Made by a program: the position numbers and the translations under genes | Shown: positions 1 to 32,209 of the stretch, one piece after another | How positions within the stretch are numbered: position 1 is the stretch's first letter | How the letters are laid out: the number at the start of each line of letters is the position of its first letter | Notes under the pieces: generated by a model | What the model saw: only the letters and a program-made list of their open reading frames with translations | Database searches by the model: none | Told to the model about the DNA's origin: nothing | IMG/VR virus record: IMGVR_UViG_2802429251_000009 | Strand: one strand, 5' to 3' | Source: a virus | Taxonomy: Duplodnaviria; Heunggongvirae; Uroviricota; Caudoviricetes | Length of the DNA: 32,209 bases

Positions 1-318
1 ATGAAAAAGACAGCTGCTATATCATTAATTAGTGTTTTTCTTATGTCTGGTTGTGCTGTGCATAATGATGAGACAAGTATCGGTAAATTCGGTCTTGCCT
101 ATAAAAGTAATATCCAGCGTAAACTCGATAACCAATACTACACTGAAGCCGAAGCATCTTTAGCCAGGGGCAGAATATCTGGTGCAGAAAATATAGTGAA
201 AAATGATGCAGCTAATTTCTGTGTTACTCAGGGCAAAAAAATGCAGATAGTTAACCTGAAGACTGAAGGGGCAGGATTACATGGCGTCGCGCGTCTGACA
301 TTCAAATGTGGAGAGTGA
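1..318 (+). CDS. Small secreted lipoprotein, function unknown
   Basis: ATG start; N-terminal signal peptide MKKTAAISLISVFLMSGC with lipobox-like MSGC; AT-rich by eye, so probably island or flanking DNA rather than prophage core. Confidence 0.5.
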   Translation: MKKTAAISLISVFLMSGCAVHNDETSIGKFGLAYKSNIQRKLDNQYYTEAEASLARGRISGAENIVKNDAANFCVTQGKKMQIVNLKTEGAGLHGVARLTFKCGE

Positions 319-550
319 GAATAGATTCAAGACTACCATGGACACATCCATTTTTATCTCTGATAAGGTATTCTTCAACACCATTATTGAATGTGAGTAA
401 TAATGACAAGCAGATAGATGAAACTACAGCAGAATTTTTATTTTATGCGGCTATCAGAAAATGATGGCATAAATATTCCTATGCTTTAGCTTCATTTTTT
501 GTAAGCGTCAAACATGCGCGTTCTGGCTGTGCGTAGCCGGACCCTGTGCG

Positions 551-583
551 AGCACGATGCCGTTAAGTGAAAGGCATCGTGCT
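551..583. repeat. Perfect hairpin, 11-bp stem (agcacgatgcc / ggcatcgtgct) with 11-nt loop
   Basis: Read directly from the sequence; no flanking T-run on either strand, so not a classic intrinsic terminator. Confidence 0.5.
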
Positions 584-666
584 ATGAAGGGGAATTCTAT
601 CGATATGGTCAATGGAAGGAGGTAACCCGGTATGAATCCTTCCTTCTGTTTCATTGAATTACGCAT

Positions 667-695
667 AAAAAATAAGCCCGTGTAAGGGCGTTTTT
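667..695. other. Prophage left attachment site core (attL), P2-type
   Basis: AAAAAATAAGCCCGTGTAAGGG matches the first 22 nt of the P2 27-bp att core as I recall it (AAAAAATAAGCCCGTGTAAGGGAGATT); it lies about 80 bp beyond the integrase 3' end, as in P2 attL. Confidence 0.5.
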
Positions 696-772
696 CAGGG
701 TAGGTAACATGGGCTTTCAGCGGTGCAATGCGGGTTTGCGCGGCACGCAAGACCACTGAAAGCCATAATAAA

Positions 773-1780
773 CTACCCTACTGTGGACACAGTGTGGACA
801 CTCATGGAGTCAACGCCACCACGTAGCGGATTGAGTGAAACAGCATCCTGAAGATACTCCGGGGCAAAGTGCGCATAGACCATTGTCTGCTCTATGCGTG
901 AATGTCCCAGTATTCTCTGCAGGGTGATGATACTCCCGCCGTTAATCATAAAGTGGGTAGCAAAACTGTGACGCAATGCGTGAGTTGCTTGCCCGTCCGG
1001 TAGATCTGGTTTTACATCTTTCATTGTTCGCCTGAACTTCGGATATGAGGCATCAGGGAACAGATAACCTTTACCCGCAATCATTACAGCAACTTCCTCA
1101 GAGATAGGGACTGTGCGCGGTTTGTTCGTCTTTGTTTTAACGAACGTCACCCGATTCTGTATTACGTTCTCAGCTTTCAGTTTCGCGGCTTCACCCCATC
1201 GAGCGCCGGTACTTAAACAGAGGATCGCGATTTTCTTGTTGTCCCCGTCAAGATTGGCAAGTAACAATGTTATTTCTTCCTGCGTCAGATAGCCTGTTTC
1301 TGGTTTCTGCTCCTTGAGCTTTTTCATCCCTCTGAAAGGGTGTTCGCCAAAAAACAGTTCCGCATCAATTAGCGCAGTAAACATACCACTCAGGCAGGTA
1401 AGGTCGCGGTTAATACTGGCCGGTTTTATGCCTTGCCCTCTGCGAGTCATGCTGTACTGGCTAATAAGCGCTTTGGTTATCTGGAACGCGCAAGGGTCAT
1501 CAGTGATCCGGGTAAAGATTTCAATCTTACCCAAATTGGATTTTCCGTGTTCTTCATGCTTGCCTTTCAGATCCCACCAGACTTTTGTTAATTCAGACAG
1601 ATGCCGCTTATCTGTCGGTTTAGCTAGCCATTCTTTATCGTGATGGTTGTATTGAGTGTGTTTCTCAAAAGCTACAGCCTCACTTTTCTTGTCAAATTTC
1701 CTGCGGATGCGCTTTCCGTTGCGCCCTGCAGGTCTGATATCCACTTCATAACGACCATCATCGAGTTTCTTAATTGTCAT
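773..1780 (-). CDS. int: Tyrosine recombinase, P2-type integrase
   Basis: 335 aa; C-terminal catalytic region HALRHSFATHFMINGGSIITLQRILGHSRIEQTMVYAHF (R..H-x-x-R...Y motifs); sits next to the att core and the C repressor. Confidence 0.9.
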   Translation of the reverse strand: MTIKKLDDGRYEVDIRPAGRNGKRIRRKFDKKSEAVAFEKHTQYNHHDKEWLAKPTDKRHLSELTKVWWDLKGKHEEHGKSNLGKIEIFTRITDDPCAFQITKALISQYSMTRRGQGIKPASINRDLTCLSGMFTALIDAELFFGEHPFRGMKKLKEQKPETGYLTQEEITLLLANLDGDNKKIAILCLSTGARWGEAAKLKAENVIQNRVTFVKTKTNKPRTVPISEEVAVMIAGKGYLFPDASYPKFRRTMKDVKPDLPDGQATHALRHSFATHFMINGGSIITLQRILGHSRIEQTMVYAHFAPEYLQDAVSLNPLRGGVDSMSVHTVSTVG

Positions 1781-1925
1781 AAGACCCCCAAATGAATGGT
1801 GCTAGGTTGAGTTTTCTTTGCTGCTGTTAATTTTCCCTTGCGCTTAGATTTCACAAAATTGTTGTGCTTGTTGTATTTGGCAACAAGTAAACAAATTTTG
1901 TTATAAAGATGCGCCTGGTGAATGG

Positions 1926-2225
1926 TTAACCAATCTTTTGGTCTGAGTGCTGCGATGTTGTTACATCTTGCCCAAAGTGTGCGAGGGCCGGTGCTATCTG
2001 ACCGGCTTCGGGAGCAACCTGATCGGTCATAAACCACAACGTGTATTTGCTGAACTGGGGCATTTGCAAAATCCTCATCATTACGTCCGTGGGCGGTGTA
2101 GAACGACCACTTTCGTAATAACTTAAAGTGCCATAGGGAATGCCTGTTAAATCAGCAAGTTGCTGTCTGCTGAGATACTCAGACTTTCTGATGAGTACAA
2201 TTTTCTCGTTTAAGGCGTTTGACAT
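1926..2225 (-). CDS. C: Immunity repressor, P2 C-type
   Basis: 99 aa, the same length as P2 C and closely similar (EKIVL.RKSEYLSRQQLADLTG.PYGTLSYYESGRSTPPTDVMM); divergent from cox. Confidence 0.85.
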   Translation of the reverse strand: MSNALNEKIVLIRKSEYLSRQQLADLTGIPYGTLSYYESGRSTPPTDVMMRILQMPQFSKYTLWFMTDQVAPEAGQIAPALAHFGQDVTTSQHSDQKIG

Positions 2226-2229
2226 GGTG

Positions 2230-2280
2230 TTTAGATCTCAATACTATTTGATTTAGATGTAGACTGTTTGATGTTTAGAA
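2230..2280. promoter_or_regulatory. Lysis-lysogeny switch region with three direct repeats (TTTAGAT, TTTAGAT, TTTAGAA) spaced 22 bp apart; candidate C operator half-sites overlapping the early promoter
   Basis: Repeats at ~2230, ~2252 and ~2274 read directly; P2 C is known to bind direct repeats flanking the Pe -10 region. Promoter hexamers not assigned. Confidence 0.5.
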
Positions 2281-2341
2281 ATGAACATCAAAAGCAACTA
2301 TAAGCCATTGGTGACGATTCTTAAACTTGTGAGGGCCTTAA

Positions 2342-2617
2342 ATGGTTAAACAGATCGCGTTAAGCACAGATGCCGTCCCATATCAGGAGTTCGCAAAACT
2401 CATTGGTAAAACACCGGCAGCGGTGAAGGGGATGATTGAAAAAGGAAAGCTACCTGTAGTTGAAATGACCGATCCGCAATCAACTTCCGGGCGGGCAGGT
2501 GAGTACTGGGTCTATCTTCCAGCCTGGAACAACGGCATGAAAATGGCGTATGAGAGCCGCCCGAAGGAAATTAGGGAAGGGTGGTTAATGTGGTTGGGTC
2601 TGGGCAATCCATCATAA
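2342..2617 (+). CDS. cox: Cox-type excisionase / early repressor of Pc
   Basis: 91 aa (same as P2 Cox); first gene of the rightward early operon; GAGGG Shine-Dalgarno 6 nt upstream of the ATG. Confidence 0.8.
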   Translation: MVKQIALSTDAVPYQEFAKLIGKTPAAVKGMIEKGKLPVVEMTDPQSTSGRAGEYWVYLPAWNNGMKMAYESRPKEIREGWLMWLGLGNPS

Positions 2618-2639
2618 GCAACTTACAGGGTTGAATAAA

Positions 2640-2987
2640 ATGGACACGGCAAAAATCTTTAAACTCTCAGATAGTCATACAGCGTTATCAAATGTGTTTA
2701 TACGGATTAAGGATAAAAGAACACCTTGCGGTAATTACTTTTTCCGTTTGGATAAGTTGGACTGCGTTTCGTTAGCAGATAATTCAGGACTAACACCATT
2801 AATTGAGGTTACTGGTGGGTATGTTGAACCCAGCGTCACTTATGAGCAATTCATGAGTTTTCTTTTTCAGGTATTTGATGACGTATCAAAAGGTGATAAC
2901 AGCATCAGAGTTTATGAGTTGATTGTTGATGAAGAAACAGTGCGAGATGTACCACCTCGCACAAGAAAAACGATAACGCCACAGTGA
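2640..2987 (+). CDS. Hypothetical protein (cargo within early operon)
   Basis: ORF track gives 2631 (TTG); first ATG is at 2640 with a weak SD. Lower GC than neighbouring core genes; no recognisable motif. Confidence 0.45.
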   Translation: MDTAKIFKLSDSHTALSNVFIRIKDKRTPCGNYFFRLDKLDCVSLADNSGLTPLIEVTGGYVEPSVTYEQFMSFLFQVFDDVSKGDNSIRVYELIVDEETVRDVPPRTRKTITPQ

Positions 2988-2991
2988 TGGA

Positions 2992-3471
2992 TTATTTGAA
3001 CCATTTACTAGATGGGTGAGTGTCACCAATGTGGTGCGTTTCCTCGAAAGATTTTGAGAAGTGCATGCCGGGGATAGCGACATCGGCTTGATCCAGAATA
3101 GGAGCGTCGATAATGGCATTAAGGAAAAACTGGGCATTTTGCTTTGCTAATTCTAATGAGTCAAAGCCATTTCCTGAACTTTCGGTAACTTTAGACAGTT
3201 GTCCATTTTTTGAGATAAATAATTCCCAGCCCCATAGCGATTCATGCTGTTTTAAAGAAATAACTACAGATGGACAGTTTTCTGTATCGCCAGAATTAAT
3301 ATCGTCACCAGCCTTAATAAAGATTGGCGATTCCATAAGGCCTACAAATTTCTCAAGGTCATCAATGGCTTTAGGTCTTGTTTCAAATAGTGGACTTTCA
3401 AAGAGGGGGGCACCATCGGAAAGCACCCAGTGTGATCCGTGGTCTTTTTTAAAAAATACATTGAATTTCAT
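2992..3471 (-). CDS. Hypothetical protein with two internally similar halves, weakly resembling YegP/DUF1508 repeats
   Basis: Start moved from 3519 to the internal ATG at 3471 (MKFNVFF), which has a strong SD (GGAG, 5-nt spacer). Convergent with the early operon; lower GC. Domain assignment is a by-eye resemblance only. Confidence 0.5.
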   Translation of the reverse strand: MKFNVFFKKDHGSHWVLSDGAPLFESPLFETRPKAIDDLEKFVGLMESPIFIKAGDDINSGDTENCPSVVISLKQHESLWGWELFISKNGQLSKVTESSGNGFDSLELAKQNAQFFLNAIIDAPILDQADVAIPGMHFSKSFEETHHIGDTHPSSKWFK

Positions 3472-3609
3472 TACAACTCCTTCTGTGTTGGTGATTGTTA
3501 TGCCTGATTCACCGCTCAAAGTTACACAGGCATAGCGATGTTATCACAGGAAACACGCGCCGGGCGTGGGGTCGTATCCCGGCATCTTTTCAATATGACG
3601 GAGATCAAC

Positions 3610-3831
3610 ATGGAATTAACACAATGCCCTTCACTCGCCAGTCTGCTCACGCACGGCCAGCAGATCACCCACCGTCAGCATCAACGTGGCTGGATTGAAA
3701 CCCCGGACGGGAGGTTCTTCCAGCCGAAAGCGGTAGATGTTCAATTTGTTAAAAACTGCCGTGTACCGTTCATGTCGCGCCCGCGTAATAAGCGCCGCTG
3801 GTTTTCCCGCTTAATGGGCATCTTTGCGTAG
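3610..3831 (+). CDS. Hypothetical small early-operon protein
   Basis: Start chosen at the in-frame ATG with a GGAG SD (6-nt spacer); the ORF track start at 3538 lacks an SD. Basic C-terminus. Coding status uncertain. Confidence 0.4.
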   Translation: MELTQCPSLASLLTHGQQITHRQHQRGWIETPDGRFFQPKAVDVQFVKNCRVPFMSRPRNKRRWFSRLMGIFA

Positions 3832-3846
3832 TTCGGGGAGGTGGTT

Positions 3847-4236
3847 ATGTTGATGGATAAGACAGAACAACAGCCAGGTCGCCGCCAGTTCTTAGAGCAA
3901 CGGGCGCGGCTGCAAGCAAGTTTGAACGCCTCACGCGTGAATGACACTGCAACCCGTTTTAACCGCCTGGATCATGCCTGCAAAAAGGTGATTTTCATCC
4001 TGGCAAACGATGCGTCCAGATACATAGTCGGAATGCCGAAGCTGACCGCCAAACAGCTGGGTTGTACTTACGAAAATCTAACCGAAAAGGAGCAAACGTG
4101 CCTTTTGATGGGCATTAAACGCCTTTCCGAATTTGCAGCATCAATGCCGTGGGAATTTGAGGACTACGCCGCACCACGCGCCGAAATTCAGGCGATACGA
4201 GACAAACCACCCGCGGCAGATAACGCAGTAAATTAA
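3847..4236 (+). CDS. Hypothetical early-operon protein
   Basis: ORF track start 3841 is GTG; ATG at 3847 follows a GGAGG SD. In P2 the B gene occupies this position, but homology cannot be judged by eye. Confidence 0.5.
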   Translation: MLMDKTEQQPGRRQFLEQRARLQASLNASRVNDTATRFNRLDHACKKVIFILANDASRYIVGMPKLTAKQLGCTYENLTEKEQTCLLMGIKRLSEFAASMPWEFEDYAAPRAEIQAIRDKPPAADNAVN

Positions 4237-4306
4237 CAACTAACTACCCACAAAAAAGAAACAGGCGCTAACGCGTCGGGCTTCTTGCACCCTGGAGAAA
4301 GTAAAA

Positions 4307-5272
4307 ATGATTCGATCTCTCGTTAAATGGCCCGGTGGTAAAGGCCGCGTTATGCCTGATTTGCTGCCGATTCTGCCGAAAGCCGATTGCCTGGTGGAAC
4401 CGTTTGTCGGCGGTGCTTCTGTTTTCCTCAATACTGAATATCGCCGTTATATCCTGGGTGATATCAACCCAGATTTAATTAACCTGTATCGCCAGATAAC
4501 CCGCTGGCCTGATGCGGTGATCGACGCTGCTCGCCCACTGTTTAAAGTGTACGGCGATAAAGACGGCTATAAGTGGATCCGCGATGATTTCAACGCCCGC
4601 GCCCGTGACCTACTGTCATTGCGCAGTGTGTTTGAAGATGGGCCGGACGCGGGCAAGATTCTTCGTGCAGCACAATTTCTTTACCTGAACCGTCACGGAT
4701 ATAACGGCGTAGTACGCTACAACCAACAGGGTGGATATAACGTTCCCTTTGGGCGTCACAAAACCCCGCCTTACTTCCCGGAAGAACAAATCCGTTTATT
4801 CTCTGAAAAAGCTAACGACACGAAAGCTATTTTCGTGTGCTGCGATTTCCAGAGCACGTTAAAAATCATGATTGGTAGTGACGCGGTTATCTATTGCGAT
4901 CCGCCATATCTGCCAACAAGCGAAACCGCTAATTTCACCCAATACCACACCGCCCCGTTTGGGATTAAAGAGCATCGCCAGTTAGCTGCCGCTCAGCTGG
5001 ATATTAACCGCCTTACTGGTTCGCCGGTGATCCTGTCTAATAGCGACACCCCAGCCACCCGCGAGATTTATCGCTCTTTCAACTTCCAGGAAATTATCGT
5101 TAACCGTTCTGTCAGCGCGAACGCCATTACCAGAGGGGCCGCCAGTGAAGTGATCGGCGTCCTCAAAGTCTGCGCGACTTGTCGCCGTGCCGGTGGTGGG
5201 TGCTGTCCTGACTGCGGCCCTTGTGCTGGTTATTCCGTGTGGGGTGGAGCGGCTGACGAGGTGCTCTTCTGA
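4307..5272 (+). CDS. dam: DNA adenine methyltransferase (Dam family, GATC-type) with a Cys/Gly-rich C-terminal extension
   Basis: N-terminal KWPGGK motif, catalytic DPPY motif and a C-terminal NRSVSAN region parallel E. coli Dam; about 40 extra C-terminal residues (CATCRRAGGGCCPDCGPC). Confidence 0.85.
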   Translation: MIRSLVKWPGGKGRVMPDLLPILPKADCLVEPFVGGASVFLNTEYRRYILGDINPDLINLYRQITRWPDAVIDAARPLFKVYGDKDGYKWIRDDFNARARDLLSLRSVFEDGPDAGKILRAAQFLYLNRHGYNGVVRYNQQGGYNVPFGRHKTPPYFPEEQIRLFSEKANDTKAIFVCCDFQSTLKIMIGSDAVIYCDPPYLPTSETANFTQYHTAPFGIKEHRQLAAAQLDINRLTGSPVILSNSDTPATREIYRSFNFQEIIVNRSVSANAITRGAASEVIGVLKVCATCRRAGGGCCPDCGPCAGYSVWGGAADEVLF

Positions 5273-5493
5273 TGGCTAGCAAAATTAATAACGGTCTTTC
5301 GGAATACCAGCGCGGCGCACTGGCTGCGCTTAACGAAGCCAAAACACTGGCCCTTGCACACGCAACGTTGGCGGGTGTTCTCGCCGGAAGTGAAGCCGCA
5401 AACACGCTGTTGATTTCTTTCAATGTGTTACTCGACCCGCTAATCGAAAAGCATTCCCAGCGGGAGGGTGATAGCGGGGCATCCAATGTCTGA
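5272..5493 (+). CDS. Small hypothetical protein (73 aa)
   Basis: ATG overlaps the dam stop (TGATG); Ala/Leu-rich; overlaps the gpA start. Coding status uncertain. Confidence 0.35.
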   Translation: MASKINNGLSEYQRGALAALNEAKTLALAHATLAGVLAGSEAANTLLISFNVLLDPLIEKHSQREGDSGASNV

Positions 5494-8101
5494 CACCGCT
5501 TTTGCATGGCCCTGGAACGCGCCGCGCCCAGCTATTGGCCTGTACACCTACGAACCGAAAAAAATCGCCCCGCTTGCAGGGGCGGTGGTACATCATCCAG
5601 CCGTAAAAAAACACATCGATCACATCTTCAAACGCGCCGGTTACAACCCCGACGAGGTTCGGGACCGTAACGCGCTTATCCAGGCGCTGGACAGGCACGA
5701 ACCGTGCGGCCTGCTACTGGCCGCCCATCAAAATATAATCCGGCAGGAAATGGAAGCCGCTAAAGCTACGACGGCAGCCTGGGTCAATACGCCGGAGGGT
5801 GTCGAAGCGCGTTTATTATCAGAGCCGTTCTTCATTCGTGAAGTCTGGCGTAAAAAAATTGAGTGGTTACGGGTCAACCGTGAAACCAGACACACCAATG
5901 ATTTTCTTATGGGGACCGTGAAAAAATCATTGCTGCGTCTTGATGTTGTACGCACAAGGCAAGGTGTTTCGCCTGATATCACCGGCGAACTGGCTGCGTA
6001 CTGGTTCGGGCGCTGGCAACGTCTGGCTGATTTCACAAAGCGGGAAGCACTGAGCGCCGCTAATGAGATCGCCAGCCGCATGGCTGAAATGCTGGGGACG
6101 GAATGCGAAGCCCTGGGACGGAATGTTTCAGACATGAACGTCGAAGAATTGGACTGGCTTTATTACCACCTGGGCCGCGAAATGCTGGCGCTTCGCATTG
6201 TACCGCCTGCATGGTATGCGCCGTGGGAACGCGAGCGCATATGCACGGCCATTTTGCGTATGGCTTCGCCTGACTGGTGGGGGCGTAAAATCTGGCGCTT
6301 GCGTTGTGACTGGCGCGAGAACCAGCTGCGTGCTGTTGGCGCGGTAAATAAAAAAGCGCACGCCTACGTTAGCGTTTCCAGCCTGATCGAGTGGCAGGAA
6401 CAGCGCCGTAAAAACCGGGATTTTTTCAAAAGTCATGAACTGGTAGACGAATACGGCAACGTTTCGTCGCTTGAGGAAATGATTAATAAATCCACGTCTA
6501 ACCCGGCTATTCGTCGCCATGAGCTTATGGCCCGAATGGCTGGGGTTGAGCTTGTCGCCCAAAGTCGCGGCGATGTTGGCATCTTCCTGACCATCACTTG
6601 CCCGTCGAAATATCACAGTAATATTGCGTCCGGCCACCATAACGCCAAATGGAATCATTCCACCGTCGCCCAGGCGCAGCGCTATTTATGCCGAGTATGG
6701 AACCGGGCAACCGCCAAACTGAAACGCGAAGATTTGCGCCCTTACGGCTTCCGCGTCGCTGAGCCGCATCATGATGGGACACCACACTGGCACGCATTGC
6801 TATTTATGCCACAAGAGCAAGTTAAAGCTACGGTTGCGATCCTTCGCGCCTACTTCATTGCGGAAGACCGCGACGAGCTGGGCCGCAATACCGGTGCTCG
6901 TTTCAAGTCAAAAAAAATGGACCCACGGAAAGGGTCAGCAACGGCGTATATCGCGAAATACATTTCGAAGAATATCGACGGCCACGCGCTGGCCGGTGAA
7001 CTGGACGACGAAAGCGGCAAGCCGCTGAATGAAACAGCCAAATATGCAATGGCCTGGGCGTCACTTCACCGCATCCGCCAGTTTCAGCCCATCGGACAGC
7101 CGCCCATATCGGTTTACCGCGAGCTGCGCAAACTGAGCAATCAGATCACGACCCGCCAGAAAATTGACAATACCTTCAAGCGCGGTGCGCCGTTGCTTGT
7201 GGATCCTGCAATGGATGCGGTTTGCGCCGCTGCCGATGTCGGGTGCTTTGCTACCTACATCATCCGCCAGGGGGGTGTTTTGATCCCGCGTGAAAACTAT
7301 GTCGTCCGTCTGGCCTATCAGCCAGCTGATGAAATGAATGCTTATTGTGAGATCCCCGAAAAGGTTTTCGGGGTCTGGTCGCCGCGTCTGGGTGATGCCT
7401 CCCGTATTAGCACCCGTCTGGTTAAATGGAAAATCCGCGCCAAATCCAAAGCCGCCACCGGGGCCAGAAACGGCCCCGGTTTGGGGGTTGACCTTTTGCC
7501 GTCGCCAACCGGCGGCGCTTGGAGTTCTGTCAATAACTCTACGGAAGACGAAAAAATCACCGATTTTTCGCTTGGTGTGGAGGGTATTACAGAAGAATCA
7601 GAAGAGGAAATCGTCGATTTTGAAAATATGGACCAGCCAACGCGGCGCAAATTGATGCGGCGACTACGTGAAACACCATTCAAAAGGCAGCAAAGCGGAT
7701 CACCTTATGAGCCAAGCAGCGAATTAGATGTCGCCTGGCGTTCTGCCGTGGAAAAAACCGAGGCCAGATCGGAGGCTGAAAAAGCCAGACGGGCGGCTCT
7801 TGCCCCTGCGATTGCCAGCCTGCTGGCTGATGCGACGTTGTATTCGGTTGAGATTTCAGAGATTCAGGCCGTTTCGCTGTTAATGGGGAGCCGTCTGGAG
7901 ATAGACGGCAAAGTTTATCAGGCCAGCGCTGACGGCCAGTTGATAACACGTCAATTACCCGATGATGCACGGACGATAAATAAATTATGGGAACGCCTGC
8001 GGGATAACCACGGCATTGATGCCACGCGCCTGCGCTTTGATCCGGTCGGGGAGTATCAAAAAATGCTGGCGGGTGTGGAAGGTCGTCTCCCAAAAGAATG
8101 A
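5486..8101 (+). CDS. Replication initiation endonuclease, P2 gpA-like (rolling-circle HUH nuclease)
   Basis: About 870 aa; HUH-type motif HHDGTPHWHALLF and catalytic tyrosine region TAYIAKYISKNIDG. The ORF track starts at GTG 5468; the first ATG is 5486. Start is ambiguous. Confidence 0.85.
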   Translation: MSDTAFAWPWNAPRPAIGLYTYEPKKIAPLAGAVVHHPAVKKHIDHIFKRAGYNPDEVRDRNALIQALDRHEPCGLLLAAHQNIIRQEMEAAKATTAAWVNTPEGVEARLLSEPFFIREVWRKKIEWLRVNRETRHTNDFLMGTVKKSLLRLDVVRTRQGVSPDITGELAAYWFGRWQRLADFTKREALSAANEIASRMAEMLGTECEALGRNVSDMNVEELDWLYYHLGREMLALRIVPPAWYAPWERERICTAILRMASPDWWGRKIWRLRCDWRENQLRAVGAVNKKAHAYVSVSSLIEWQEQRRKNRDFFKSHELVDEYGNVSSLEEMINKSTSNPAIRRHELMARMAGVELVAQSRGDVGIFLTITCPSKYHSNIASGHHNAKWNHSTVAQAQRYLCRVWNRATAKLKREDLRPYGFRVAEPHHDGTPHWHALLFMPQEQVKATVAILRAYFIAEDRDELGRNTGARFKSKKMDPRKGSATAYIAKYISKNIDGHALAGELDDESGKPLNETAKYAMAWASLHRIRQFQPIGQPPISVYRELRKLSNQITTRQKIDNTFKRGAPLLVDPAMDAVCAAADVGCFATYIIRQGGVLIPRENYVVRLAYQPADEMNAYCEIPEKVFGVWSPRLGDASRISTRLVKWKIRAKSKAATGARNGPGLGVDLLPSPTGGAWSSVNNSTEDEKITDFSLGVEGITEESEEEIVDFENMDQPTRRKLMRRLRETPFKRQQSGSPYEPSSELDVAWRSAVEKTEARSEAEKARRAALAPAIASLLADATLYSVEISEIQAVSLLMGSRLEIDGKVYQASADGQLITRQLPDDARTINKLWERLRDNHGIDATRLRFDPVGEYQKMLAGVEGRLPKE

Positions 8102-8323
8102 ATGCAATCGCGCTGGCCGTCGCAACTGGTTGCGTCGGTTGGCGTGATTCTGCGGGTGCGGGCGGCAAAGAGCCCGGTAGTCAATTTAGCCACTTGAAAG
8201 GAATGCTATGTTCAATATGCCTCAAAAGGTATTGTTTCTGCTAGATAGAAACTGTAATAATGCTATGGTATTTTACCTACCACCGATTATCTTTCAGGTA
8301 AGCTAGATTTTGATGGAGCAATA

Positions 8324-9373
8324 ATGGTTGATATAGAAGAAGTTATTACTAAGAAAAGAAATTCATTAAAGGCCGATCGTTTAGATATGTCTTTTGGTGA
8401 ATTGATGAATATGTTTGAAGACGGAGATTTATTCATCACTCCTGAATATCAAAGGGCATTTCGTTGGTCTAATTTTCAACAAACAAGATTTATTGAGTCT
8501 GTTTTATTGGGAATACCGATCCCCCCGATTTTTGTAGCAGAAGATGATAAGGGAAAATGGGAGGTTGTTGATGGCTTACAGCGTATATCAACAATTTTTT
8601 CATTTTTTGGTGTTCTTACTAATCTCCCAGAAAAAAACAACCTGAAACTATGCAAAGGAGAAATGGTTGCCGAGTTAGAAAATATAACTATTGATGCTCT
8701 TCCAATCAGATTAAAAACAACCATTAAAAGAGCAGTTTGTAGAGTTGAGATTGTTCGCTGGGATAGTAACGAAGATATTAGGTATGAACTATTTAATCGA
8801 CTGAATACAGGGGCTAGCCCGTTATCTGATCAAGAGATAAGAAACTGTATTTTTAGATCATACCCTGTTGATTTAAATAAAATATTGCGTGAAATTGCAG
8901 TTATGCCAAATTTCATTGAGTTGATTAACCCTTCAGCAGCTAAAAAAGAAGAAATGTTTTTAGAGGAGTTAGTGCTTCGCTATTTTGCTTTTAAACATTT
9001 TGATGGTGATTTTAATACTACTGTTCCTAATTTCCTTTCAGACTTCATGCGCTCCGTGTCGAAAGGTGACATTGCTTTTGATTTAGATTGTGAAAAAAAA
9101 TCATTTGTTGAGTTAATTGATTTCTTAATATCTCATGGCGGCAAGGAGTTATTTAGACCTAATGGACCTTTTGCCTTACATCTTTTTGATTCTATATCAT
9201 ACGCTTTGCCAAAAGTATTCGATACTGTCATTGGTAATGAGCAAAAAATTACAGAAGCTATAAATACATTGCTTACTGACGAAAAATATCAAAGTATTAG
9301 CGTGCTCACATTCTCAACTGCACGTACTCGTAATCGGATGGATCGAGCTTTAGAGATTTTCAAAAGTGCATAG
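8324..9373 (+). CDS. DUF262 (ParB/GmrS-N-like) domain protein without an HNH/DUF1524 domain; candidate defence-system component
   Basis: N-terminal signature ITPEYQRAFRWSNFQQTRFIESVLLGIPIPPIF...KWEVVDGLQRISTI; GGAG SD 7 nt upstream; strongly AT-rich; no H-N-H motif seen in the C-terminal half. Confidence 0.75.
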   Translation: MVDIEEVITKKRNSLKADRLDMSFGELMNMFEDGDLFITPEYQRAFRWSNFQQTRFIESVLLGIPIPPIFVAEDDKGKWEVVDGLQRISTIFSFFGVLTNLPEKNNLKLCKGEMVAELENITIDALPIRLKTTIKRAVCRVEIVRWDSNEDIRYELFNRLNTGASPLSDQEIRNCIFRSYPVDLNKILREIAVMPNFIELINPSAAKKEEMFLEELVLRYFAFKHFDGDFNTTVPNFLSDFMRSVSKGDIAFDLDCEKKSFVELIDFLISHGGKELFRPNGPFALHLFDSISYALPKVFDTVIGNEQKITEAINTLLTDEKYQSISVLTFSTARTRNRMDRALEIFKSA

Positions 9374-9986
9374 TTTAGTGGCTGAAATTTATGAAACAAA
9401 CTCCTGGCGAGATGGGGAGTTTGCTAAATTTAGAGTCAACCCCCATCAAGTAGACCCTGTTTTATGGGGGCGGATGTGTGTACCGATGATTTATGCAAAC
9501 TGGGAGGGTTTTGTAGTTAGTTCATTAAAAATGCTTTTAAAGCATTTAAATAAATTAGAACTAACCCCATTACAAATACCTACTAGATTAGTTGTAGTTG
9601 GATTAGGTGACACATATAGAAGTTTAAGTGGGAAGCAATCATTTGAACAACGATGTGAGTTCACTGATAAATTTAATGAGTTATTAAAAAAAACCGTTAA
9701 ATTTAAGACAAAAATTGAAACTAAATCGAATTTGCATAGTGGTGTATTGAAAGAACTATGTCAAATGTTTGCTTTTGATTTTGAAAGATTTAGTGACGTA
9801 ACTGTTACTCTAGATCGTCTTGTTCAAGTGAGAAACTGTATTGCACATGGAGAAAACTCGATTTTACCAACTCAGGAAAATATTGAGTTATACATCGATG
9901 CAGTGAAAGCAGCAATTGATATCATGTTAGAAGAAATTGACTTGTTTTTAACGCAAGAAAGTTATTTATATAAACAGCAAGCCTAA
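9366..9986 (+). CDS. Small protein with HEPN-like Rx4H motif (RNCIAHGE); candidate effector partner of the DUF262 protein
   Basis: GTG start overlaps the upstream stop by 8 nt (coupled); alternative in-frame ATG at 9474. The motif assignment is by eye only. Confidence 0.5.
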   Translation: MHSLVAEIYETNSWRDGEFAKFRVNPHQVDPVLWGRMCVPMIYANWEGFVVSSLKMLLKHLNKLELTPLQIPTRLVVVGLGDTYRSLSGKQSFEQRCEFTDKFNELLKKTVKFKTKIETKSNLHSGVLKELCQMFAFDFERFSDVTVTLDRLVQVRNCIAHGENSILPTQENIELYIDAVKAAIDIMLEEIDLFLTQESYLYKQQA

Positions 9987-10021
9987 AATAAATACTCCGC
10001 CTTAAAGGCGGAGTATTTATT
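9987..10021. terminator. Bidirectional intrinsic terminator, perfect 15-bp stem with 5-nt loop
   Basis: aataaatactccgcc-ttaaa-ggcggagtatttatt read directly; sits between the convergent cargo operon (+) and the zinc-finger/portal operon (-). Confidence 0.65.
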
Positions 10022-10334
10022 GTTGAAGTAATTCCAATGCTATCTGGCGTTCTTCCGGCTTGAGTCGATCAATTAGAAATTTAACCAGCTTGTTGCCGGT
10101 CAGTCCGCTGGGGCTTAGGGTATGTGAAAACTGGGCGTTAAAAACAAAGGTGTGGCCGCATTCAACTTCCGTGCAGGCGCAGTATAAATCAGCCAGTTTT
10201 TTGTCTTTCCAGTCAGATTTACGAATGATGGCCGGTGAGCCGCATTCAGGACATTTAATTTTAAAAACTCGCATGTTCACCATCCCGCACGCCATTGCTA
10301 ACAATGGGGATGATTTTAACTTAACTGCGCTCAT
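10017..10334 (-). CDS. Ogr/Delta-family zinc-finger protein (late-gene activator type)
   Basis: C-x2-C-x22-C-x4-C arrangement with CPECGS...Y.CACTEVECGHTF, resembling P2 Ogr and P4 Delta; start overlaps the portal stop (ATGA). An internal ATG (MRVFKIKCPECG) is an alternative start. Confidence 0.6.
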   Translation of the reverse strand: MSAVKLKSSPLLAMACGMVNMRVFKIKCPECGSPAIIRKSDWKDKKLADLYCACTEVECGHTFVFNAQFSHTLSPSGLTGNKLVKFLIDRLKPEERQIALELLQQ

Positions 10335-11392
10335 TTTTCGCCCTTTTCGGTGGTGATTGCCGGGATATCTACATCAAAATGCAGGTGCAAATGTGGGGGG
10401 ATCTCCGGGTCATTGTTGACGCCGTTCATTAGCTTGCGCTGCAACGGGATAACTTCATCCTTGCGATAGGTTGTGCGGGCGGTTTCAGGGTTGCCCATTA
10501 CCGCGCCATTGGTCGGGATGATACCTGCCAGCCCTGCGGGGAAACGGTGAGCGGTAAAGATATCCTGCGCGGTGATCCCTTTGATGTTGGCAAATTCATC
10601 CTTTGCGCTGACTTCGCCCACAGGCATGATTTTAACCCCTTCCGGGTCGCCCTTCGGGATGTTGATAAACATATTGCGGAAGTTACCCAGCCCTTTGGAC
10701 TGGGCGATCTTCTCTTTGATTTCGTTTTCCATTTCCAGCGTCAGATTCGGATCGCTGGTATAGAGAATAAAGCCCATATGCGCCCCGTTATTGTAGTAAC
10801 GGCGCCGGAAGATGGTTGCCTCACTGTTGAGTAACACCGAATGGATGCCGCCGATATAGTCAGGCAGGCCATATACCTGCTGGCGCGGGTCGTACATTTT
10901 AAAGAAAACGATGTCTTCCGGGTCATAGATAAGCGCTGGCCCTTCCTGCAGAACGGCAAACGAGCCGTCTTTCCGGCAGCGCAGATACAACGACGGCAGC
11001 GGCAGCAGGTCGATCACTTCCCCGAATACGTTACGAATTTTCAGGATAGCGATGTCACCAAACAGCAGGTAATCAAAGACAGCCTGTTCGACCTGGTCAG
11101 GTGTCAGGCCGCCGCCAATATAGCCACCGGCCACCATATTGCGCCGCGCATACAGCACCCCACCATGCTGGCCGTTAAGGTTCGGCAACTGGGCCAGCGC
11201 CAGGCGATCAATCGGGAGTCGCCAGTGGTCATATTCATTGTCATACCAGATATTGTGATAATCCGTGCCGGTCGTCAGGATGGGTTCGGGTTCGCCAAAT
11301 GTGATCACGCTTCCGCGCCCTGGCGTGAAGGTTTCAACCTTGCTGCCGGTCATGGACCTGAATTTTTTATTTTTACGCTGTTTCTTTGTCAT
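10331..11392 (-). CDS. Portal protein, P2 gpQ-like
   Basis: 353 aa; position and orientation as in P2; 4-nt overlap with the terminase gene. Confidence 0.9.
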   Translation of the reverse strand: MTKKQRKNKKFRSMTGSKVETFTPGRGSVITFGEPEPILTTGTDYHNIWYDNEYDHWRLPIDRLALAQLPNLNGQHGGVLYARRNMVAGGYIGGGLTPDQVEQAVFDYLLFGDIAILKIRNVFGEVIDLLPLPSLYLRCRKDGSFAVLQEGPALIYDPEDIVFFKMYDPRQQVYGLPDYIGGIHSVLLNSEATIFRRRYYNNGAHMGFILYTSDPNLTLEMENEIKEKIAQSKGLGNFRNMFINIPKGDPEGVKIMPVGEVSAKDEFANIKGITAQDIFTAHRFPAGLAGIIPTNGAVMGNPETARTTYRKDEVIPLQRKLMNGVNNDPEIPPHLHLHFDVDIPAITTEKGEK

Positions 11393-13200
11393 GCTGCTTT
11401 CCCAAAGTACCAGCCCGATGGGCGGTCATATTCGTGATCGATAGGTTCGTTAATTACGGCGTGCGAGATAGCGAAGAAAACATCTGCATGGCCGGTCGCG
11501 TCTGAACGTTCGGCAACAAACGTCAGCGCGTTGCCGCTGTTGGTTGTCGTGCGCCGGATAGCCATAAAGCTGGCCGGAATTTCGACGCGCTCCTTGTTCG
11601 TTTCGTCTACGGCGTCTTTTGCCCATTCGATGCGCTTACGCTCGACAACGTCGATCATCTTCATCACCAGGCGGTTTTTGCTTTCGACGCTGTAAAGAAT
11701 GGGTGTGGCTTCGCGTGGCGCAAATTTGCTGACCAGGTCATAAACGCCTTTACCTATGCCGGTTGTATCGATCCCGATGTAAGTGATGTTAAAGCGGCGC
11801 ATAAGCTGCTTTATCTGGTCGGCCTGCCAGCTGAAGTTAAAACCCTGCCATTGCCAGACGGCCAGCACGCGGAAGCGCTCGCCGTCCTCTATAGGGGGCG
11901 CGATTAACACAAATGTTGAGTTGTCGCCGGAGCGCGACGGGTCAAAACCTGCCCATACTTCGCGATTGCCGAAGGGCCGCGCAGCAGTCAGATCAAAGTC
12001 GCCCCATGTGGCCCGGTCCACTTCACAGCCAACAAGCGCGGAGAACTTGAAAACCGCGTCTTTACTGTCAACAAACTGGCACATGTAGAGCATGGCGAAC
12101 GCGGTCGGGCTGTATTTGTTGCGAAGCCGTTCAATATCGACAAGCGCACCGAGGCCACCTTCGATAGCGTCTTCCATCGTGATGATGTAGCGCCAGATCT
12201 GGTCCGGGCAGAGAATGCCCTGGCGCATTTCGCTTTCTGTCGGGAACGCCACACCTTTGCGTTTCGGGTCGTCACCGCGCCAGGCTTCGCCAGTCCAGAC
12301 CGGGTAAGCCTGGTGCGTTTTCGCGCTGGGCGTCGAAAAGTAGGTCGTGCGGTATTTGTTATGCGTTGCCATTGCACTGGCAACTTCATGCAGGCGCGTG
12401 AATTTCGGGATCCAGAAAACCTCATCGCCATACAGGTGGCCGTTAAAGCCCTGTGCGGTGCTGGCGTTCGTGGACAAAAAGCGCAGTATTGCGCCGTTAC
12501 TGAGGCGGATATTTTTACCCGTCAGCGTCACGCCGAAATGGTTCTGGGCGATCTGGACGATGTATTCGCGGAAGATTTCCGACTGGGATCGGCTTGCAGA
12601 GAAAAAGACCTGGTTATCACCGGTAATGACGGCGTCTTCAAATGCTTCCCAGGCGAAATAATAGGTCATACCCACCTGGCGGCTTTTCAGAATGAAGCGC
12701 CAGTCTTCGCCTTTATGTTCGCGGCAGTGCAGCTGGTACTCGAAGAGATGTTCCCGCGCCCAGGTGTCGAGCATTTCCGCTGTAATACCGGAAACGTCGT
12801 TTTTCTTATACCGGCGCTTTCTTTCCCTTGGTTCCCCGCCTGCGCTGCTGAGGCAGTACCCTTCACCATCATAAGCCGCTTTCTGGGCCTGAATTTCTGC
12901 CAGCTTTTCGGCGTGCTTGTTGCGCTGCGCCATGAGTTTCACATGGTGAGCAATCAGATCGCGCAGTTCTTCCAGTTCCAGCGCCGTTTTTTTCTCGCGG
13001 CGGGAGAGCTGGTCGATACGGCGGGCGATGACATTTTCCACCGATTCAACAGGCAGCAGTGATGCCCACTTCCCGACGTCAGCCCAGTGGTAAATTGTAC
13101 GCGGTGGAATATTCAGTTCCTGCGCAATATCTTTCGGCGTCCAGCTTTTTATATAAAGCGTGCGGACCGCTTCTTTTAATTCATCGGAATATTTAGCCAT
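11389..13200 (-). CDS. Terminase large (ATPase) subunit, P2 gpP-like
   Basis: 603 aa; first gene of the leftward late operon, followed by the portal gene as in P2. Confidence 0.9.
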   Translation of the reverse strand: MAKYSDELKEAVRTLYIKSWTPKDIAQELNIPPRTIYHWADVGKWASLLPVESVENVIARRIDQLSRREKKTALELEELRDLIAHHVKLMAQRNKHAEKLAEIQAQKAAYDGEGYCLSSAGGEPRERKRRYKKNDVSGITAEMLDTWAREHLFEYQLHCREHKGEDWRFILKSRQVGMTYYFAWEAFEDAVITGDNQVFFSASRSQSEIFREYIVQIAQNHFGVTLTGKNIRLSNGAILRFLSTNASTAQGFNGHLYGDEVFWIPKFTRLHEVASAMATHNKYRTTYFSTPSAKTHQAYPVWTGEAWRGDDPKRKGVAFPTESEMRQGILCPDQIWRYIITMEDAIEGGLGALVDIERLRNKYSPTAFAMLYMCQFVDSKDAVFKFSALVGCEVDRATWGDFDLTAARPFGNREVWAGFDPSRSGDNSTFVLIAPPIEDGERFRVLAVWQWQGFNFSWQADQIKQLMRRFNITYIGIDTTGIGKGVYDLVSKFAPREATPILYSVESKNRLVMKMIDVVERKRIEWAKDAVDETNKERVEIPASFMAIRRTTTNSGNALTFVAERSDATGHADVFFAISHAVINEPIDHEYDRPSGWYFGKAA

Positions 13201-13377
13201 GCGGCTATTATGGCGGGATTATTTTGCAGAATTTATAATTAAATATCGGTATAAAGTGGCTATCCAGTTATAACCGAATACATAAGAAATAAAGCGGTCG
13301 CGCTGTTTTAATCAATTCGCAATACTAACCACCACAAACGAATTATTGTTATTTAAATTCATTATTAAAGGTCAGCT
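13201..13377. promoter_or_regulatory. Divergent late promoter region between the terminase (-) and scaffold (+) operons
   Basis: AT-rich 177-bp intergenic region in the position of P2 P_P/P_O; contains TGT-N12-GCA (~13305-13322), close to the TGT-N12-ACA element of Ogr-dependent promoters. Transcription starts not mapped. Confidence 0.35.
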
Positions 13378-14439
13378 ATGCCGCAATCTCATTACCGCAC
13401 GGATTGGCTATGTATTGCCACATCTGGACAGGCTGTGGACGGTCGCACCATTGAACCGCAATGGTTGATTGATGCGGCAGAAACCTACACCCGCAAAACC
13501 TACACCGCCATGATTTGGCCGCACCACCCGCAATACGATATCGGCGAGCGTGAATTTACCTGCAACCTGGGTGAAGTGGACGCGCTGAAAGTGGAAACGG
13601 AAGGTGACGTCACGAAGTTATATGCCCAGTTAATCCCGAATCAATTTTTAATTGATGCCAACCGTATGGGGCAAAAGTTATTTACGTCAGCCGAATTTGT
13701 CACTGATTTTGCAGGCAGTGGTCGTGAATATCTTTTCGGGCTGGCTGTGACGGATATTCCGGCAAGTCTGGGAACGGAAAAACTTAAATTTGTTTTAGCC
13801 GGTGAAGAAAAAGACGCCGAGCGCGGGAGTCTGGAAACATTCAGCTTAGGAAAATTACAGACAAGTAAACCGGATAAAAAAGATTCTTTCTGGTCGCGTT
13901 TATTTTCGGCCAGTAAAGATTTTACGCCAACGCCAGAGCCAAACACTGATAAGCCCACCGAGGGCGACGGAGAAAAAATGGAAGAATTAAAAGCGCTCAT
14001 TCAGCAAATGCTGGATCTGCTTAAAAGCGGTAAAGACGCCGCAACGGGTGATGCTGACACGGTTGATACCCCGGAACAGGCCGCTGATGTGGTGGCAGAT
14101 GTTGCCGCCCAGATCGCTGATGCTGCCGACGAGGTGGCCGAGCTGGCGCAGGACGTTATCGAAAACCCGGAAGACGAAGTCAAAGCGGAAGAATTCAGCG
14201 CCGCCAAAGCCAACCTGGCAAAAGTCATGAAGTCATTCAATGTGACGCCAGCGAAGCGCCCACGCGCCAGCCGTCGCCGTGACTTTTCCGCCCGTCGCCA
14301 GCCAGCTGGCAACCAGATGGACAACCTTACCACGCAGCTGACTACCGTCCTGACCAAGTTGTCAGCGATGGAAAACGGCAATACGCGCCGCCCTGGCAGT
14401 GCGCCAGGCGGAAGCAAAGAACCGTTTGAGTTTGTTTAA
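13378..14439 (+). CDS. Capsid scaffolding protein, P2 gpO-like
   Basis: Conserved segment YLFGLAVTDIPASLGTEKLKF matches P2 gpO (YLVGLAVTDDPASLGTEYLEF); acidic Ala-rich C-terminal half. Confidence 0.8.
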   Translation: MPQSHYRTDWLCIATSGQAVDGRTIEPQWLIDAAETYTRKTYTAMIWPHHPQYDIGEREFTCNLGEVDALKVETEGDVTKLYAQLIPNQFLIDANRMGQKLFTSAEFVTDFAGSGREYLFGLAVTDIPASLGTEKLKFVLAGEEKDAERGSLETFSLGKLQTSKPDKKDSFWSRLFSASKDFTPTPEPNTDKPTEGDGEKMEELKALIQQMLDLLKSGKDAATGDADTVDTPEQAADVVADVAAQIADAADEVAELAQDVIENPEDEVKAEEFSAAKANLAKVMKSFNVTPAKRPRASRRRDFSARRQPAGNQMDNLTTQLTTVLTKLSAMENGNTRRPGSAPGGSKEPFEFV

Positions 14440-14467
14440 CAGCCATTCTTTTCAGGAATAAAAGATT

Positions 14468-15490
14468 ATGCAATTAACCCCAAAAGCAGAGCAGATGCTG
14501 CGTAAGTTTGCCGCAGGCCTGGCGAAAGCTAACGGCCAGGTGGACACGTCGCGCTACTTCTCGCTGACCAATCCGAAAGAAACCCAGCTGCGCAATGCCC
14601 TGCTGCAAAGTTCTGAGTTCCTGCGTCTGCTGCCTAACGTGCTGGATGTGGACCAGATCACCGGCCAGGTGGTCAGCACCGGTAAACCGGGTATTTATAC
14701 CGGACGTAAAAAAGACGGTCGTTTCTCTCGCGCCCTGGGTGTGTCCGGTAACGAGTACAAGCTGGTAGAAACGGATTCTGGTTCGTATCTGCCTTACTCC
14801 CTGCTGGTTGTCTGGGCGAACGCGGGCAGCGAAGAGGAGTTTTTCCAGCGTATTCAGGCATTCAGCAACGAATCTTTCGCGCTGGACATGTTACGCGTGG
14901 CGTTCAACGGTACGAGTGTTGCAGAAGACACCGACCCGGAAGCTAACCCGAACGGCGAAGACGTCAACATCGGCTGGCACAAAATCGTTAAAGACCGTTC
15001 ATCTGAGCAGATTATTTCTGATGCCGTCACTATCGGTGCGTCAGGGGCTGACTTTATTGGGCTGGACGCGGCAGTCACGGACCTTGTGCACACCTGCATT
15101 TATGAGCCATTCCGCAATGACCCACGCCTGGTCGTGCTGGCTTCCGCTGACCTTATCGGCAACGACGCCACCACAATGATGAATAAGATTGATCGCCCGA
15201 CTGAGAAAGTTGCCGCGCAGCTTATTGGCCGCCAGATTGCTGGCCGTACCGTGTACACCCCGCCGTTTATGCCGGAGGGTCGCCTTATCGTCACCACGCT
15301 GGACAACCTGCATATCTACACCCAGCAGGGTACACGTAAGCGTAAAGCGGAATGGAACGACGACCGCAAGCGCTTCGAGAACAACTATCTGCGCATGGAA
15401 GGTTACGGCGTCGAGCATGACGAGCTGTATGCGGCATTCGACAAAATCACCCTTGCGACCGGCGAAGTTGCACCGGGAGGGGGCGCGTAA
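14468..15490 (+). CDS. Major capsid protein, P2 gpN-like
   Basis: 340 aa; blocks such as AFNGTS and DPRLVVL followed by a TPPFMPEGRLIVTTLDNLHIY-type segment resemble P2 gpN; synteny O-N-M. Confidence 0.85.
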   Translation: MQLTPKAEQMLRKFAAGLAKANGQVDTSRYFSLTNPKETQLRNALLQSSEFLRLLPNVLDVDQITGQVVSTGKPGIYTGRKKDGRFSRALGVSGNEYKLVETDSGSYLPYSLLVVWANAGSEEEFFQRIQAFSNESFALDMLRVAFNGTSVAEDTDPEANPNGEDVNIGWHKIVKDRSSEQIISDAVTIGASGADFIGLDAAVTDLVHTCIYEPFRNDPRLVVLASADLIGNDATTMMNKIDRPTEKVAAQLIGRQIAGRTVYTPPFMPEGRLIVTTLDNLHIYTQQGTRKRKAEWNDDRKRFENNYLRMEGYGVEHDELYAAFDKITLATGEVAPGGGA

Positions 15491-15492
15491 AA

Positions 15493-16194
15493 ATGGCTAT
15501 GACCCCGTGTCAGCGACACCGAGCACGCATTAAAGCCGCAAAGGCGCTGGATAAGTGCGAAGCCCTGACGGCATCGCCGGTCAGCTTTCACATTCAAATG
15601 CTGGAACTGGAAAAGGATGTTGAACGGCTTCGCAATCTGACACGCGCTGACCGTATGGACATGAAGCGCGATGTTCTTTTGCCGCGCTGGATGCCAACCG
15701 TTGAAGCATACCTTTCCGGTGATGCCCGCTTTGCCAATCCGGCCCTGGTTTACTGCGTGATCTGGCTGTTCGATACGGGGGAAATGGGCAAGGCGCTGGA
15801 CTGGGCTGATGTGGCTATCAGTGAGAGCCAGGCCACGCCGGAAAACTTCAATAGCAACCTGCCTGCCTTTGTGGCCGACACGGTGCTGGAGTGGGCGATC
15901 ATGCAGGCGGAAGCCGGTCACAGCATCGAGCCCTATTTCAGCCGCACCTTTGAAAACATCCGCGAAAAGTGGCGTTTGCACGAAGACATTAACGCGAAGT
16001 GGTTCAAGTTCGCCGGTCTTTACCTGCTGCGCGACGAGAAGGGGCAGCCGCGAGTCACTGCCGTGGATGATGTGAACACGCTGGAGCAGGCCGACGCCCT
16101 TTTGGCCCAGGCGGCGGCGTACAACAAAAACGCCGGAGTTAAGACCATGCGCGAAAAAATCCGTGCCCGGATTAACGGCCTGACCCAGCTTTAA
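15493..16194 (+). CDS. Terminase small (endonuclease) subunit, P2 gpM-like
   Basis: 233 aa; position directly after the capsid gene as in P2. Confidence 0.75.
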   Translation: MAMTPCQRHRARIKAAKALDKCEALTASPVSFHIQMLELEKDVERLRNLTRADRMDMKRDVLLPRWMPTVEAYLSGDARFANPALVYCVIWLFDTGEMGKALDWADVAISESQATPENFNSNLPAFVADTVLEWAIMQAEAGHSIEPYFSRTFENIREKWRLHEDINAKWFKFAGLYLLRDEKGQPRVTAVDDVNTLEQADALLAQAAAYNKNAGVKTMREKIRARINGLTQL

Positions 16195-16296
16195 AGACTC
16201 CCGCTAGCCGGGACGGGCGCGGGGGAGGCATCAACCATGCGGTTGTTGGCCGTGGAACCCGTTAGCCCGTTTCTATTGCAAAACCGAGGTACGCCA

Positions 16297-16770
16297 ATGA
16301 GTGGCCCAAGTTTCAGTATCAGCGGCAAGCCAGTGACGGTGACGCCAACAGCGATCACCAACGGCGTGATGTTCTGGCCCGATCTCGATCTGGCCGAGTT
16401 TCAGAAGGTGCGCACGCTGCCCGCTGATCTGCCGCCAGAAACCGCAGGCGTGGCCCTGCTGGCCGCTATTGCGGAGGTAAACGACGCGCTGGCCGACGTG
16501 GTGACGTACTGGAACGCGAAAGCCTGCGAGCGGGCCGCAGATGTACCGGGTGCAAAGATGGGCGACGAAACCCAGTTAACAGCCCAGTACAAAAAAGCGG
16601 TCTACGCCCGCGCAAAGGCCGATTTACTGGGGGAGTTCGCCACCATCGGGCGGCGTGAATCGCATCCGGGGCAGGAAAGCCAGGACACCCGCGCCAGCCT
16701 GCTGGCCGAGGCGGCCAACGTGATGCGAAACATGCTGCGACAACCACGCGTTGGGGTGCATTTGATATGA
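16297..16770 (+). CDS. Head completion/stabilisation protein, P2 gpL-like
   Basis: Start moved from 16237 to the ATG preceded by a GAGG SD; assignment mainly by synteny. Confidence 0.6.
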   Translation: MSGPSFSISGKPVTVTPTAITNGVMFWPDLDLAEFQKVRTLPADLPPETAGVALLAAIAEVNDALADVVTYWNAKACERAADVPGAKMGDETQLTAQYKKAVYARAKADLLGEFATIGRRESHPGQESQDTRASLLAEAANVMRNMLRQPRVGVHLI

Positions 16771-17243
16771 GCCAGCTTGAAAGCCTGACGGCGTTTATTA
16801 CGGCAAATCTGCCGCCTGATGCCATGCAGATGTTTTCCAGTTCAATGGAGGATTGCGAGCTGGTACGCAACGCCAAAGCGCTGGGGAACAACCAGCGCCG
16901 GATCGGGGTGCTGACTTATACCGCCCGTTTGTCGTGGGATGACTTCCCCTACCGCAAATATTCGCCGGGGCTGATTTATGCCCTGGTGCTGGCCTGGGTG
17001 GATGAATTCGCCAACGAGCTGCGCGACGAGCTGAAGTTAGCCGATCCCACCGTGGACCCGGAGTTCGACGACGAAGGGTCATGCATTCTGGATGTGGTTG
17101 TCCCGCTGGTTGATCCGCTGGTCCTGCGCGAAGTGGAAAAAGGGCCGATCCCCTTCAAGGGTAAGAAATGGGACATCGTAAACCCCGAAATCTGGGAGGC
17201 GTCGCAACTGGAATTTATTGTCCAGCGTGGTGACGCGTCGTGA
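16767..17243 (+). CDS. Tail completion protein, P2 gpR-like
   Basis: Segment LIYALVLAWVDEF resembles P2 gpR (LLIVPVLAWLRE); 4-nt overlap with the preceding gene. Confidence 0.55.
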   Translation: MSQLESLTAFITANLPPDAMQMFSSSMEDCELVRNAKALGNNQRRIGVLTYTARLSWDDFPYRKYSPGLIYALVLAWVDEFANELRDELKLADPTVDPEFDDEGSCILDVVVPLVDPLVLREVEKGPIPFKGKKWDIVNPEIWEASQLEFIVQRGDAS

Positions 17244-17935
17244 TCCGTGGGGAGCTGAACCAGCAACAGCTAAAGCAGATGCGGGAAACGCTGGCAAAAG
17301 CTGACCTTCCCCCGCGTAAGCGCCAGCGCCTTTTATGGCGTATTGCAAAGCTGGGCATTGTTGCAGCGGCAAAGCGTCACCAGCGCCAGCAGGCGGCCCC
17401 GGACGGTACGCCGTGGGAGCCGCGTAAGCGTGGCAAAGGGAAGATGCTAAAAGGGCTGCCCAAACTGCTGGCCGTGCGTGAAATGCCGGAGATTCAGGGG
17501 GTAAGAATTTACCTCAAGGGCGGGAACTACCGGAACGGGACGAAGCCCATTGCGGCGGGTCTGGTCGGTGCGGCCCAGCAGGACGGCGCACGGATCCAGA
17601 TGAAAGCCAGTAACGCCCCGCGCAAGCCGCAGGCCGACAAACCCGCGCTACCGCGACAGGCCAAGCGTCTGCGGGCGCTGGGCTACAAAACCCGCAAGGG
17701 CAAGCGCTGGGTTAAGCCGTCCAGCAGGCAAATCATGGAAACCATGAGCATGGCCCAGGCGGGATTACTGATTCGAAAACTGAAAGGCACACCCTCAAAA
17801 CGCGCATGGACCATTGATATTCCGGGGCGCGTTTTTCTGGGGGTGAGCGACGATGAGTTTAACCAAATTATTGCGCGGCAAATGCAGGCAATCGGCTTCG
17901 GCTGGGACATCAACGCGCAGCAAATCAGGGGGTAA
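17240..17935 (+). CDS. Virion morphogenesis / tail completion protein (gpS-like family)
   Basis: 231 aa basic protein ending FLGVSDDEFNQII; follows gpR-like gene with a 4-nt overlap. Confidence 0.6.
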   Translation: MIRGELNQQQLKQMRETLAKADLPPRKRQRLLWRIAKLGIVAAAKRHQRQQAAPDGTPWEPRKRGKGKMLKGLPKLLAVREMPEIQGVRIYLKGGNYRNGTKPIAAGLVGAAQQDGARIQMKASNAPRKPQADKPALPRQAKRLRALGYKTRKGKRWVKPSSRQIMETMSMAQAGLLIRKLKGTPSKRAWTIDIPGRVFLGVSDDEFNQIIARQMQAIGFGWDINAQQIRG

Positions 17936-17937
17936 AA

Positions 17938-19080
17938 ATGACCTGGCCGAATGTCAACGTCAGTCAGAAAAACCGCTTCAACGGCACAACGAACGACGTC
18001 GAGCGCGTCATCCTCTTTGTGGGTTACGGCGACACTAACATCGGGAAAACCCAGTCGCTGAATACCGACAGCGATCTGGATAAAGCCCTGGGCGACAAAG
18101 ACAGCCCGTTAAAAAATATGGTGGCCGCAGCGGCCAATAACGCCGGTCAGAACTGGTTTGCTTACGTGCATGTGCTGGCAGAGCCAGACAAGGAAGCCGA
18201 GGGCTATAAACCAGACGAAGACTGGATGAACGCGGTCAAGATGGCCCAGAGCGTGGCATCCGTGGAAGGGGTTTTCCTGGTATTTGATACCGACGAAGTG
18301 GCAACCATCAACCGCGCAATGGAAATGCGTATCACCTTGCAGGCTAATTATGGGCGATTTATCTGGTTTGGCCTTGCGATAGGCGGGCCAAAACAGGGCG
18401 AAGCATGGGCCGATTATGTGACGCGCCTGGCACAACTCCAGGACGGTATTGCGTCACCGGGTGTGCAACTGGTCCCGCGTCTGTGGGGCAATGAACCCGG
18501 CGTCCTGGCCGGTCGCTTGTGTAACCGTTCGGTGACGGTGGCAGACAGCCCCGCCCGCGTTGCAACTGGCGCAGTCACCGCGCTGGGGCGTGACACACTG
18601 CCGGTTGACGGGACGGGAGCCGAAATTGATCTGTCCGTGTTGCAGTCCCTGCAGGCGAACCGCTACAGCGTGCCGATGTGGTATCACGACTATGACGGCA
18701 TCTACTGGGCTGACGGTCGCACCCTGGACGTTGAAGGCGGCGATTATCAGGTCATTGAAAACGTGCGCGTGGTTGATAAAGCATCCCGCCGCGTCCGTCT
18801 GCGTGCTATCCCCAAAATTGCCGATCGTTCGCTGAACAGCACACCGGGCAGCATTGCCGCGCATGAAACCTATTTCGGCAAGCCGCTGCGTGAAATGGCG
18901 ATTTCAACCCAGATCAATGGCGTCGAATTTCCGGGCGAAGTGAAGCCACCAAAGGACGGTGACATCACCATCACCTGGACCAGTAGCGAAGCGGTACAGA
19001 TTTACCTTGTGGTTCGACCGTATGAGAGCGCGAAAGAAATCAGCGTCAGCATCGAACTGGACACCTCACTGGAGAGCTAA
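17938..19080 (+). CDS. Putative tail sheath protein
   Basis: 380 aa; immediately upstream of a ~150-aa tube-like gene, a frameshifted chaperone and the tape measure gene. Does not resemble P2 FI by eye, so the call rests on module context. Confidence 0.5.
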   Translation: MTWPNVNVSQKNRFNGTTNDVERVILFVGYGDTNIGKTQSLNTDSDLDKALGDKDSPLKNMVAAAANNAGQNWFAYVHVLAEPDKEAEGYKPDEDWMNAVKMAQSVASVEGVFLVFDTDEVATINRAMEMRITLQANYGRFIWFGLAIGGPKQGEAWADYVTRLAQLQDGIASPGVQLVPRLWGNEPGVLAGRLCNRSVTVADSPARVATGAVTALGRDTLPVDGTGAEIDLSVLQSLQANRYSVPMWYHDYDGIYWADGRTLDVEGGDYQVIENVRVVDKASRRVRLRAIPKIADRSLNSTPGSIAAHETYFGKPLREMAISTQINGVEFPGEVKPPKDGDITITWTSSEAVQIYLVVRPYESAKEISVSIELDTSLES

Positions 19081-19083
19081 TCA

Positions 19084-19539
19084 ATGACTGAACGTATTAG
19101 CGGCGGATCGTTCGATGTGAACTACGACAGCATCATGATTCACGTCGAAAACGCCACCGTCACCATTACGGACAACAGCGCCGTTGCGCAGTCGCGTGGC
19201 ATCCCGAACGGCCACACGAAAGGGTCAGTTTCGGCGGATGTGGAAGTCGAAGTCGATTCCCAGAACTTTAAAAAGTTTACCGCCGTTGCCCGTGCCGCAG
19301 GTTCCTGGCGAGCCATTCCGGCAAAGGACTTTTTGTTCTACGCCAACGCCGGGGACGACGAAGAAAAAATCGAGGTGTTTGGCTGCGTTCCGACGCTGTC
19401 CGACATCGTCAACATCAACCCCAACGAGGCCAGCAAAACCACGAAGAAAATTAAATTCATGGTGACAAGCCCGGACTTTGTCGCGATTGACGGCGTTCCG
19501 TACCTGTCAGCCCGTGACACTCGCGATCTGAAAGGCTGA
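19084..19539 (+). CDS. Putative tail tube protein
   Basis: 151 aa; position after the sheath candidate. Confidence 0.5.
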   Translation: MTERISGGSFDVNYDSIMIHVENATVTITDNSAVAQSRGIPNGHTKGSVSADVEVEVDSQNFKKFTAVARAAGSWRAIPAKDFLFYANAGDDEEKIEVFGCVPTLSDIVNINPNEASKTTKKIKFMVTSPDFVAIDGVPYLSARDTRDLKG

Positions 19540-19543
19540 CACG

Positions 19544-19855
19544 ATGATGAACGGAGAAACGTCACTGCTTGAAAAGCTGTTGCTTATCGGGGCCGTGATC
19601 GGCCTGGGGCAACTGATGGTCAGCAATGAGCGAATCACAACCCGTCTGCTGGTCGGGCGGATGATTCTGGGATCTGCGGTCGCACCACTGGCCGCAATCC
19701 CGCTGCTGAAATTCCCCGATATGCCGGAACTGGTCGTCATTGGGCTGGCCTGCGCCCTAGGCATTCTGGGAAGTGCGTTTATTGAGGCCGGGTTAAAGCG
19801 CTGCCTGGATATGTATATCAAGCGATGGGGGAGCAAGCGCAATGAAACTGAGTGA
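19544..19855 (+). CDS. Putative holin (three predicted transmembrane segments, charged C-terminus)
   Basis: Hydrophobic stretches LLLIGAVIGLGQLMV, ILGSAVAPLAAIPLL and LVVIGLACALGILGSAFI; directly upstream of the endolysin gene. Confidence 0.5.
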   Translation: MMNGETSLLEKLLLIGAVIGLGQLMVSNERITTRLLVGRMILGSAVAPLAAIPLLKFPDMPELVVIGLACALGILGSAFIEAGLKRCLDMYIKRWGSKRNETE

Positions 19856-20180
19856 AAAACAGCAACTTTTCACGGTGATGATCGCCAACCTGATTCATTT
19901 TGCCGAAGAAAAGGGCTATCGCCTGACGTTTGGCGAAGCGTACCGCACGCCGGAACAGGCCGCGCTTAACGCAAAAAAAGGGAGTGGCATTGCTAACAGC
20001 CTGCATACCCAGCGCCTCGCGGTGGATTTTAACCTGTTTATTAACGGCGAATACCAGACCGACAGCGCCGCATACCGCCCCCTGGGCGAATACTGGGAAT
20101 CTATCGGCGGATCGTGGGGTGGACGTTTCAGTAAGCCGGACGGCAACCATTTCAGTCTTGAGCATAACGGGGTTCGCTGA
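19842..20180 (+). CDS. Endolysin, M15-family zinc peptidase (L-alanyl-D-glutamate peptidase type)
   Basis: Zinc-ligand pattern H-x6-D (HTQRLAVD) and D-x-x-H (DGNH) as in M15 endolysins; 112 aa. Confidence 0.7.
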   Translation: MKLSEKQQLFTVMIANLIHFAEEKGYRLTFGEAYRTPEQAALNAKKGSGIANSLHTQRLAVDFNLFINGEYQTDSAAYRPLGEYWESIGGSWGGRFSKPDGNHFSLEHNGVR

Positions 20181-20563
20181 TGCGCAATTTGCTGGGTCTT
20201 TTGCTGATTCTGGTCGCTGCGATGTCAGCGGGCTGGCAGGCGCATGACTGGCACGACGCAAAGCTGAAACTCGCTGCCAGTGAAGCGGCAGAACAAACGC
20301 GCCAGATTGTTGTTGAGGTGACGCAGCAGTCTGGTGAAGCGCTGGAAGCAAAACTCGCGGAGCTGAGGGCCAATGAAATTCACACGGAACGGGTTATCCG
20401 CACGGAAACCATTAAGCCGGTTTTTAGCAACGTTTGCGCTTCTGATGATTACGTCCGGTTGTTCAACGAAAGTGCAGATCAAGCCGAACGAAAATTATCA
20501 GGAAAACCAGCTGACACTTTGCCCGGTCACGCTGCCACGTCTGGCCGGACCGACCGGAAATGA
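20180..20563 (+). CDS. i-spanin (Rz-like)
   Basis: N-terminal transmembrane segment LLGLLLILVAAMSAGW followed by a charged, likely coiled-coil periplasmic region; start overlaps the endolysin stop. Confidence 0.55.
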   Translation: MRNLLGLLLILVAAMSAGWQAHDWHDAKLKLAASEAAEQTRQIVVEVTQQSGEALEAKLAELRANEIHTERVIRTETIKPVFSNVCASDDYVRLFNESADQAERKLSGKPADTLPGHAATSGRTDRK

Positions 20564-20669
20564 CTTTGACGCGGCGCTGAAAGCCTACCGGCTGATGTAT
20601 ACCGACTGCGCCGCCCGACATAACGCCCTGGTGGGCATCATTCGACAACGTAAGGAATTAGCACAATGA
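20373..20669 (+). CDS. o-spanin (Rz1-like lipoprotein) in an alternative frame overlapping the i-spanin gene
   Basis: Signal peptide with lipobox-like TSGC; GAGGG SD 4 nt upstream; starts inside the i-spanin gene and extends beyond it. Confidence 0.45.
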   Translation: MKFTRNGLSARKPLSRFLATFALLMITSGCSTKVQIKPNENYQENQLTLCPVTLPRLAGPTGNDFDAALKAYRLMYTDCAARHNALVGIIRQRKELAQ

Positions 20670-20935
20670 GCAAATCGAAAAAAATCGCCATGACCGTGGC
20701 GGGCGTAAATCTGAGCTTTGAGCCGAATAAAACCGCGTTTAACAACCTGCTTAACGAAATGACCATGACCAATAAGGTTGCCCCTATGGTGACGTATCTG
20801 GGCCGCATTGTTGATGCCGAGTGTAAAGAGGCGCTTAACAAGCTGATGGAAGATTATCCGGGTTGCGAAATGCAGATCGTCGAGAAAGTTAACGAGATTT
20901 ACTCCCCCAAACTTGAGATCGAAGTAAAAAACTGA
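20666..20935 (+). CDS. Tail assembly chaperone, zero-frame product (P2 gpE / lambda G analogue)
   Basis: 89 aa ORF directly upstream of the tape measure gene; ends just after a slippery heptamer. Confidence 0.6.
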   Translation: MSKSKKIAMTVAGVNLSFEPNKTAFNNLLNEMTMTNKVAPMVTYLGRIVDAECKEALNKLMEDYPGCEMQIVEKVNEIYSPKLEIEVKN

Positions 20936-21123
20936 CGGCGCGGGTAGCGGCCATTCGCACAAATGCGCTTGAGCAATACCTTGCCCTGCGCCGCTACTAC
21001 CTCCCGCACGAAGCCGACGACGAAGAAAGCATCGCCCGCGCCCTGTGGCTGGATGAATATTTCGCCCAGACCCGCGCCAGTAAGACGGCGGAAGGGATAG
21101 CAATCGCATTTAACGGAAACTGA
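20666..21123 (+). CDS. Tail assembly chaperone, -1 frameshift-extended product (gpE+E' / lambda GT analogue)
   Basis: From the slip site the -1 frame is open for 63 codons (20932-21120) and stops at 21121-21123, one nucleotide before the tape measure ATG; I translated this by hand and found no internal stop. Confidence 0.5.
20926..20932 (+). promoter_or_regulatory. Programmed -1 ribosomal frameshift slippery heptamer A_AAA_AAC
   Basis: X_XXY_YYZ heptamer in the correct register, 1 codon before the zero-frame stop (TGA 20933-20935). Confidence 0.55.
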
Positions 21124-21124
21124 T

Positions 21125-23233
21125 ATGAGCCACCTGGATTTTACCCTGAGCCTGATCGATAAGCTGACGCGGCCATTAAAGACGGCCCAGTCTTCGCTGT
21201 CCGGCTTTGCCGAAAAATCGCAGGCGTCTTTTACAAAAATCGGGATCGGTGCGGCGGCTGTCTGGGGCGTGGCACAGTCCATCGCGGGCGTGGTGGGGCC
21301 GGCGTATGAGATGAACGCCGCACTTGCAGAAGTAGGTTCCAAAGGCGTGGCAGAGGACGCGTTGAAGCGTCTGTCCGGCGAAGCCATGCGATTCAGTATG
21401 CGCTACGGCAAAGGGGCCGTTGATGTGGTCCGGTCAAGCTACGCGATGAAAGGCGCAATGGCGGGTCTGTCCGATCTGGACCTGCCCCGCGTCACCATCG
21501 CGGCCAATACCCTGGCGGCAGGCGTCAAGGCCAGCGGCGAAGAGGCAGGAGAATACATCGGCGCGATGGCGTCACGCTTCAACGCGGAGTTGTCCAGTCT
21601 GGGCCATGTGCGTTTTGCCGAAGAGCTGGCAGGGAAAACGGCGTACATGGTGCAAAACTTCGGCGTGAAAATGCAGACCATGCAGGAGCTTATCGAGGGG
21701 ACGAAAAGCGCCGGTGCTGACTTTGGCGTTAGCCTGGATGAACAGTTCGCCGTCCTGGGTACGCTTTCGCGCACGCTGGGTACTGAGGCCAGCGGGATCT
21801 ACGAGCAGTTTTTACGCAGCGCCCCGGCTGCCGCTGAAAAGCTGGGTATGAGCTTTGTCGATGCCACCGGAAAAATGCTGCCGATGGGCGACATTCTGCA
21901 AAAACTCCAGAACAAATACGGGCAGAGCATTGAAGGGAACGTCAAGGCACAACAGGCGCTGGATTCCGCGTTCGGTGGTGGTGCTGACGTTATCAAAAAG
22001 CTGTACGGTCAGCAGGATAAATTAAATCGCAGCATCACCGAGCTGGGCCGAAATGACGGGATGAAACGCGCCCAGGAAATGGCCGAACGAATGGCTGAGC
22101 CGTGGAAACGTATCAAAGCGACATTCTTTGCCATTCGCGTGGCGATTGGTAACACGCTGATCCCTATTCTGTCGCCGCTGATGAACCGTATTGCCGACGT
22201 GGGGGCAAAATTTGCCCGCTGGCTGGATATGTTCCCGAATATTGCCCGCTGGCTGGGTTACATCACCCTGGGCGTGTTGTCCTTCGGGCTGGCCGGGGCG
22301 GCGGTCAATATCGTGATGGGGGTCTTTGGCTTCACCATGACAGGGCTGGCCGCAATTGCAAAAGTGCTGGGCGGGGCATGGAAACTCCTGTTATGGACGC
22401 TCAACCTGTTGCGTCCGTCCCTGCTGACGACGCGCATCGGTCTGGCTGCATTGTGGATCCAGTCAAAATTACTGGCGCTGTGGACGGGCGTCTGCCGCAT
22501 CGCGCTTGCTGCATGGAATATCGCGTTAAAGGCCGGAGCCATTGCCATGCGGGTTTACGGTGCGGCGACCATGTTTGCCGGGGCGGCAATGCAACTCCTG
22601 ATGAGTCCGATCACCCTGATCGTTGCCGGGCTGGCACTTCTGGCCGTGGGGGTCTGGTACGTCATCACCCACTGGGAAGAACTGGCAGCAGCAATCATGG
22701 ATACGTCGGCTTTTGCCTGGGTGATGTCGGTCGCTGAACAGGTAGGCCAGGTGTTTGCGCAGGTCTGGCAGTCCATCACAGACGGCTGGGCCGTGGTGGT
22801 TGATTTCTTTGCCGGTCTTTCCCCGCTTGCCACCTTTGAAGGGTTCGCACAAACCATCGGCGGGGTATTCAGCAAACTTTTTGACGTCCTCAAAAATACC
22901 TTTGCGTCTACCTATAACTGGATTGTTGAGAAGTTAAACAAGATCCCCGGCGTAAACATCGACCTAAAAACCGTTTCGCCACCGGCTGCCGTTCCGGCAA
23001 ATGCGGTCATTCCTGACAGTGCTGCAGGTTCATCGAAGCTGAACAGCCCGTCCGTGCTGACGGGGAACCGAATTAATGCAGGCATCCCACGCGGCGGCCT
23101 GATGAGTCAGGTTAAAAGCGACAGCAAAACCGCTGTTGATAACCGTAAAACGTGGGGCGATACCTACATCAACGCCCCCAATGGAATCACCCCGGCCCAG
23201 CTGGCTGAATGGCAGGAGCTTAACGCAGGATGA
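21125..23233 (+). CDS. Tail tape measure protein
   Basis: 702 aa; Ala/Gly-rich with long hydrophobic segments; position directly after the frameshifted chaperone. Confidence 0.85.
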   Translation: MSHLDFTLSLIDKLTRPLKTAQSSLSGFAEKSQASFTKIGIGAAAVWGVAQSIAGVVGPAYEMNAALAEVGSKGVAEDALKRLSGEAMRFSMRYGKGAVDVVRSSYAMKGAMAGLSDLDLPRVTIAANTLAAGVKASGEEAGEYIGAMASRFNAELSSLGHVRFAEELAGKTAYMVQNFGVKMQTMQELIEGTKSAGADFGVSLDEQFAVLGTLSRTLGTEASGIYEQFLRSAPAAAEKLGMSFVDATGKMLPMGDILQKLQNKYGQSIEGNVKAQQALDSAFGGGADVIKKLYGQQDKLNRSITELGRNDGMKRAQEMAERMAEPWKRIKATFFAIRVAIGNTLIPILSPLMNRIADVGAKFARWLDMFPNIARWLGYITLGVLSFGLAGAAVNIVMGVFGFTMTGLAAIAKVLGGAWKLLLWTLNLLRPSLLTTRIGLAALWIQSKLLALWTGVCRIALAAWNIALKAGAIAMRVYGAATMFAGAAMQLLMSPITLIVAGLALLAVGVWYVITHWEELAAAIMDTSAFAWVMSVAEQVGQVFAQVWQSITDGWAVVVDFFAGLSPLATFEGFAQTIGGVFSKLFDVLKNTFASTYNWIVEKLNKIPGVNIDLKTVSPPAAVPANAVIPDSAAGSSKLNSPSVLTGNRINAGIPRGGLMSQVKSDSKTAVDNRKTWGDTYINAPNGITPAQLAEWQELNAG

Positions 23234-23565
23234 GTACCGAACCGTTATACATCGACCTTTTGATCACTGACGGCGATTTCACGCTGGATAGCGGCAACGA
23301 GCCGCGCCGTTGCGATAACCGCGACAGCATCACCCAGGACATTATTCACAGCATTCTGGAAAGCGGTATCACCACCCGCCTGATCGGTGAACGCAGCCCG
23401 ACAATGCGCGGTGACGTGCTGACGCAACTGTCCTTACTGGTGGAAAGCGACGAACGTCTGGTCCCAGGAACCATAGTGATCACCGAAGAAACCCTTTCGA
23501 GGTTGTATATCACGGCGGAAACCTACGATTTCGGCCCTGTCAGTACAGAGGTTAACTATGACTGA
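23230..23565 (+). CDS. Small tail/baseplate protein (possibly gpW/gp25-like)
   Basis: 111 aa; 4-nt overlap with the tape measure stop; precedes the baseplate J gene. Family assignment not verifiable by eye. Confidence 0.4.
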   Translation: MSTEPLYIDLLITDGDFTLDSGNEPRRCDNRDSITQDIIHSILESGITTRLIGERSPTMRGDVLTQLSLLVESDERLVPGTIVITEETLSRLYITAETYDFGPVSTEVNYD

Positions 23566-24742
23566 GAAACCCGACGTTGATTTTGAAAAGGTACTGAATG
23601 ACAGCGGGATGCCTGCGACAGAGGCCGAAATTAAGGCAGCGTTTAAAGCCACCGTGCAGGCGGAAGGGTTCGTCACAAACACGTCGAGGATGTCGCCTTT
23701 CTGGCGGCTGATTTCGAAGATTGTCACCACGCCGGTGTTATGGCTGCGGGCGGCGATGATCGATGTGGTTCTACGCAATATGTTTGTTGCGACGGCCACC
23801 GGTCCCATGCTGCGCCTGCTGGCCTGGGCGGTTCATATCGTGCCTAAACCGGCCAGCGCTGCCGCTGGCGTGCTGCGGTTCTACAAGCTGAACGCGGCGG
23901 ATGTGGTCGTCGTGCCTGCCGGAACACTGGTGCAAACCGAGCGCATTAACGGCGTGGTTTACGTGCTGGCGGTGAATGAAGACGTGACGCTGCCTGCCGG
24001 GGTTGAAAGCGGGCTGGTTACCGTCACGGCGACCGGCACCGGCAGCGGCTATAACCTTGCGCCAGGCTATTACCGGATTTTACCCGTTGCGGTGGCCGGG
24101 ATTGCCAGCGCGGTCAATGAGGACGAATGGCTGATTTCGCCGGGAGCCAACGAGGAAAGCGACGACGAGCTGCGCGACCGTACCCGCAACCAGTTTAATC
24201 TGGTGGGGAATTATCACTCTGACGCTATTTACCGCAGCATGATTGCCAGCGTGCTGGGCCTGAGCGTTGATCGCATTTACTTTTTGCACGATGCCCCACG
24301 GGGACCGGGTACGGCAAATGCTTACCTGTTGCTGGACAGTGGCGAAATATCACAACCCTTTATTGATGCGGTTAACGACTATGTGAATACCCAGGGCCAC
24401 CACGGACACGGTGATGATTTGCAGTGTTATGCCATGCCGGAAACCAGCCACACCCTGGCGGTAACGGTATACGTCAAAAGCGTGGAAAACATGGAAGCGG
24501 AAGACCTGAGCGCGTTAAAAACAGGTATTACCGACCTGATTCGTTGCGCGTTTCGCGAGAACGCCAATTACGACGTTAAGAAGACGCAGCCCTATTCGCG
24601 CTATTCCTTTTCGAATCTGGGCCGCGAGATCCACAAGGCTTTTCCGGTTGTCGATTCACTGCATTTTTCACTGACGGATATTGTCAGCGAACTGTCGGTC
24701 CCGCGCCTGTCAGGGTTAACGGTGGAGATTGAGAATGACTGA
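23558..24742 (+). CDS. Baseplate J-like protein
   Basis: 394 aa; sits immediately upstream of the gpI-like and tail fibre genes as in P2 (J-I-H-G). Confidence 0.6.
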   Translation: MTEKPDVDFEKVLNDSGMPATEAEIKAAFKATVQAEGFVTNTSRMSPFWRLISKIVTTPVLWLRAAMIDVVLRNMFVATATGPMLRLLAWAVHIVPKPASAAAGVLRFYKLNAADVVVVPAGTLVQTERINGVVYVLAVNEDVTLPAGVESGLVTVTATGTGSGYNLAPGYYRILPVAVAGIASAVNEDEWLISPGANEESDDELRDRTRNQFNLVGNYHSDAIYRSMIASVLGLSVDRIYFLHDAPRGPGTANAYLLLDSGEISQPFIDAVNDYVNTQGHHGHGDDLQCYAMPETSHTLAVTVYVKSVENMEAEDLSALKTGITDLIRCAFRENANYDVKKTQPYSRYSFSNLGREIHKAFPVVDSLHFSLTDIVSELSVPRLSGLTVEIEND

Positions 24743-25328
24743 GTTTTCAAAGTTGCTTGCCGGTCTGAAATTGCCGTCGTGGCTGAACAAAGGCGACCCC
24801 GCCAGGCTGCTGCGGGCCTGCGTGAAGTTCTGGTCGCAGGTGTACGGGTGGATCTCCTGGCCGTTAAAGCAGTTTGACCCGCTGGTCTGCCCCGAACCGC
24901 TGTTAAACCTGATTGCCTGGGAACGCGATATCGATCGGTTTAAGGGGGAGCCGCTCGACATCTTCCGCAAACGGGTGAGCTACGCATTTATCAATGCGCA
25001 GCAGGCCGGAGAGGTGGCGGGCTTTATTGCCATTTTTGAGCGACTGGGGATTGGTTATGTTGAATTACTGGAACGGCAGGACGGACTCGACTGGGATGTG
25101 ATTGTCGTTCGGGTGACAAATAGTCAGATTGCGGAAAATGGCGATCTCCTGCTGGAAATTATCCGTAAATATGGGCGTACATGCCGCCGTTACCAGTTTG
25201 AAGTGATCACATCCCTGCCACTGAATATCAATATTGGCTGGTATCAGGGGGAATATATTTGCTGTTATGCCACCCTGAGTGATGTGAATAACCAGCCCCA
25301 AATAACATACAGCGCAAGTTTGAAGTAG
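24735..25328 (+). CDS. Tail protein I (P2 gpI-like)
   Basis: Start moved from TTG 24729 to ATG 24735 (GGAG SD, 7-nt spacer); segment CPEPLLNLIAWERDIDRF resembles P2 gpI (CPANLLPWLAWAFSVDRW). Confidence 0.7.
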   Translation: MTEFSKLLAGLKLPSWLNKGDPARLLRACVKFWSQVYGWISWPLKQFDPLVCPEPLLNLIAWERDIDRFKGEPLDIFRKRVSYAFINAQQAGEVAGFIAIFERLGIGYVELLERQDGLDWDVIVVRVTNSQIAENGDLLLEIIRKYGRTCRRYQFEVITSLPLNINIGWYQGEYICCYATLSDVNNQPQITYSASLK

Positions 25329-25339
25329 AGGAAAAACCT

Positions 25340-27262
25340 ATGTCACAGGCTGTTATTACAAAAGCATTTACAGAGTGGAAAGCCCAGCAGGCTATTAATA
25401 ATCAGCCCGTCACGCTGGATGAATTTATTTTCGCGTATATTCCGGGGCTGGATGCTGATAAGCCGATTGATAATACCGAGACAGCACCCGCAGCGGATAA
25501 AATTGTTTATCGTCAGGTGGTGAGTAAATCCGGTGTTGTGAATGAAAACTCTGTCGTTTATTCCGTCACGATGGGGGCAGATGTGGGTGATTTTGATTTC
25601 AACTGGATCGGTCTGGCAAATAAAGCCACCGGTACACTGGCGATGATTATTCATGCCCCGACCCAGCGTAAAATCAAAAATGCGAACGGCCAGCAGGGAA
25701 ACGTTCTGGTCCGTGCCATGCTGATGGAATACAGCGGAGCCAGGGAAGCAACGGAAATTACCACCCCGGCAGAGACATGGCAGATTGATTTTACTGCCCG
25801 TCTGGCGGCAATGGATGAACGCCAGCGCCGCGAAAATATCGATCTGTATGGTGCGGCGTCGTTCTTTGATGCGGGTTATCTGGTCGCGAAAACAGGCACC
25901 CAGTATTTTGTCACTAAAGGTACTGGATACCTTGCCGGTCTGCGTTCAGTGTTGGCCGCAAACCAGAATATTACCGTGTCAACAAAGCCGGTTAAGGTCT
26001 GGCTGGATGTGGCGTGGATGGGAACGCTTACGAGCATTTGGGCGGTACAAAGCAAAATCACGGTTGCCGCCGACCTTAAAGATTACGTGCAGAATGGTGA
26101 GCAACATTTCGTGTTTGCCCTTGCGAGTATCGACGCAAACGGCGTCATTACCGATCTTCGTCCAAAAGGTACGCTGAACGAGCAACAGGCCAGTGATGCG
26201 CTGAAAAAACACGAACAATCACGCAACCACCCGGACGCCACCACAACCGCAAAGGGATTCACGCAATTAAGCAGCGCCACGGATAGCGATTCTGAAGAAG
26301 TAGCGGCAACGCCGAAAGCGGTTAAGGCAACCTATGACCTGGCGAAAGGTAAATACACCGCGCAGGACGCTACGACAGCGCAGAAAGGGATTATTCAACT
26401 GAGCAGCGCCACCGACAGCGAGTCGGAAGCCGTCGCCGCGACGCCGAAAGCAGTTAAGGCGGCTAACGATAATGCTAATAGTCGCGTGCCCTCAACACGA
26501 ACGGTTAACGGTCGAGCGCTATCGAGTAATATCGATCTTTTCCCGTCTGATATTTTTCGGTTGGCCGAAGGGATTGGTAATGCAGCAAATCTGAACAACT
26601 ACACCACGCCAGGGCTTTATTACCAGCCCGCGAACGCGCAGGCGCAAACCGGGACGAATTACCCGGAGGCGATCGCGGGTTCTCTTGAAGTCCTTAAGCA
26701 TGCCGGAATCACGCAAATTTATCGCGTGTACAACAATTCCCGCAGTTATGCCCGAACGCTTTATGGTGGCACCTGGTCTGCATGGACAAAAGCCTATGAT
26801 GTGGCGAACAAGCCCACCCCGGCAGAGATTGGCGCTCTTGCGTCAAATGGTAATGCGGTTTCAGCGTCACAATTGCAAACCGCCCGCACCATCAACGGCG
26901 TGGCATTTAACGGTACAGCAAACATCACCATTTCGGCGGGGTCGATTGGGTCGTATACAAAAGCCGAGAGCGACGCACGCTATAACCTGAAGAATACGGC
27001 CAGCCTGGGGCAAAACGGCTGGGAGCGCGACGGAACAACAGGAAGGATCCGTCAGTGGGGTTACACGAACCAGACGTCCGGTTATCAAAATATTACGTTC
27101 CCGATCGCATTCCCGAATGCGTGCCGGAATATTCAGGTCACGCCTTTTACCTCGAATGTGGCCGGGACGCTCGAATGTTCGGTGTCGCAATATTCCAATA
27201 CGACGGCAAGGCTTAACGCAAACCAGGGCTTTCCTTTGTTCTGGCTGGCAACGGGATATTAA
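25340..27262 (+). CDS. Tail fibre protein (P2 gpH-like central region)
   Basis: Contains the duplicated motif HPDATTTAKGFTQLSSATDS.SE.VAATPKAVKA and YDLAKGKYTAQDATTAQKG, which closely matches the P2 H protein. Confidence 0.85.
   Translation: MSQAVITKAFTEWKAQQAINNQPVTLDEFIFAYIPGLDADKPIDNTETAPAADKIVYRQVVSKSGVVNENSVVYSVTMGADVGDFDFNWIGLANKATGTLAMIIHAPTQRKIKNANGQQGNVLVRAMLMEYSGAREATEITTPAETWQIDFTARLAAMDERQRRENIDLYGAASFFDAGYLVAKTGTQYFVTKGTGYLAGLRSVLAANQNITVSTKPVKVWLDVAWMGTLTSIWAVQSKITVAADLKDYVQNGEQHFVFALASIDANGVITDLRPKGTLNEQQASDALKKHEQSRNHPDATTTAKGFTQLSSATDSDSEEVAATPKAVKATYDLAKGKYTAQDATTAQKGIIQLSSATDSESEAVAATPKAVKAANDNANSRVPSTRTVNGRALSSNIDLFPSDIFRLAEGIGNAANLNNYTTPGLYYQPANAQAQTGTNYPEAIAGSLEVLKHAGITQIYRVYNNSRSYARTLYGGTWSAWTKAYDVANKPTPAEIGALASNGNAVSASQLQTARTINGVAFNGTANITISAGSIGSYTKAESDARYNLKNTASLGQNGWERDGTTGRIRQWGYTNQTSGYQNITFPIAFPNACRNIQVTPFTSNVAGTLECSVSQYSNTTARLNANQGFPLFWLATGY
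26251..26470 (+). repeat. Intragenic tandem repeat (two ~90-nt copies) inside the tail fibre gene
   Basis: Two copies encoding KG(F/I).QLSSATDS.SE.VAATPKAVKA read directly; a known feature of P2-type fibres. Confidence 0.6.
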
Positions 27263-27265
27263 AAA

Positions 27266-27703
27266 ATGGATGAGCAATATTATTACAGTGCTTCCATGAA
27301 TGGATTTTTCTTCCTTTCGTTGAAGCCAGATTATGAAAAATCGGAACTGGGCTGGCCTGCTGACGCCTTGTTGATTTCTGAGCGCTGGTATCAGTATCTG
27401 ATTGATAAGAGTTCAGGGCGTATCATCATCCCAAATGAATATGGTCAGCCGGTCCTTTCTGACCCCCTACCGCTTTCTGAAGAAGAATCAATCGTAAGGG
27501 CTGAGACGCAAAAATCTGCCCTGATGGCTGCGGCCAGCAATATCCTGGCACCTTTGCAGGATGCCGTTGATCTGGGTAAAGCGACGGACGCAGAAAAAGC
27601 GCTTTTTACTGCCTGGCGTGAATACAGGGTATCGCTGATGCGCATTGATACCGACTCAGCGACAGATATTGTCTGGCCGGAGCAACCTGCCGATGTGGCG
27701 TGA
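27266..27703 (+). CDS. Tail fibre assembly protein (P2 gpG / Tfa-like)
   Basis: 145 aa; directly follows the fibre gene; C-terminal region with W..YR..L.RID...A.D..WP.QP pattern typical of Tfa proteins. Confidence 0.7.
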   Translation: MDEQYYYSASMNGFFFLSLKPDYEKSELGWPADALLISERWYQYLIDKSSGRIIIPNEYGQPVLSDPLPLSEEESIVRAETQKSALMAAASNILAPLQDAVDLGKATDAEKALFTAWREYRVSLMRIDTDSATDIVWPEQPADVA

Positions 27704-28415
27704 TTCAATTATAAGGATTGCCGATGATATGTCGGCATTATCCTGTTCAATCATTCCGGCCCATCCGTGGGTGTATGGGCTGGGTCAGTCCACGGATTCA
27801 GGCGCTTATCTTAGTCCGGCCAATGCGATGGGATATCTTGCTAAAAAGCTGTTATCCGGTGGCGGTAGCGGCGATGTTATCGTCATGATGGTAGCGGAGA
27901 ATACCCACGACGCATTTATGCAGGGGCTGAATAAACTGTCCACCGTATTTCCTGCCCCCGTTTTTACGCAGGTAAGCCGCATGGCGGCAGCCGCCGCAGA
28001 ACTCAGCACGGTAAAAATGCAGTTGCCGGTTAAAGCCGATGTATTGCCAGCCAGTGCGCCGTTATCAGTCTCAACCAACCGGCTGGCGCTGAATGCCCGG
28101 CGTGTTGCCGCCGCGCAGCTGGCCGCCGCAGTCAGTACCACCACAACAGATCTAAAAAACCAGGTGACGGGATTTATTCAGGAACGGGCCGGTTTGCTGT
28201 CCTCACTCAGCCAGGGACTGGACGACCTGAAAGCCGCCAGTGCGAATATTTTTTCATTCAGTTACAGCGGGAGTTATGCCGTTGCTGCCGCTGAATTGCT
28301 GAAAGGCATCCCGCAAACAACGGCAGTGCATACCGCCGCGATGATGTTTATCGGGGATTCGTTATCTGACTTAGGGAGGATGCTACATGAGCCAGACCGC
28401 ATTACTCGCGCTTGA
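27693..28415 (+). CDS. Hypothetical tail-associated protein
   Basis: Start uncertain (ORF track 27645; in-frame ATGs at 27693 and 27729); phage-like GC; Ala-rich. No recognisable motif. Confidence 0.35.
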   Translation: MWRDSIIRIADDMSALSCSIIPAHPWVYGLGQSTDSGAYLSPANAMGYLAKKLLSGGGSGDVIVMMVAENTHDAFMQGLNKLSTVFPAPVFTQVSRMAAAAAELSTVKMQLPVKADVLPASAPLSVSTNRLALNARRVAAAQLAAAVSTTTTDLKNQVTGFIQERAGLLSSLSQGLDDLKAASANIFSFSYSGSYAVAAAELLKGIPQTTAVHTAAMMFIGDSLSDLGRMLHEPDRITRA

Positions 28416-28929
28416 TGGTGAAGGGATCGCCATGCAGAACATGCTGGTTTCACCTTCCATGCAGTTTCAGGAGAAGGACCAGTCGGGCCAGACATCGAGC
28501 ACGGCCAATGCTGAACAGGGTATCAAGGCCAAAGAGCTGCGCGTGTCGGGTCTGGTGACATTCGACGATGAAGCCGTTTTACAGCGGCTTTTTCAGCTGG
28601 CATCCGCAACCGAAGCCAGCGGAGCACTGAAAAAGTACCGTGTTGCCAATGCGACGGCAACGGCTATCAACCTTCGTGAAGCCACGTTCACCGGTCAGAT
28701 TGATGCCGTACCGCAGGAGGATCGCCTTGCCTGGCAGGTAAGTTTCACCCTGCGTGAAAAAGGCAGCGTCCCGGAAAAACGACAGGCCAGAAAAGGCAAC
28801 GCGACGGCCACCACCAGGCAAACAGGGGCAAAGGGCGCGGGTCCGGCTGCCGGTGCTGATGAACCAGCCGACAAAATGAGCTGGTTTGAAGAAAAGGTCT
28901 TAAAGCCGGTCAACGATGCGCTGGGGTAA
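28387..28929 (+). CDS. Hypothetical tail protein (possibly gpU-like by size and position)
   Basis: 180 aa; GGGAGG SD upstream of the ATG; precedes the hub/spike gene. Assignment is by synteny only. Confidence 0.35.
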   Translation: MSQTALLALDGEGIAMQNMLVSPSMQFQEKDQSGQTSSTANAEQGIKAKELRVSGLVTFDDEAVLQRLFQLASATEASGALKKYRVANATATAINLREATFTGQIDAVPQEDRLAWQVSFTLREKGSVPEKRQARKGNATATTRQTGAKGAGPAAGADEPADKMSWFEEKVLKPVNDALG

Positions 28930-28936
28930 TTAAACG

Positions 28937-30661
28937 ATGAAACCAATTAAACGCCTGTACCTTTCCTCTGATCCGGTCCATCTGATTGACTGCAATATCG
29001 TGCTGGAGCTGAACGCGTGCGGTCGGGGGTTTATTACGGCGGGGACAGAGACAGATTACACCGGCAAAATGGTGCGTATCGATGTTGGTTATGATGGTCT
29101 GGTCCTGCGCTGGTTTACCGGATACGTCGAACGGTCACAGCCTGCTGATAATGGAACATGCCGGTTGTTCGTGCGTGAGCTGGTCGGCATCTTTGATAAA
29201 TTGTGGCCGTGTTCTTTCCAGCATCCAACGTTGCGCCAGATTACTGACTGGATAAGTGAGCAAAGCGGGCTGACCGTCACAACGCCGGTCGGCGCTGCTT
29301 ATGCAGATAAACCGATCCCCCACTTTACGCACAGCGGCACGGGCTACCAGCTTTTTGCCAGTCTGGGCCGAGCATTTTCAGTGACGGATTATCTTTGGTA
29401 TCAGCTGCCGGACGGGGATGTCTTCGTCGGTGCTGCTGAGCACAGTCTTTTTGCGGGTAAACCAGTAGAGATCCCGCACGAATTTAGCCAGGCATCGGCG
29501 GGCGGCAATTCAATGGTTGTGCCGATGATTCAGAGCCTGCGCCCGGGTGCTGAGGTGAACGGCCAGCGGTTAAACCAGGTCCGGCTAAATAACGACGACA
29601 TGACAATCACCTGGCAGCCATGCAACAAAGCCAACGGCCAGCCATTGCAAAAATCACCCATTCAGCGGCAGATTGAAAACGCATTCCCGGAGCTGGCAAG
29701 CGGCCTGCATCTTCCAAAATTCGCCAGGGTGGAAGCGCCAAGCGAGGATGTTTCAGGGGGTAATATTGCCGATCCATTCCGCCCGCGCTATGCCGTGGAT
29801 CTCCAGCTGCTTGACGAATACGGCAAGCCAGCCGCAAATACGCCGGTTTATTCTGCCGTTCCGCTACCTGTACCAATGGCGGGCAGCGAGTCGGGAATGT
29901 TCCAGTTTCCGCCCCCTGGCACGCTGGTTGAAATCGGGTTCACTGAGGGGCGGCAGGATAAGCCCTTCGTGCGCCAGATTATGGCGGAGGGTCATAACCT
30001 GCCAGCGGTTAAACCCGGCGAGCAGTTGCAGCAACAGCGCGATGGTGTATCGCAGCGCGTGACGGTTGCCGGAGACTGGGAACGCCAGACGGACCAGACA
30101 ATCCGCGAAAACTCCATGATGCGCGAAGTCACCACCGACGAAGAGATCCGCAAAGTGGTTGTCCGTGAAACTACGGTCCAGGCAACGGATAAAACAACCG
30201 TGCTTGGCACGGCCACTCTTCTGGCCGGGGCGGTGGTCCATATCAGCGAGGGTGATTACAGTATCGGCACATCCGGCAACCTGACAGTAACCTGCAGCAA
30301 GGACAATTCCGTCAGTGTTGGCCGGAACGCAAAACGGGACGTCGCGGGCGATGTTACAGACGACGTGAAAGGGAATGTCACGTCAAACGTCAGCGGCGCA
30401 CTGACTGAGAAAATCAGCGGTATCCGCCGAAGTGTGGCCCAGGCGCAACAGCTGATTGCCCCGGTGGTAAAACTGGGAAGCGAAGAGATTAACGTCCTGA
30501 CACTACTCACCGACACCCTGGACGTGGTGAGGGAACTGGCAGAGACTGCCGCGTCACATACTCACCCCAACACAGGGGCCAGCGGGCAGGCTGCGCAGTT
30601 CAGCGCAACGGCCACTAAAACCGGTACATTGAAAAGCAAATACGGTCCCCTGATAGCCTGA
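28937..30661 (+). CDS. Putative baseplate hub / central spike protein (gpD-gpV-like, VgrG-like fusion)
   Basis: 574 aa; C-terminal third has repetitive V/T/D/G-rich beta-helix-like segments and an HTHPNTG (H-x-H) motif near the end, as at spike apexes; last gene of the tail cluster. Confidence 0.45.
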   Translation: MKPIKRLYLSSDPVHLIDCNIVLELNACGRGFITAGTETDYTGKMVRIDVGYDGLVLRWFTGYVERSQPADNGTCRLFVRELVGIFDKLWPCSFQHPTLRQITDWISEQSGLTVTTPVGAAYADKPIPHFTHSGTGYQLFASLGRAFSVTDYLWYQLPDGDVFVGAAEHSLFAGKPVEIPHEFSQASAGGNSMVVPMIQSLRPGAEVNGQRLNQVRLNNDDMTITWQPCNKANGQPLQKSPIQRQIENAFPELASGLHLPKFARVEAPSEDVSGGNIADPFRPRYAVDLQLLDEYGKPAANTPVYSAVPLPVPMAGSESGMFQFPPPGTLVEIGFTEGRQDKPFVRQIMAEGHNLPAVKPGEQLQQQRDGVSQRVTVAGDWERQTDQTIRENSMMREVTTDEEIRKVVVRETTVQATDKTTVLGTATLLAGAVVHISEGDYSIGTSGNLTVTCSKDNSVSVGRNAKRDVAGDVTDDVKGNVTSNVSGALTEKISGIRRSVAQAQQLIAPVVKLGSEEINVLTLLTDTLDVVRELAETAASHTHPNTGASGQAAQFSATATKTGTLKSKYGPLIA

Positions 30662-30854
30662 CAAAAACGGCATTACCGCACACCTCACCAGACACCACAG
30701 AACGCGCCACAGCAGGCGCAAATATTAAAGGTCGCCACCGTGCGGCCTTTCTTTCGTTTGTTCAACAGCGGCCCACAGCGTAAGCGACAGCAGGCAGACG
30801 GAAGCGGATCCAAGACGGAAACGGCGCTACACCGCACCCGCCTGCGCAGTTTGG

Positions 30855-30966
30855 ATCATAAAAATTTTGCAAAAGAAATTTTGTGCAAAGCACCCCGCCA
30901 GCCTGCGCCGCTGCTGGGCTTTTGCATCCTGCGGGCGTTTGCACTCTGCGCAAAGATTTGCAGCAC
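30855..30966. repeat. Cluster of TTTGCA-containing motifs, including the 10-bp palindrome TTTTGCAAAA
   Basis: TTTGCA at ~30856, 30911, 30928, 30948 and 30958, plus GCAAAG variants at ~30871 and 30938; a third palindrome copy at ~31144-31153. Read directly. Confidence 0.5.
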
Positions 30967-31243
30967 TTTGCAAAAGTCACCGCGTCGCCAGTCGCTAACC
31001 GACTGGATAACATGATGTTTTTAAAAGGATCGTTTTAGTTTCCGTGACGATCAAAATGATTCGGTTGTATCCGATGGTTTTCGGGGGCGGATATTGTGAA
31101 GCCTTGTGCGGCGCGGGCTGGCGGCTAGTTTGCTTTTATTTGGGTTTTGCAAAATGATGCACGAAGTTTTGATAAAAGGATCTCTAGCTAAGGGGGAGGG
31201 AACGTATAAAAACCCCCGCCCTCTGGGTGATATTTTGTTCTAT

Positions 31244-32209
31244 TTATAGAAGTTTACTTACTGAAATCAGTTTGGGAGATTTAATGCCAATCTCACATAA
31301 TGTTGTATGATGTGCTTCACGCTCAGTTTCCTGATAATAGGTGGCTATCCATTCCGTATTTTTACTAACAATGCTATGTATAAAAGAAAAGTAGGGAACA
31401 TCTACAGATGATAACGAATGGCCGATGATGATGATTTCGTCTACGTTACTGAGATTTTTAAAAAATTTAGCGCTGTCAGCAATGACTTTTTCAGTATTCT
31501 TAAAAGAAGAAGTGAAGTATTTATTAATAGTCTGCTTTCCCATTTCATAAGAGTGATCGTAATTATCAGCCATCCACTGACGCCACTCTTCAAGTTCTTC
31601 ATCGGTTGCATTTTCGGGCGGGACTGCTTCCTTTTCTTCAAAGTTGATAGGGTCAATACCATGACCTAAAATCAACTGTTGATCTGATGATGCTTTCCCA
31701 TGAATATATAAAATTTGTCTATCATCAATACTATAATATTTCTGAAGAGTGTCAGTGTAATTAAAACTGATAAAGATAGAATCAGAATCGATACGCAATC
31801 TTTTTTTTAAATTAAGTTCGGGGTAGTTAACCTGCAATATAAATGACTTGAATTGTGTTAAAAGTCCCTCGGTTAAATTTTCTAGTATACGTTCCATTTC
31901 AATGGATAATGAGTTCCAGTCCCTGTCACGAAAATCGGGGCTGCTAATTTGGGGTAAAAGATAGCTAAACTCTTCGAGCACCGACTCTGTATCCAGACCC
32001 GCTAAGCTGTTTTCGAAATCAGACCAAAGAGAATGTTTTGACTTATCAACTGCGGAAAGAGAAGGGGGTAAGTCAGTAAATCCCATAAACTCAACCAAGT
32101 GATCGTAAATGTCTCGATCTTTCTTCCGAAGATAATCCCCAAATGAGAAATAGCTCGTGTCAAGTTCGTGATGCAGATCAAACCCATTCCCGATGATGTA
32201 TAGCTTCAT
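31244..32209 (-). CDS. AbiH-like abortive-infection family protein (candidate)
   Basis: N-terminus MKLYIIGNGFDLHHELDTSY matches the IIGNGFD motif I associate with the AbiH family; strongly AT-rich; ATG is the last codon position of the window, so the promoter lies outside. Confidence 0.5.
   Translation of the reverse strand: MKLYIIGNGFDLHHELDTSYFSFGDYLRKKDRDIYDHLVEFMGFTDLPPSLSAVDKSKHSLWSDFENSLAGLDTESVLEEFSYLLPQISSPDFRDRDWNSLSIEMERILENLTEGLLTQFKSFILQVNYPELNLKKRLRIDSDSIFISFNYTDTLQKYYSIDDRQILYIHGKASSDQQLILGHGIDPINFEEKEAVPPENATDEELEEWRQWMADNYDHSYEMGKQTINKYFTSSFKNTEKVIADSAKFFKNLSNVDEIIIIGHSLSSVDVPYFSFIHSIVSKNTEWIATYYQETEREAHHTTLCEIGIKSPKLISVSKLL

Follow-up and report, generated by a model that had tools for sequence, protein, structure and literature searches.

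A paired accessory module between cox and fil of a P2-like prophage, with predicted transcription signals for its leftward gene

Between cox and the replication genes of a P2/186-like (Peduoviridae) prophage lie two small convergent genes, one of which opposes the early operon. The question raised by this locus is whether these are real genes, how they came to be there, what holds them together and what they might do.

Two genuine genes in an inserted module

The window (the whole stretch of DNA analysed here, 32,209 nucleotides) is this prophage, integrated beside yegR (1-318). The following features frame the locus:

773-1780, minus strand: integrase
1926-2225, minus strand: C repressor, P2-type
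2219-2247, plus strand: Pe-like promoter (predicted)
2324-2297, minus strand: Pc-like promoter (predicted)
2342-2617, plus strand: cox, first gene of the early lytic operon and left border of the module (Pfam Phage_Cox, E 5.9e-43)
2618-3609: accessory module of about 1 kb, comprising orfA, orfB and a conserved non-coding spacer; delimited by homology breakpoints and GC content
2640-2987, plus strand: orfA, 115 aa, on the same strand as the early operon
2992-3471, minus strand: orfB, 159 aa, opposed to the early operon
3610-3831, plus strand: fil, 186-type filamentation protein and right border of the module (Pfam Phage_186_Fil, E 8.9e-12)

The predicted Pe-like and Pc-like promoters are arranged face to face ahead of cox. 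In P2, cox is followed by orf78 and B; the window phage has no B gene and carries a 186-type fil instead. Downstream of fil come a gene for a protein of 129 aa (orf129), then dam, then the gene for replication endonuclease A (5468-8101). The same gene layout is annotated by the NCBI pipeline (PGAP) in E. coli chromosomes, including a 73-aa Fil at the matching position. A promoter scan revealed no plus-strand promoter for fil.

A preliminary description of this DNA had reported a low-GC convergent gene pair at 2640-3471, and this was confirmed: the two ORFs converge with 4 bp separating their stop codons, and their GC contents are 38.5% (orfA) and 40.0% (orfB). GC content is 49.6% in cox, 54.1% in fil, 54.4% in gene A and 51.6% in the window, and GC3 is 0.33 for orfA and 0.36 for orfB compared with 0.53-0.62 in the genes used for comparison. 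As limits of the two ORFs these coordinates are correct, but the module itself extends further, since the non-coding spacer of 138 bp between orfB and fil is part of the inserted unit.

Both orfA and orfB are genuine coding genes, given that each has a full-length match to a PHROG family (phrog_10410 and phrog_9021), that their homologues (30-98% identity) align with few indels, that PGAP calls the identical ORFs in E. coli, and that AlphaFold2 returns confident models (pLDDT of 84 for OrfB and 76 for OrfA). That they might instead be spurious ORFs, or decaying remnants in an AT-rich spacer, would be in line with the absence of functional annotation everywhere and with a tblastn search of both proteins, which gave zero matches among 50,697 deposited phage genomes. 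The preliminary description had allowed for this in case neither expression nor homologues existed. We consider its probability negligible: it is already refuted by the conservation data, namely families conserved over their full length to as little as 30% identity, folds predicted with confidence, conservation of the ribosome-binding site, and records in both PGAP and PHROG.

Both gene families are small. The orfA/orfB pair is known solely from prophages and metagenomes, a profile of OrfB recovered only 25 clusters (50% identity) among 1.84 billion proteins, and a scan of GTDB species genomes for the pattern of the orfB alignment gave no relatives. The large proteins P0060-P0062, of cadherin-like or repeat type, reached no more than marginal E-values and were regarded as spurious matches of OrfB. 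Database names for OrfA and OrfB read 'hypothetical protein' throughout, neither protein has a Pfam or NCBIfam match, and a search of PADLOC-DB 2.0 with orfA, orfB, fil and orf129 found no defence family at E <= 1. In the literature we found no mention of the OrfA and OrfB accessions or of their PHROG numbers. A scan of 2200-4000 against Rfam (E <= 5) produced chance lncRNA matches only.

The limits of the inserted unit were set by comparison with related loci. Homology to Citrobacter loci breaks at 2618/2622, directly past the cox stop codon, and homology to Salmonella phage SW5 resumes at 3625. The Salmonella phages SW5, SI7 and SW3 match the window at 96% identity in fil and the gene after it; the module is absent from them, and their cox stop codon and fil start codon almost touch. 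Based on the breakpoints after the cox stop codon and the empty cox-fil junction in these phages, we place the inserted unit at about 2618-3609. The insertion between cox and the replication genes that had been proposed earlier is thereby borne out, and the genes are not carried universally by related phages, close relatives being without them.

Absence from a close relative, deviating composition and rarity among complete E. coli genomes (19 of 5426) show that orfA and orfB are accessory and not core genes. Within these E. coli genomes the module always resides in the same prophage backbone; the fil-orf129 backbone is in turn confined to the same 19 genomes, and its module-less version is absent from that set. 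Seven of the 19 carry an IS3-family insertion in orfA together with an intact orfB, and OrfB alone is thus tolerated in lysogens. The module lies within the int-gpA interval, outside the main gpA-gpQ hotspot. That int-gpA is a minor defence hotspot of P2-like prophages was noted only recently; it accounts for 8% of P2-like prophage defence systems (PMC13586616).

To evaluate how strictly the two genes are associated, loci were collected from protein searches, IMG/VR scans and contig look-ups (n = 19). Convergent neighbours resembling orfA and orfB were present in 17 of these, with stop-to-stop distances between -9 (overlap) and +20 nt, and identities to the window proteins drop in parallel, from 97%/97% to approximately 31%/30%. 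The hosts of the pair are Escherichia, Citrobacter, Serratia, Salmonella and Providencia. Its backbones vary, with a replication gene of either GPA type or Toprim type and differing neighbour genes on both sides, and all readable contexts are early regions of P2-like prophages. In Serratia the OrfA domain forms the C-terminal half of a 214-aa protein, whose gene is convergent with orfB as elsewhere. The two exceptions to pairing are a decayed copy (L029) and a locus in which orfB has been swapped out (L025). Up to four small ORFs lie between cox and orfA in other loci, where the window has a gap of 23 bp.

Predicted transcription signals of orfB and the slot beside fil

For a gene opposed to the early operon, the preliminary description had argued that a promoter of its own is needed. 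The spacer and the 3' end of orfB contain the following candidate signals, assessed in an alignment of the orfB upstream region from 14 loci and in a terminator scan:

2940-2962, minus strand: terminator-like hairpin of 10 bp followed by TGTTTCTTCAT, 3' of the orfB stop codon (terminator scan)
3477-3481, minus strand: ribosome-binding site AGGAG, 5 nt before the orfB ATG, invariant or nearly so in 14 loci
3498-3535, minus strand: 5' stem-loop with a stem of about 8 bp and a loop of about 21 nt (inverted repeat I13), at the predicted 5' end of the mRNA
3538-3546, minus strand: extended -10 motif TGaTAACAT, predicted sigma-70 promoter of orfB (14-locus conservation)
3559-3583, no strand assigned: GC-rich palindrome GCCGGG-N13-CCCGGC with an overlapping alternative CACGC/GCGTG (14-locus conservation)

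The predicted start of orfB transcription lies near 3531. Across the 14 loci the TG, -12T, -11A and -7T of the promoter motif are invariant and positions -10 to -8 are variable; the motif is thus invariant precisely at the functionally critical positions of an extended -10 element, while the less critical three vary. Nine of the 11 scanned loci, the distant L038 and L041 among them, have TGnTAnnnT 62-68 nt before the ATG; in the two Providencia-type loci this distance is 39-44 nt. The whole window contains 33 matches to this pattern on both strands, and a single one within 2200-3900. Inspection by eye of the region upstream of orfB revealed no LexA box, CRP site, P2 late-promoter dyad (TGT-N12-ACA) or C-operator repeat (TTTAGA).

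The 5' stem-loop has five of nine pairs altered on both sides, with a covariation score that was unmatched in 500 shuffles, and L038 and L041 possess a hairpin of unrelated sequence at the equivalent 5' position. Its strand test gave balanced counts of G-U and A-C. The 3' hairpin is formed at the same site in all 13 folded loci; read on the minus strand, 93.6% of cells are paired and three pairs are altered on both sides. Seventeen cells are G-U on the minus strand and would be C-A mismatches on the plus strand, which argues that the hairpin is selected in the orfB and not in the orfA transcript. As the hairpin sits within orfA codons 101-108 (TVRDVPPRT), these codons appear to be under a double constraint of coding and RNA structure. 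Its U-tract is interrupted, so that termination may be partial. With conserved promoter and terminator signals extending to distant loci, orfB is predicted to be a self-contained leftward transcription unit, in agreement with the promoter requirement argued for earlier.

The GC-rich palindrome lies just upstream of the predicted orfB promoter and 27 nt ahead of fil. It is kept in 14 of 14 loci with a loop of 8-13 nt and one compensatory change, and it scans as terminator-like on both strands, although the T-run is not conserved. The palindrome followed by TCTTTTC was considered as a candidate plus-strand terminator before fil, but L004, L017 and L033 do not conserve the T-run.

No promoter of its own was found for orfA in the promoter scan. 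Given this and its start 23 bp after cox, orfA should depend on Pe. This bears on the possibility that the prophage is stabilised by a toxin-antitoxin or addiction pair, in which OrfB would be the toxin and OrfA the antitoxin. Such a pair would account for two small genes strictly co-inherited on a mobile element; however, the genes are convergent and do not form the autoregulated co-directional operon of type II systems, orfA behind a repressed Pe would be silent in the lysogen where an antitoxin is required, seven E. coli genomes combine an intact orfB with an IS-disrupted orfA, and Pfam, NCBIfam and PADLOC were all blank. We regard this explanation as highly improbable and already largely refuted.

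Next we compared the module with known phage elements. Like morons and the P2 lysogenic-conversion genes old, tin and Z/fun, it is absent from close relatives with collinear flanks and has its own base composition. An own promoter and terminator are predicted, at the sequence level, for orfB and are lacking for orfA; moron architecture would therefore be a property of orfB only, with orfA riding on the early operon. Where the preliminary description had seen two morons, the accessory nature of the module and the moron-like character of orfB hold, but what is found is one obligate, co-diverging pair (17 of 19 loci) in which orfA has no promoter. As in old and tin, transcription of orfB runs against the neighbouring operon. 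Unlike P2 morons, the module lies inside the essential early operon, whose transcription must traverse orfB in antisense direction, and orfB is always accompanied by a sense-strand partner whose 3' codons hold the predicted orfB terminator; no anti-phage activity is known for the module.

The arrangement also resembles apl-cII/pE of phage 186, where the early lytic promoter is opposed by a leftward promoter located beyond the first early gene, and the fil gene of 186 is present in the window phage as well. The early operon of the window lacks a gene for a CII-like helix-turn-helix protein. In contrast to pE, whose transcript reads into the repressor and int genes, the orfB promoter is predicted to drive a protein-coding gene that ends at a hairpin before cox; the hairpin at 2940-2962 argues for such termination.

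Two further loci suggest that the spacer promoter can serve other genes. In L025, of Citrobacter braakii type, homology to the window ends at 2963, just beyond the 3' hairpin, and restarts at 3467, where orfB has its start codon. Between these breakpoints the locus carries an unrelated 91-aa helical ORF (phrog_32592) on the minus strand; it retains most of orfA (88% identity, joined to the tail of another gene) and has no orfB. L051, found by a scan for the promoter sequence, has the same spacer followed by a different gene of 160 aa (phrog_6315), whose product contains a hydrophobic segment at residues 44-70, predicted to be a membrane segment. The leftward promoter adjoining fil thus appears to be a slot for alternative cargos, which is small and previously undescribed. 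Since both orfA and orfB are missing from L051, orfA is tied to orfB rather than to the slot. A 101-aa sense-strand gene in L051 was discarded as a partner of its cargo; it also occurs beside orfA/orfB in Citrobacter and is therefore an independent early gene.

Together, these data indicate a real, obligately paired accessory module that carries an autonomous orfB unit, a reading to which we assign a probability of about 0.9. The module is a new, uncharacterised addition to the known class of prophage accessory cassettes.

OrfB as a diverged relative of the DUF1508 fold

OrfA and OrfB are both soluble proteins. OrfA is acidic and is modelled by AlphaFold2 as a beta-sheet with one long helix; a fold search gave no significant match, and it has no recognisable relative and no helix-turn-helix. 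OrfB is likewise acidic (pI 5.1), has no hydrophobic segment and shows clear purifying selection for a folded product. In its model a variable linker connects two beta-beta-beta-alpha-beta units (residues 2-53 and 68-127); they are followed by a C-terminal tail that combines low model confidence with strong conservation. The tail contains a DxHPS motif, in which D150 and P153 never vary, H152 hardly does, and S154 is constant in the closer homologues.

The two halves of OrfB, described earlier as internally similar, are homologous: a profile-profile comparison by hhalign aligned residues 7-54 with 74-129 at a probability of 94.8% (E 5e-8), as in the tandem of YegP type that arises by internal duplication. 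The weak resemblance to YegP/DUF1508 that had been noted was supported by fold search but not by Pfam. OrfB contains the domain of approximately 50-60 residues, with a three-stranded antiparallel sheet packed on one helix, that characterises DUF1508; Pfam DUF1508 (PF07411), however, did not match OrfB at E <= 1, nor six distant members of the OrfB family at E <= 0.1. The OrfB family profile searched against PDB sequences had 6Q2Z as its best match, which was non-significant (E 0.45), and hhalign of the profile with the single 6Q2Z sequence gave 55% (E 1e-4). Weighing support from fold and repeat against the missing Pfam match, we call OrfB a diverged tandem DUF1508-like protein and not a member of the Pfam family.

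Named members of UPF0339/DUF1508 are E. coli YegP, Haloferax HVO_2922 (6Q2Z), Shewanella SO_3888 (2K49) and Neisseria NMB1088 (3BID). Compared with these, each OrfB repeat has an additional beta-strand, the protein ends in a conserved tail of 30 residues with the DxHPS motif, and it is acidic, phage-borne and provided with an obligate partner gene. To our knowledge DUF1508/UPF0339 has no known function, and the fold of OrfB therefore yields no mechanism. In published work, DUF1508 is described as stress-induced in the case of YegP and as assembling into dimers or pseudo-dimers, and tandem DUF1508 has been described as the putative sensor domain of Menshen NsnA and also in bacterial ubiquitin-like proteins; one study likened the DUF1508 of NsnA to the single-strand-binding folds of PC4 and Whirly (PMC12065111; bioRxiv 10.1101/2024.11.21.623966).

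Possible roles of the pair in lysogeny and lytic growth

The preliminary description had suggested superinfection exclusion, anti-defence or host takeover as function of the genes, for which PADLOC, Pfam and NCBIfam give no support. As orfB faces Pe with signals of its own and orfA would be transcribed only from Pe, the two genes are expected to be expressed in opposite states of the phage. Prophage accessory genes with their own promoters often have phage-exclusion or host-modifying functions. We tentatively favour, at rather less than even odds, that OrfB is an effector of the lysogenic phase and OrfA its early-lytic partner or off-switch. In the lysogen, where Pe is repressed, orfB would be transcribed alone and OrfB would be a lysogenic-conversion product, most likely one that binds and blocks a target in the host or in an incoming phage, either a protein or a single-stranded nucleic acid. 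Upon induction or infection, transcription from Pe would yield OrfA early and, running in antisense across orfB and its promoter, might shut off further expression of orfB by transcriptional interference. Interference between convergent promoters is reportedly well documented in phage 186 by Callen, Shearwin and Egan. By a putative interaction, OrfA would then neutralise or redirect pre-existing OrfB and so spare the phage's own lytic cycle.

This effector model fits the location in a minor defence hotspot, the alternative cargo with a membrane segment, and the seven of 19 E. coli genomes in which orfA is disrupted by an IS and orfB is intact. Several observations count against an effector-antidote relationship. 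L025 keeps most of orfA without orfB, which is unexpected if OrfA serves only to counter OrfB; neither protein matches a known defence or anti-defence family; the GC-rich palindrome is not accounted for by the model; and termination at the 3' hairpin, with its interrupted U-tract, is possibly partial.

The pair might instead act in the lytic phase, in host takeover or anti-defence, with the orfB promoter firing on infection and the two proteins forming a complex or sharing a host target alongside the neighbouring fil, itself an early gene directed at the host. Under this explanation, which we find somewhat unlikely, a gene needed in lytic growth would be placed head-on to a strong early promoter and equipped with its own promoter and terminator, which is not normally the case. 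Moreover, one of the other cargos of this slot is a likely membrane protein, typical of lysogenic-conversion genes, and the Acr-like fold matches are generic small alpha/beta folds that ranked under the UPF0339 matches.

The module might also be mainly regulatory, with the leftward transcript of the orfB promoter serving to insulate or tune the early operon. In lysogens it might limit leaky read-through from Pe into fil, dam and A; it might also provide RNA antisense to orfA and cox and thereby favour lysogeny, as with CII-pE of 186, with OrfA controlling the promoter through the GC-rich palindrome. However, the purifying selection on OrfB implies that the unit is more than a promoter, and the conserved minus-strand hairpin is predicted to end the transcript ahead of cox. 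An acidic OrfA without helix-turn-helix, and half-sites of the palindrome spaced by 8-13 nt, unlike a fixed dimer-binding site, also speak against it. Taken as a whole, a regulatory role is improbable.

The proposed effector and off-switch can be drawn into a more specific form, a two-state system for phage exclusion or host modulation. Here a lysogen-only effector of tandem DUF1508 fold would be paired with an early-lytic protein antidote, and expression of the two would be mutually exclusive by virtue of their convergence and shared 3' end. In this full form we consider the reading unlikely. The logic of the effector model as such would be analogous to that of BstA and its aba element, a prophage defence gene with a self-immunity DNA element: both would combine a blocker expressed in the lysogen with a means of leaving the prophage's lytic growth unhindered. 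The analogy is one of function only; there is no similarity in sequence or fold between the two systems, and aba is a DNA element, whereas the antidote proposed here is a protein.

If true, the two-state reading would provide a first function and a first partner protein for the UPF0339/YegP fold, and P2-like phages would have a third slot for cargo, marked by the conserved leftward promoter beside fil. Should the module have no phenotype, it would be an ordinary phage gene pair without assigned function. The fold is widespread in bacteria and archaea, and the obligate partner and phage context of OrfB offer a way into it. A terminator embedded in a partner gene and kept on one strand only would be a neat case of combined coding and RNA-structure constraint. 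The module, at about 1 kb, is compact and easily cloned, and predicts a transcript that starts near 3531 and ends near 2940, as well as an interaction between OrfA and OrfB.

Codons of orfA overlapping the orfB 3' hairpin

The two genes of the low-GC convergent pair, orfA (rightward) and orfB (leftward), have a predicted RNA structure near their facing 3' ends:

2940-2962, minus strand: 3' hairpin of orfB, overlapping codons 101-108 of orfA

The third positions of the orfA codons for Arg102 and Pro106 covary, from CGA/CCT to CGG/CCC, and the G-U pairs of the hairpin occur on the minus strand only. These bases are under dual constraint, serving as coding sequence for orfA and as RNA structure for orfB.

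The orfB promoter region and its other cargos

The predicted orfB promoter, located in the spacer upstream of fil, appears from sequence comparison to be shared with two other loci, L051 and L025, where it would drive different leftward cargos:

L051 8522-9527: cargo encoding a phrog_6315 protein of 160 aa that contains a hydrophobic segment
L025 1540-2026: cargo encoding a phrog_32592 protein, helical and 91 aa long

The orfA of L025 is fused to the tail of a gene from another, unrelated early family, whose motif is YYxNGxHAGN...WGMN. A further element separates the orfB promoter from the early gene that follows:

3559-3583: GC-rich palindrome, GCCGGG-N13-CCCGGC

This palindrome, which is overlapped by an alternative stem (CACGC/GCGTG), is kept in all module-carrying loci with a loop of 8 to 13 nt, and may act as a partial terminator, an operator or an RNA element.

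Early transcription: insertions and putative operators

Among the 19 E. coli genomes with the prophage, seven have orfA interrupted by an IS3-family element, inserted at two or three distinct sites and in both orientations, and orfB is intact in all seven. Two sites were located as follows:

Window-equivalent 2705 and 2949-2952: IS3-family insertions in orfA, in loci L002 (E. coli 2011C-4251) and L003 (E. coli RM13322)

Such insertions should also keep early transcripts from reaching fil, dam and A. One copy of this prophage, that of E. coli SW071610 (H24), has an IS1 element inserted in its fil/orf129 region.

The immunity region contains a set of short repeats:

2225-2279: three TTTAGA repeats spaced by about 21-22 bp, between the Pe-like (early) and Pc-like (facing) promoters

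These are probably the C-repressor operators of the prophage's immunity type.

Defence candidates elsewhere in the window

Two further regions encode candidate defence functions:

8324-9986, plus strand: two-gene candidate in the canonical gpA-gpQ hotspot, with PADLOC matches
31244-32209, minus strand: AbiH-like abortive-infection ORF at the window's right-hand edge (Pfam AbiH, E 7.9e-62; PADLOC AbiH)

The first gene at 8324-9986 encodes a GmrSD_N/DUF262 protein, for which PADLOC gives matches to NsnA (E 1.6e-66) and PD-T4-2_A; the second encodes a RiboL-PSP HEPN protein. An N-terminal tandem DUF1508 'sensor' has been reported in some Menshen NsnA proteins (PMC12065111), and the tandem DUF1508 of these members would have the same fold as that predicted for OrfB. 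The AbiH-like ORF extends to the window's final base, 32209.

Follow-up and report, generated by a model that had tools for sequence, protein, structure and literature searches.

The closest described system is PD-T4-2, a two-gene "DUF262, HEPN" system of E. coli ECOR65 whose protection against T4 was validated with a plasmid-borne copy and by deleting the system from native ECOR65 (Vassallo 2022, PMC9519451). Its two proteins are RCO39066.1 and the product of the adjacent ORF (QOYX01000002: 338334-339873). The top HHpred matches of its second protein, PD-T4-2B, were PF18735 (probability 97.8) and PF18737 (probability 96.9), and P2 defence hotspot #1 was described in the same study as the slot flanked by the replication endonuclease and portal genes (PMC9519451). 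We found no description of the mechanism of PD-T4-2 in the literature, nor, for PD-T4-2 or elsewhere, one of a DUF262 NTPase controlling a HEPN RNase. Other DUF262 proteins belong to GmrSD, BrxU, and SspE, which act on modified DNA (review PMC10952713), and to Menshen (NsnABC; Millman 2022; Bell et al. NAR 2025, PMC12065111), in which NsnA, composed of ParB-DUF262 and a C-terminal helical "ParBDB" region, has been proposed as a DNA sensor driving an RNase effector (PMC12065111). Stand-alone or fused HEPN defence RNases (DARNA/PD-T7-3, ApeA, HepS, AbiF/AbiD, Csm6, HepT toxins) cut tRNA or mRNA upon a phage cue (preprint 10.64898/2026.02.22.705581), sensing through extra domains of their own, cyclic oligoadenylates, MNT antitoxins, or phage proteins. 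Finally, a survey of HEPN proteins listed those of the RiboL-PSP and MAE_28990 types as "in operon with ParB" and called the partner a "ParB nuclease" (Anantharaman 2013, PMC3710099); this listing was purely computational and gave no name, experiment, or prophage-hotspot context. DUF262 is not mentioned in the account of P2/P4 hotspots by Rousset 2022.

The window analysed here (the whole stretch of DNA, 32,209 nucleotides) comes from a P2-like prophage, which between its gpA-type replication gene and the ogr and portal genes carries a 1.87-kb AT-rich cargo (Table 1). The cargo was delimited by comparison with Salmonella phage SW5, which is 97.6% identical over the portal-terminase region: homology is lost after 8176 and regained at 10045, and between these identical breakpoints SW5 has a small ORF and a DNA methylase in place of the two genes found here, A and B. 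The insert proposed in the initial annotation (8185-10021) thus exists, but its extent turned out to be slightly wider. The GC content across 8150-10000 drops to 0.29-0.39 compared with 0.50-0.58 in the flanks. The cargo consists of A and B only, followed by the terminator and by the ogr-like gene, which separates it from the portal gene. Bordered by gpA on its left side and by ogr and portal on the other, and holding a cargo that varies between P2-like phages, the slot previously likened to the tin/old position of P2 is hotspot #1. All the elements that the initial annotation had listed from the letters (both genes, their overlap, the Shine-Dalgarno sequence, the palindrome, and the AT-rich slot) are present in the sequence.

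Table 1. Features of the cargo locus and its flanks in the window
Feature	Position	Strand	Basis
P2 gpA-type replication endonuclease (left flank, context, not cargo)	5468-8101	+	94% identical to the gene of related locus L001 with Pfam Phage_GPA
Variable AT-rich cargo, P2 hotspot	8177-10044		SW5 homology breakpoints; GC
Shine-Dalgarno GGAG of gene A	8315-8318	+	Sequence reading
Gene A, 349-aa DUF262 (ParB/Srx-fold NTPase) protein with helical C-terminal domain; presumed DNA sensor/regulator	8324-9373	+	Pfam GmrSD_N; PADLOC
Gene B, 206-aa HEPN protein (RiboL-PSP/MAE_28990 type), GTG start; presumed RNase effector	9366-9986	+	Pfam
Start/stop overlap GTGCATAG, translational coupling of A and B	9366-9373	+	Sequence
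Perfect palindrome, terminator-like hairpin on both strands	9987-10021		17-nt arms, 100% complementary
Ogr/Delta zinc-finger activator (right flank, context, not cargo)	10017-10334	-	Pfam Ogr_Delta, 2.4e-17
Portal gene (right flank, context, not cargo)	10331-11392	-	98% identical to the L001 gene with Pfam Phage_portal

Protein A matched Pfam GmrSD_N/DUF262 over residues 27-177 (E=2.2e-27) with an intact DGLQR motif (residues 83-87), and no Pfam match to DUF1524/HNH was obtained at E≤1, in line with its earlier description as a DUF262 protein lacking HNH. It therefore resembles GmrSD, BrxU, and SspE in having an N-terminal DUF262 NTPase with DGxQR followed by a helical domain, but differs from them in that it has no C-terminal DUF1524 His-Me/HNH nuclease and is only 349 aa long, the effector being a separate RNase-type protein. 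Among the PADLOC models, the best match was NsnA (1.6e-66, 223 bits, model positions 42-381 of 385), followed along its full length by PD-T4-2_A (PDLC04027; E=1.3e-47, 160.6 bits, positions 41-362 of 363), while the matches to the SspE, Orf5, and HEC-06 models were confined to ~35-100 residues at the N terminus. Both the NsnA and the PD-T4-2_A models were matched over the full length by each of 57 diverse homologues of A, and in all of them D83, G84, Q86, R87, R159, L160, N161, E171, and R173 were invariant; the best PD-T4-2_A score in the broad family was 6e-56, none scoring as a close PD-T4-2_A. The sole match of A in a sequence search of the PDB was to the N-terminal motif of one DUF262 protein (9jfl). 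An AF2 model built from a shallow alignment of too-similar sequences had pLDDT <50 over residues 4-120, i.e., the DUF262 domain, and a Foldseek search of the PDB with this low-confidence model returned noise only. The Shine-Dalgarno sequence of A, as claimed before, could be read directly 5 nt before the ATG; a consensus promoter scan found no sigma-70-like promoter on the + strand upstream of it.

Protein B matched two Pfam HEPN families, HEPN_RiboL-PSP (PF18735, 6.6e-21) and HEPN_MAE_28990 (PF18737, 2e-18), so that the HEPN-type partner with an Rx4H motif suggested earlier is indeed encoded here. It has the Rx4-6H signature in a four-helix up-down bundle; RNCIAH occupies residues 156-161, and the Rx4H motif is invariant throughout the B family. 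In this fold and motif it is like the HEPN defence RNases named above, and differs from them in that its sole partner is a DUF262 NTPase. DARNA was considered as the identity of the pair and rejected, as DARNA is PD-T7-3. No relative of B with a solved structure emerged from a sequence search of the PDB. In tblastn, B gave no match among phage records at E≤0.01, and its counterparts in other phages were recognised only with profile HMMs.

The genes A and B overlap by 8 nt in a start/stop arrangement (GTGCATAG), as had been noted. Most close homologues have a junction of the form (G/A)TGCATA(G/A) at the corresponding site, with ATG there in several, which favours the start of B at 9366 over that at 9378, the start of the database-annotated 202-aa form. 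Downstream, the palindrome lies between the convergent genes B and ogr and folds stably on either strand (+ strand, -24.6 kcal/mol, z -7.3; - strand, -22.9 kcal/mol, z -6.5), as expected from the perfect bidirectional terminator described in the initial annotation, although a consensus terminator scan did not flag it. It accompanies the cassette in three other loci (L001, L007, and L008).

We then compared the pair with PD-T4-2. In each, the first gene of a two-gene operon encodes a DUF262 protein (~350-365 aa) and the second a small HEPN protein; both lack DUF1524, the Pfam families matched directly by B are those found by HHpred for PD-T4-2B, and A fits the PD-T4-2_A model. The differences are that NsnA, not PD-T4-2_A, is the higher-scoring model for A and that B has 206 aa as opposed to roughly 165 aa and gave no match to PD-T4-2_B (PDLC04028) even at E≤10. 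Thus, of the profile searches put forward in the initial annotation, those with Pfam identified both proteins, while those with PADLOC placed A and not B. Within the B family, the PD-T4-2_B model was reached by only 2 of 61 diverse members (best E, 2.3e-4), and tblastn with A found no close PD-T4-2 carrier among phages. Since A matches its PD-T4-2 model and B misses its own, the locus is a divergent sister lineage, which would probably go uncalled under the two-protein definition of PADLOC. Its homology to PD-T4-2, the validated system, as judged from models and published descriptions, rests on the A profile and the shared Pfam families; by these, the pair is best described as a relative of PD-T4-2 with the same, fairly ordinary design and not as a new class of system. 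The suggestion of a new or unnamed design is therefore not supported, given that PD-T4-2 is already a "DUF262, HEPN" system and that ParB-HEPN operons were listed in 2013.

To see how firmly A and B are associated, we inspected 80 B-containing loci from Proteobacteria, Campylobacterota, Bacteroidota, Firmicutes, Actinomycetota, Cyanobacteria, and Nitrospinota. The co-occurrence was strict: in 76 of them the gene immediately upstream, on the same strand, was A-like, two of the four remaining loci being at contig edges, and all nine of the closer loci carried the pair. No third gene was conserved, the largest cluster of flanking genes being present in 9 of the 80 loci. Protein A shows ~70% identity between gamma- and betaproteobacteria. 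The dN/dS ratio was 0.08-0.12 for gene A and 0.04-0.24 overall for both genes, with dS saturated, indicating strong purifying selection; together with the conservation of the A-B arrangement across phyla, the low ratios argue that the pairing is more than chance. The pair recurs in prophage hotspots and next to restriction-modification genes, with DNA methyltransferases, an IceA-like restriction enzyme, integrases, and an MNT as neighbours in some phyla, the methylase neighbours being a feature shared with the ParB-HEPN operons of Anantharaman 2013. The same cassette occupies the same hotspot in P2-like phages with as little as 72% and 37% identity in gpA, and analogous pairs are found in E. 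coli phage P2_4B2 and in temperate phages of Terrisporobacter, Moraxella, and Vibrio.

This distribution bears on the meaning of the NsnA score. With NsnA as its top PADLOC match, A could be an orphan NsnA left from a degenerate Menshen system, or a ParB-like factor of prophage DNA metabolism accompanied by a non-defence B; we regard this as very improbable. In Menshen, A's counterpart, to which A aligns end to end, works with the ABC-ATPase transducer NsnB and the inPIN-BECR effector NsnC, both replaced here by a single HEPN protein: the cargo has two genes, with nothing like the downstream NsnB (ABC-ATPase/DUF3696) or NsnC, and the Nsn models of PADLOC gave no match to B. Moreover, the HEPN gene is the invariable partner across the 80 loci. 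The pair is also found in chromosomes away from phages, so a phage replication function does not account for it, and its absence from the closely related SW5 means that it is dispensable to the prophage.

We consider it probable that A and B are instead an anti-phage cassette of two genes, of the same type as PD-T4-2, which the prophage carries as a moron in hotspot #1 and in which the sensor A gates the RNase B. We infer a protective role, most likely the exclusion of superinfecting phages. The logic of a sensor passing its signal to an RNase is proposed here by analogy with GmrSD, BrxU, and SspE and with other HEPN systems. As sensor and regulator, A probably binds the DNA of the phage, or a state of DNA specific to phages, and probably keeps B inactive, with translational coupling of the two genes expected to fix their stoichiometry. 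Upon infection, a nucleotide-dependent switch of A would free or activate B, a predicted stand-alone HEPN endoribonuclease with the motif RNxIAHGEN, which would then cleave cellular and/or phage RNA (tRNA or mRNA), so that translation stops and the infection is aborted. The cue of A, the A-B complex, the substrate of B, and abortive rather than direct immunity are likewise inferred. The division into sensor and effector proposed in the initial annotation seems to us the most reasonable reading, both domain calls having held.

Two other arrangements of the same proteins deserve consideration. In the first, the two genes make up a toxin-antitoxin or addiction module, with a HEPN RNase (B) whose toxicity is constitutive and a protein antitoxin (A), so that the prophage or island is stabilised and defence is at most a by-product. 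This is unlikely. With 349 aa and conserved NTPase motifs, A is unlike the known antitoxins of HEPN toxins, which are MNT nucleotidyltransferases, and no minimal nucleotidyltransferase adjoins B as in HEPN-MNT type II/VII modules, the DUF262 protein being its only partner (the MNT genes near some Lachnospiraceae loci are a separate neighbouring pair). A is also better conserved than B (mean column identity, 77% versus 66%). Alleles with a disrupted A and an intact B would be unexpected with a constitutive toxin, though a sequencing error is possible: in L001, a 1-bp deletion truncates A to 263 aa while B keeps all its catalytic residues (an allele present on three contigs), and in a further allele A is split into 156 and 177 aa. 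A type III module with an RNA antitoxin was rejected, as neither tandem repeats nor an Rfam match above noise was found.

In the second, somewhat less credible still, A would be a ParB-type nuclease or nickase acting on modified phage DNA, giving direct immunity in the manner of type IV restriction, with B as an accessory or back-up RNase. It fits the label "ParB nuclease" given to such partners in 2013, the modified DNA targeted by the DUF262 proteins of GmrSD, BrxU, and SspE (PMC10952713), the DNA methyltransferases and restriction enzyme adjoining the pair in some phyla, and the selection of PD-T4-2 on T4, whose DNA carries glucosyl-hmC. The characterised DUF262 enzymes, however, cut DNA through the DUF1524 HNH domain, which is missing here, and the invariant residues of A are those of the NTP-binding DGxQR and RLN motifs. 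As Rx4H is invariant family-wide, B is better seen as the catalytic effector than as an accessory.

If the lineage were a defence family in its own right, a DUF262 sensor of DNA or DNA modification, in the style of type IV restriction, would be wired directly to a HEPN RNase with no ATPase transducer, converting the recognition of foreign DNA into cleavage of RNA rather than of DNA, and the unusually high conservation of A would reflect a constrained A-B-DNA interface. The cassette is common, with relatives in many phyla: the B family comprises about 1,850 clusters at 50% identity, almost always preceded by an A-like gene. We put forward only tentatively, and with more doubt than belief, that the lineage constitutes a distinct pan-bacterial defence family, probably uncalled by current defence annotation. 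As a compact, well-conserved pair of genes with clear catalytic residues, it would offer a convenient mechanistic model. Since PADLOC probably misses the pair, the immunity that prophages encode in Salmonella and E. coli may be under-counted, a point relevant to phage therapy and to censuses of defence systems. The DNA of the window locus gave no match among 5,426 complete E. coli genomes or, in near and distant searches, among phage records; the exact A protein is recorded for 46 contigs of Escherichia, and at least 1,000 contigs of Salmonella carry a near-identical form.

The sole Pfam match of A, the protein encoded by gene A, was to GmrSD_N/DUF262 (2.2e-27), with no DUF1524/HNH domain found by the Pfam search, and the product of gene B matched HEPN_RiboL-PSP (6.6e-21) and HEPN_MAE_28990 (2e-18). 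The DUF262 protein lacking HNH and the overlapping HEPN partner claimed in the initial annotation were thereby both recovered, as were a Shine-Dalgarno sequence of the locus's own and a perfect bidirectional terminator (see the table). The database-annotated B is a 202-aa form with a GTG start at 9378; we place the start at 9366 since the (G/A)TGCATA(G/A) start/stop overlap is conserved in most close homologues, several of which have ATG in place of GTG. In broad alignments the invariant residues were D83, G84, Q86, and R87 (DGxQR), R159-L-N161, E171, and R173 in A, and Y43, E47, R156, N157, H161, and G162 in B.

Coordinates of the cassette, its surroundings, and related loci
Feature	Coordinates	Strand	Remarks
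D12-class (Dam-type) N6-adenine DNA methyltransferase	4307-5272	+	Pfam 2.1e-57
Replication gene, gpA-type	5468-8101		left of cargo
Inverted repeat GTTTCT-N7-AGAAAC	8234-8252		in 147-nt leader of gene A
Gene A	8324-9373	+	349 aa; GGAG 5 nt before ATG
Gene B	9366-9986	+	206 aa; GTG start overlaps A stop codon (GTGCATAG)
Perfect palindrome	9987-10021		17-nt arms; between B and ogr; strong fold on both strands
ogr/Delta	10017-10334		right of cargo, convergent with cassette
Portal	10331-11392		right of cargo, convergent with cassette
574-aa ORF	28937-30661	+	near right end; no Pfam or PADLOC match
91-aa ORF	30740-31015		between 574-aa ORF and AbiH
AbiH abortive-infection protein	31244-32209	-	Pfam AbiH 7.9e-62; PADLOC AbiH 1.3e-29
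SW5 alternative cargo (L006)	4006-5080		66-aa hypothetical protein, orphan DNA methylase
Pair in P2_4B2 (L005, NC_049387)	140-2015		beside replication gene
Pair in Terrisporobacter phage (L092)	2471-4352		HEPN protein of 250 aa
Pair in Moraxella catarrhalis phage, Mcat series (L093)	2354-4223		HEPN protein of 177 aa
Pair in Vibrio cyclitrophicus phage (L094)	2339-4610		HEPN protein of 355 aa

As a P2-like (Peduoviridae) prophage, the window shares 97.6% identity with the Salmonella phages SW5, SW3, and SI7 in its portal-terminase-scaffold block, and 12.5 kb of it are collinear with L001, a Salmonella enterica contig, at 96% identity. The cargo is AT rich (GC, 0.29 to 0.39, against 0.50 to 0.58 in the flanks). 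Homology to SW5 is lost at 8176 and returns at 10045, and the content of SW5 there is different, so that segment 8177-10044 represents exchangeable cargo. This bears out the proposed AT-rich insert at the P2 tin/old position, which is hotspot #1 of the P2 defence hotspots named by Vassallo et al. 2022 (PMC9519451). The cargo that SW5, among the closest sequenced phages, carries in the identical slot might have an anti-restriction or defence function.

A DUF262 plus HEPN architecture is already known, both from Anantharaman et al. 2013 (PMC3710099), whose survey places the RiboL-PSP and MAE_28990 HEPN families in operons with ParB, and from PD-T4-2, a two-ORF system of E. coli ECOR65 described as "DUF262, HEPN," which protects K-12 against T4 and whose removal from its native host allows T4 to form plaques again (PMC9519451). 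The HHpred table of that study lists PF03235 for PD-T4-2A, and PF18735 (probability, 97.8) and PF18737 (96.9) as top entries for PD-T4-2B; these are the Pfam families matched by A and B here. A aligned end to end with the PADLOC models NsnA of Menshen (1.6e-66) and PD-T4-2_A (1.3e-47), whereas the PD-T4-2_B profile did not match B at any threshold and touched only 2 of 61 diverse B-family proteins (best E, 2.3e-4). All 57 diverse A proteins matched both NsnA and PD-T4-2_A with moderate scores, and none (0/57) did so at the scores of close members. Taken together, the profile results for A and B indicate that the family is sister to PD-T4-2A and NsnA and that its HEPN partner is of the canonical RiboL-PSP/MAE_28990 type. 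Judged by its profiles, the cassette is PD-T4-2 only in part, and the PADLOC two-protein definition would probably miss it. Identity with Menshen was rejected because NsnB and NsnC are absent, and a GmrSD-like identity because there is no HNH domain; the GmrSD-like PADLOC models SspE, Orf5, and HEC-06 covered just the first ~35 to 100 residues of A. A shorter B variant, the 177-aa partner in the Moraxella Mcat phages, aligned to B profile positions 46 to 209, and since such variants exist, the size gap between the 206-aa B and the roughly 165-aa PD-T4-2B lies inside the family range.

We then determined how widely the pair occurs. Escherichia draft assemblies carried the exact cargo proteins on 46 (A) and 44 (B) contigs, and Salmonella contigs with a near-identical A numbered at least 1,000; neither the 5,426 complete E. 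coli genomes nor the 50,697 phage records contained a copy. Close homologues (A, about 70% identity; B, about 60%) occur throughout the Gamma- and Betaproteobacteria. B directly followed A with the same overlap in all nine closer loci examined, which include chromosomal sites of Pseudoalteromonas and Gallionellales as well as P2-like prophages with gpA 94%, 72%, and 37% identical, where the cassette occupied the same hotspot each time. A full-library profile search yielded 1,853 clusters (50% identity) of B relatives, 908 of them at an E of ≤1e-10; the top 150 were all stand-alone proteins, mostly of about 200 to 240 aa, with no fusions among them. A profile scan in which a single genome represented each species identified B relatives, with identities as low as about 20%, at 80 loci from Alpha-, Beta-, Gamma-, and Deltaproteobacteria, Campylobacterota, Bacteroidota, Firmicutes, Actinomycetota, Cyanobacteria, and Nitrospinota. 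At 76 of these, the gene immediately preceding B in the same orientation was an A-like DUF262 gene (two of the four exceptions being contig edges), and no third conserved gene was found across the 80, the largest flanking cluster reaching 9/80. The dN/dS ratio was 0.04 to 0.24, with synonymous sites saturated. Translational coupling, together with the near-absolute association of the two genes, favours a stoichiometric A-B complex.

The recurrent neighbours in the 80 loci were D12, N6_N4, and Eco57I DNA methyltransferases, an IceA-like restriction enzyme, integrases, and an MNT, i.e., defence and mobile-element surroundings. The pair is part of a restriction-modification cluster in five Campylobacterota/Firmicutes loci (L041, L052, L054, L055, and L073), where an N6_N4 methyltransferase precedes it and both an IceA-like restriction endonuclease and a D12 methyltransferase follow it, in agreement with the "ParB nuclease and DNA methylase" operons of Anantharaman et al. 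2013.

Like pairs, annotated as hypothetical or with automated domain notes only, are carried by other temperate phages, namely, P2_4B2, Terrisporobacter TVCOM_ph1, the Moraxella Mcat phages, and Vibrio phage PE004. In the E. coli Peduovirus P2_4B2, the pair occupies the same hotspot. Its DUF262 protein (381 aa) shares 34% identity with A, and its HEPN protein (239 aa, with RNDLAH) is of the MAE_28990 type; the annotation gives the two as hypothetical, and a DNA methyltransferase gene adjoins. In the other three, an A-like DUF262 gene precedes a B-family HEPN gene with an R(R)NxxAH-type motif, and the pair adjoins the repressor or lysogeny region; in Terrisporobacter, a DNA methyltransferase comes next.

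On this comparative evidence, a defence interpretation of the cassette is well supported. The initial proposal of an uncharacterised anti-phage system is supported as to defence but not as to novelty, the design being already named and validated (PD-T4-2): the cassette is a divergent putative member of an experimentally validated kind and not a categorically new system. Its practical value lies in its frequency among Salmonella and E. coli prophages, in which PADLOC probably misses it.

Reviews (including PMC10952713) class PD-T4-2, Menshen, and Dazbog as uncharacterised DUF262 systems without DUF1524, and our literature search found no paper on the mechanism of PD-T4-2 or of the A-B lineage. 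Sensing of modified DNA in GmrSD, BrxU, and SspE is the task of the DUF262 NTPase, which turns on the attached nuclease through nucleotide hydrolysis (PMC10952713, PMC12065111); NsnA is the proposed DNA sensor of Menshen, whose effectors are RNases (PMC12065111). By analogy, A would sense phage DNA, possibly modified as in T-even phages, its DGLQR nucleotide switch would release or activate B, and the invariant RNxxAHG site of B would cleave RNA and so arrest translation. The mechanistic value is moderate, DUF262-to-HEPN coupling not being described in any paper found.

Disrupted alleles bear on whether B might instead be a constitutive toxin with A as its sole restraint. The A8 homopolymer of gene A (9093-9100) is A7 in L001 (GCA_005494805.1, about 7718-7739), which cuts A to 263 aa and leaves B intact; this allele occurs on three contigs, and a separate allele splits A into 156 and 177 aa. 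The combination of disrupted A and intact B speaks weakly against such a toxin, a sequencing error being possible; besides such an error, decay or on/off switching could account for the A7 allele. The + strand of the leader upstream of gene A yielded no sigma-70-like promoter, so that A and B may be transcribed by read-through from the early (replication gene A) operon. The inverted repeat in the leader is a possible operator, and searches of the cassette for tandem repeats and Rfam families were negative.

The 574- and 91-aa ORFs may encode tail-fibre-related products or represent additional cargo. AbiH is a second defence gene, at the right end; its ATG is the last triplet of the window, and its promoter and any partner therefore fall outside. 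The D12 methyltransferase just upstream of replication gene A belongs to the backbone and not to the cassette, since methyltransferases are also found at this position in SW5, a phage without the DUF262-HEPN cargo; the enzyme could influence how this phage appears to sensors of DNA modification.

Follow-up and report, generated by a model that had tools for sequence, protein, structure and literature searches.

The DNA analysed here, a stretch of 32,209 nucleotides that is called the window below, is that of a P2-family (Peduoviridae) phage. On its map, an integrase gene (773..1780, minus strand) is followed by an XRE-type repressor and early genes, then by the gene of a gpA-type replication protein (5468..8101) and by two cargo genes. 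After the cargo, the minus strand carries an ogr-like gene, the portal gene and the terminase gene, and the plus strand carries the scaffold, capsid, small terminase, head completion, tail, lysis and baseplate genes. The ogr-like gene is adjoined by a variable defence-gene hot spot. For most of its length, the window shares ~95% identity with Salmonella phage SW3 (Irrigatiovirus), which has a complete genome of 30,037 bp and whose record wraps at window position 30605/30606. All blocks of SW3 have a counterpart in the window and, therefore, the whole phage appears to be present. A cos site was sought in the window by comparison with P2 cos and was not located; the G-rich stretch at 8155-8175, which is kept in the nearest relatives only, was considered as a P2-like cos and rejected, its match to P2 cos being no better than background. 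The features of the locus and of the late control region are collected in Table 1.

Table 1. Position of the ogr-like gene, its neighbours and the predicted control elements in the window.
Feature	Position	Strand	Description or basis
Hairpin of 16 bp with flanking T/A runs	9987..10021	both	bidirectional intrinsic terminator
Ogr/Delta-like ORF, long form	10017..10334	-	105 aa; ATG overlaps the portal stop codon
Short form, internal ATG (M21), MRVFKIKCPEC	10017..10274	-	85 aa; start used by extension-less relatives
C4 zinc-ribbon core, C28-x2-C31-x22-C54-x4-C59	10158..10253	-	profile and cysteine motif
GGGATGG, SD-like sequence for M21	10280..10286	-	SD-like energy
TAAAAT, candidate sigma-70 -10 element	10313..10318	-	codons 6-8 of the extension; G at 10320
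ATGA stop/start overlap, portal/ogr-like	10331..10334	-	kept in 43/53 distinct loci
AAGGGCG, SD-like sequence for the long-form start	10339..10345	-	within the final portal codons
Portal gene (gpQ-like)	10331..11392	-	Pfam Phage_portal
Large terminase gene (gpP-like)	11389..13200	-	Pfam Terminase_6N, Terminase_6C, Terminase_5
Divergent late control region, terminase (P)/scaffold (O)	13201..13377		177 nt; alignment and spacing analysis
-10-like CATAAT	13207..13212	-	conserved in relatives
Candidate activator site, phased half-sites	13246..13278		counterpart of the relatives' TTCGG-N13/14-CCGAA dyad
Half-site TCGGT	13246..13250
Degenerate half-site GTGGC	13256..13260
Half-site CCGAA	13274..13278
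-10-like AATACT	13321..13326	+	conserved in relatives

Among the members of the Ogr/Delta family are B of phage 186, Pag of PSP3 and Delta of P4; late activators of the P2 type bind zinc and contact the alpha subunit of RNA polymerase at late promoters. The ORF behind the portal gene had been predicted to encode a C-x2-C-x22-C-x4-C protein resembling P2 Ogr. Indeed, the ORF is there and its cysteines (C28, C31, C54 and C59, with an additional C52) are spaced as claimed, which is the motif given for Ogr (PMC3931495). Residues 27-73 matched the Pfam profile Ogr_Delta (PF04606) with 63 bits and E=2.4e-17 (cut-off 26.3), and the profile was covered completely (positions 1-47); the family hit on which the original prediction had been made to depend was thus obtained. 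The window protein and P2 Ogr also have phrog_603 in common and, being a small protein (85 or 105 aa, depending on the start) of a P2-family phage, the gene product fits the family in size and origin as well. In a BLASTP comparison with P2 Ogr, similarity was confined to the zinc finger (31% identity over 39 residues), in which all four cysteines were aligned. The equivalog model for P2 Ogr (NCBIfam NF007241 / PRK09678) gave the window protein 19.9 bits versus a cut-off of 116, with P2 Ogr itself reaching 177.6 bits; since the window protein fails this model, a function identical to that of Ogr cannot be assumed. By profile and motif it is a member of the Ogr/Delta family and not a strict orthologue of P2 Ogr. 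Its subfamily is marked by a conserved LSPSG linker and two C-terminal helices. In an AlphaFold2 model (mean pLDDT 59), only these two helices (residues 80-104) were predicted with confidence, and a search of PDB sequences with the window protein returned no significant match.

The original prediction had allowed for two further genes or roles: a canonical ogr beyond the window near attR, or a function of the present ORF as a second, cargo-type zinc-finger regulator. When the window and SW3 were searched by tblastn with the window protein and P2 Ogr as queries, one locus only was found, and a six-frame scan for the cysteine motif agreed in finding no second Ogr-type gene. There is, then, no canonical ogr near attR, as the whole phage appears to lie within the window and has this one locus. 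A second, cargo-type regulator is ruled out by the single Ogr/Delta copy and by the conserved core position of the gene in many genera. Neither the variable presence nor the hot-spot position of a moron was seen, the gene having the same core position in all relatives; the DNA that adjoins it (8177-10044) is replaced among relatives while the gene stays.

Homologues were found by tblastn in 155 records of the phage collection. Six phages were inspected, namely SW3, ESSI-2 (Seongnamvirus), vB_YenM_324 (Tresduoquattuorvirus), K139 (Longwoodvirus), phiO18P (Bielevirus) and a Pseudomonas phage, and in all six the gene lies directly 3' of the portal gene, on the same strand and before the replication module. 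In a scan of enterobacterial genomes with one genome per species, the portal gene was immediately upstream in about 55 of 80 loci. Altogether, the post-portal position was found in phages of at least six genera. In print, an ogr homologue had been placed between the portal protein and the replication endonuclease of K139 and Smhb1 in 2021, with some speculation on its timing (PMC8537503). The position of the gene, which had been put forward as unusual, is so with respect to P2 itself and only there: the order terminase-portal-ogr is the standard one in the branches of K139, phiO18P, ESSI-2 and Irrigatiovirus. Many phage and bacterial records already carry annotations of the gene, its family and its place beside the portal gene.

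The two gene junctions of the terminase-portal-ogr group were read on the minus strand. The portal/ogr junction reads GGGCGAAAAATGAGCGCAG, with the ATGA overlap at 10331-10334, and the terminase/portal junction reads GCAGCATGACAAAG, with the same overlap at 11389-11392; the portal gene directly upstream on the same strand and the likeness of the two overlaps are therefore as the original prediction had them. The overlap with the portal gene, the SD-like sequence inside the portal gene and the preservation of both in relatives, in which the G-rich positions of the AAGGGCG region are kept, lead us to predict that the two genes are translationally coupled. Downstream, the stop codon of the ogr-like gene lies inside the stem of the 9987-10021 hairpin, which has a folding energy of -22.9 kcal/mol (z = -6.7 versus shuffled sequences). 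This hairpin ends the P-Q-ogr transcript as well as the convergent cargo genes of the opposite strand. Because the ORF ends at a strong hairpin terminator, the late P-Q transcript would include the ogr-like gene. Taken together, what had been observed at the locus was confirmed, and the interpretation given to it was supported in part.

The ORF has two possible starts, and both are preceded by SD-like sequences that are better than those of random positions (median about -1.6 kcal/mol). In the window, the SD-like energy amounts to -7.8 kcal/mol for the internal M21 versus -4.4 kcal/mol for the long-form start, and in relatives the medians are -5.6 to -6.3 versus -4.2 to -5.0 kcal/mol. M21 is nearly invariant in the alignment of relatives. 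The copies in phiO18P, Providencia, satellites and tail clusters start at the M21 position and have no extension; the SW3 annotation (QEI25520.1) uses the same start as the 105-aa ORF, and some NCBI annotations of close homologues are 81-91 aa only. The near-invariant M21 with its stronger SD-like sequence, the extension-less copies and the short annotations speak for the production of the 85-aa form only, which would be made from a promoter of its own and from an internal ribosome-binding site on the late mRNA; the 20 upstream codons would then be untranslated leader and promoter DNA, with an open frame and an ATGA that arose as by-products of tight packing at the junction. Low conservation of the extension compared to the zinc-finger core (pN/pS 0.56-0.60 versus 0.16-0.17) and the low AlphaFold2 confidence for residues 1-20 point in the same direction.

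The junctions of 53 distinct portal-linked homologous loci tell against such a by-product. Despite divergence at almost all positions, 49 of them can be read in the ogr frame from the portal stop to the zinc finger without meeting a stop codon, whereas the other two frames contain stops in 26 and 51 loci, respectively. Between the portal stop and the first cysteine there are, with few exceptions, 71 or 77 nt. An ATG, GTG or TTG overlaps the portal stop in 43/53 loci, with the final portal codon almost always supplying, as its third base, the letter needed for such a start codon. Calculated over the same bases of the extension, pN/pS rises to 0.8-1.5 when either of the other two frames is read instead of the ogr frame. 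The extension has a recurring, basic beginning, M-x4-(L/V)-K-(S/F), and a basic, K/R-rich extension persists in three loci without an overlap with the portal stop (L019, L062 and L067); furthermore, the internal codon is GTG instead of ATG in L044, L049 and L062. In view of the open frame, the overlaps and the pN/pS values, the 20-codon extension looks translated and loosely constrained, and from these sequence comparisons it is plausible that both products, of 105 and 85 aa, are made. That the short form alone is produced we hold to be unlikely, a reading which keeps appreciable weight.

Inside the extension, a TAAAAT hexamer was found to be invariant or nearly so in 55 distinct sequences, with a G two bases upstream in 51 of them; the rare variants TAAGAT, TAGAAT and TAAACT keep TAnnnT. 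The hexamer lies 44 nt before the internal ATG in the window and 38-44 nt before it across relatives. As a sigma-70 -10 element it would direct a transcript start near position 10306. It is identical to the hexamer in the annotated -10 signal of P2 ogr (TAAAATG, 40 nt before the ATG) and, since sequence and position both agree, G-N-TAAAAT probably marks a sigma-70 promoter of the gene itself. The corresponding -35 region is weak, with GCGAAA in the window and T-G at -34/-33 common in relatives; its conservation is ambiguous because the same bases are portal codons and belong to the SD-like sequence of the long form. A simple sigma-70 promoter scan of the ogr strand returned no site at its threshold. 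Two other control elements were looked for and rejected: as an autoregulatory half-site, there is a CCGAA 32 nt before TAAAAT in the window, which relatives do not keep, and as an operator in common with the repressor/cox control region, a single 8-mer, TTTGATGT, near 10378, which is at about chance level and lost in close relatives.

The poor -35 region, the negative scan and the fact that the hexamer lies within translated sequence, where it encodes L-K-S, would also fit a gene that is expressed as the coupled long form only. TAAAAT would then be kept for some purpose other than a promoter, such as a signal in RNA or translation or a motif of the protein, and synthesis of the activator would begin from basal leakage of the late terminase promoter. 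Yet the hexamer is fixed as nucleotides while the amino acids change: the codons over it vary in sense (L/V/I, K, S/F/Y/L), always by way of xTA codons for leucine, valine or isoleucine and AAA for lysine. It is also kept in two Providencia loci (L022 and L023) without an ORF over it, and the -10 signal of P2 ogr contains it at a similar distance from the ATG. Moreover, a start-up problem would arise if the sole activator depended for its synthesis on the very promoter that it must switch on; a separate promoter of the gene would remove it. We therefore consider the long-form-only alternative quite improbable and retain the promoter within the extension as the preferred reading; since the conserved -10 element precedes the internal start, dependence of the gene on the late operon alone is unlikely.

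The late genes diverge from the region between terminase and scaffold, to which the original prediction had assigned promoters that the protein might activate. In P2-type phages, a TGT-N12-ACA dyad lies about 55 nt upstream of the late transcript starts. No exact copy of this sequence, the P2 late-promoter consensus (PMC3931495), was found in the intergenic regions of the window, 13201-13377 included. The window contains eight TGT-N12-ACA sequences, all of them inside genes (7.3 are expected by chance), and a near-match at 13304 is not conserved in relatives; a P2-type Ogr site was, therefore, rejected. Alignment of the relatives' regions revealed another dyad: TTCGG-N13/14-CCGAA is perfect in 31 of 50 distinct intergenic regions and present with at most one mismatch in 40 of 50, a level that only 0.8% of shuffled sequences reached. 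In 691 kb of fetched loci, perfect TTCGG-N13-15-CCGAA occurred 39 times versus about two times expected, once per terminase-scaffold region, with others beside ogr-like genes in Xenorhabdus tail clusters. The late control region of K139 has the dyad in perfect form, as TTCGG-N14-CCGAA. Most perfect-dyad loci show a fixed spacing of exactly 47 nt between the start of a half-site and the conserved -10-like element on that side, CATAAT for the terminase gene and AATA(C/A)T for the scaffold gene; additional half-sites are often seen 10 bp further out. In the window, the right CCGAA is intact and lies 47 nt before AATACT, the spacing of most relatives with a perfect dyad; the inner left half-site is degenerate, with TCGGT 10 bp further left. 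Its co-occurrence with this Ogr subfamily makes the dyad the best candidate for the binding site of the protein. On the late plus strand, no other clear intergenic promoter region was seen, so that the two divergent promoters may drive all late genes.

From these comparisons, the gene, the last one of the terminase-portal operon as is usual in the K139/HP1-like branch of the P2 family, most likely encodes an activator of the late (head, tail and lysis) genes, and the following course can be envisaged. After infection or induction, host RNA polymerase would start at the weak sigma-70 promoter with G-N-TAAAAT (10313-10320) as its -10 region, giving an mRNA with a leader of ~32 nt from which M21 would be used and the 85-aa protein be made. 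This protein would bind the phased TTCGG/CCGAA half-sites and switch on both divergent late promoters. The leftward late transcript would then comprise the terminase, portal and ogr-like genes up to the hairpin, more activator would be made in a positive feedback, as is implied for P2 by the place of ogr after the late F operon, and ribosomes that finish the portal gene could restart at the overlapping ATG to give the 105-aa form with its basic N-terminal extension of 20 residues. We regard this model as a whole, with a sole late activator, an own promoter, feedback through the late operon, two forms and TTCGG/CCGAA as the target, as rather likely to be correct.

Three observations could instead be taken to mean that the regulator has another job, such as cross-talk with satellites or control of cargo or lysogeny, and that the late genes are controlled otherwise: the protein is no equivalog of P2 Ogr, the late control region is devoid of the P2-type dyad, and the gene is situated next to the hot spot of defence genes. 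However, it is the only Ogr/Delta member in the phage and a core gene that has kept its position while the neighbouring cargo varied, copies of the same subfamily adjoin structural-gene operons with the same dyad, tail-only clusters included, and no other candidate for a late activator was seen in the window. A regulator with such another job is, hence, very improbable, and the late-activator model is the one we follow.

A more far-reaching proposal joins two of its parts, a dual-coded portal/ogr switch that yields 85 aa early and 105 aa late, and a subfamily-specific TTCGG-N13/14-CCGAA target. In such a switch, the 20 codons of the extension, coupled in translation to the portal gene, may also hold the -10 element. 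We put this combination forward tentatively and rather doubt that both parts will hold together; if the switch were real, the 105-aa form would be made in step with portal synthesis, and the two forms could differ in activity. As it was first stated, the finding at this locus is real but ordinary and matters little. The analysis settles two questions: there is no second ogr, and expression of the gene probably has a source besides the late operon. Leads for specialists of the P2 family are the promoter hidden in a coupled coding extension and the mirror-symmetric dyad of the late promoters, and comparative leads of this kind could be of use in predicting the helper phages that given satellites exploit.

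The closest known counterpart is the 'transcriptional regulator' of SW3, SW5 and SI7 (Irrigatiovirus; e.g. QEI25520.1), which is 97% identical in amino acids to the window protein and agrees with it in the post-portal place, the 4-nt overlap and the flanking late genes. Its final residues and the terminator differ between SW3 and the window because homology to SW3 stops at window position 10045. The cargo differs too, the window having genes for a GmrSD_N protein and a HEPN protein and SW3 those for a hypothetical protein and a DNA methylase. The homologues in K139 (Orf13), Kappa, VPUSM 8, Smhb1 and phiO18P belong to the same Ogr/Delta subfamily with ~50% identity, and in these K139-type phages the gene lies, as in the window, between portal and replication genes on the strand of the portal gene. 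Unlike the window, K139 has a small orf14 and a gap of 281 nt between portal and orf13, and phiO18P has a non-coding gap of 65 nt from the annotated portal gene to the regulator; neither has the overlap or the N-terminal extension. The Delta-like genes of P4-type satellites in Enterobacterales (L056, L070, L077 and L081) are likewise of this subfamily, 50-60% identical including the C-terminal helices, but they follow a P4-alpha-like primase-helicase (Zn_Ribbon_Prim, Toprim_3, DUF927) instead of the portal gene and lie beside defence-type cargo. They start at MR(V/I)xK without an extension, and repeated GTTACC motifs are found upstream of them in place of TAAAAT. Other copies of the subfamily away from a portal gene are those of the tail-only clusters.

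Compared to P2, the window protein and its subfamily have the conserved C-terminal two-helix tail and the optional N-terminal extension, and the late control region of the window has TTCGG/CCGAA half-sites without the TGT-N12-ACA of P2. The two genes follow different partners, P2 ogr starting 81 nt after the tail gene D and the window gene following the portal gene. The P2 record assigns one terminator to both ogr and the late operon ('for ogr transcript and F operon'); with its place after gene D and this common terminator, P2 ogr, too, comes last behind a late operon, and in this respect the two genes are alike, each sharing a terminator with the operon that precedes it. Birkeland et al. are said to have found in 1991 that P2 ogr is co-transcribed with the late operon late in infection. 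The positive feedback through the late operon that had been read from the place of the window gene in such an operon is a reasonable inference; it is not new given the P2 precedent, and it would act in addition to the gene's own probable promoter, whose -10 hexamer is that of P2 ogr as well.

A variable cargo hot spot separates the replication gene from the ogr-like gene, which encodes an Ogr/Delta-type zinc-finger protein. It carries two overlapping genes that look like a defence pair, whereas the matching site of the related Salmonella phage SW3 holds one gene for a hypothetical protein and one for a DNA methylase. Homology to SW3 restarts at position 10045, within the final codons of the ogr-like gene and, therefore, the cargo swap exchanged the C-terminal residues of the protein and its terminator as well. 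At the right end of the window, a complete AbiH-family gene is located just past 31156, where the final SW3-matching block stops; the place it occupies, with tail genes on one side and the integrase gene on the other, may be a second cargo site.

Cargo genes and candidate operator in the window
Feature	Position	Strand	Description
Cargo hot spot	8177-10044		variable
Cargo gene 1	8324-9373	+	GmrSD_N/DUF262 protein
Cargo gene 2	9366-9986	+	HEPN protein (RiboL-PSP / MAE_28990 type), overlaps cargo gene 1
Abortive-infection gene	31244-32209	-	AbiH family, complete; final 966 bases of the window
Inverted repeat TTTGATGTT-N8-AACATCAAA	2267-2292		in the 116-nt gap between a repressor-like gene (1926-2225, -) and a cox-like gene (2342-2617, +)

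Ogr/Delta-like genes of the same subfamily were also found after P4-alpha-like primase-helicase genes (Zn_Ribbon_Prim, Toprim_3, DUF927) in loci L056, L070, L071, L075-L077 and L080-L088. There, at least three direct GTTACC repeats are present between the primase-helicase gene and the ogr-like gene, approximately 100 nt upstream of the latter, and defence-type genes (HATPase_c_3; GmrSD_N and HNH) follow downstream. These loci look like P4-type satellites with an activator matched to the helper lineage of the window phage.

Phages K139 (L002) and phiO18P (L007) have a palindrome in common, CTGTA(c/t)AAAAACACAG, approximately 60-85 nt ahead of the gene for the zinc-finger protein. In both phages it is immediately followed by a promoter-like pair (TTGA(C/T)G ... 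TA(T/A)GAT), and it may be an operator for the activator gene in the K139/phiO18P branch; unlike this branch, the lineage of the window does not have the palindrome. The inverted repeat in the gap between the repressor-like and cox-like genes of the window is likely an immunity operator.

Three Xenorhabdus loci (L060, L065 and L066) contain an ogr-like gene without a nearby portal gene. A perfect TTCGG-N14-CCGAA dyad comes after this gene in all three. In L060 and L065 it is also followed by a P2-family tail gene for a DUF2586 protein, which may be the sheath, together with adjacent tail genes. These loci may be tail-only (tailocin-type) clusters controlled by the same kind of activator.

On the minus strand of the window, a conserved -10-like element, CATAAT (13207-13212), is separated by 6 nt from the terminase start codon (ATG at 13200), as it is in most relatives. 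This spacing suggests that the terminase mRNA would be leaderless or nearly so; Xenorhabdus relatives, in contrast, have a terminase leader of ~38 nt with a Shine-Dalgarno sequence. The late control region (13201-13377 in the window and the equivalent region in loci L002-L089) is mirror-symmetric in the relatives: in a single TTCGG-N13/14-CCGAA dyad, each half-site is exactly 47 nt from a -10-like element, one belonging to the terminase promoter and the other to the divergent scaffold promoter. Additional half-sites lie 10 bp farther outward. The late consensus of P2 is TGT-N12-ACA, but the late control region of the relatives has TTCGG-N13/14-CCGAA instead.

Follow-up and report, generated by a model that had tools for sequence, protein, structure and literature searches.

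The 582-bp gap at positions 30662-31243 of the window, the 32,209-nucleotide stretch of viral DNA analyzed here, is probably the cos region of an HP1/P2-type (Peduoviridae) prophage, and the TTTGCA boxes within it are proposed to be docking sites for the packaging enzyme. The gap is thus most likely an ordinary though little-described feature, namely cos, where viral DNA is cut and recognized for packaging. It is enclosed by two convergent genes; the spike/baseplate ORF stops at 30661, the minus-strand AbiH ORF has its end at 31244, and a preliminary description of this DNA had placed these limits correctly. Almost the entire window represented one P2/HP1-type (Peduoviridae) prophage with the following layout.

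667-688: attL core
773-1780, minus strand: int
1926-2225, minus strand: C repressor gene
2342-2617: cox
4307-5272: Dam-like (D12-class) methyltransferase gene
5468-8101: gpA gene (Pfam Phage_GPA)
8324-9986: GmrSD-N and HEPN cargo
10017-10334, minus strand: Ogr/Delta zinc-finger gene
10331-11392, minus strand: portal gene
11389-13200, minus strand: large terminase gene, gpP
Thereafter, in this order: scaffold, capsid, small terminase gpM (15493-16194), gpL, and tail genes
28387-28929: HP1-ORF34-like gene
28937-30661: spike/baseplate gene, 574 aa
31244-32209, minus strand: AbiH gene (Pfam AbiH, E 8e-62)

The 22-bp att core AAAAAATAAGCCCGTGTAAGGG at 667-688, beside int, recurred at attR, where it overlapped the 3' end of cyaR. 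In E. coli FDAARGOS_1059, attR (L002, 7778-7866) overlapped the gene for the CyaR sRNA (Rfam, 100.7 bits) at its 3' end, and the same gap and AbiH gene, followed by cyaR and yegQ, were present in nineteen E. coli genomes. Because the att core recurs at cyaR, the prophage is integrated at cyaR/yegQ, and window positions 1-666 are host flank. Because the core recurs past AbiH, this gene belongs to the prophage as cargo, and attR is located shortly after the end of the window.

Several features of the element were recorded alongside. The abortive-infection gene AbiH (31157-32209) had a low G+C content of ~36% and sat in a variable cargo slot directly behind the last conserved cos element; the same slot held a 68-aa ORF in SI7 and other ORFs in prophages of Enterobacter, Erwinia, and Rahnella. 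A second cargo pair, located between gpA and the ogr-like gene (8324-9986), encoded one protein with a GmrSD N-terminal domain and one HEPN protein of the RiboL-PSP/MAE_28990 type; the two probably form a defence module. Three TTTAGA(T) repeats, unlike the motif of the gap, were found in the C-cox intergenic region (2226-2341) and are presumably the immunity operators. In the related Yersinia phage 324 (L012, ~6851-6870) and in the left arm of ESSI-2, perfect LexA-box-like palindromes (CTGT-N8-ACAG) stood upstream of small ORFs and may mark SOS-controlled antirepressor genes.

The position of the gap in the gene order pointed to HP1-type phages. The spike protein was 41% identical to orf35 of Haemophilus phage HP1 (E 3e-156). 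No gene follows orf35 in the HP1 record, where its stop is 192 bp before the right end; the record opens with cosL, which is annotated, and attP (251-694) and int come next. A tblastn search of a phage collection showed that the orf35-type homologue stops 167-221 bp short of the linear record's end in HP1, HP2, K139, F108, phiO18P, VcP032, 919TP, and VPUSM 8; in ESSI-2 (a Cronobacter phage) and the Escherichia phages ev239, ev015, and ev129, it is reversed and lies ~200-310 bp from where the record starts. In the window, 166 bp separated the stop codon of the spike gene from the conserved core described below. HP1-type cos sites adjoin attP (Lavigne et al. 2009, PMC2771037), and the gap occupies this very slot between the last tail/baseplate gene and attP-int. 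Over 30600-31156, the window was 92% identical to Salmonella phages SI7, SW3, and SW5, in which a small ORF, the repeats of the attP arm (TGTGGAC), and int come after the homologous stretch. The same element also encodes a cognate P2-type terminase. The gpP gene (11389-13200, minus strand) matched Pfam Terminase_6N, Terminase_6C, and Terminase_5 (matches spanning 11392-13200), with the HTH-like Terminase_5 domain at the N terminus of the protein, and gpM (15493-16194) matched Phage_term_smal (match spanning 15493-16191).

Three other placements were considered and rejected. A cos site at the P2 position was ruled out; the ogr-like gene abuts the portal gene there, and the P2 cohesive-end 19-mer GGCGAGGCGGGGAAAGCAC had no match at ≤3 mismatches in the window. 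Nor does the gap have the makeup of an attP arm, in which Int/Cox sites adjoin the crossover core: the arm-type repeats of Int are TGTGGAC and stand beside the 22-bp core at 667-688, separated from the gap by the AbiH gene. A replication origin with iterons was discarded because the replication protein is of the P2 gpA type (Pfam Phage_GPA), and in P2 this protein nicks an origin within its own gene.

The cut site was located by the ends of relatives' records. In five virion-derived records (ESSI-2, SW5, ev015, ev129, and ev239), the record ends fell within the equivalents of window positions 30827-30841. They are given here with coordinates oriented like the window.

ESSI-2: right end ...GGCACTACACCGCACCCGC; left end CTACACCGCACCCGCCTGCAAG...
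SW5: right end ...GGCGCTACACCGC (30835); left end GCACCCGCC... (30834)
ev015: right end ...GGCGCTAC (30830), then Nextera adaptor; left end GCACCCGCC... (30834)
ev129: right end ...GGCGCTAC (30830), then Nextera adaptor; left end adaptor, then CGCCTGC... (30839)
ev239: right end ...CTACACCGCACC (~30838), then a chimeric tail-fibre fragment; left end adaptor, then GCCCCCGCCTGC...

The two ends of the linear ESSI-2 record bore the same 15 nt as a direct repeat, with the sequence of window 30827-30841. The assemblies of SI7 and SW3 run through the site, and each is missing exactly CTACACC (30827-30833), a 7-nt gap in the cos core that is probably an assembly scar. Nextera libraries and Ray assembly underlie at least the SW5, SI7, and SW3 records (PMC6783827). 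Transposase (Nextera) libraries lose the very ends of the DNA (PMC5557969), which explains why the breakpoints are ragged yet tightly clustered. Chance alone would have a negligible probability of bringing the breaks or scars of seven records, from three laboratories, into one 15-bp stretch of a 30-kb genome, and cosN is therefore placed at 30827-30841.

The records suggest an overhang of 7 to 15 nt, the exact end positions differing from one record to another; it would measure 7 nt if it resembles that of HP1 and 15 nt if the ESSI-2 repeat is the guide. HP1 reportedly has an overhang of 7 nt, and its record annotates cos as 1-9. The record boundary of K139 lay ~20 nt further right than the ESSI-2-like breaks, between T and C of GGATCA, and its core sequence was homologous. 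RefSeq entries ESSI2_ev239, ev129, and ev015 (NC_049392, NC_049394, and NC_049395) retain Nextera adaptor at their ends, and in the ev239 entry the chimeric tail-fibre fragment is joined after the true right end. Among the 80 listed metagenome matches (of ~120), none coincided with the end of a contig, which is what cellular metagenomes would be expected to give. One metagenome contig (L124) contained two cos cores (2456 and 8886) 6.4 kb apart next to rpoD. The idea that it is a satellite was abandoned in favor of tandem degraded prophage remnants (truncated int, CI, CII, and a sheath fragment).

Relatives for comparison were collected with the 26-nt pattern GGAAACGGCNCTACACCGCACCCGCC (30817-30842), which was found in 69 viral contigs; a second, right-side pattern gave matches in more than 120 metagenome contigs. 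Seventy sequences were compared and fell into clade A (n = 38, including the window) and clade B (n = 32). The elements of the region are listed below, with offsets counted from the cut.

30727-30760, plus strand: Rho-independent terminator of the late tail operon, 3' of the spike gene (terminator scan; 9-bp stem and T-run)
30797-30824, plus strand: direct repeats GACGGAAGCGG (30797-30807) and GACGGAAACGG (30814-30824), GACGGAA(G/A)CGG, on the right-end side of the cut
30827-30841, no strand: cosN CTACACCGCACCCGC, probable staggered terminase cut site (cohesive end), from the termini of relatives
30853-30857, no strand: GGATC
30865-30889: A/T-rich block with the palindrome TTTTGCAAAA (30865-30874, +39) and TTTTGTGCAAA (30879-30889, +53)
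30897-30919: G+C-rich dyad GCCAGCC-N9-GCTGGGC; CCAG/CTGG arms (nearly) invariant in 26 relatives, centre variable
30921-30975 (+95 to +149): TTTGCA array, proposed as cosB-like terminase recognition boxes; TTTGCA at 30921, TTTGCAC at 30938, GCGCAAAG at 30948-30955, TTTGCAG at 30957, CTTTGCAAAA at 30966-30975
31027-31052 (+201 to +226): GGATC (31027-31031), inverted ACGGAA copy TTTCCGTGAC (31039-31048), and GATC (31049-31052)
31054-31099: spacer of ~45 bp, variable in sequence (high column entropy) and fixed in length
31145-31154 (+319): distal palindrome TTTTGCAAAA, the last conserved element; TTTGCAA invariant in the 26-sequence alignment
31157-31243: 3' flank of the AbiH cargo gene, outside cos, with an imperfect G/C hairpin inside

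The core at 30811-30845 (35 bp) was invariant in 26 diverse clade A relatives, whose flanks were down to ~50% identity; this invariance is partly by construction, because 26 bp of the 35 (30817-30842) are the fetch pattern itself. The stretch from 30845 to 31156 measured 312-316 bp in all 26 relatives. Homology with SI7 and other relatives stopped at ~31156, with lineage-specific cargo beyond, and 31157-31243 had no homology to SI7 and most relatives and was common only to E. coli prophages with the same AbiH. The terminator hairpin was kept with changes on both arms (GGTCGCC..GCGGCC versus GGCCGAC..TCGGCC in relatives), and HP1 and K139 have a terminator at the equivalent place. ACGGAA occurred at -11 in 70/70 sequences, but this position is inside the fetch pattern; the copy at -28 was present in 29 of the 38 clade A sequences. 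In the same clade, GATC was found at +28 in 35/38, at +202 in 32/38, and at +223 in 33/38, and TTCCG at +214 in 29/38. GATC/GGATC sites in the cos region of the window start at 30806, 30853, 31027, 31049, and 31178, and those at -19, +28, +202, and +223 were positionally conserved in 25-35 of the 38 sequences.

The boxes themselves were strongly enriched. TTTGCA occurred six times in the gap (30866, 30921, 30938, 30957, 30967, and 31146) and TGCAAA four times (30868, 30884, 30969, and 31148). This total of 10 hexamers compared with 1.25 ± 1.14 expected from dinucleotide shuffles and was reached in 0 of 2000 of them; the densest 150-bp stretch of hexamers in the whole 32-kb window also lay within the gap. 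The earlier count of at least five TTTGCA copies in ~110 bp was borne out, with five within 107 bp. Three copies of one palindrome had been claimed as well. Two are exact copies of TTTTGCAAAA (30865 and 31145); the third is CTTTGCAAAA at 30966, which is not exact, and the positions originally assigned to the palindromes in the array were ~10 bp off.

Right of the cut, TTTGCA/TGCAAA boxes stood at fixed offsets of +40, +112, +122 (as the variant CGCAAA), +131, +141, and +320. The same array was recovered from related prophages, with boxes at conserved positions in the 38 clade A sequences: TTTGCA at +40, +112, +131, and +141, the +40 box being present in 37/38. Clade B, which includes Yersinia phage 324 and ESSI-2, had TTTCA(G)/TGAAA at +41, +114, +123, +132, and +142 instead, with TTTCA at +41 in 31/32; the ev phages bear the same motif. 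The cut-site core was identical in both clades. Several short motifs at fixed spacing thus lie beside the nicking site, and they change together with the lineage while the nicking site stays constant, as in a cosB-like array.

Both clades have hosts among the Enterobacteriaceae, E. coli included, and because of this a single host protein is unlikely to be the reader of the boxes. The motif switch suggests, as the simplest account, a phage-encoded sequence-specific protein of changed specificity. By analogy with lambda cosB, this protein would most plausibly be the terminase, with two obvious candidates, gpM and the HTH-like Terminase_5 domain at the N terminus of gpP. Between the window and Yersinia phage 324, the HTH-like domain of gpP stood at ~49% against 59% for the whole protein (counted by hand), a difference that is not discriminating; the divergence of this domain between the clades is only a hint to the box reader.

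The switch also bears on the possibility that a nucleoid protein of the host (IHF, Fis, or HU type) binds the boxes, or that the region is under Dam/SeqA control, and that terminase reads the invariant core only. Lambda cosB requires IHF, an A/T-rich block lies beside the cut, conserved GATC sites stand at -19, +28, +202, and +223, and the phage encodes a Dam-like methyltransferase, all of which would fit such an arrangement. The replacement of TTTGCA by TTTCA(G) between clades that share their enterobacterial hosts argues against it, however, and no clear IHF consensus was seen by eye. We regard this explanation as improbable.

To the same low degree we credit an operator function, in which the boxes would bind the C repressor, Cox, the Ogr-like activator, or another phage factor and drive a promoter into the cargo or the tail operon. 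Short dyad-symmetric repeats are typical of operators, and the last box (31145) is just upstream of the variable cargo slot. However, the promoter scan returned no sigma-70-like promoter in 30662-31243, the C/Cox intergenic region (2226-2341) has TTTAGAT repeats and no TTTGCA, and the array is conserved whichever cargo follows and in either orientation. Moreover, the offsets of the boxes are fixed to the cos core and not to any gene. The preliminary description had interpreted the boxes as binding sites for a regulator. Its notion of multiple protein sites agrees well with motifs that are enriched, positionally conserved, and replaced in concert in the sister clade; the setting, in contrast, is most likely cos and not a transcriptional operator, as the TTTAGAT repeats at C/Cox and the absence of promoter-like sites indicate.

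A structured non-coding RNA, which had been offered as the other explanation, was not supported. Such a small RNA would lie between the hairpins at 30727-30750 and 31113-31133, and indeed two terminator-like hairpins on the plus strand bracket a conserved, non-coding block. No Rfam covariance model matched anywhere in the window at the gathering threshold, and the tRNA/tmRNA scan found none. RNAalifold, applied to the plus strand of 26 relatives, found no covariation-supported helices; the covariation term was 0.03 kcal/mol, and only 1 of 27 pairs was compensatory, most others being invariant motif copies that pair with each other. A promoter was absent from the gap, the second hairpin (31113-31133) was not conserved, and conservation took the form of short blocks at fixed spacing, like DNA sites. 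A small RNA is therefore very improbable.

Least credible of all is a small protein gene such as gp25 of SI7 (54 aa, in the frame of window ORF 30740-31015), although a CDS is annotated there in the GenBank and RefSeq records of SI7, SW3, and SW5: column entropy in 26 relatives was 0.70/0.73/0.74 at codon positions 1/2/3, without the third-position excess of the adjacent spike gene (0.61/0.61/1.28), stop-free runs of ~50 codons occurred in all six frames, the internal ORFs begin with GTG or TTG, confirming the non-ATG starts noted earlier, and the virion DNA of relatives is cut 10-24 bp upstream of the CDS start annotated in SI7 (~30851). The gap thus had neither the codon-position pattern nor the conserved ORF of a protein-coding gene. 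Because three-base periodicity was missing and stop-free runs filled six frames, the CDS of SI7, SW3, and SW5 is probably spurious. This 54-aa "hypothetical protein" (L001, 4246-4410; L004, 240-404; L005, 18-182) overlaps the box array of cos.

Taking the gap as cos, we propose the following course of events. During lytic growth, terminase (gpP plus gpM) would cut concatemeric DNA inside CTACACCGCACCCGC (30827-30841), and staggered nicks there would produce the cohesive ends of the virion chromosome. The right end would then carry the spike gene, the terminator, and the GACGGAA repeats, and the left end would open with the TTTGCA array, followed by cargo, attP, and int. For this, terminase would dock to the left-end side, at the TTTGCA boxes, and would then package from the cut, in a direction that we infer; the boxes would form a cosB-like element comparable to the R sites of lambda. 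The ACGGAA repeats, the A/T-rich block, and the GATC sites could help to build or regulate the complex, and the upstream ACGGAA repeats together with the inverted copy may act in end recognition or looping. At ~320 bp, the conserved stretch exceeds lambda cosB in length, so that some of it may have a different role. A bolder version, which we consider rather unlikely, is that the block of fixed length is an extended "packasome" scaffold, that the concerted box switch creates packaging exclusivity between co-resident HP1-like prophages, and that the GATC sites together with the Dam-like phage methylase might couple cutting to methylation as in P1 pac. The dependence of cutting on methylation is pure speculation.

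The cos sites of HP1-type phages and their location beside attP are already known. Among the records examined of Irrigatiovirus, Seongnamvirus, Evevirus, Quadragintavirus, and Tresduoquattuorvirus, none carried a cos annotation here, and our literature search found no description of the cos of ESSI-2, SI7, or Yersinia phage 324; the box array and the clade switch seem to be undescribed. An unexplained motif array is thereby turned into a testable annotation, the probable packaging site of widespread enterobacterial HP1/ESSI-2-like prophages, over which some database records place a spurious small ORF and directly behind which an AbiH defence gene occupies the cargo slot. Knowledge of cosN sets the genome start coordinates for these phages and, together with the putative boxes, helps to spot satellites or plasmids that they could mobilize. 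DNA recognition by P2-type terminases is poorly understood compared with that of lambda, and the TTTGCA and TTTCAG lineages with the same cut site provide a natural pair for studying it.

The closest likeness was to the HP1-type phages HP1, HP2, K139, F108, and phiO18P. They share with the window the slot after an orf35-type gene and terminator and before attP/int, a similar distance from the gene to the end (166 bp here and 167-221 bp there), and P2-type gpP and gpM terminase genes. Like the ACGGAA(A) repeats found here, three copies of CACGGAAA lie left of the cut in HP1, and CACGGAAT lies on the same side in K139; both phages share the layout ACGGAA...CTACACC...CCCGCC with the window. HP1 also has an inverted ACGGAA-type copy (TTTTCCGTGTG / TTTTCCGTG) at +222 from its left end, with a counterpart here, ~210-225 bp into the left end, and A/T-rich repeats of the TTTCAA/TTTCAG type in the first ~150 bp of the left end, where the window has TTTGCA. 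The differences are the cohesive end, TCCTTCC... in HP1 and CTACACCGCACCCGC here, and the ~1 kb of AbiH cargo between cos and attP.

P2, 186, and P4 have the same gpP/gpM terminase family (Pfam Terminase_5/6N/6C and Phage_term_smal) and a G+C-rich cohesive-end region, but P2 cos adjoins the portal gene Q, a position that the ogr-like gene fills here. With P1 pac, the site has in common conserved GATC flanking the cleavage site and a phage-encoded Dam-like methyltransferase. P1, however, packages by the headful and has seven TGATCA/G hexamers near the cut, whereas four or five GGATC are scattered here.

In lambda, gpNu1 binds the R sites beside cosN. Homology to lambda terminase is absent here at both the sequence and the protein level, the conserved region is, at ~320 bp, longer than in lambda, and ~17 kb separate cos from the terminase genes. 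The arrangement is nevertheless the same, a nicking site with several short repeats at fixed spacing on the side that is packaged first. Lambda and phage 21 share cosN and differ in cosB and in gpNu1/terminase specificity; likewise, clades A and B are two lineages that share the nicking site and differ in the repeats.

Follow-up and report, generated by a model that had tools for sequence, protein, structure and literature searches.

A candidate SIR2-like AbiH defence gene in a variable slot beside the attachment site of a P2-type Escherichia coli prophage

AbiH proteins, antiphage SIR2 enzymes and P2-like hotspots

The prototype of the AbiH family is reportedly the AbiH protein of Lactococcus lactis, described by Prevots et al. 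in 1996. The protection given by a one-gene AbiH from Vibrio amounts to 5.7 orders of magnitude, and Tlaloc and Enki have been published as phage inhibitors of it (bioRxiv 10.1101/2024.06.14.598830). AbiH has been grouped with the antiphage SIR2 "SIRim" proteins (bioRxiv 10.1101/2024.09.18.613514), and a 2026 review states that it resembles sirtuins in HHpred comparisons and proposes NAD depletion; the same review lists the mechanism as "?", by which account no AbiH protein has a shown biochemical activity. The antiphage SIR2 NADases SIR2-HerA/Nezha, KomC of Kongming, ThsA of Thoeris, DSR2 and Avs5 SIR2 depend on a partner or a fused sensor, namely HerA, a SLOG domain with its gcADPR signal, the C-terminal domain of DSR2 and a STAND NTPase. 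P2-like prophages are reservoirs of defence hotspots (Rousset et al. 2022, PMC9122126; NAR 2026, PMC13586616); the hotspots listed for them include gpA-gpQ, int-att, int-primase, downstream of gpL and within the tail genes.

Here, we analysed 32,209 nucleotides of viral DNA (IMG/VR record IMGVR_UViG_2802429251_000009; hereafter "the window"), at the right end of which lies an AbiH gene. It shares with the rest of the family a full-length profile match, its nature as a single gene for a protein within the ~320-345 aa range, carriage by a mobile element, and an N-terminal hydrophobic strand with a GNGFD motif. Whereas lactococcal AbiH is chromosomal or ICE-associated according to the 2026 review, this allele is enterobacterial and carried by a P2-type prophage. 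Unlike the SIR2 NADases listed above, it stands alone, with no recognisable sensor and no detectable sequence-profile similarity to them. Its location resembles the P2-like hotspots in its size of ~1 kb, AT-richness, quick turnover, conserved phage anchors and content of a (here candidate) defence gene. It differs from the cos-adjacent gpA-gpQ hotspot in that it runs from a post-tail spacer to the attP arm opposite the integrase, and it may be subsumed under the "downstream of gpL" hotspot.

The AbiH gene and its family

The gene occupies 31244..32209 on the minus strand, from its ATG (32207-32209, the final three bases of the window) to a TAA stop codon (31244-31246), and encodes 321 aa that begin MKLYIIGNGFDLHH and are predicted to form a SIR2-like NAD-utilising effector. 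Its GC content is 0.369 (GC3 0.355), while the tail gene beside it stands at 0.565 and the entire window at 0.516, a deviation from its prophage neighbour of the kind that marks accessory cassettes. This neighbour, the last gene of the tail cluster (28937..30661, plus strand, 574 aa), is annotated as "baseplate protein" in phage SI7; the two genes are convergent and separated by 582 bp. The initial annotation of the sequence had described a strongly AT-rich minus-strand gene with an IIGNGFD-type N-terminus, convergent to the last tail gene and with its start codon at the window edge, and each of these features was borne out.

Family membership, which the initial annotation had suggested from the N-terminus and proposed to examine with the AbiH profile, is well founded. 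Pfam PF14253 (AbiH), the accession that the initial annotation had correctly given, matches with an E-value of 7.9e-62 and 210.1 bits (cut-off 30.9), residues 3-291 aligning with positions 1-260 of the 260 in the profile. The PADLOC AbiH model PDLC02345 also matches (E 1.3e-29), its best stretch comprising residues 118-308 only. Together, the full-length Pfam match and the PADLOC match rule out a chance ORF. A 96%-identical E. coli variant is labelled "bacteriophage abortive infection AbiH family protein" in RefSeq, a scan of NCBIfam with the protein gave no matching family, and the sole match in PHROGs is the unannotated family phrog_19951.

A database search returned 1,327 homologues at E<=1e-5, for each of which an AbiH domain had been precomputed; their sources include Gammaproteobacteria, Bacteroidota and Chlorobium. 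A 92%-identical Salmonella variant occupies the same slot as the gene studied here. Homologues of 57% identity lie in another type of island, where they adjoin HNH nucleases and have different neighbour genes; these (P0009, L059-L062) are the nearest distinct subfamily, found in Klebsiella and other hosts within CP4-57-like integrative islands that carry DUF932, antirestriction, RadC and CbeA genes, and on either side they have HNH and ScoMcrA-like nucleases and SymE, a different mobile context. More distant AbiH genes are found on conjugative plasmids. A tblastn search for AbiH homologues in 50,697 deposited phage records gave no match, and the BFVD collection of viral predicted structures yielded a single marginal match (E 3e-4). 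AbiH is thus absent from deposited phage genomes, although the prophage is apparently complete and its close relatives are free phages.

Prophage limits, cassette junctions and the variable slot

Positions 10000-31200 of the window are 93% covered, at ~95.3% identity, by the Salmonella phages SW5, SW3 and SI7. These members of Irrigatiovirus were isolated from water, so this type of phage is known as free virions, and their genes follow the same order as those of the prophage, with the last tail gene and the subsequent spacer in common. An integrase and a Phage_GPA protein, both recognised by Pfam, together with an att core at the 3' end of CyaR, add P2-type modules. Judged by its sequence, the host element is a P2-type (Peduoviridae, Irrigatiovirus-like) E. 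coli prophage. Its early region contains a Dam-like D12-class N6-adenine DNA methyltransferase (4307-5272; Pfam 2.1e-57, PADLOC orphan MTase 2.7e-87), which probably provides anti-restriction self-methylation and of which SI7 has one too. The canonical P2 gpA-gpQ hotspot (8324-9986) carries an AT-rich (GC 0.31-0.37) cargo of two overlapping genes, the first coding for a GmrSD_N/DUF262 protein (Pfam 2.2e-27; PADLOC NsnA 1.6e-66, PD-T4-2_A 1.3e-47) and the second for a RiboL-PSP HEPN protein (Pfam 6.6e-21); this pair is presumably the "first" defence cargo to which AbiH had been counted as the second.

One public contig (L007) is identical to the window across the last 10 kb of the latter and was therefore used as its rightward extension. 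Beyond the ATG of AbiH come 74 bp that phages lacking the gene do not have, a strong hairpin (AAACCCCG...CGGGGTTT, followed by a U-run; region z -2.5), arm-type repeats and a 22-bp core. The repeats are direct repeats of TGTGGTCA and TGTGGACA; the same kind flanks the integrase side (window ~783-802), and we interpret them as putative integrase arm sites. The core, AAAAAATAAGCCCGTGTAAGGG, is found at 667-688 (plus strand; attL) and in identical form at L007 9814-9835, 166-187 bp past the window end (attR), where it lies between AbiH and cyaR/yegQ. In sequence it is the terminator of CyaR, an sRNA matched over its full length by Rfam RF00112 (100.7 bits); yegQ comes next. CyaR itself (L007 9747-9832) is restored intact at attR, 169 bp 5' of the AbiH ATG and co-directional with it. 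At the left end of the prophage is a tyrosine integrase (773..1780, minus strand; Pfam Int_N and Phage_integrase), with the TGTGGACA repeats at about 783-802. Positions 1-318 of the window belong to the left-flank gene, E. coli yegR, and the host flank matches E. coli at 99% identity. In E. coli AH01, the unoccupied attB consists of yegR, core/cyaR and yegQ joined exactly at the core, without AbiH. The integration site of the prophage is thus the 3' end of cyaR, an sRNA gene located between yegR and yegQ, and the position of the core and the empty attB place AbiH inside the att-delimited prophage as its last gene before attR. Extension to the right had been proposed to find attR and partner genes of AbiH; it led to attR, in keeping with the claim that the gene is near the right end of the prophage, and to no partner.

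The position at the window edge, taken alone, would also allow AbiH to be a resident gene of a chromosomal island by yegQ, or half of a multi-gene system with an unseen partner. The att core, however, separates AbiH from cyaR/yegQ, the empty attB of AH01 lacks the gene, and the arm repeats between AbiH and the core are also present in L017, a relative that has no AbiH. The order yegQ, 336-bp gap, AbiH and 574-aa tail gene recurs in 8/8 representative places (24 contigs summarised), and neither L007 nor the 24 contigs hold a partner gene in the right flank, the 336 bp between AbiH and yegQ containing CyaR and no ORF. The likelihood of either arrangement is close to nil, and on the evidence of the att site and the flank we rejected both. 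On the host side of the att site, yegP and yegQ have a ParDE type II toxin-antitoxin pair between them in some host backgrounds of this prophage (L001 15413-16007, L004 7606-8200) and not in others (L003, L005), a polymorphism of the host rather than of the prophage.

Comparison with AbiH-less relatives delimited the insertion. AbiH is missing from SI7, SW3 and SW5, all of which have the spacer after the tail gene; in SI7 the order is spacer, a 69-aa ORF (gp26) and integrase. It is also missing from L017, an E. coli relative from IMG/VR that shares the cyaR/yegQ site and has a tail protein 99% and a host flank 99.8% identical. In blastn, homology between the extended window and L017 runs to 31218 and begins again 74 bp past the window end, the two alignments overlapping by 9 bp; this defines an AbiH cassette of ~1,065 bp (31219..32209, no strand assigned, plus the 74 bp). 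The left junction repeat, AAAAACCCCCG (31208..31218, plus strand), has a near-copy, AAAACCCCG, at the right junction, 74-83 bp past the window end (L007 9918-9926), so that the cassette has a direct repeat of 9-11 bp, AAAA(A)CCCC(C)G, on either side. In AbiH-less phages, the conserved spacer ends with a terminator-like hairpin, AAAACCCCG-TTTGTGG-ACGGGGTTTG (in another rendering, AAAACCCCG...CGGGGTTTG), of which the repeat makes up the 5' half. The cassette is inserted in the 5' half of the hairpin, and the hairpin has thereby come to lie directly upstream of AbiH. Since the junction repeat is half of the hairpin, these sequences suggest that the cassette was inserted by recombination at the hairpin. 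The absence of AbiH from phages that are ~95% identical and from L017, along with its deviant GC content, shows that it is cargo, as had been claimed, and not a conserved core phage gene. That the gene is an intact member of the AbiH family and cargo is as good as certain.

The left anchor of the slot is a conserved non-coding spacer of ~560 bp (30662..31218, no strand assigned), which in an alignment of 10 relatives is conserved in blocks even where the tail protein is only ~65% identical. The spacer carries the invariant palindromic boxes TTTTGCAAAA, TTGYGCAA and TTTGCAC and a GTTTTTAAAAGGATCGTTTTACTTTCCGTCACGATC block, and three of the four TTTGCAAA octamers in the window fall within it. 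Just past the last tail gene is an intrinsic-terminator-like hairpin, AAAGGTCGCCACCGTGCGGCCTTT followed by CTTTCGTTTG (30727..30760, plus strand; L007 11483-11460), which is conserved in the alignment. The spacer has no match in Rfam, even at E<=1, and its two ORFs, of 83 aa and 91 aa on opposite strands, look spurious. It could be an array of regulator-binding sites or a non-coding RNA.

The contents of the slot were read downstream of the tail protein in 47 relatives fetched with that protein (5 loci in genome contigs, 42 in IMG/VR). The slot holds AbiH in seven loci in addition to the window. In five loci (L012, L020, L032, L043, L056) it holds a 169-aa Zn-ribbon protein with a single transmembrane segment; this protein, found in different hosts ~513-1022 bp past the tail gene, has no defence annotation. 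Elsewhere the slot is occupied by a PD-T4-10_B-like protein (PADLOC 1.9e-31; L041 7420-8121, where the contig ends), a hexapeptide-repeat protein (L044), two membrane proteins of GC 0.31 (L053), or a 206-aa protein with small neighbours (L049, L051), and it is empty in L017, L021, SI7, L013, L014, L029 and others. Because relatives have nothing at this place or carry other AT-rich genes, in no fewer than six alternative versions, the slot is variable in its cargo, and the suggestion of a second cargo hotspot near the right end of the prophage thus holds. The stretch from the conserved spacer to the att arm could serve as an anchor for mining further cargo in this group of phages.

The variety of these contents also bears on what AbiH is for. 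Slot occupants such as the Zn-ribbon membrane protein, a lipoprotein and the hexapeptide transferase have no recognisable defence identity, and P2 hotspot systems can target other P2-like phages (PMC9122126), both of which would agree with a benefit that consists in excluding closely related P2-like phages or P4-like satellites, or in a lysogenic conversion unrelated to phages. The AbiH name and the sole test of a Gram-negative homologue, however, concern defence against lytic phages, the PADLOC AbiH model matches the protein, and close homologues adjoin HNH nucleases in the defence contexts of islands. We consider such other benefits unlikely, and by analogy with the known members of the family a role of this allele in defence is likely.

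Predicted fold, proposed role and expression

In sirtuins, the NAD pocket is built from the GAG, QNID, H-x-HG and GTS motifs, which also provide the catalytic Asn and His residues. The AbiH protein may have a comparable series. An AlphaFold (AF2) model built from 45 homologues has a pLDDT of 93.6 and a pTM of 0.88, and in all 45 of them (43-96% identity) G7-N8-G9-F10-D11, F149-N150-Y151-T152, H170 and G263-H264-S265 are invariant. Every invariant motif follows a beta strand of the model, and their order is co-linear with that of GAG48, QN129-130 (QNID), the H-x-HG motif (IHMHG, after QNID) and GTS214 in CobB. From motif order and context, we infer that N150 and H170 are candidate catalytic residues; H183, a second invariant histidine, is an alternative candidate to H170. 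The model also contains two helical insertions, at residues ~14-144 and ~187-255. In a Foldseek search against the PDB, antiphage SIR2 proteins ranked at the top without reaching significance (best E 0.013, TM <=0.39), and there was no match at E<=0.001. On this model, the AbiH protein is predicted to be a SIR2-like Rossmann fold, closest to the antiphage NADases.

Searches by sequence gave no such relationship. The protein has no match to Pfam SIR2 or SIR2_2 at E<=1, and hmmsearch with the AbiH alignment against PDB sequences returned chance-level matches only, with no SIR2 chain among them, from which it follows that no solved AbiH structure exists. Aligned to E. coli CobB with hhalign, the AbiH profile scored a probability of 0.2% and was out of register, a weak test given the single-sequence template. 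With respect to chemistry, we lean, if only slightly, towards NADase activity, by analogy with the antiphage SIR2 enzymes. A SIR2-like domain might instead ADP-ribosylate or deacylate a phage or host target, as in SirTM-type sirtuins, with no depletion of NAD+; this we consider possible and a good deal less probable.

We therefore describe the NAD+-consuming scheme further. AbiH would be a single-protein anti-phage effector, borne on a ~1,065-bp AT-rich accessory "moron" cassette. The cassette lies within the slot between the post-tail spacer and the integrase-binding att arm and would hence travel with the phage genome. For lysogen expression, the anti-phage activity of the allele and NAD+ hydrolysis alike, the scheme is what we infer: the lysogen would make AbiH at a low level, infection by another phage would activate it, and the activated protein would consume NAD+, so that replication of the incoming phage stops and the infected cell is sacrificed (abortive infection). 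The lysogen population and the resident prophage would thereby be protected. Taken as a whole, a prophage-borne, stand-alone SIR2-like AbiH that aborts infection through NAD+ consumption is in our view the probable reading of the locus.

Promoter matches around the gene are only weak. No convincing sigma-70 promoter was found in the cassette-specific 74 bp upstream, and the best sigma-70-like match (9/12) lies upstream of the terminator-like hairpin. Hairpins flank the cassette, the downstream one being without a clear U-run in the AbiH sense, and terminator folds around the AbiH stop codon are no better than those of shuffled sequence (z -0.1, -0.3). The only elements separating AbiH from CyaR are the terminator of the latter (the att core) and a second hairpin, placed there by insertion of the cassette. 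Given so little in between and no convincing promoter in the cassette, AbiH might be expressed through its integration, mainly by read-through from the CRP-cAMP-dependent cyaR promoter or from a weak promoter in the att arm, an arrangement that we rate as quite unlikely. Under such read-through, the dose of AbiH would vary with the state of integration and with the physiology of the host, and the expression of a stand-alone SIR2 effector, whose helical insertions would serve to sense phages, would be tied to a host sRNA locus.

The same features, namely no clear promoter in the 74 bp of the cassette and a strong hairpin with a U-run just upstream, would fit a silent or decaying passenger, an ORF that looks intact and is unexpressed or non-functional. 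Against this, the exact protein is found in 116 blocks of a public assembly collection and its gene was present with an intact ORF in all 24 contigs read, as it is in the 96%- and 92%-identical variants. Among 5,426 complete E. coli genomes, AbiH and the tail-gene end of the prophage co-occur in the same 19, a fixed association in which every genome with that end has retained AbiH. A GGAG ribosome-binding site stands 8 nt 5' of the ATG, and every residue invariant in the family is kept. The dN/dS among three AbiH alleles is 0.36-0.39, a value based on just 30-53 differences; at ~0.37 it indicates purifying selection, though of only moderate strength, and is consistent with a maintained function. 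A passenger is, on these grounds, very improbable.

Much of what we describe is already known: the AbiH family itself, a validated homologue in Vibrio and a 96%-identical variant annotated in RefSeq. This is an ordinary finding, and the AbiH cassette leaves the current understanding of phage defence unchanged. What is mildly new is the exact extent of the slot, which in Irrigatiovirus-type phages runs from the conserved spacer to the att arm, along with the mapped junctions of the cassette and the absence of AbiH from deposited phages. The locus provides a well-delimited example of a stand-alone SIR2-like candidate defence gene, with mapped junctions, in genetically tractable E. coli. This allele could conveniently be used to ask how infection is sensed by a SIR2 effector that has neither a partner nor a fused sensor.
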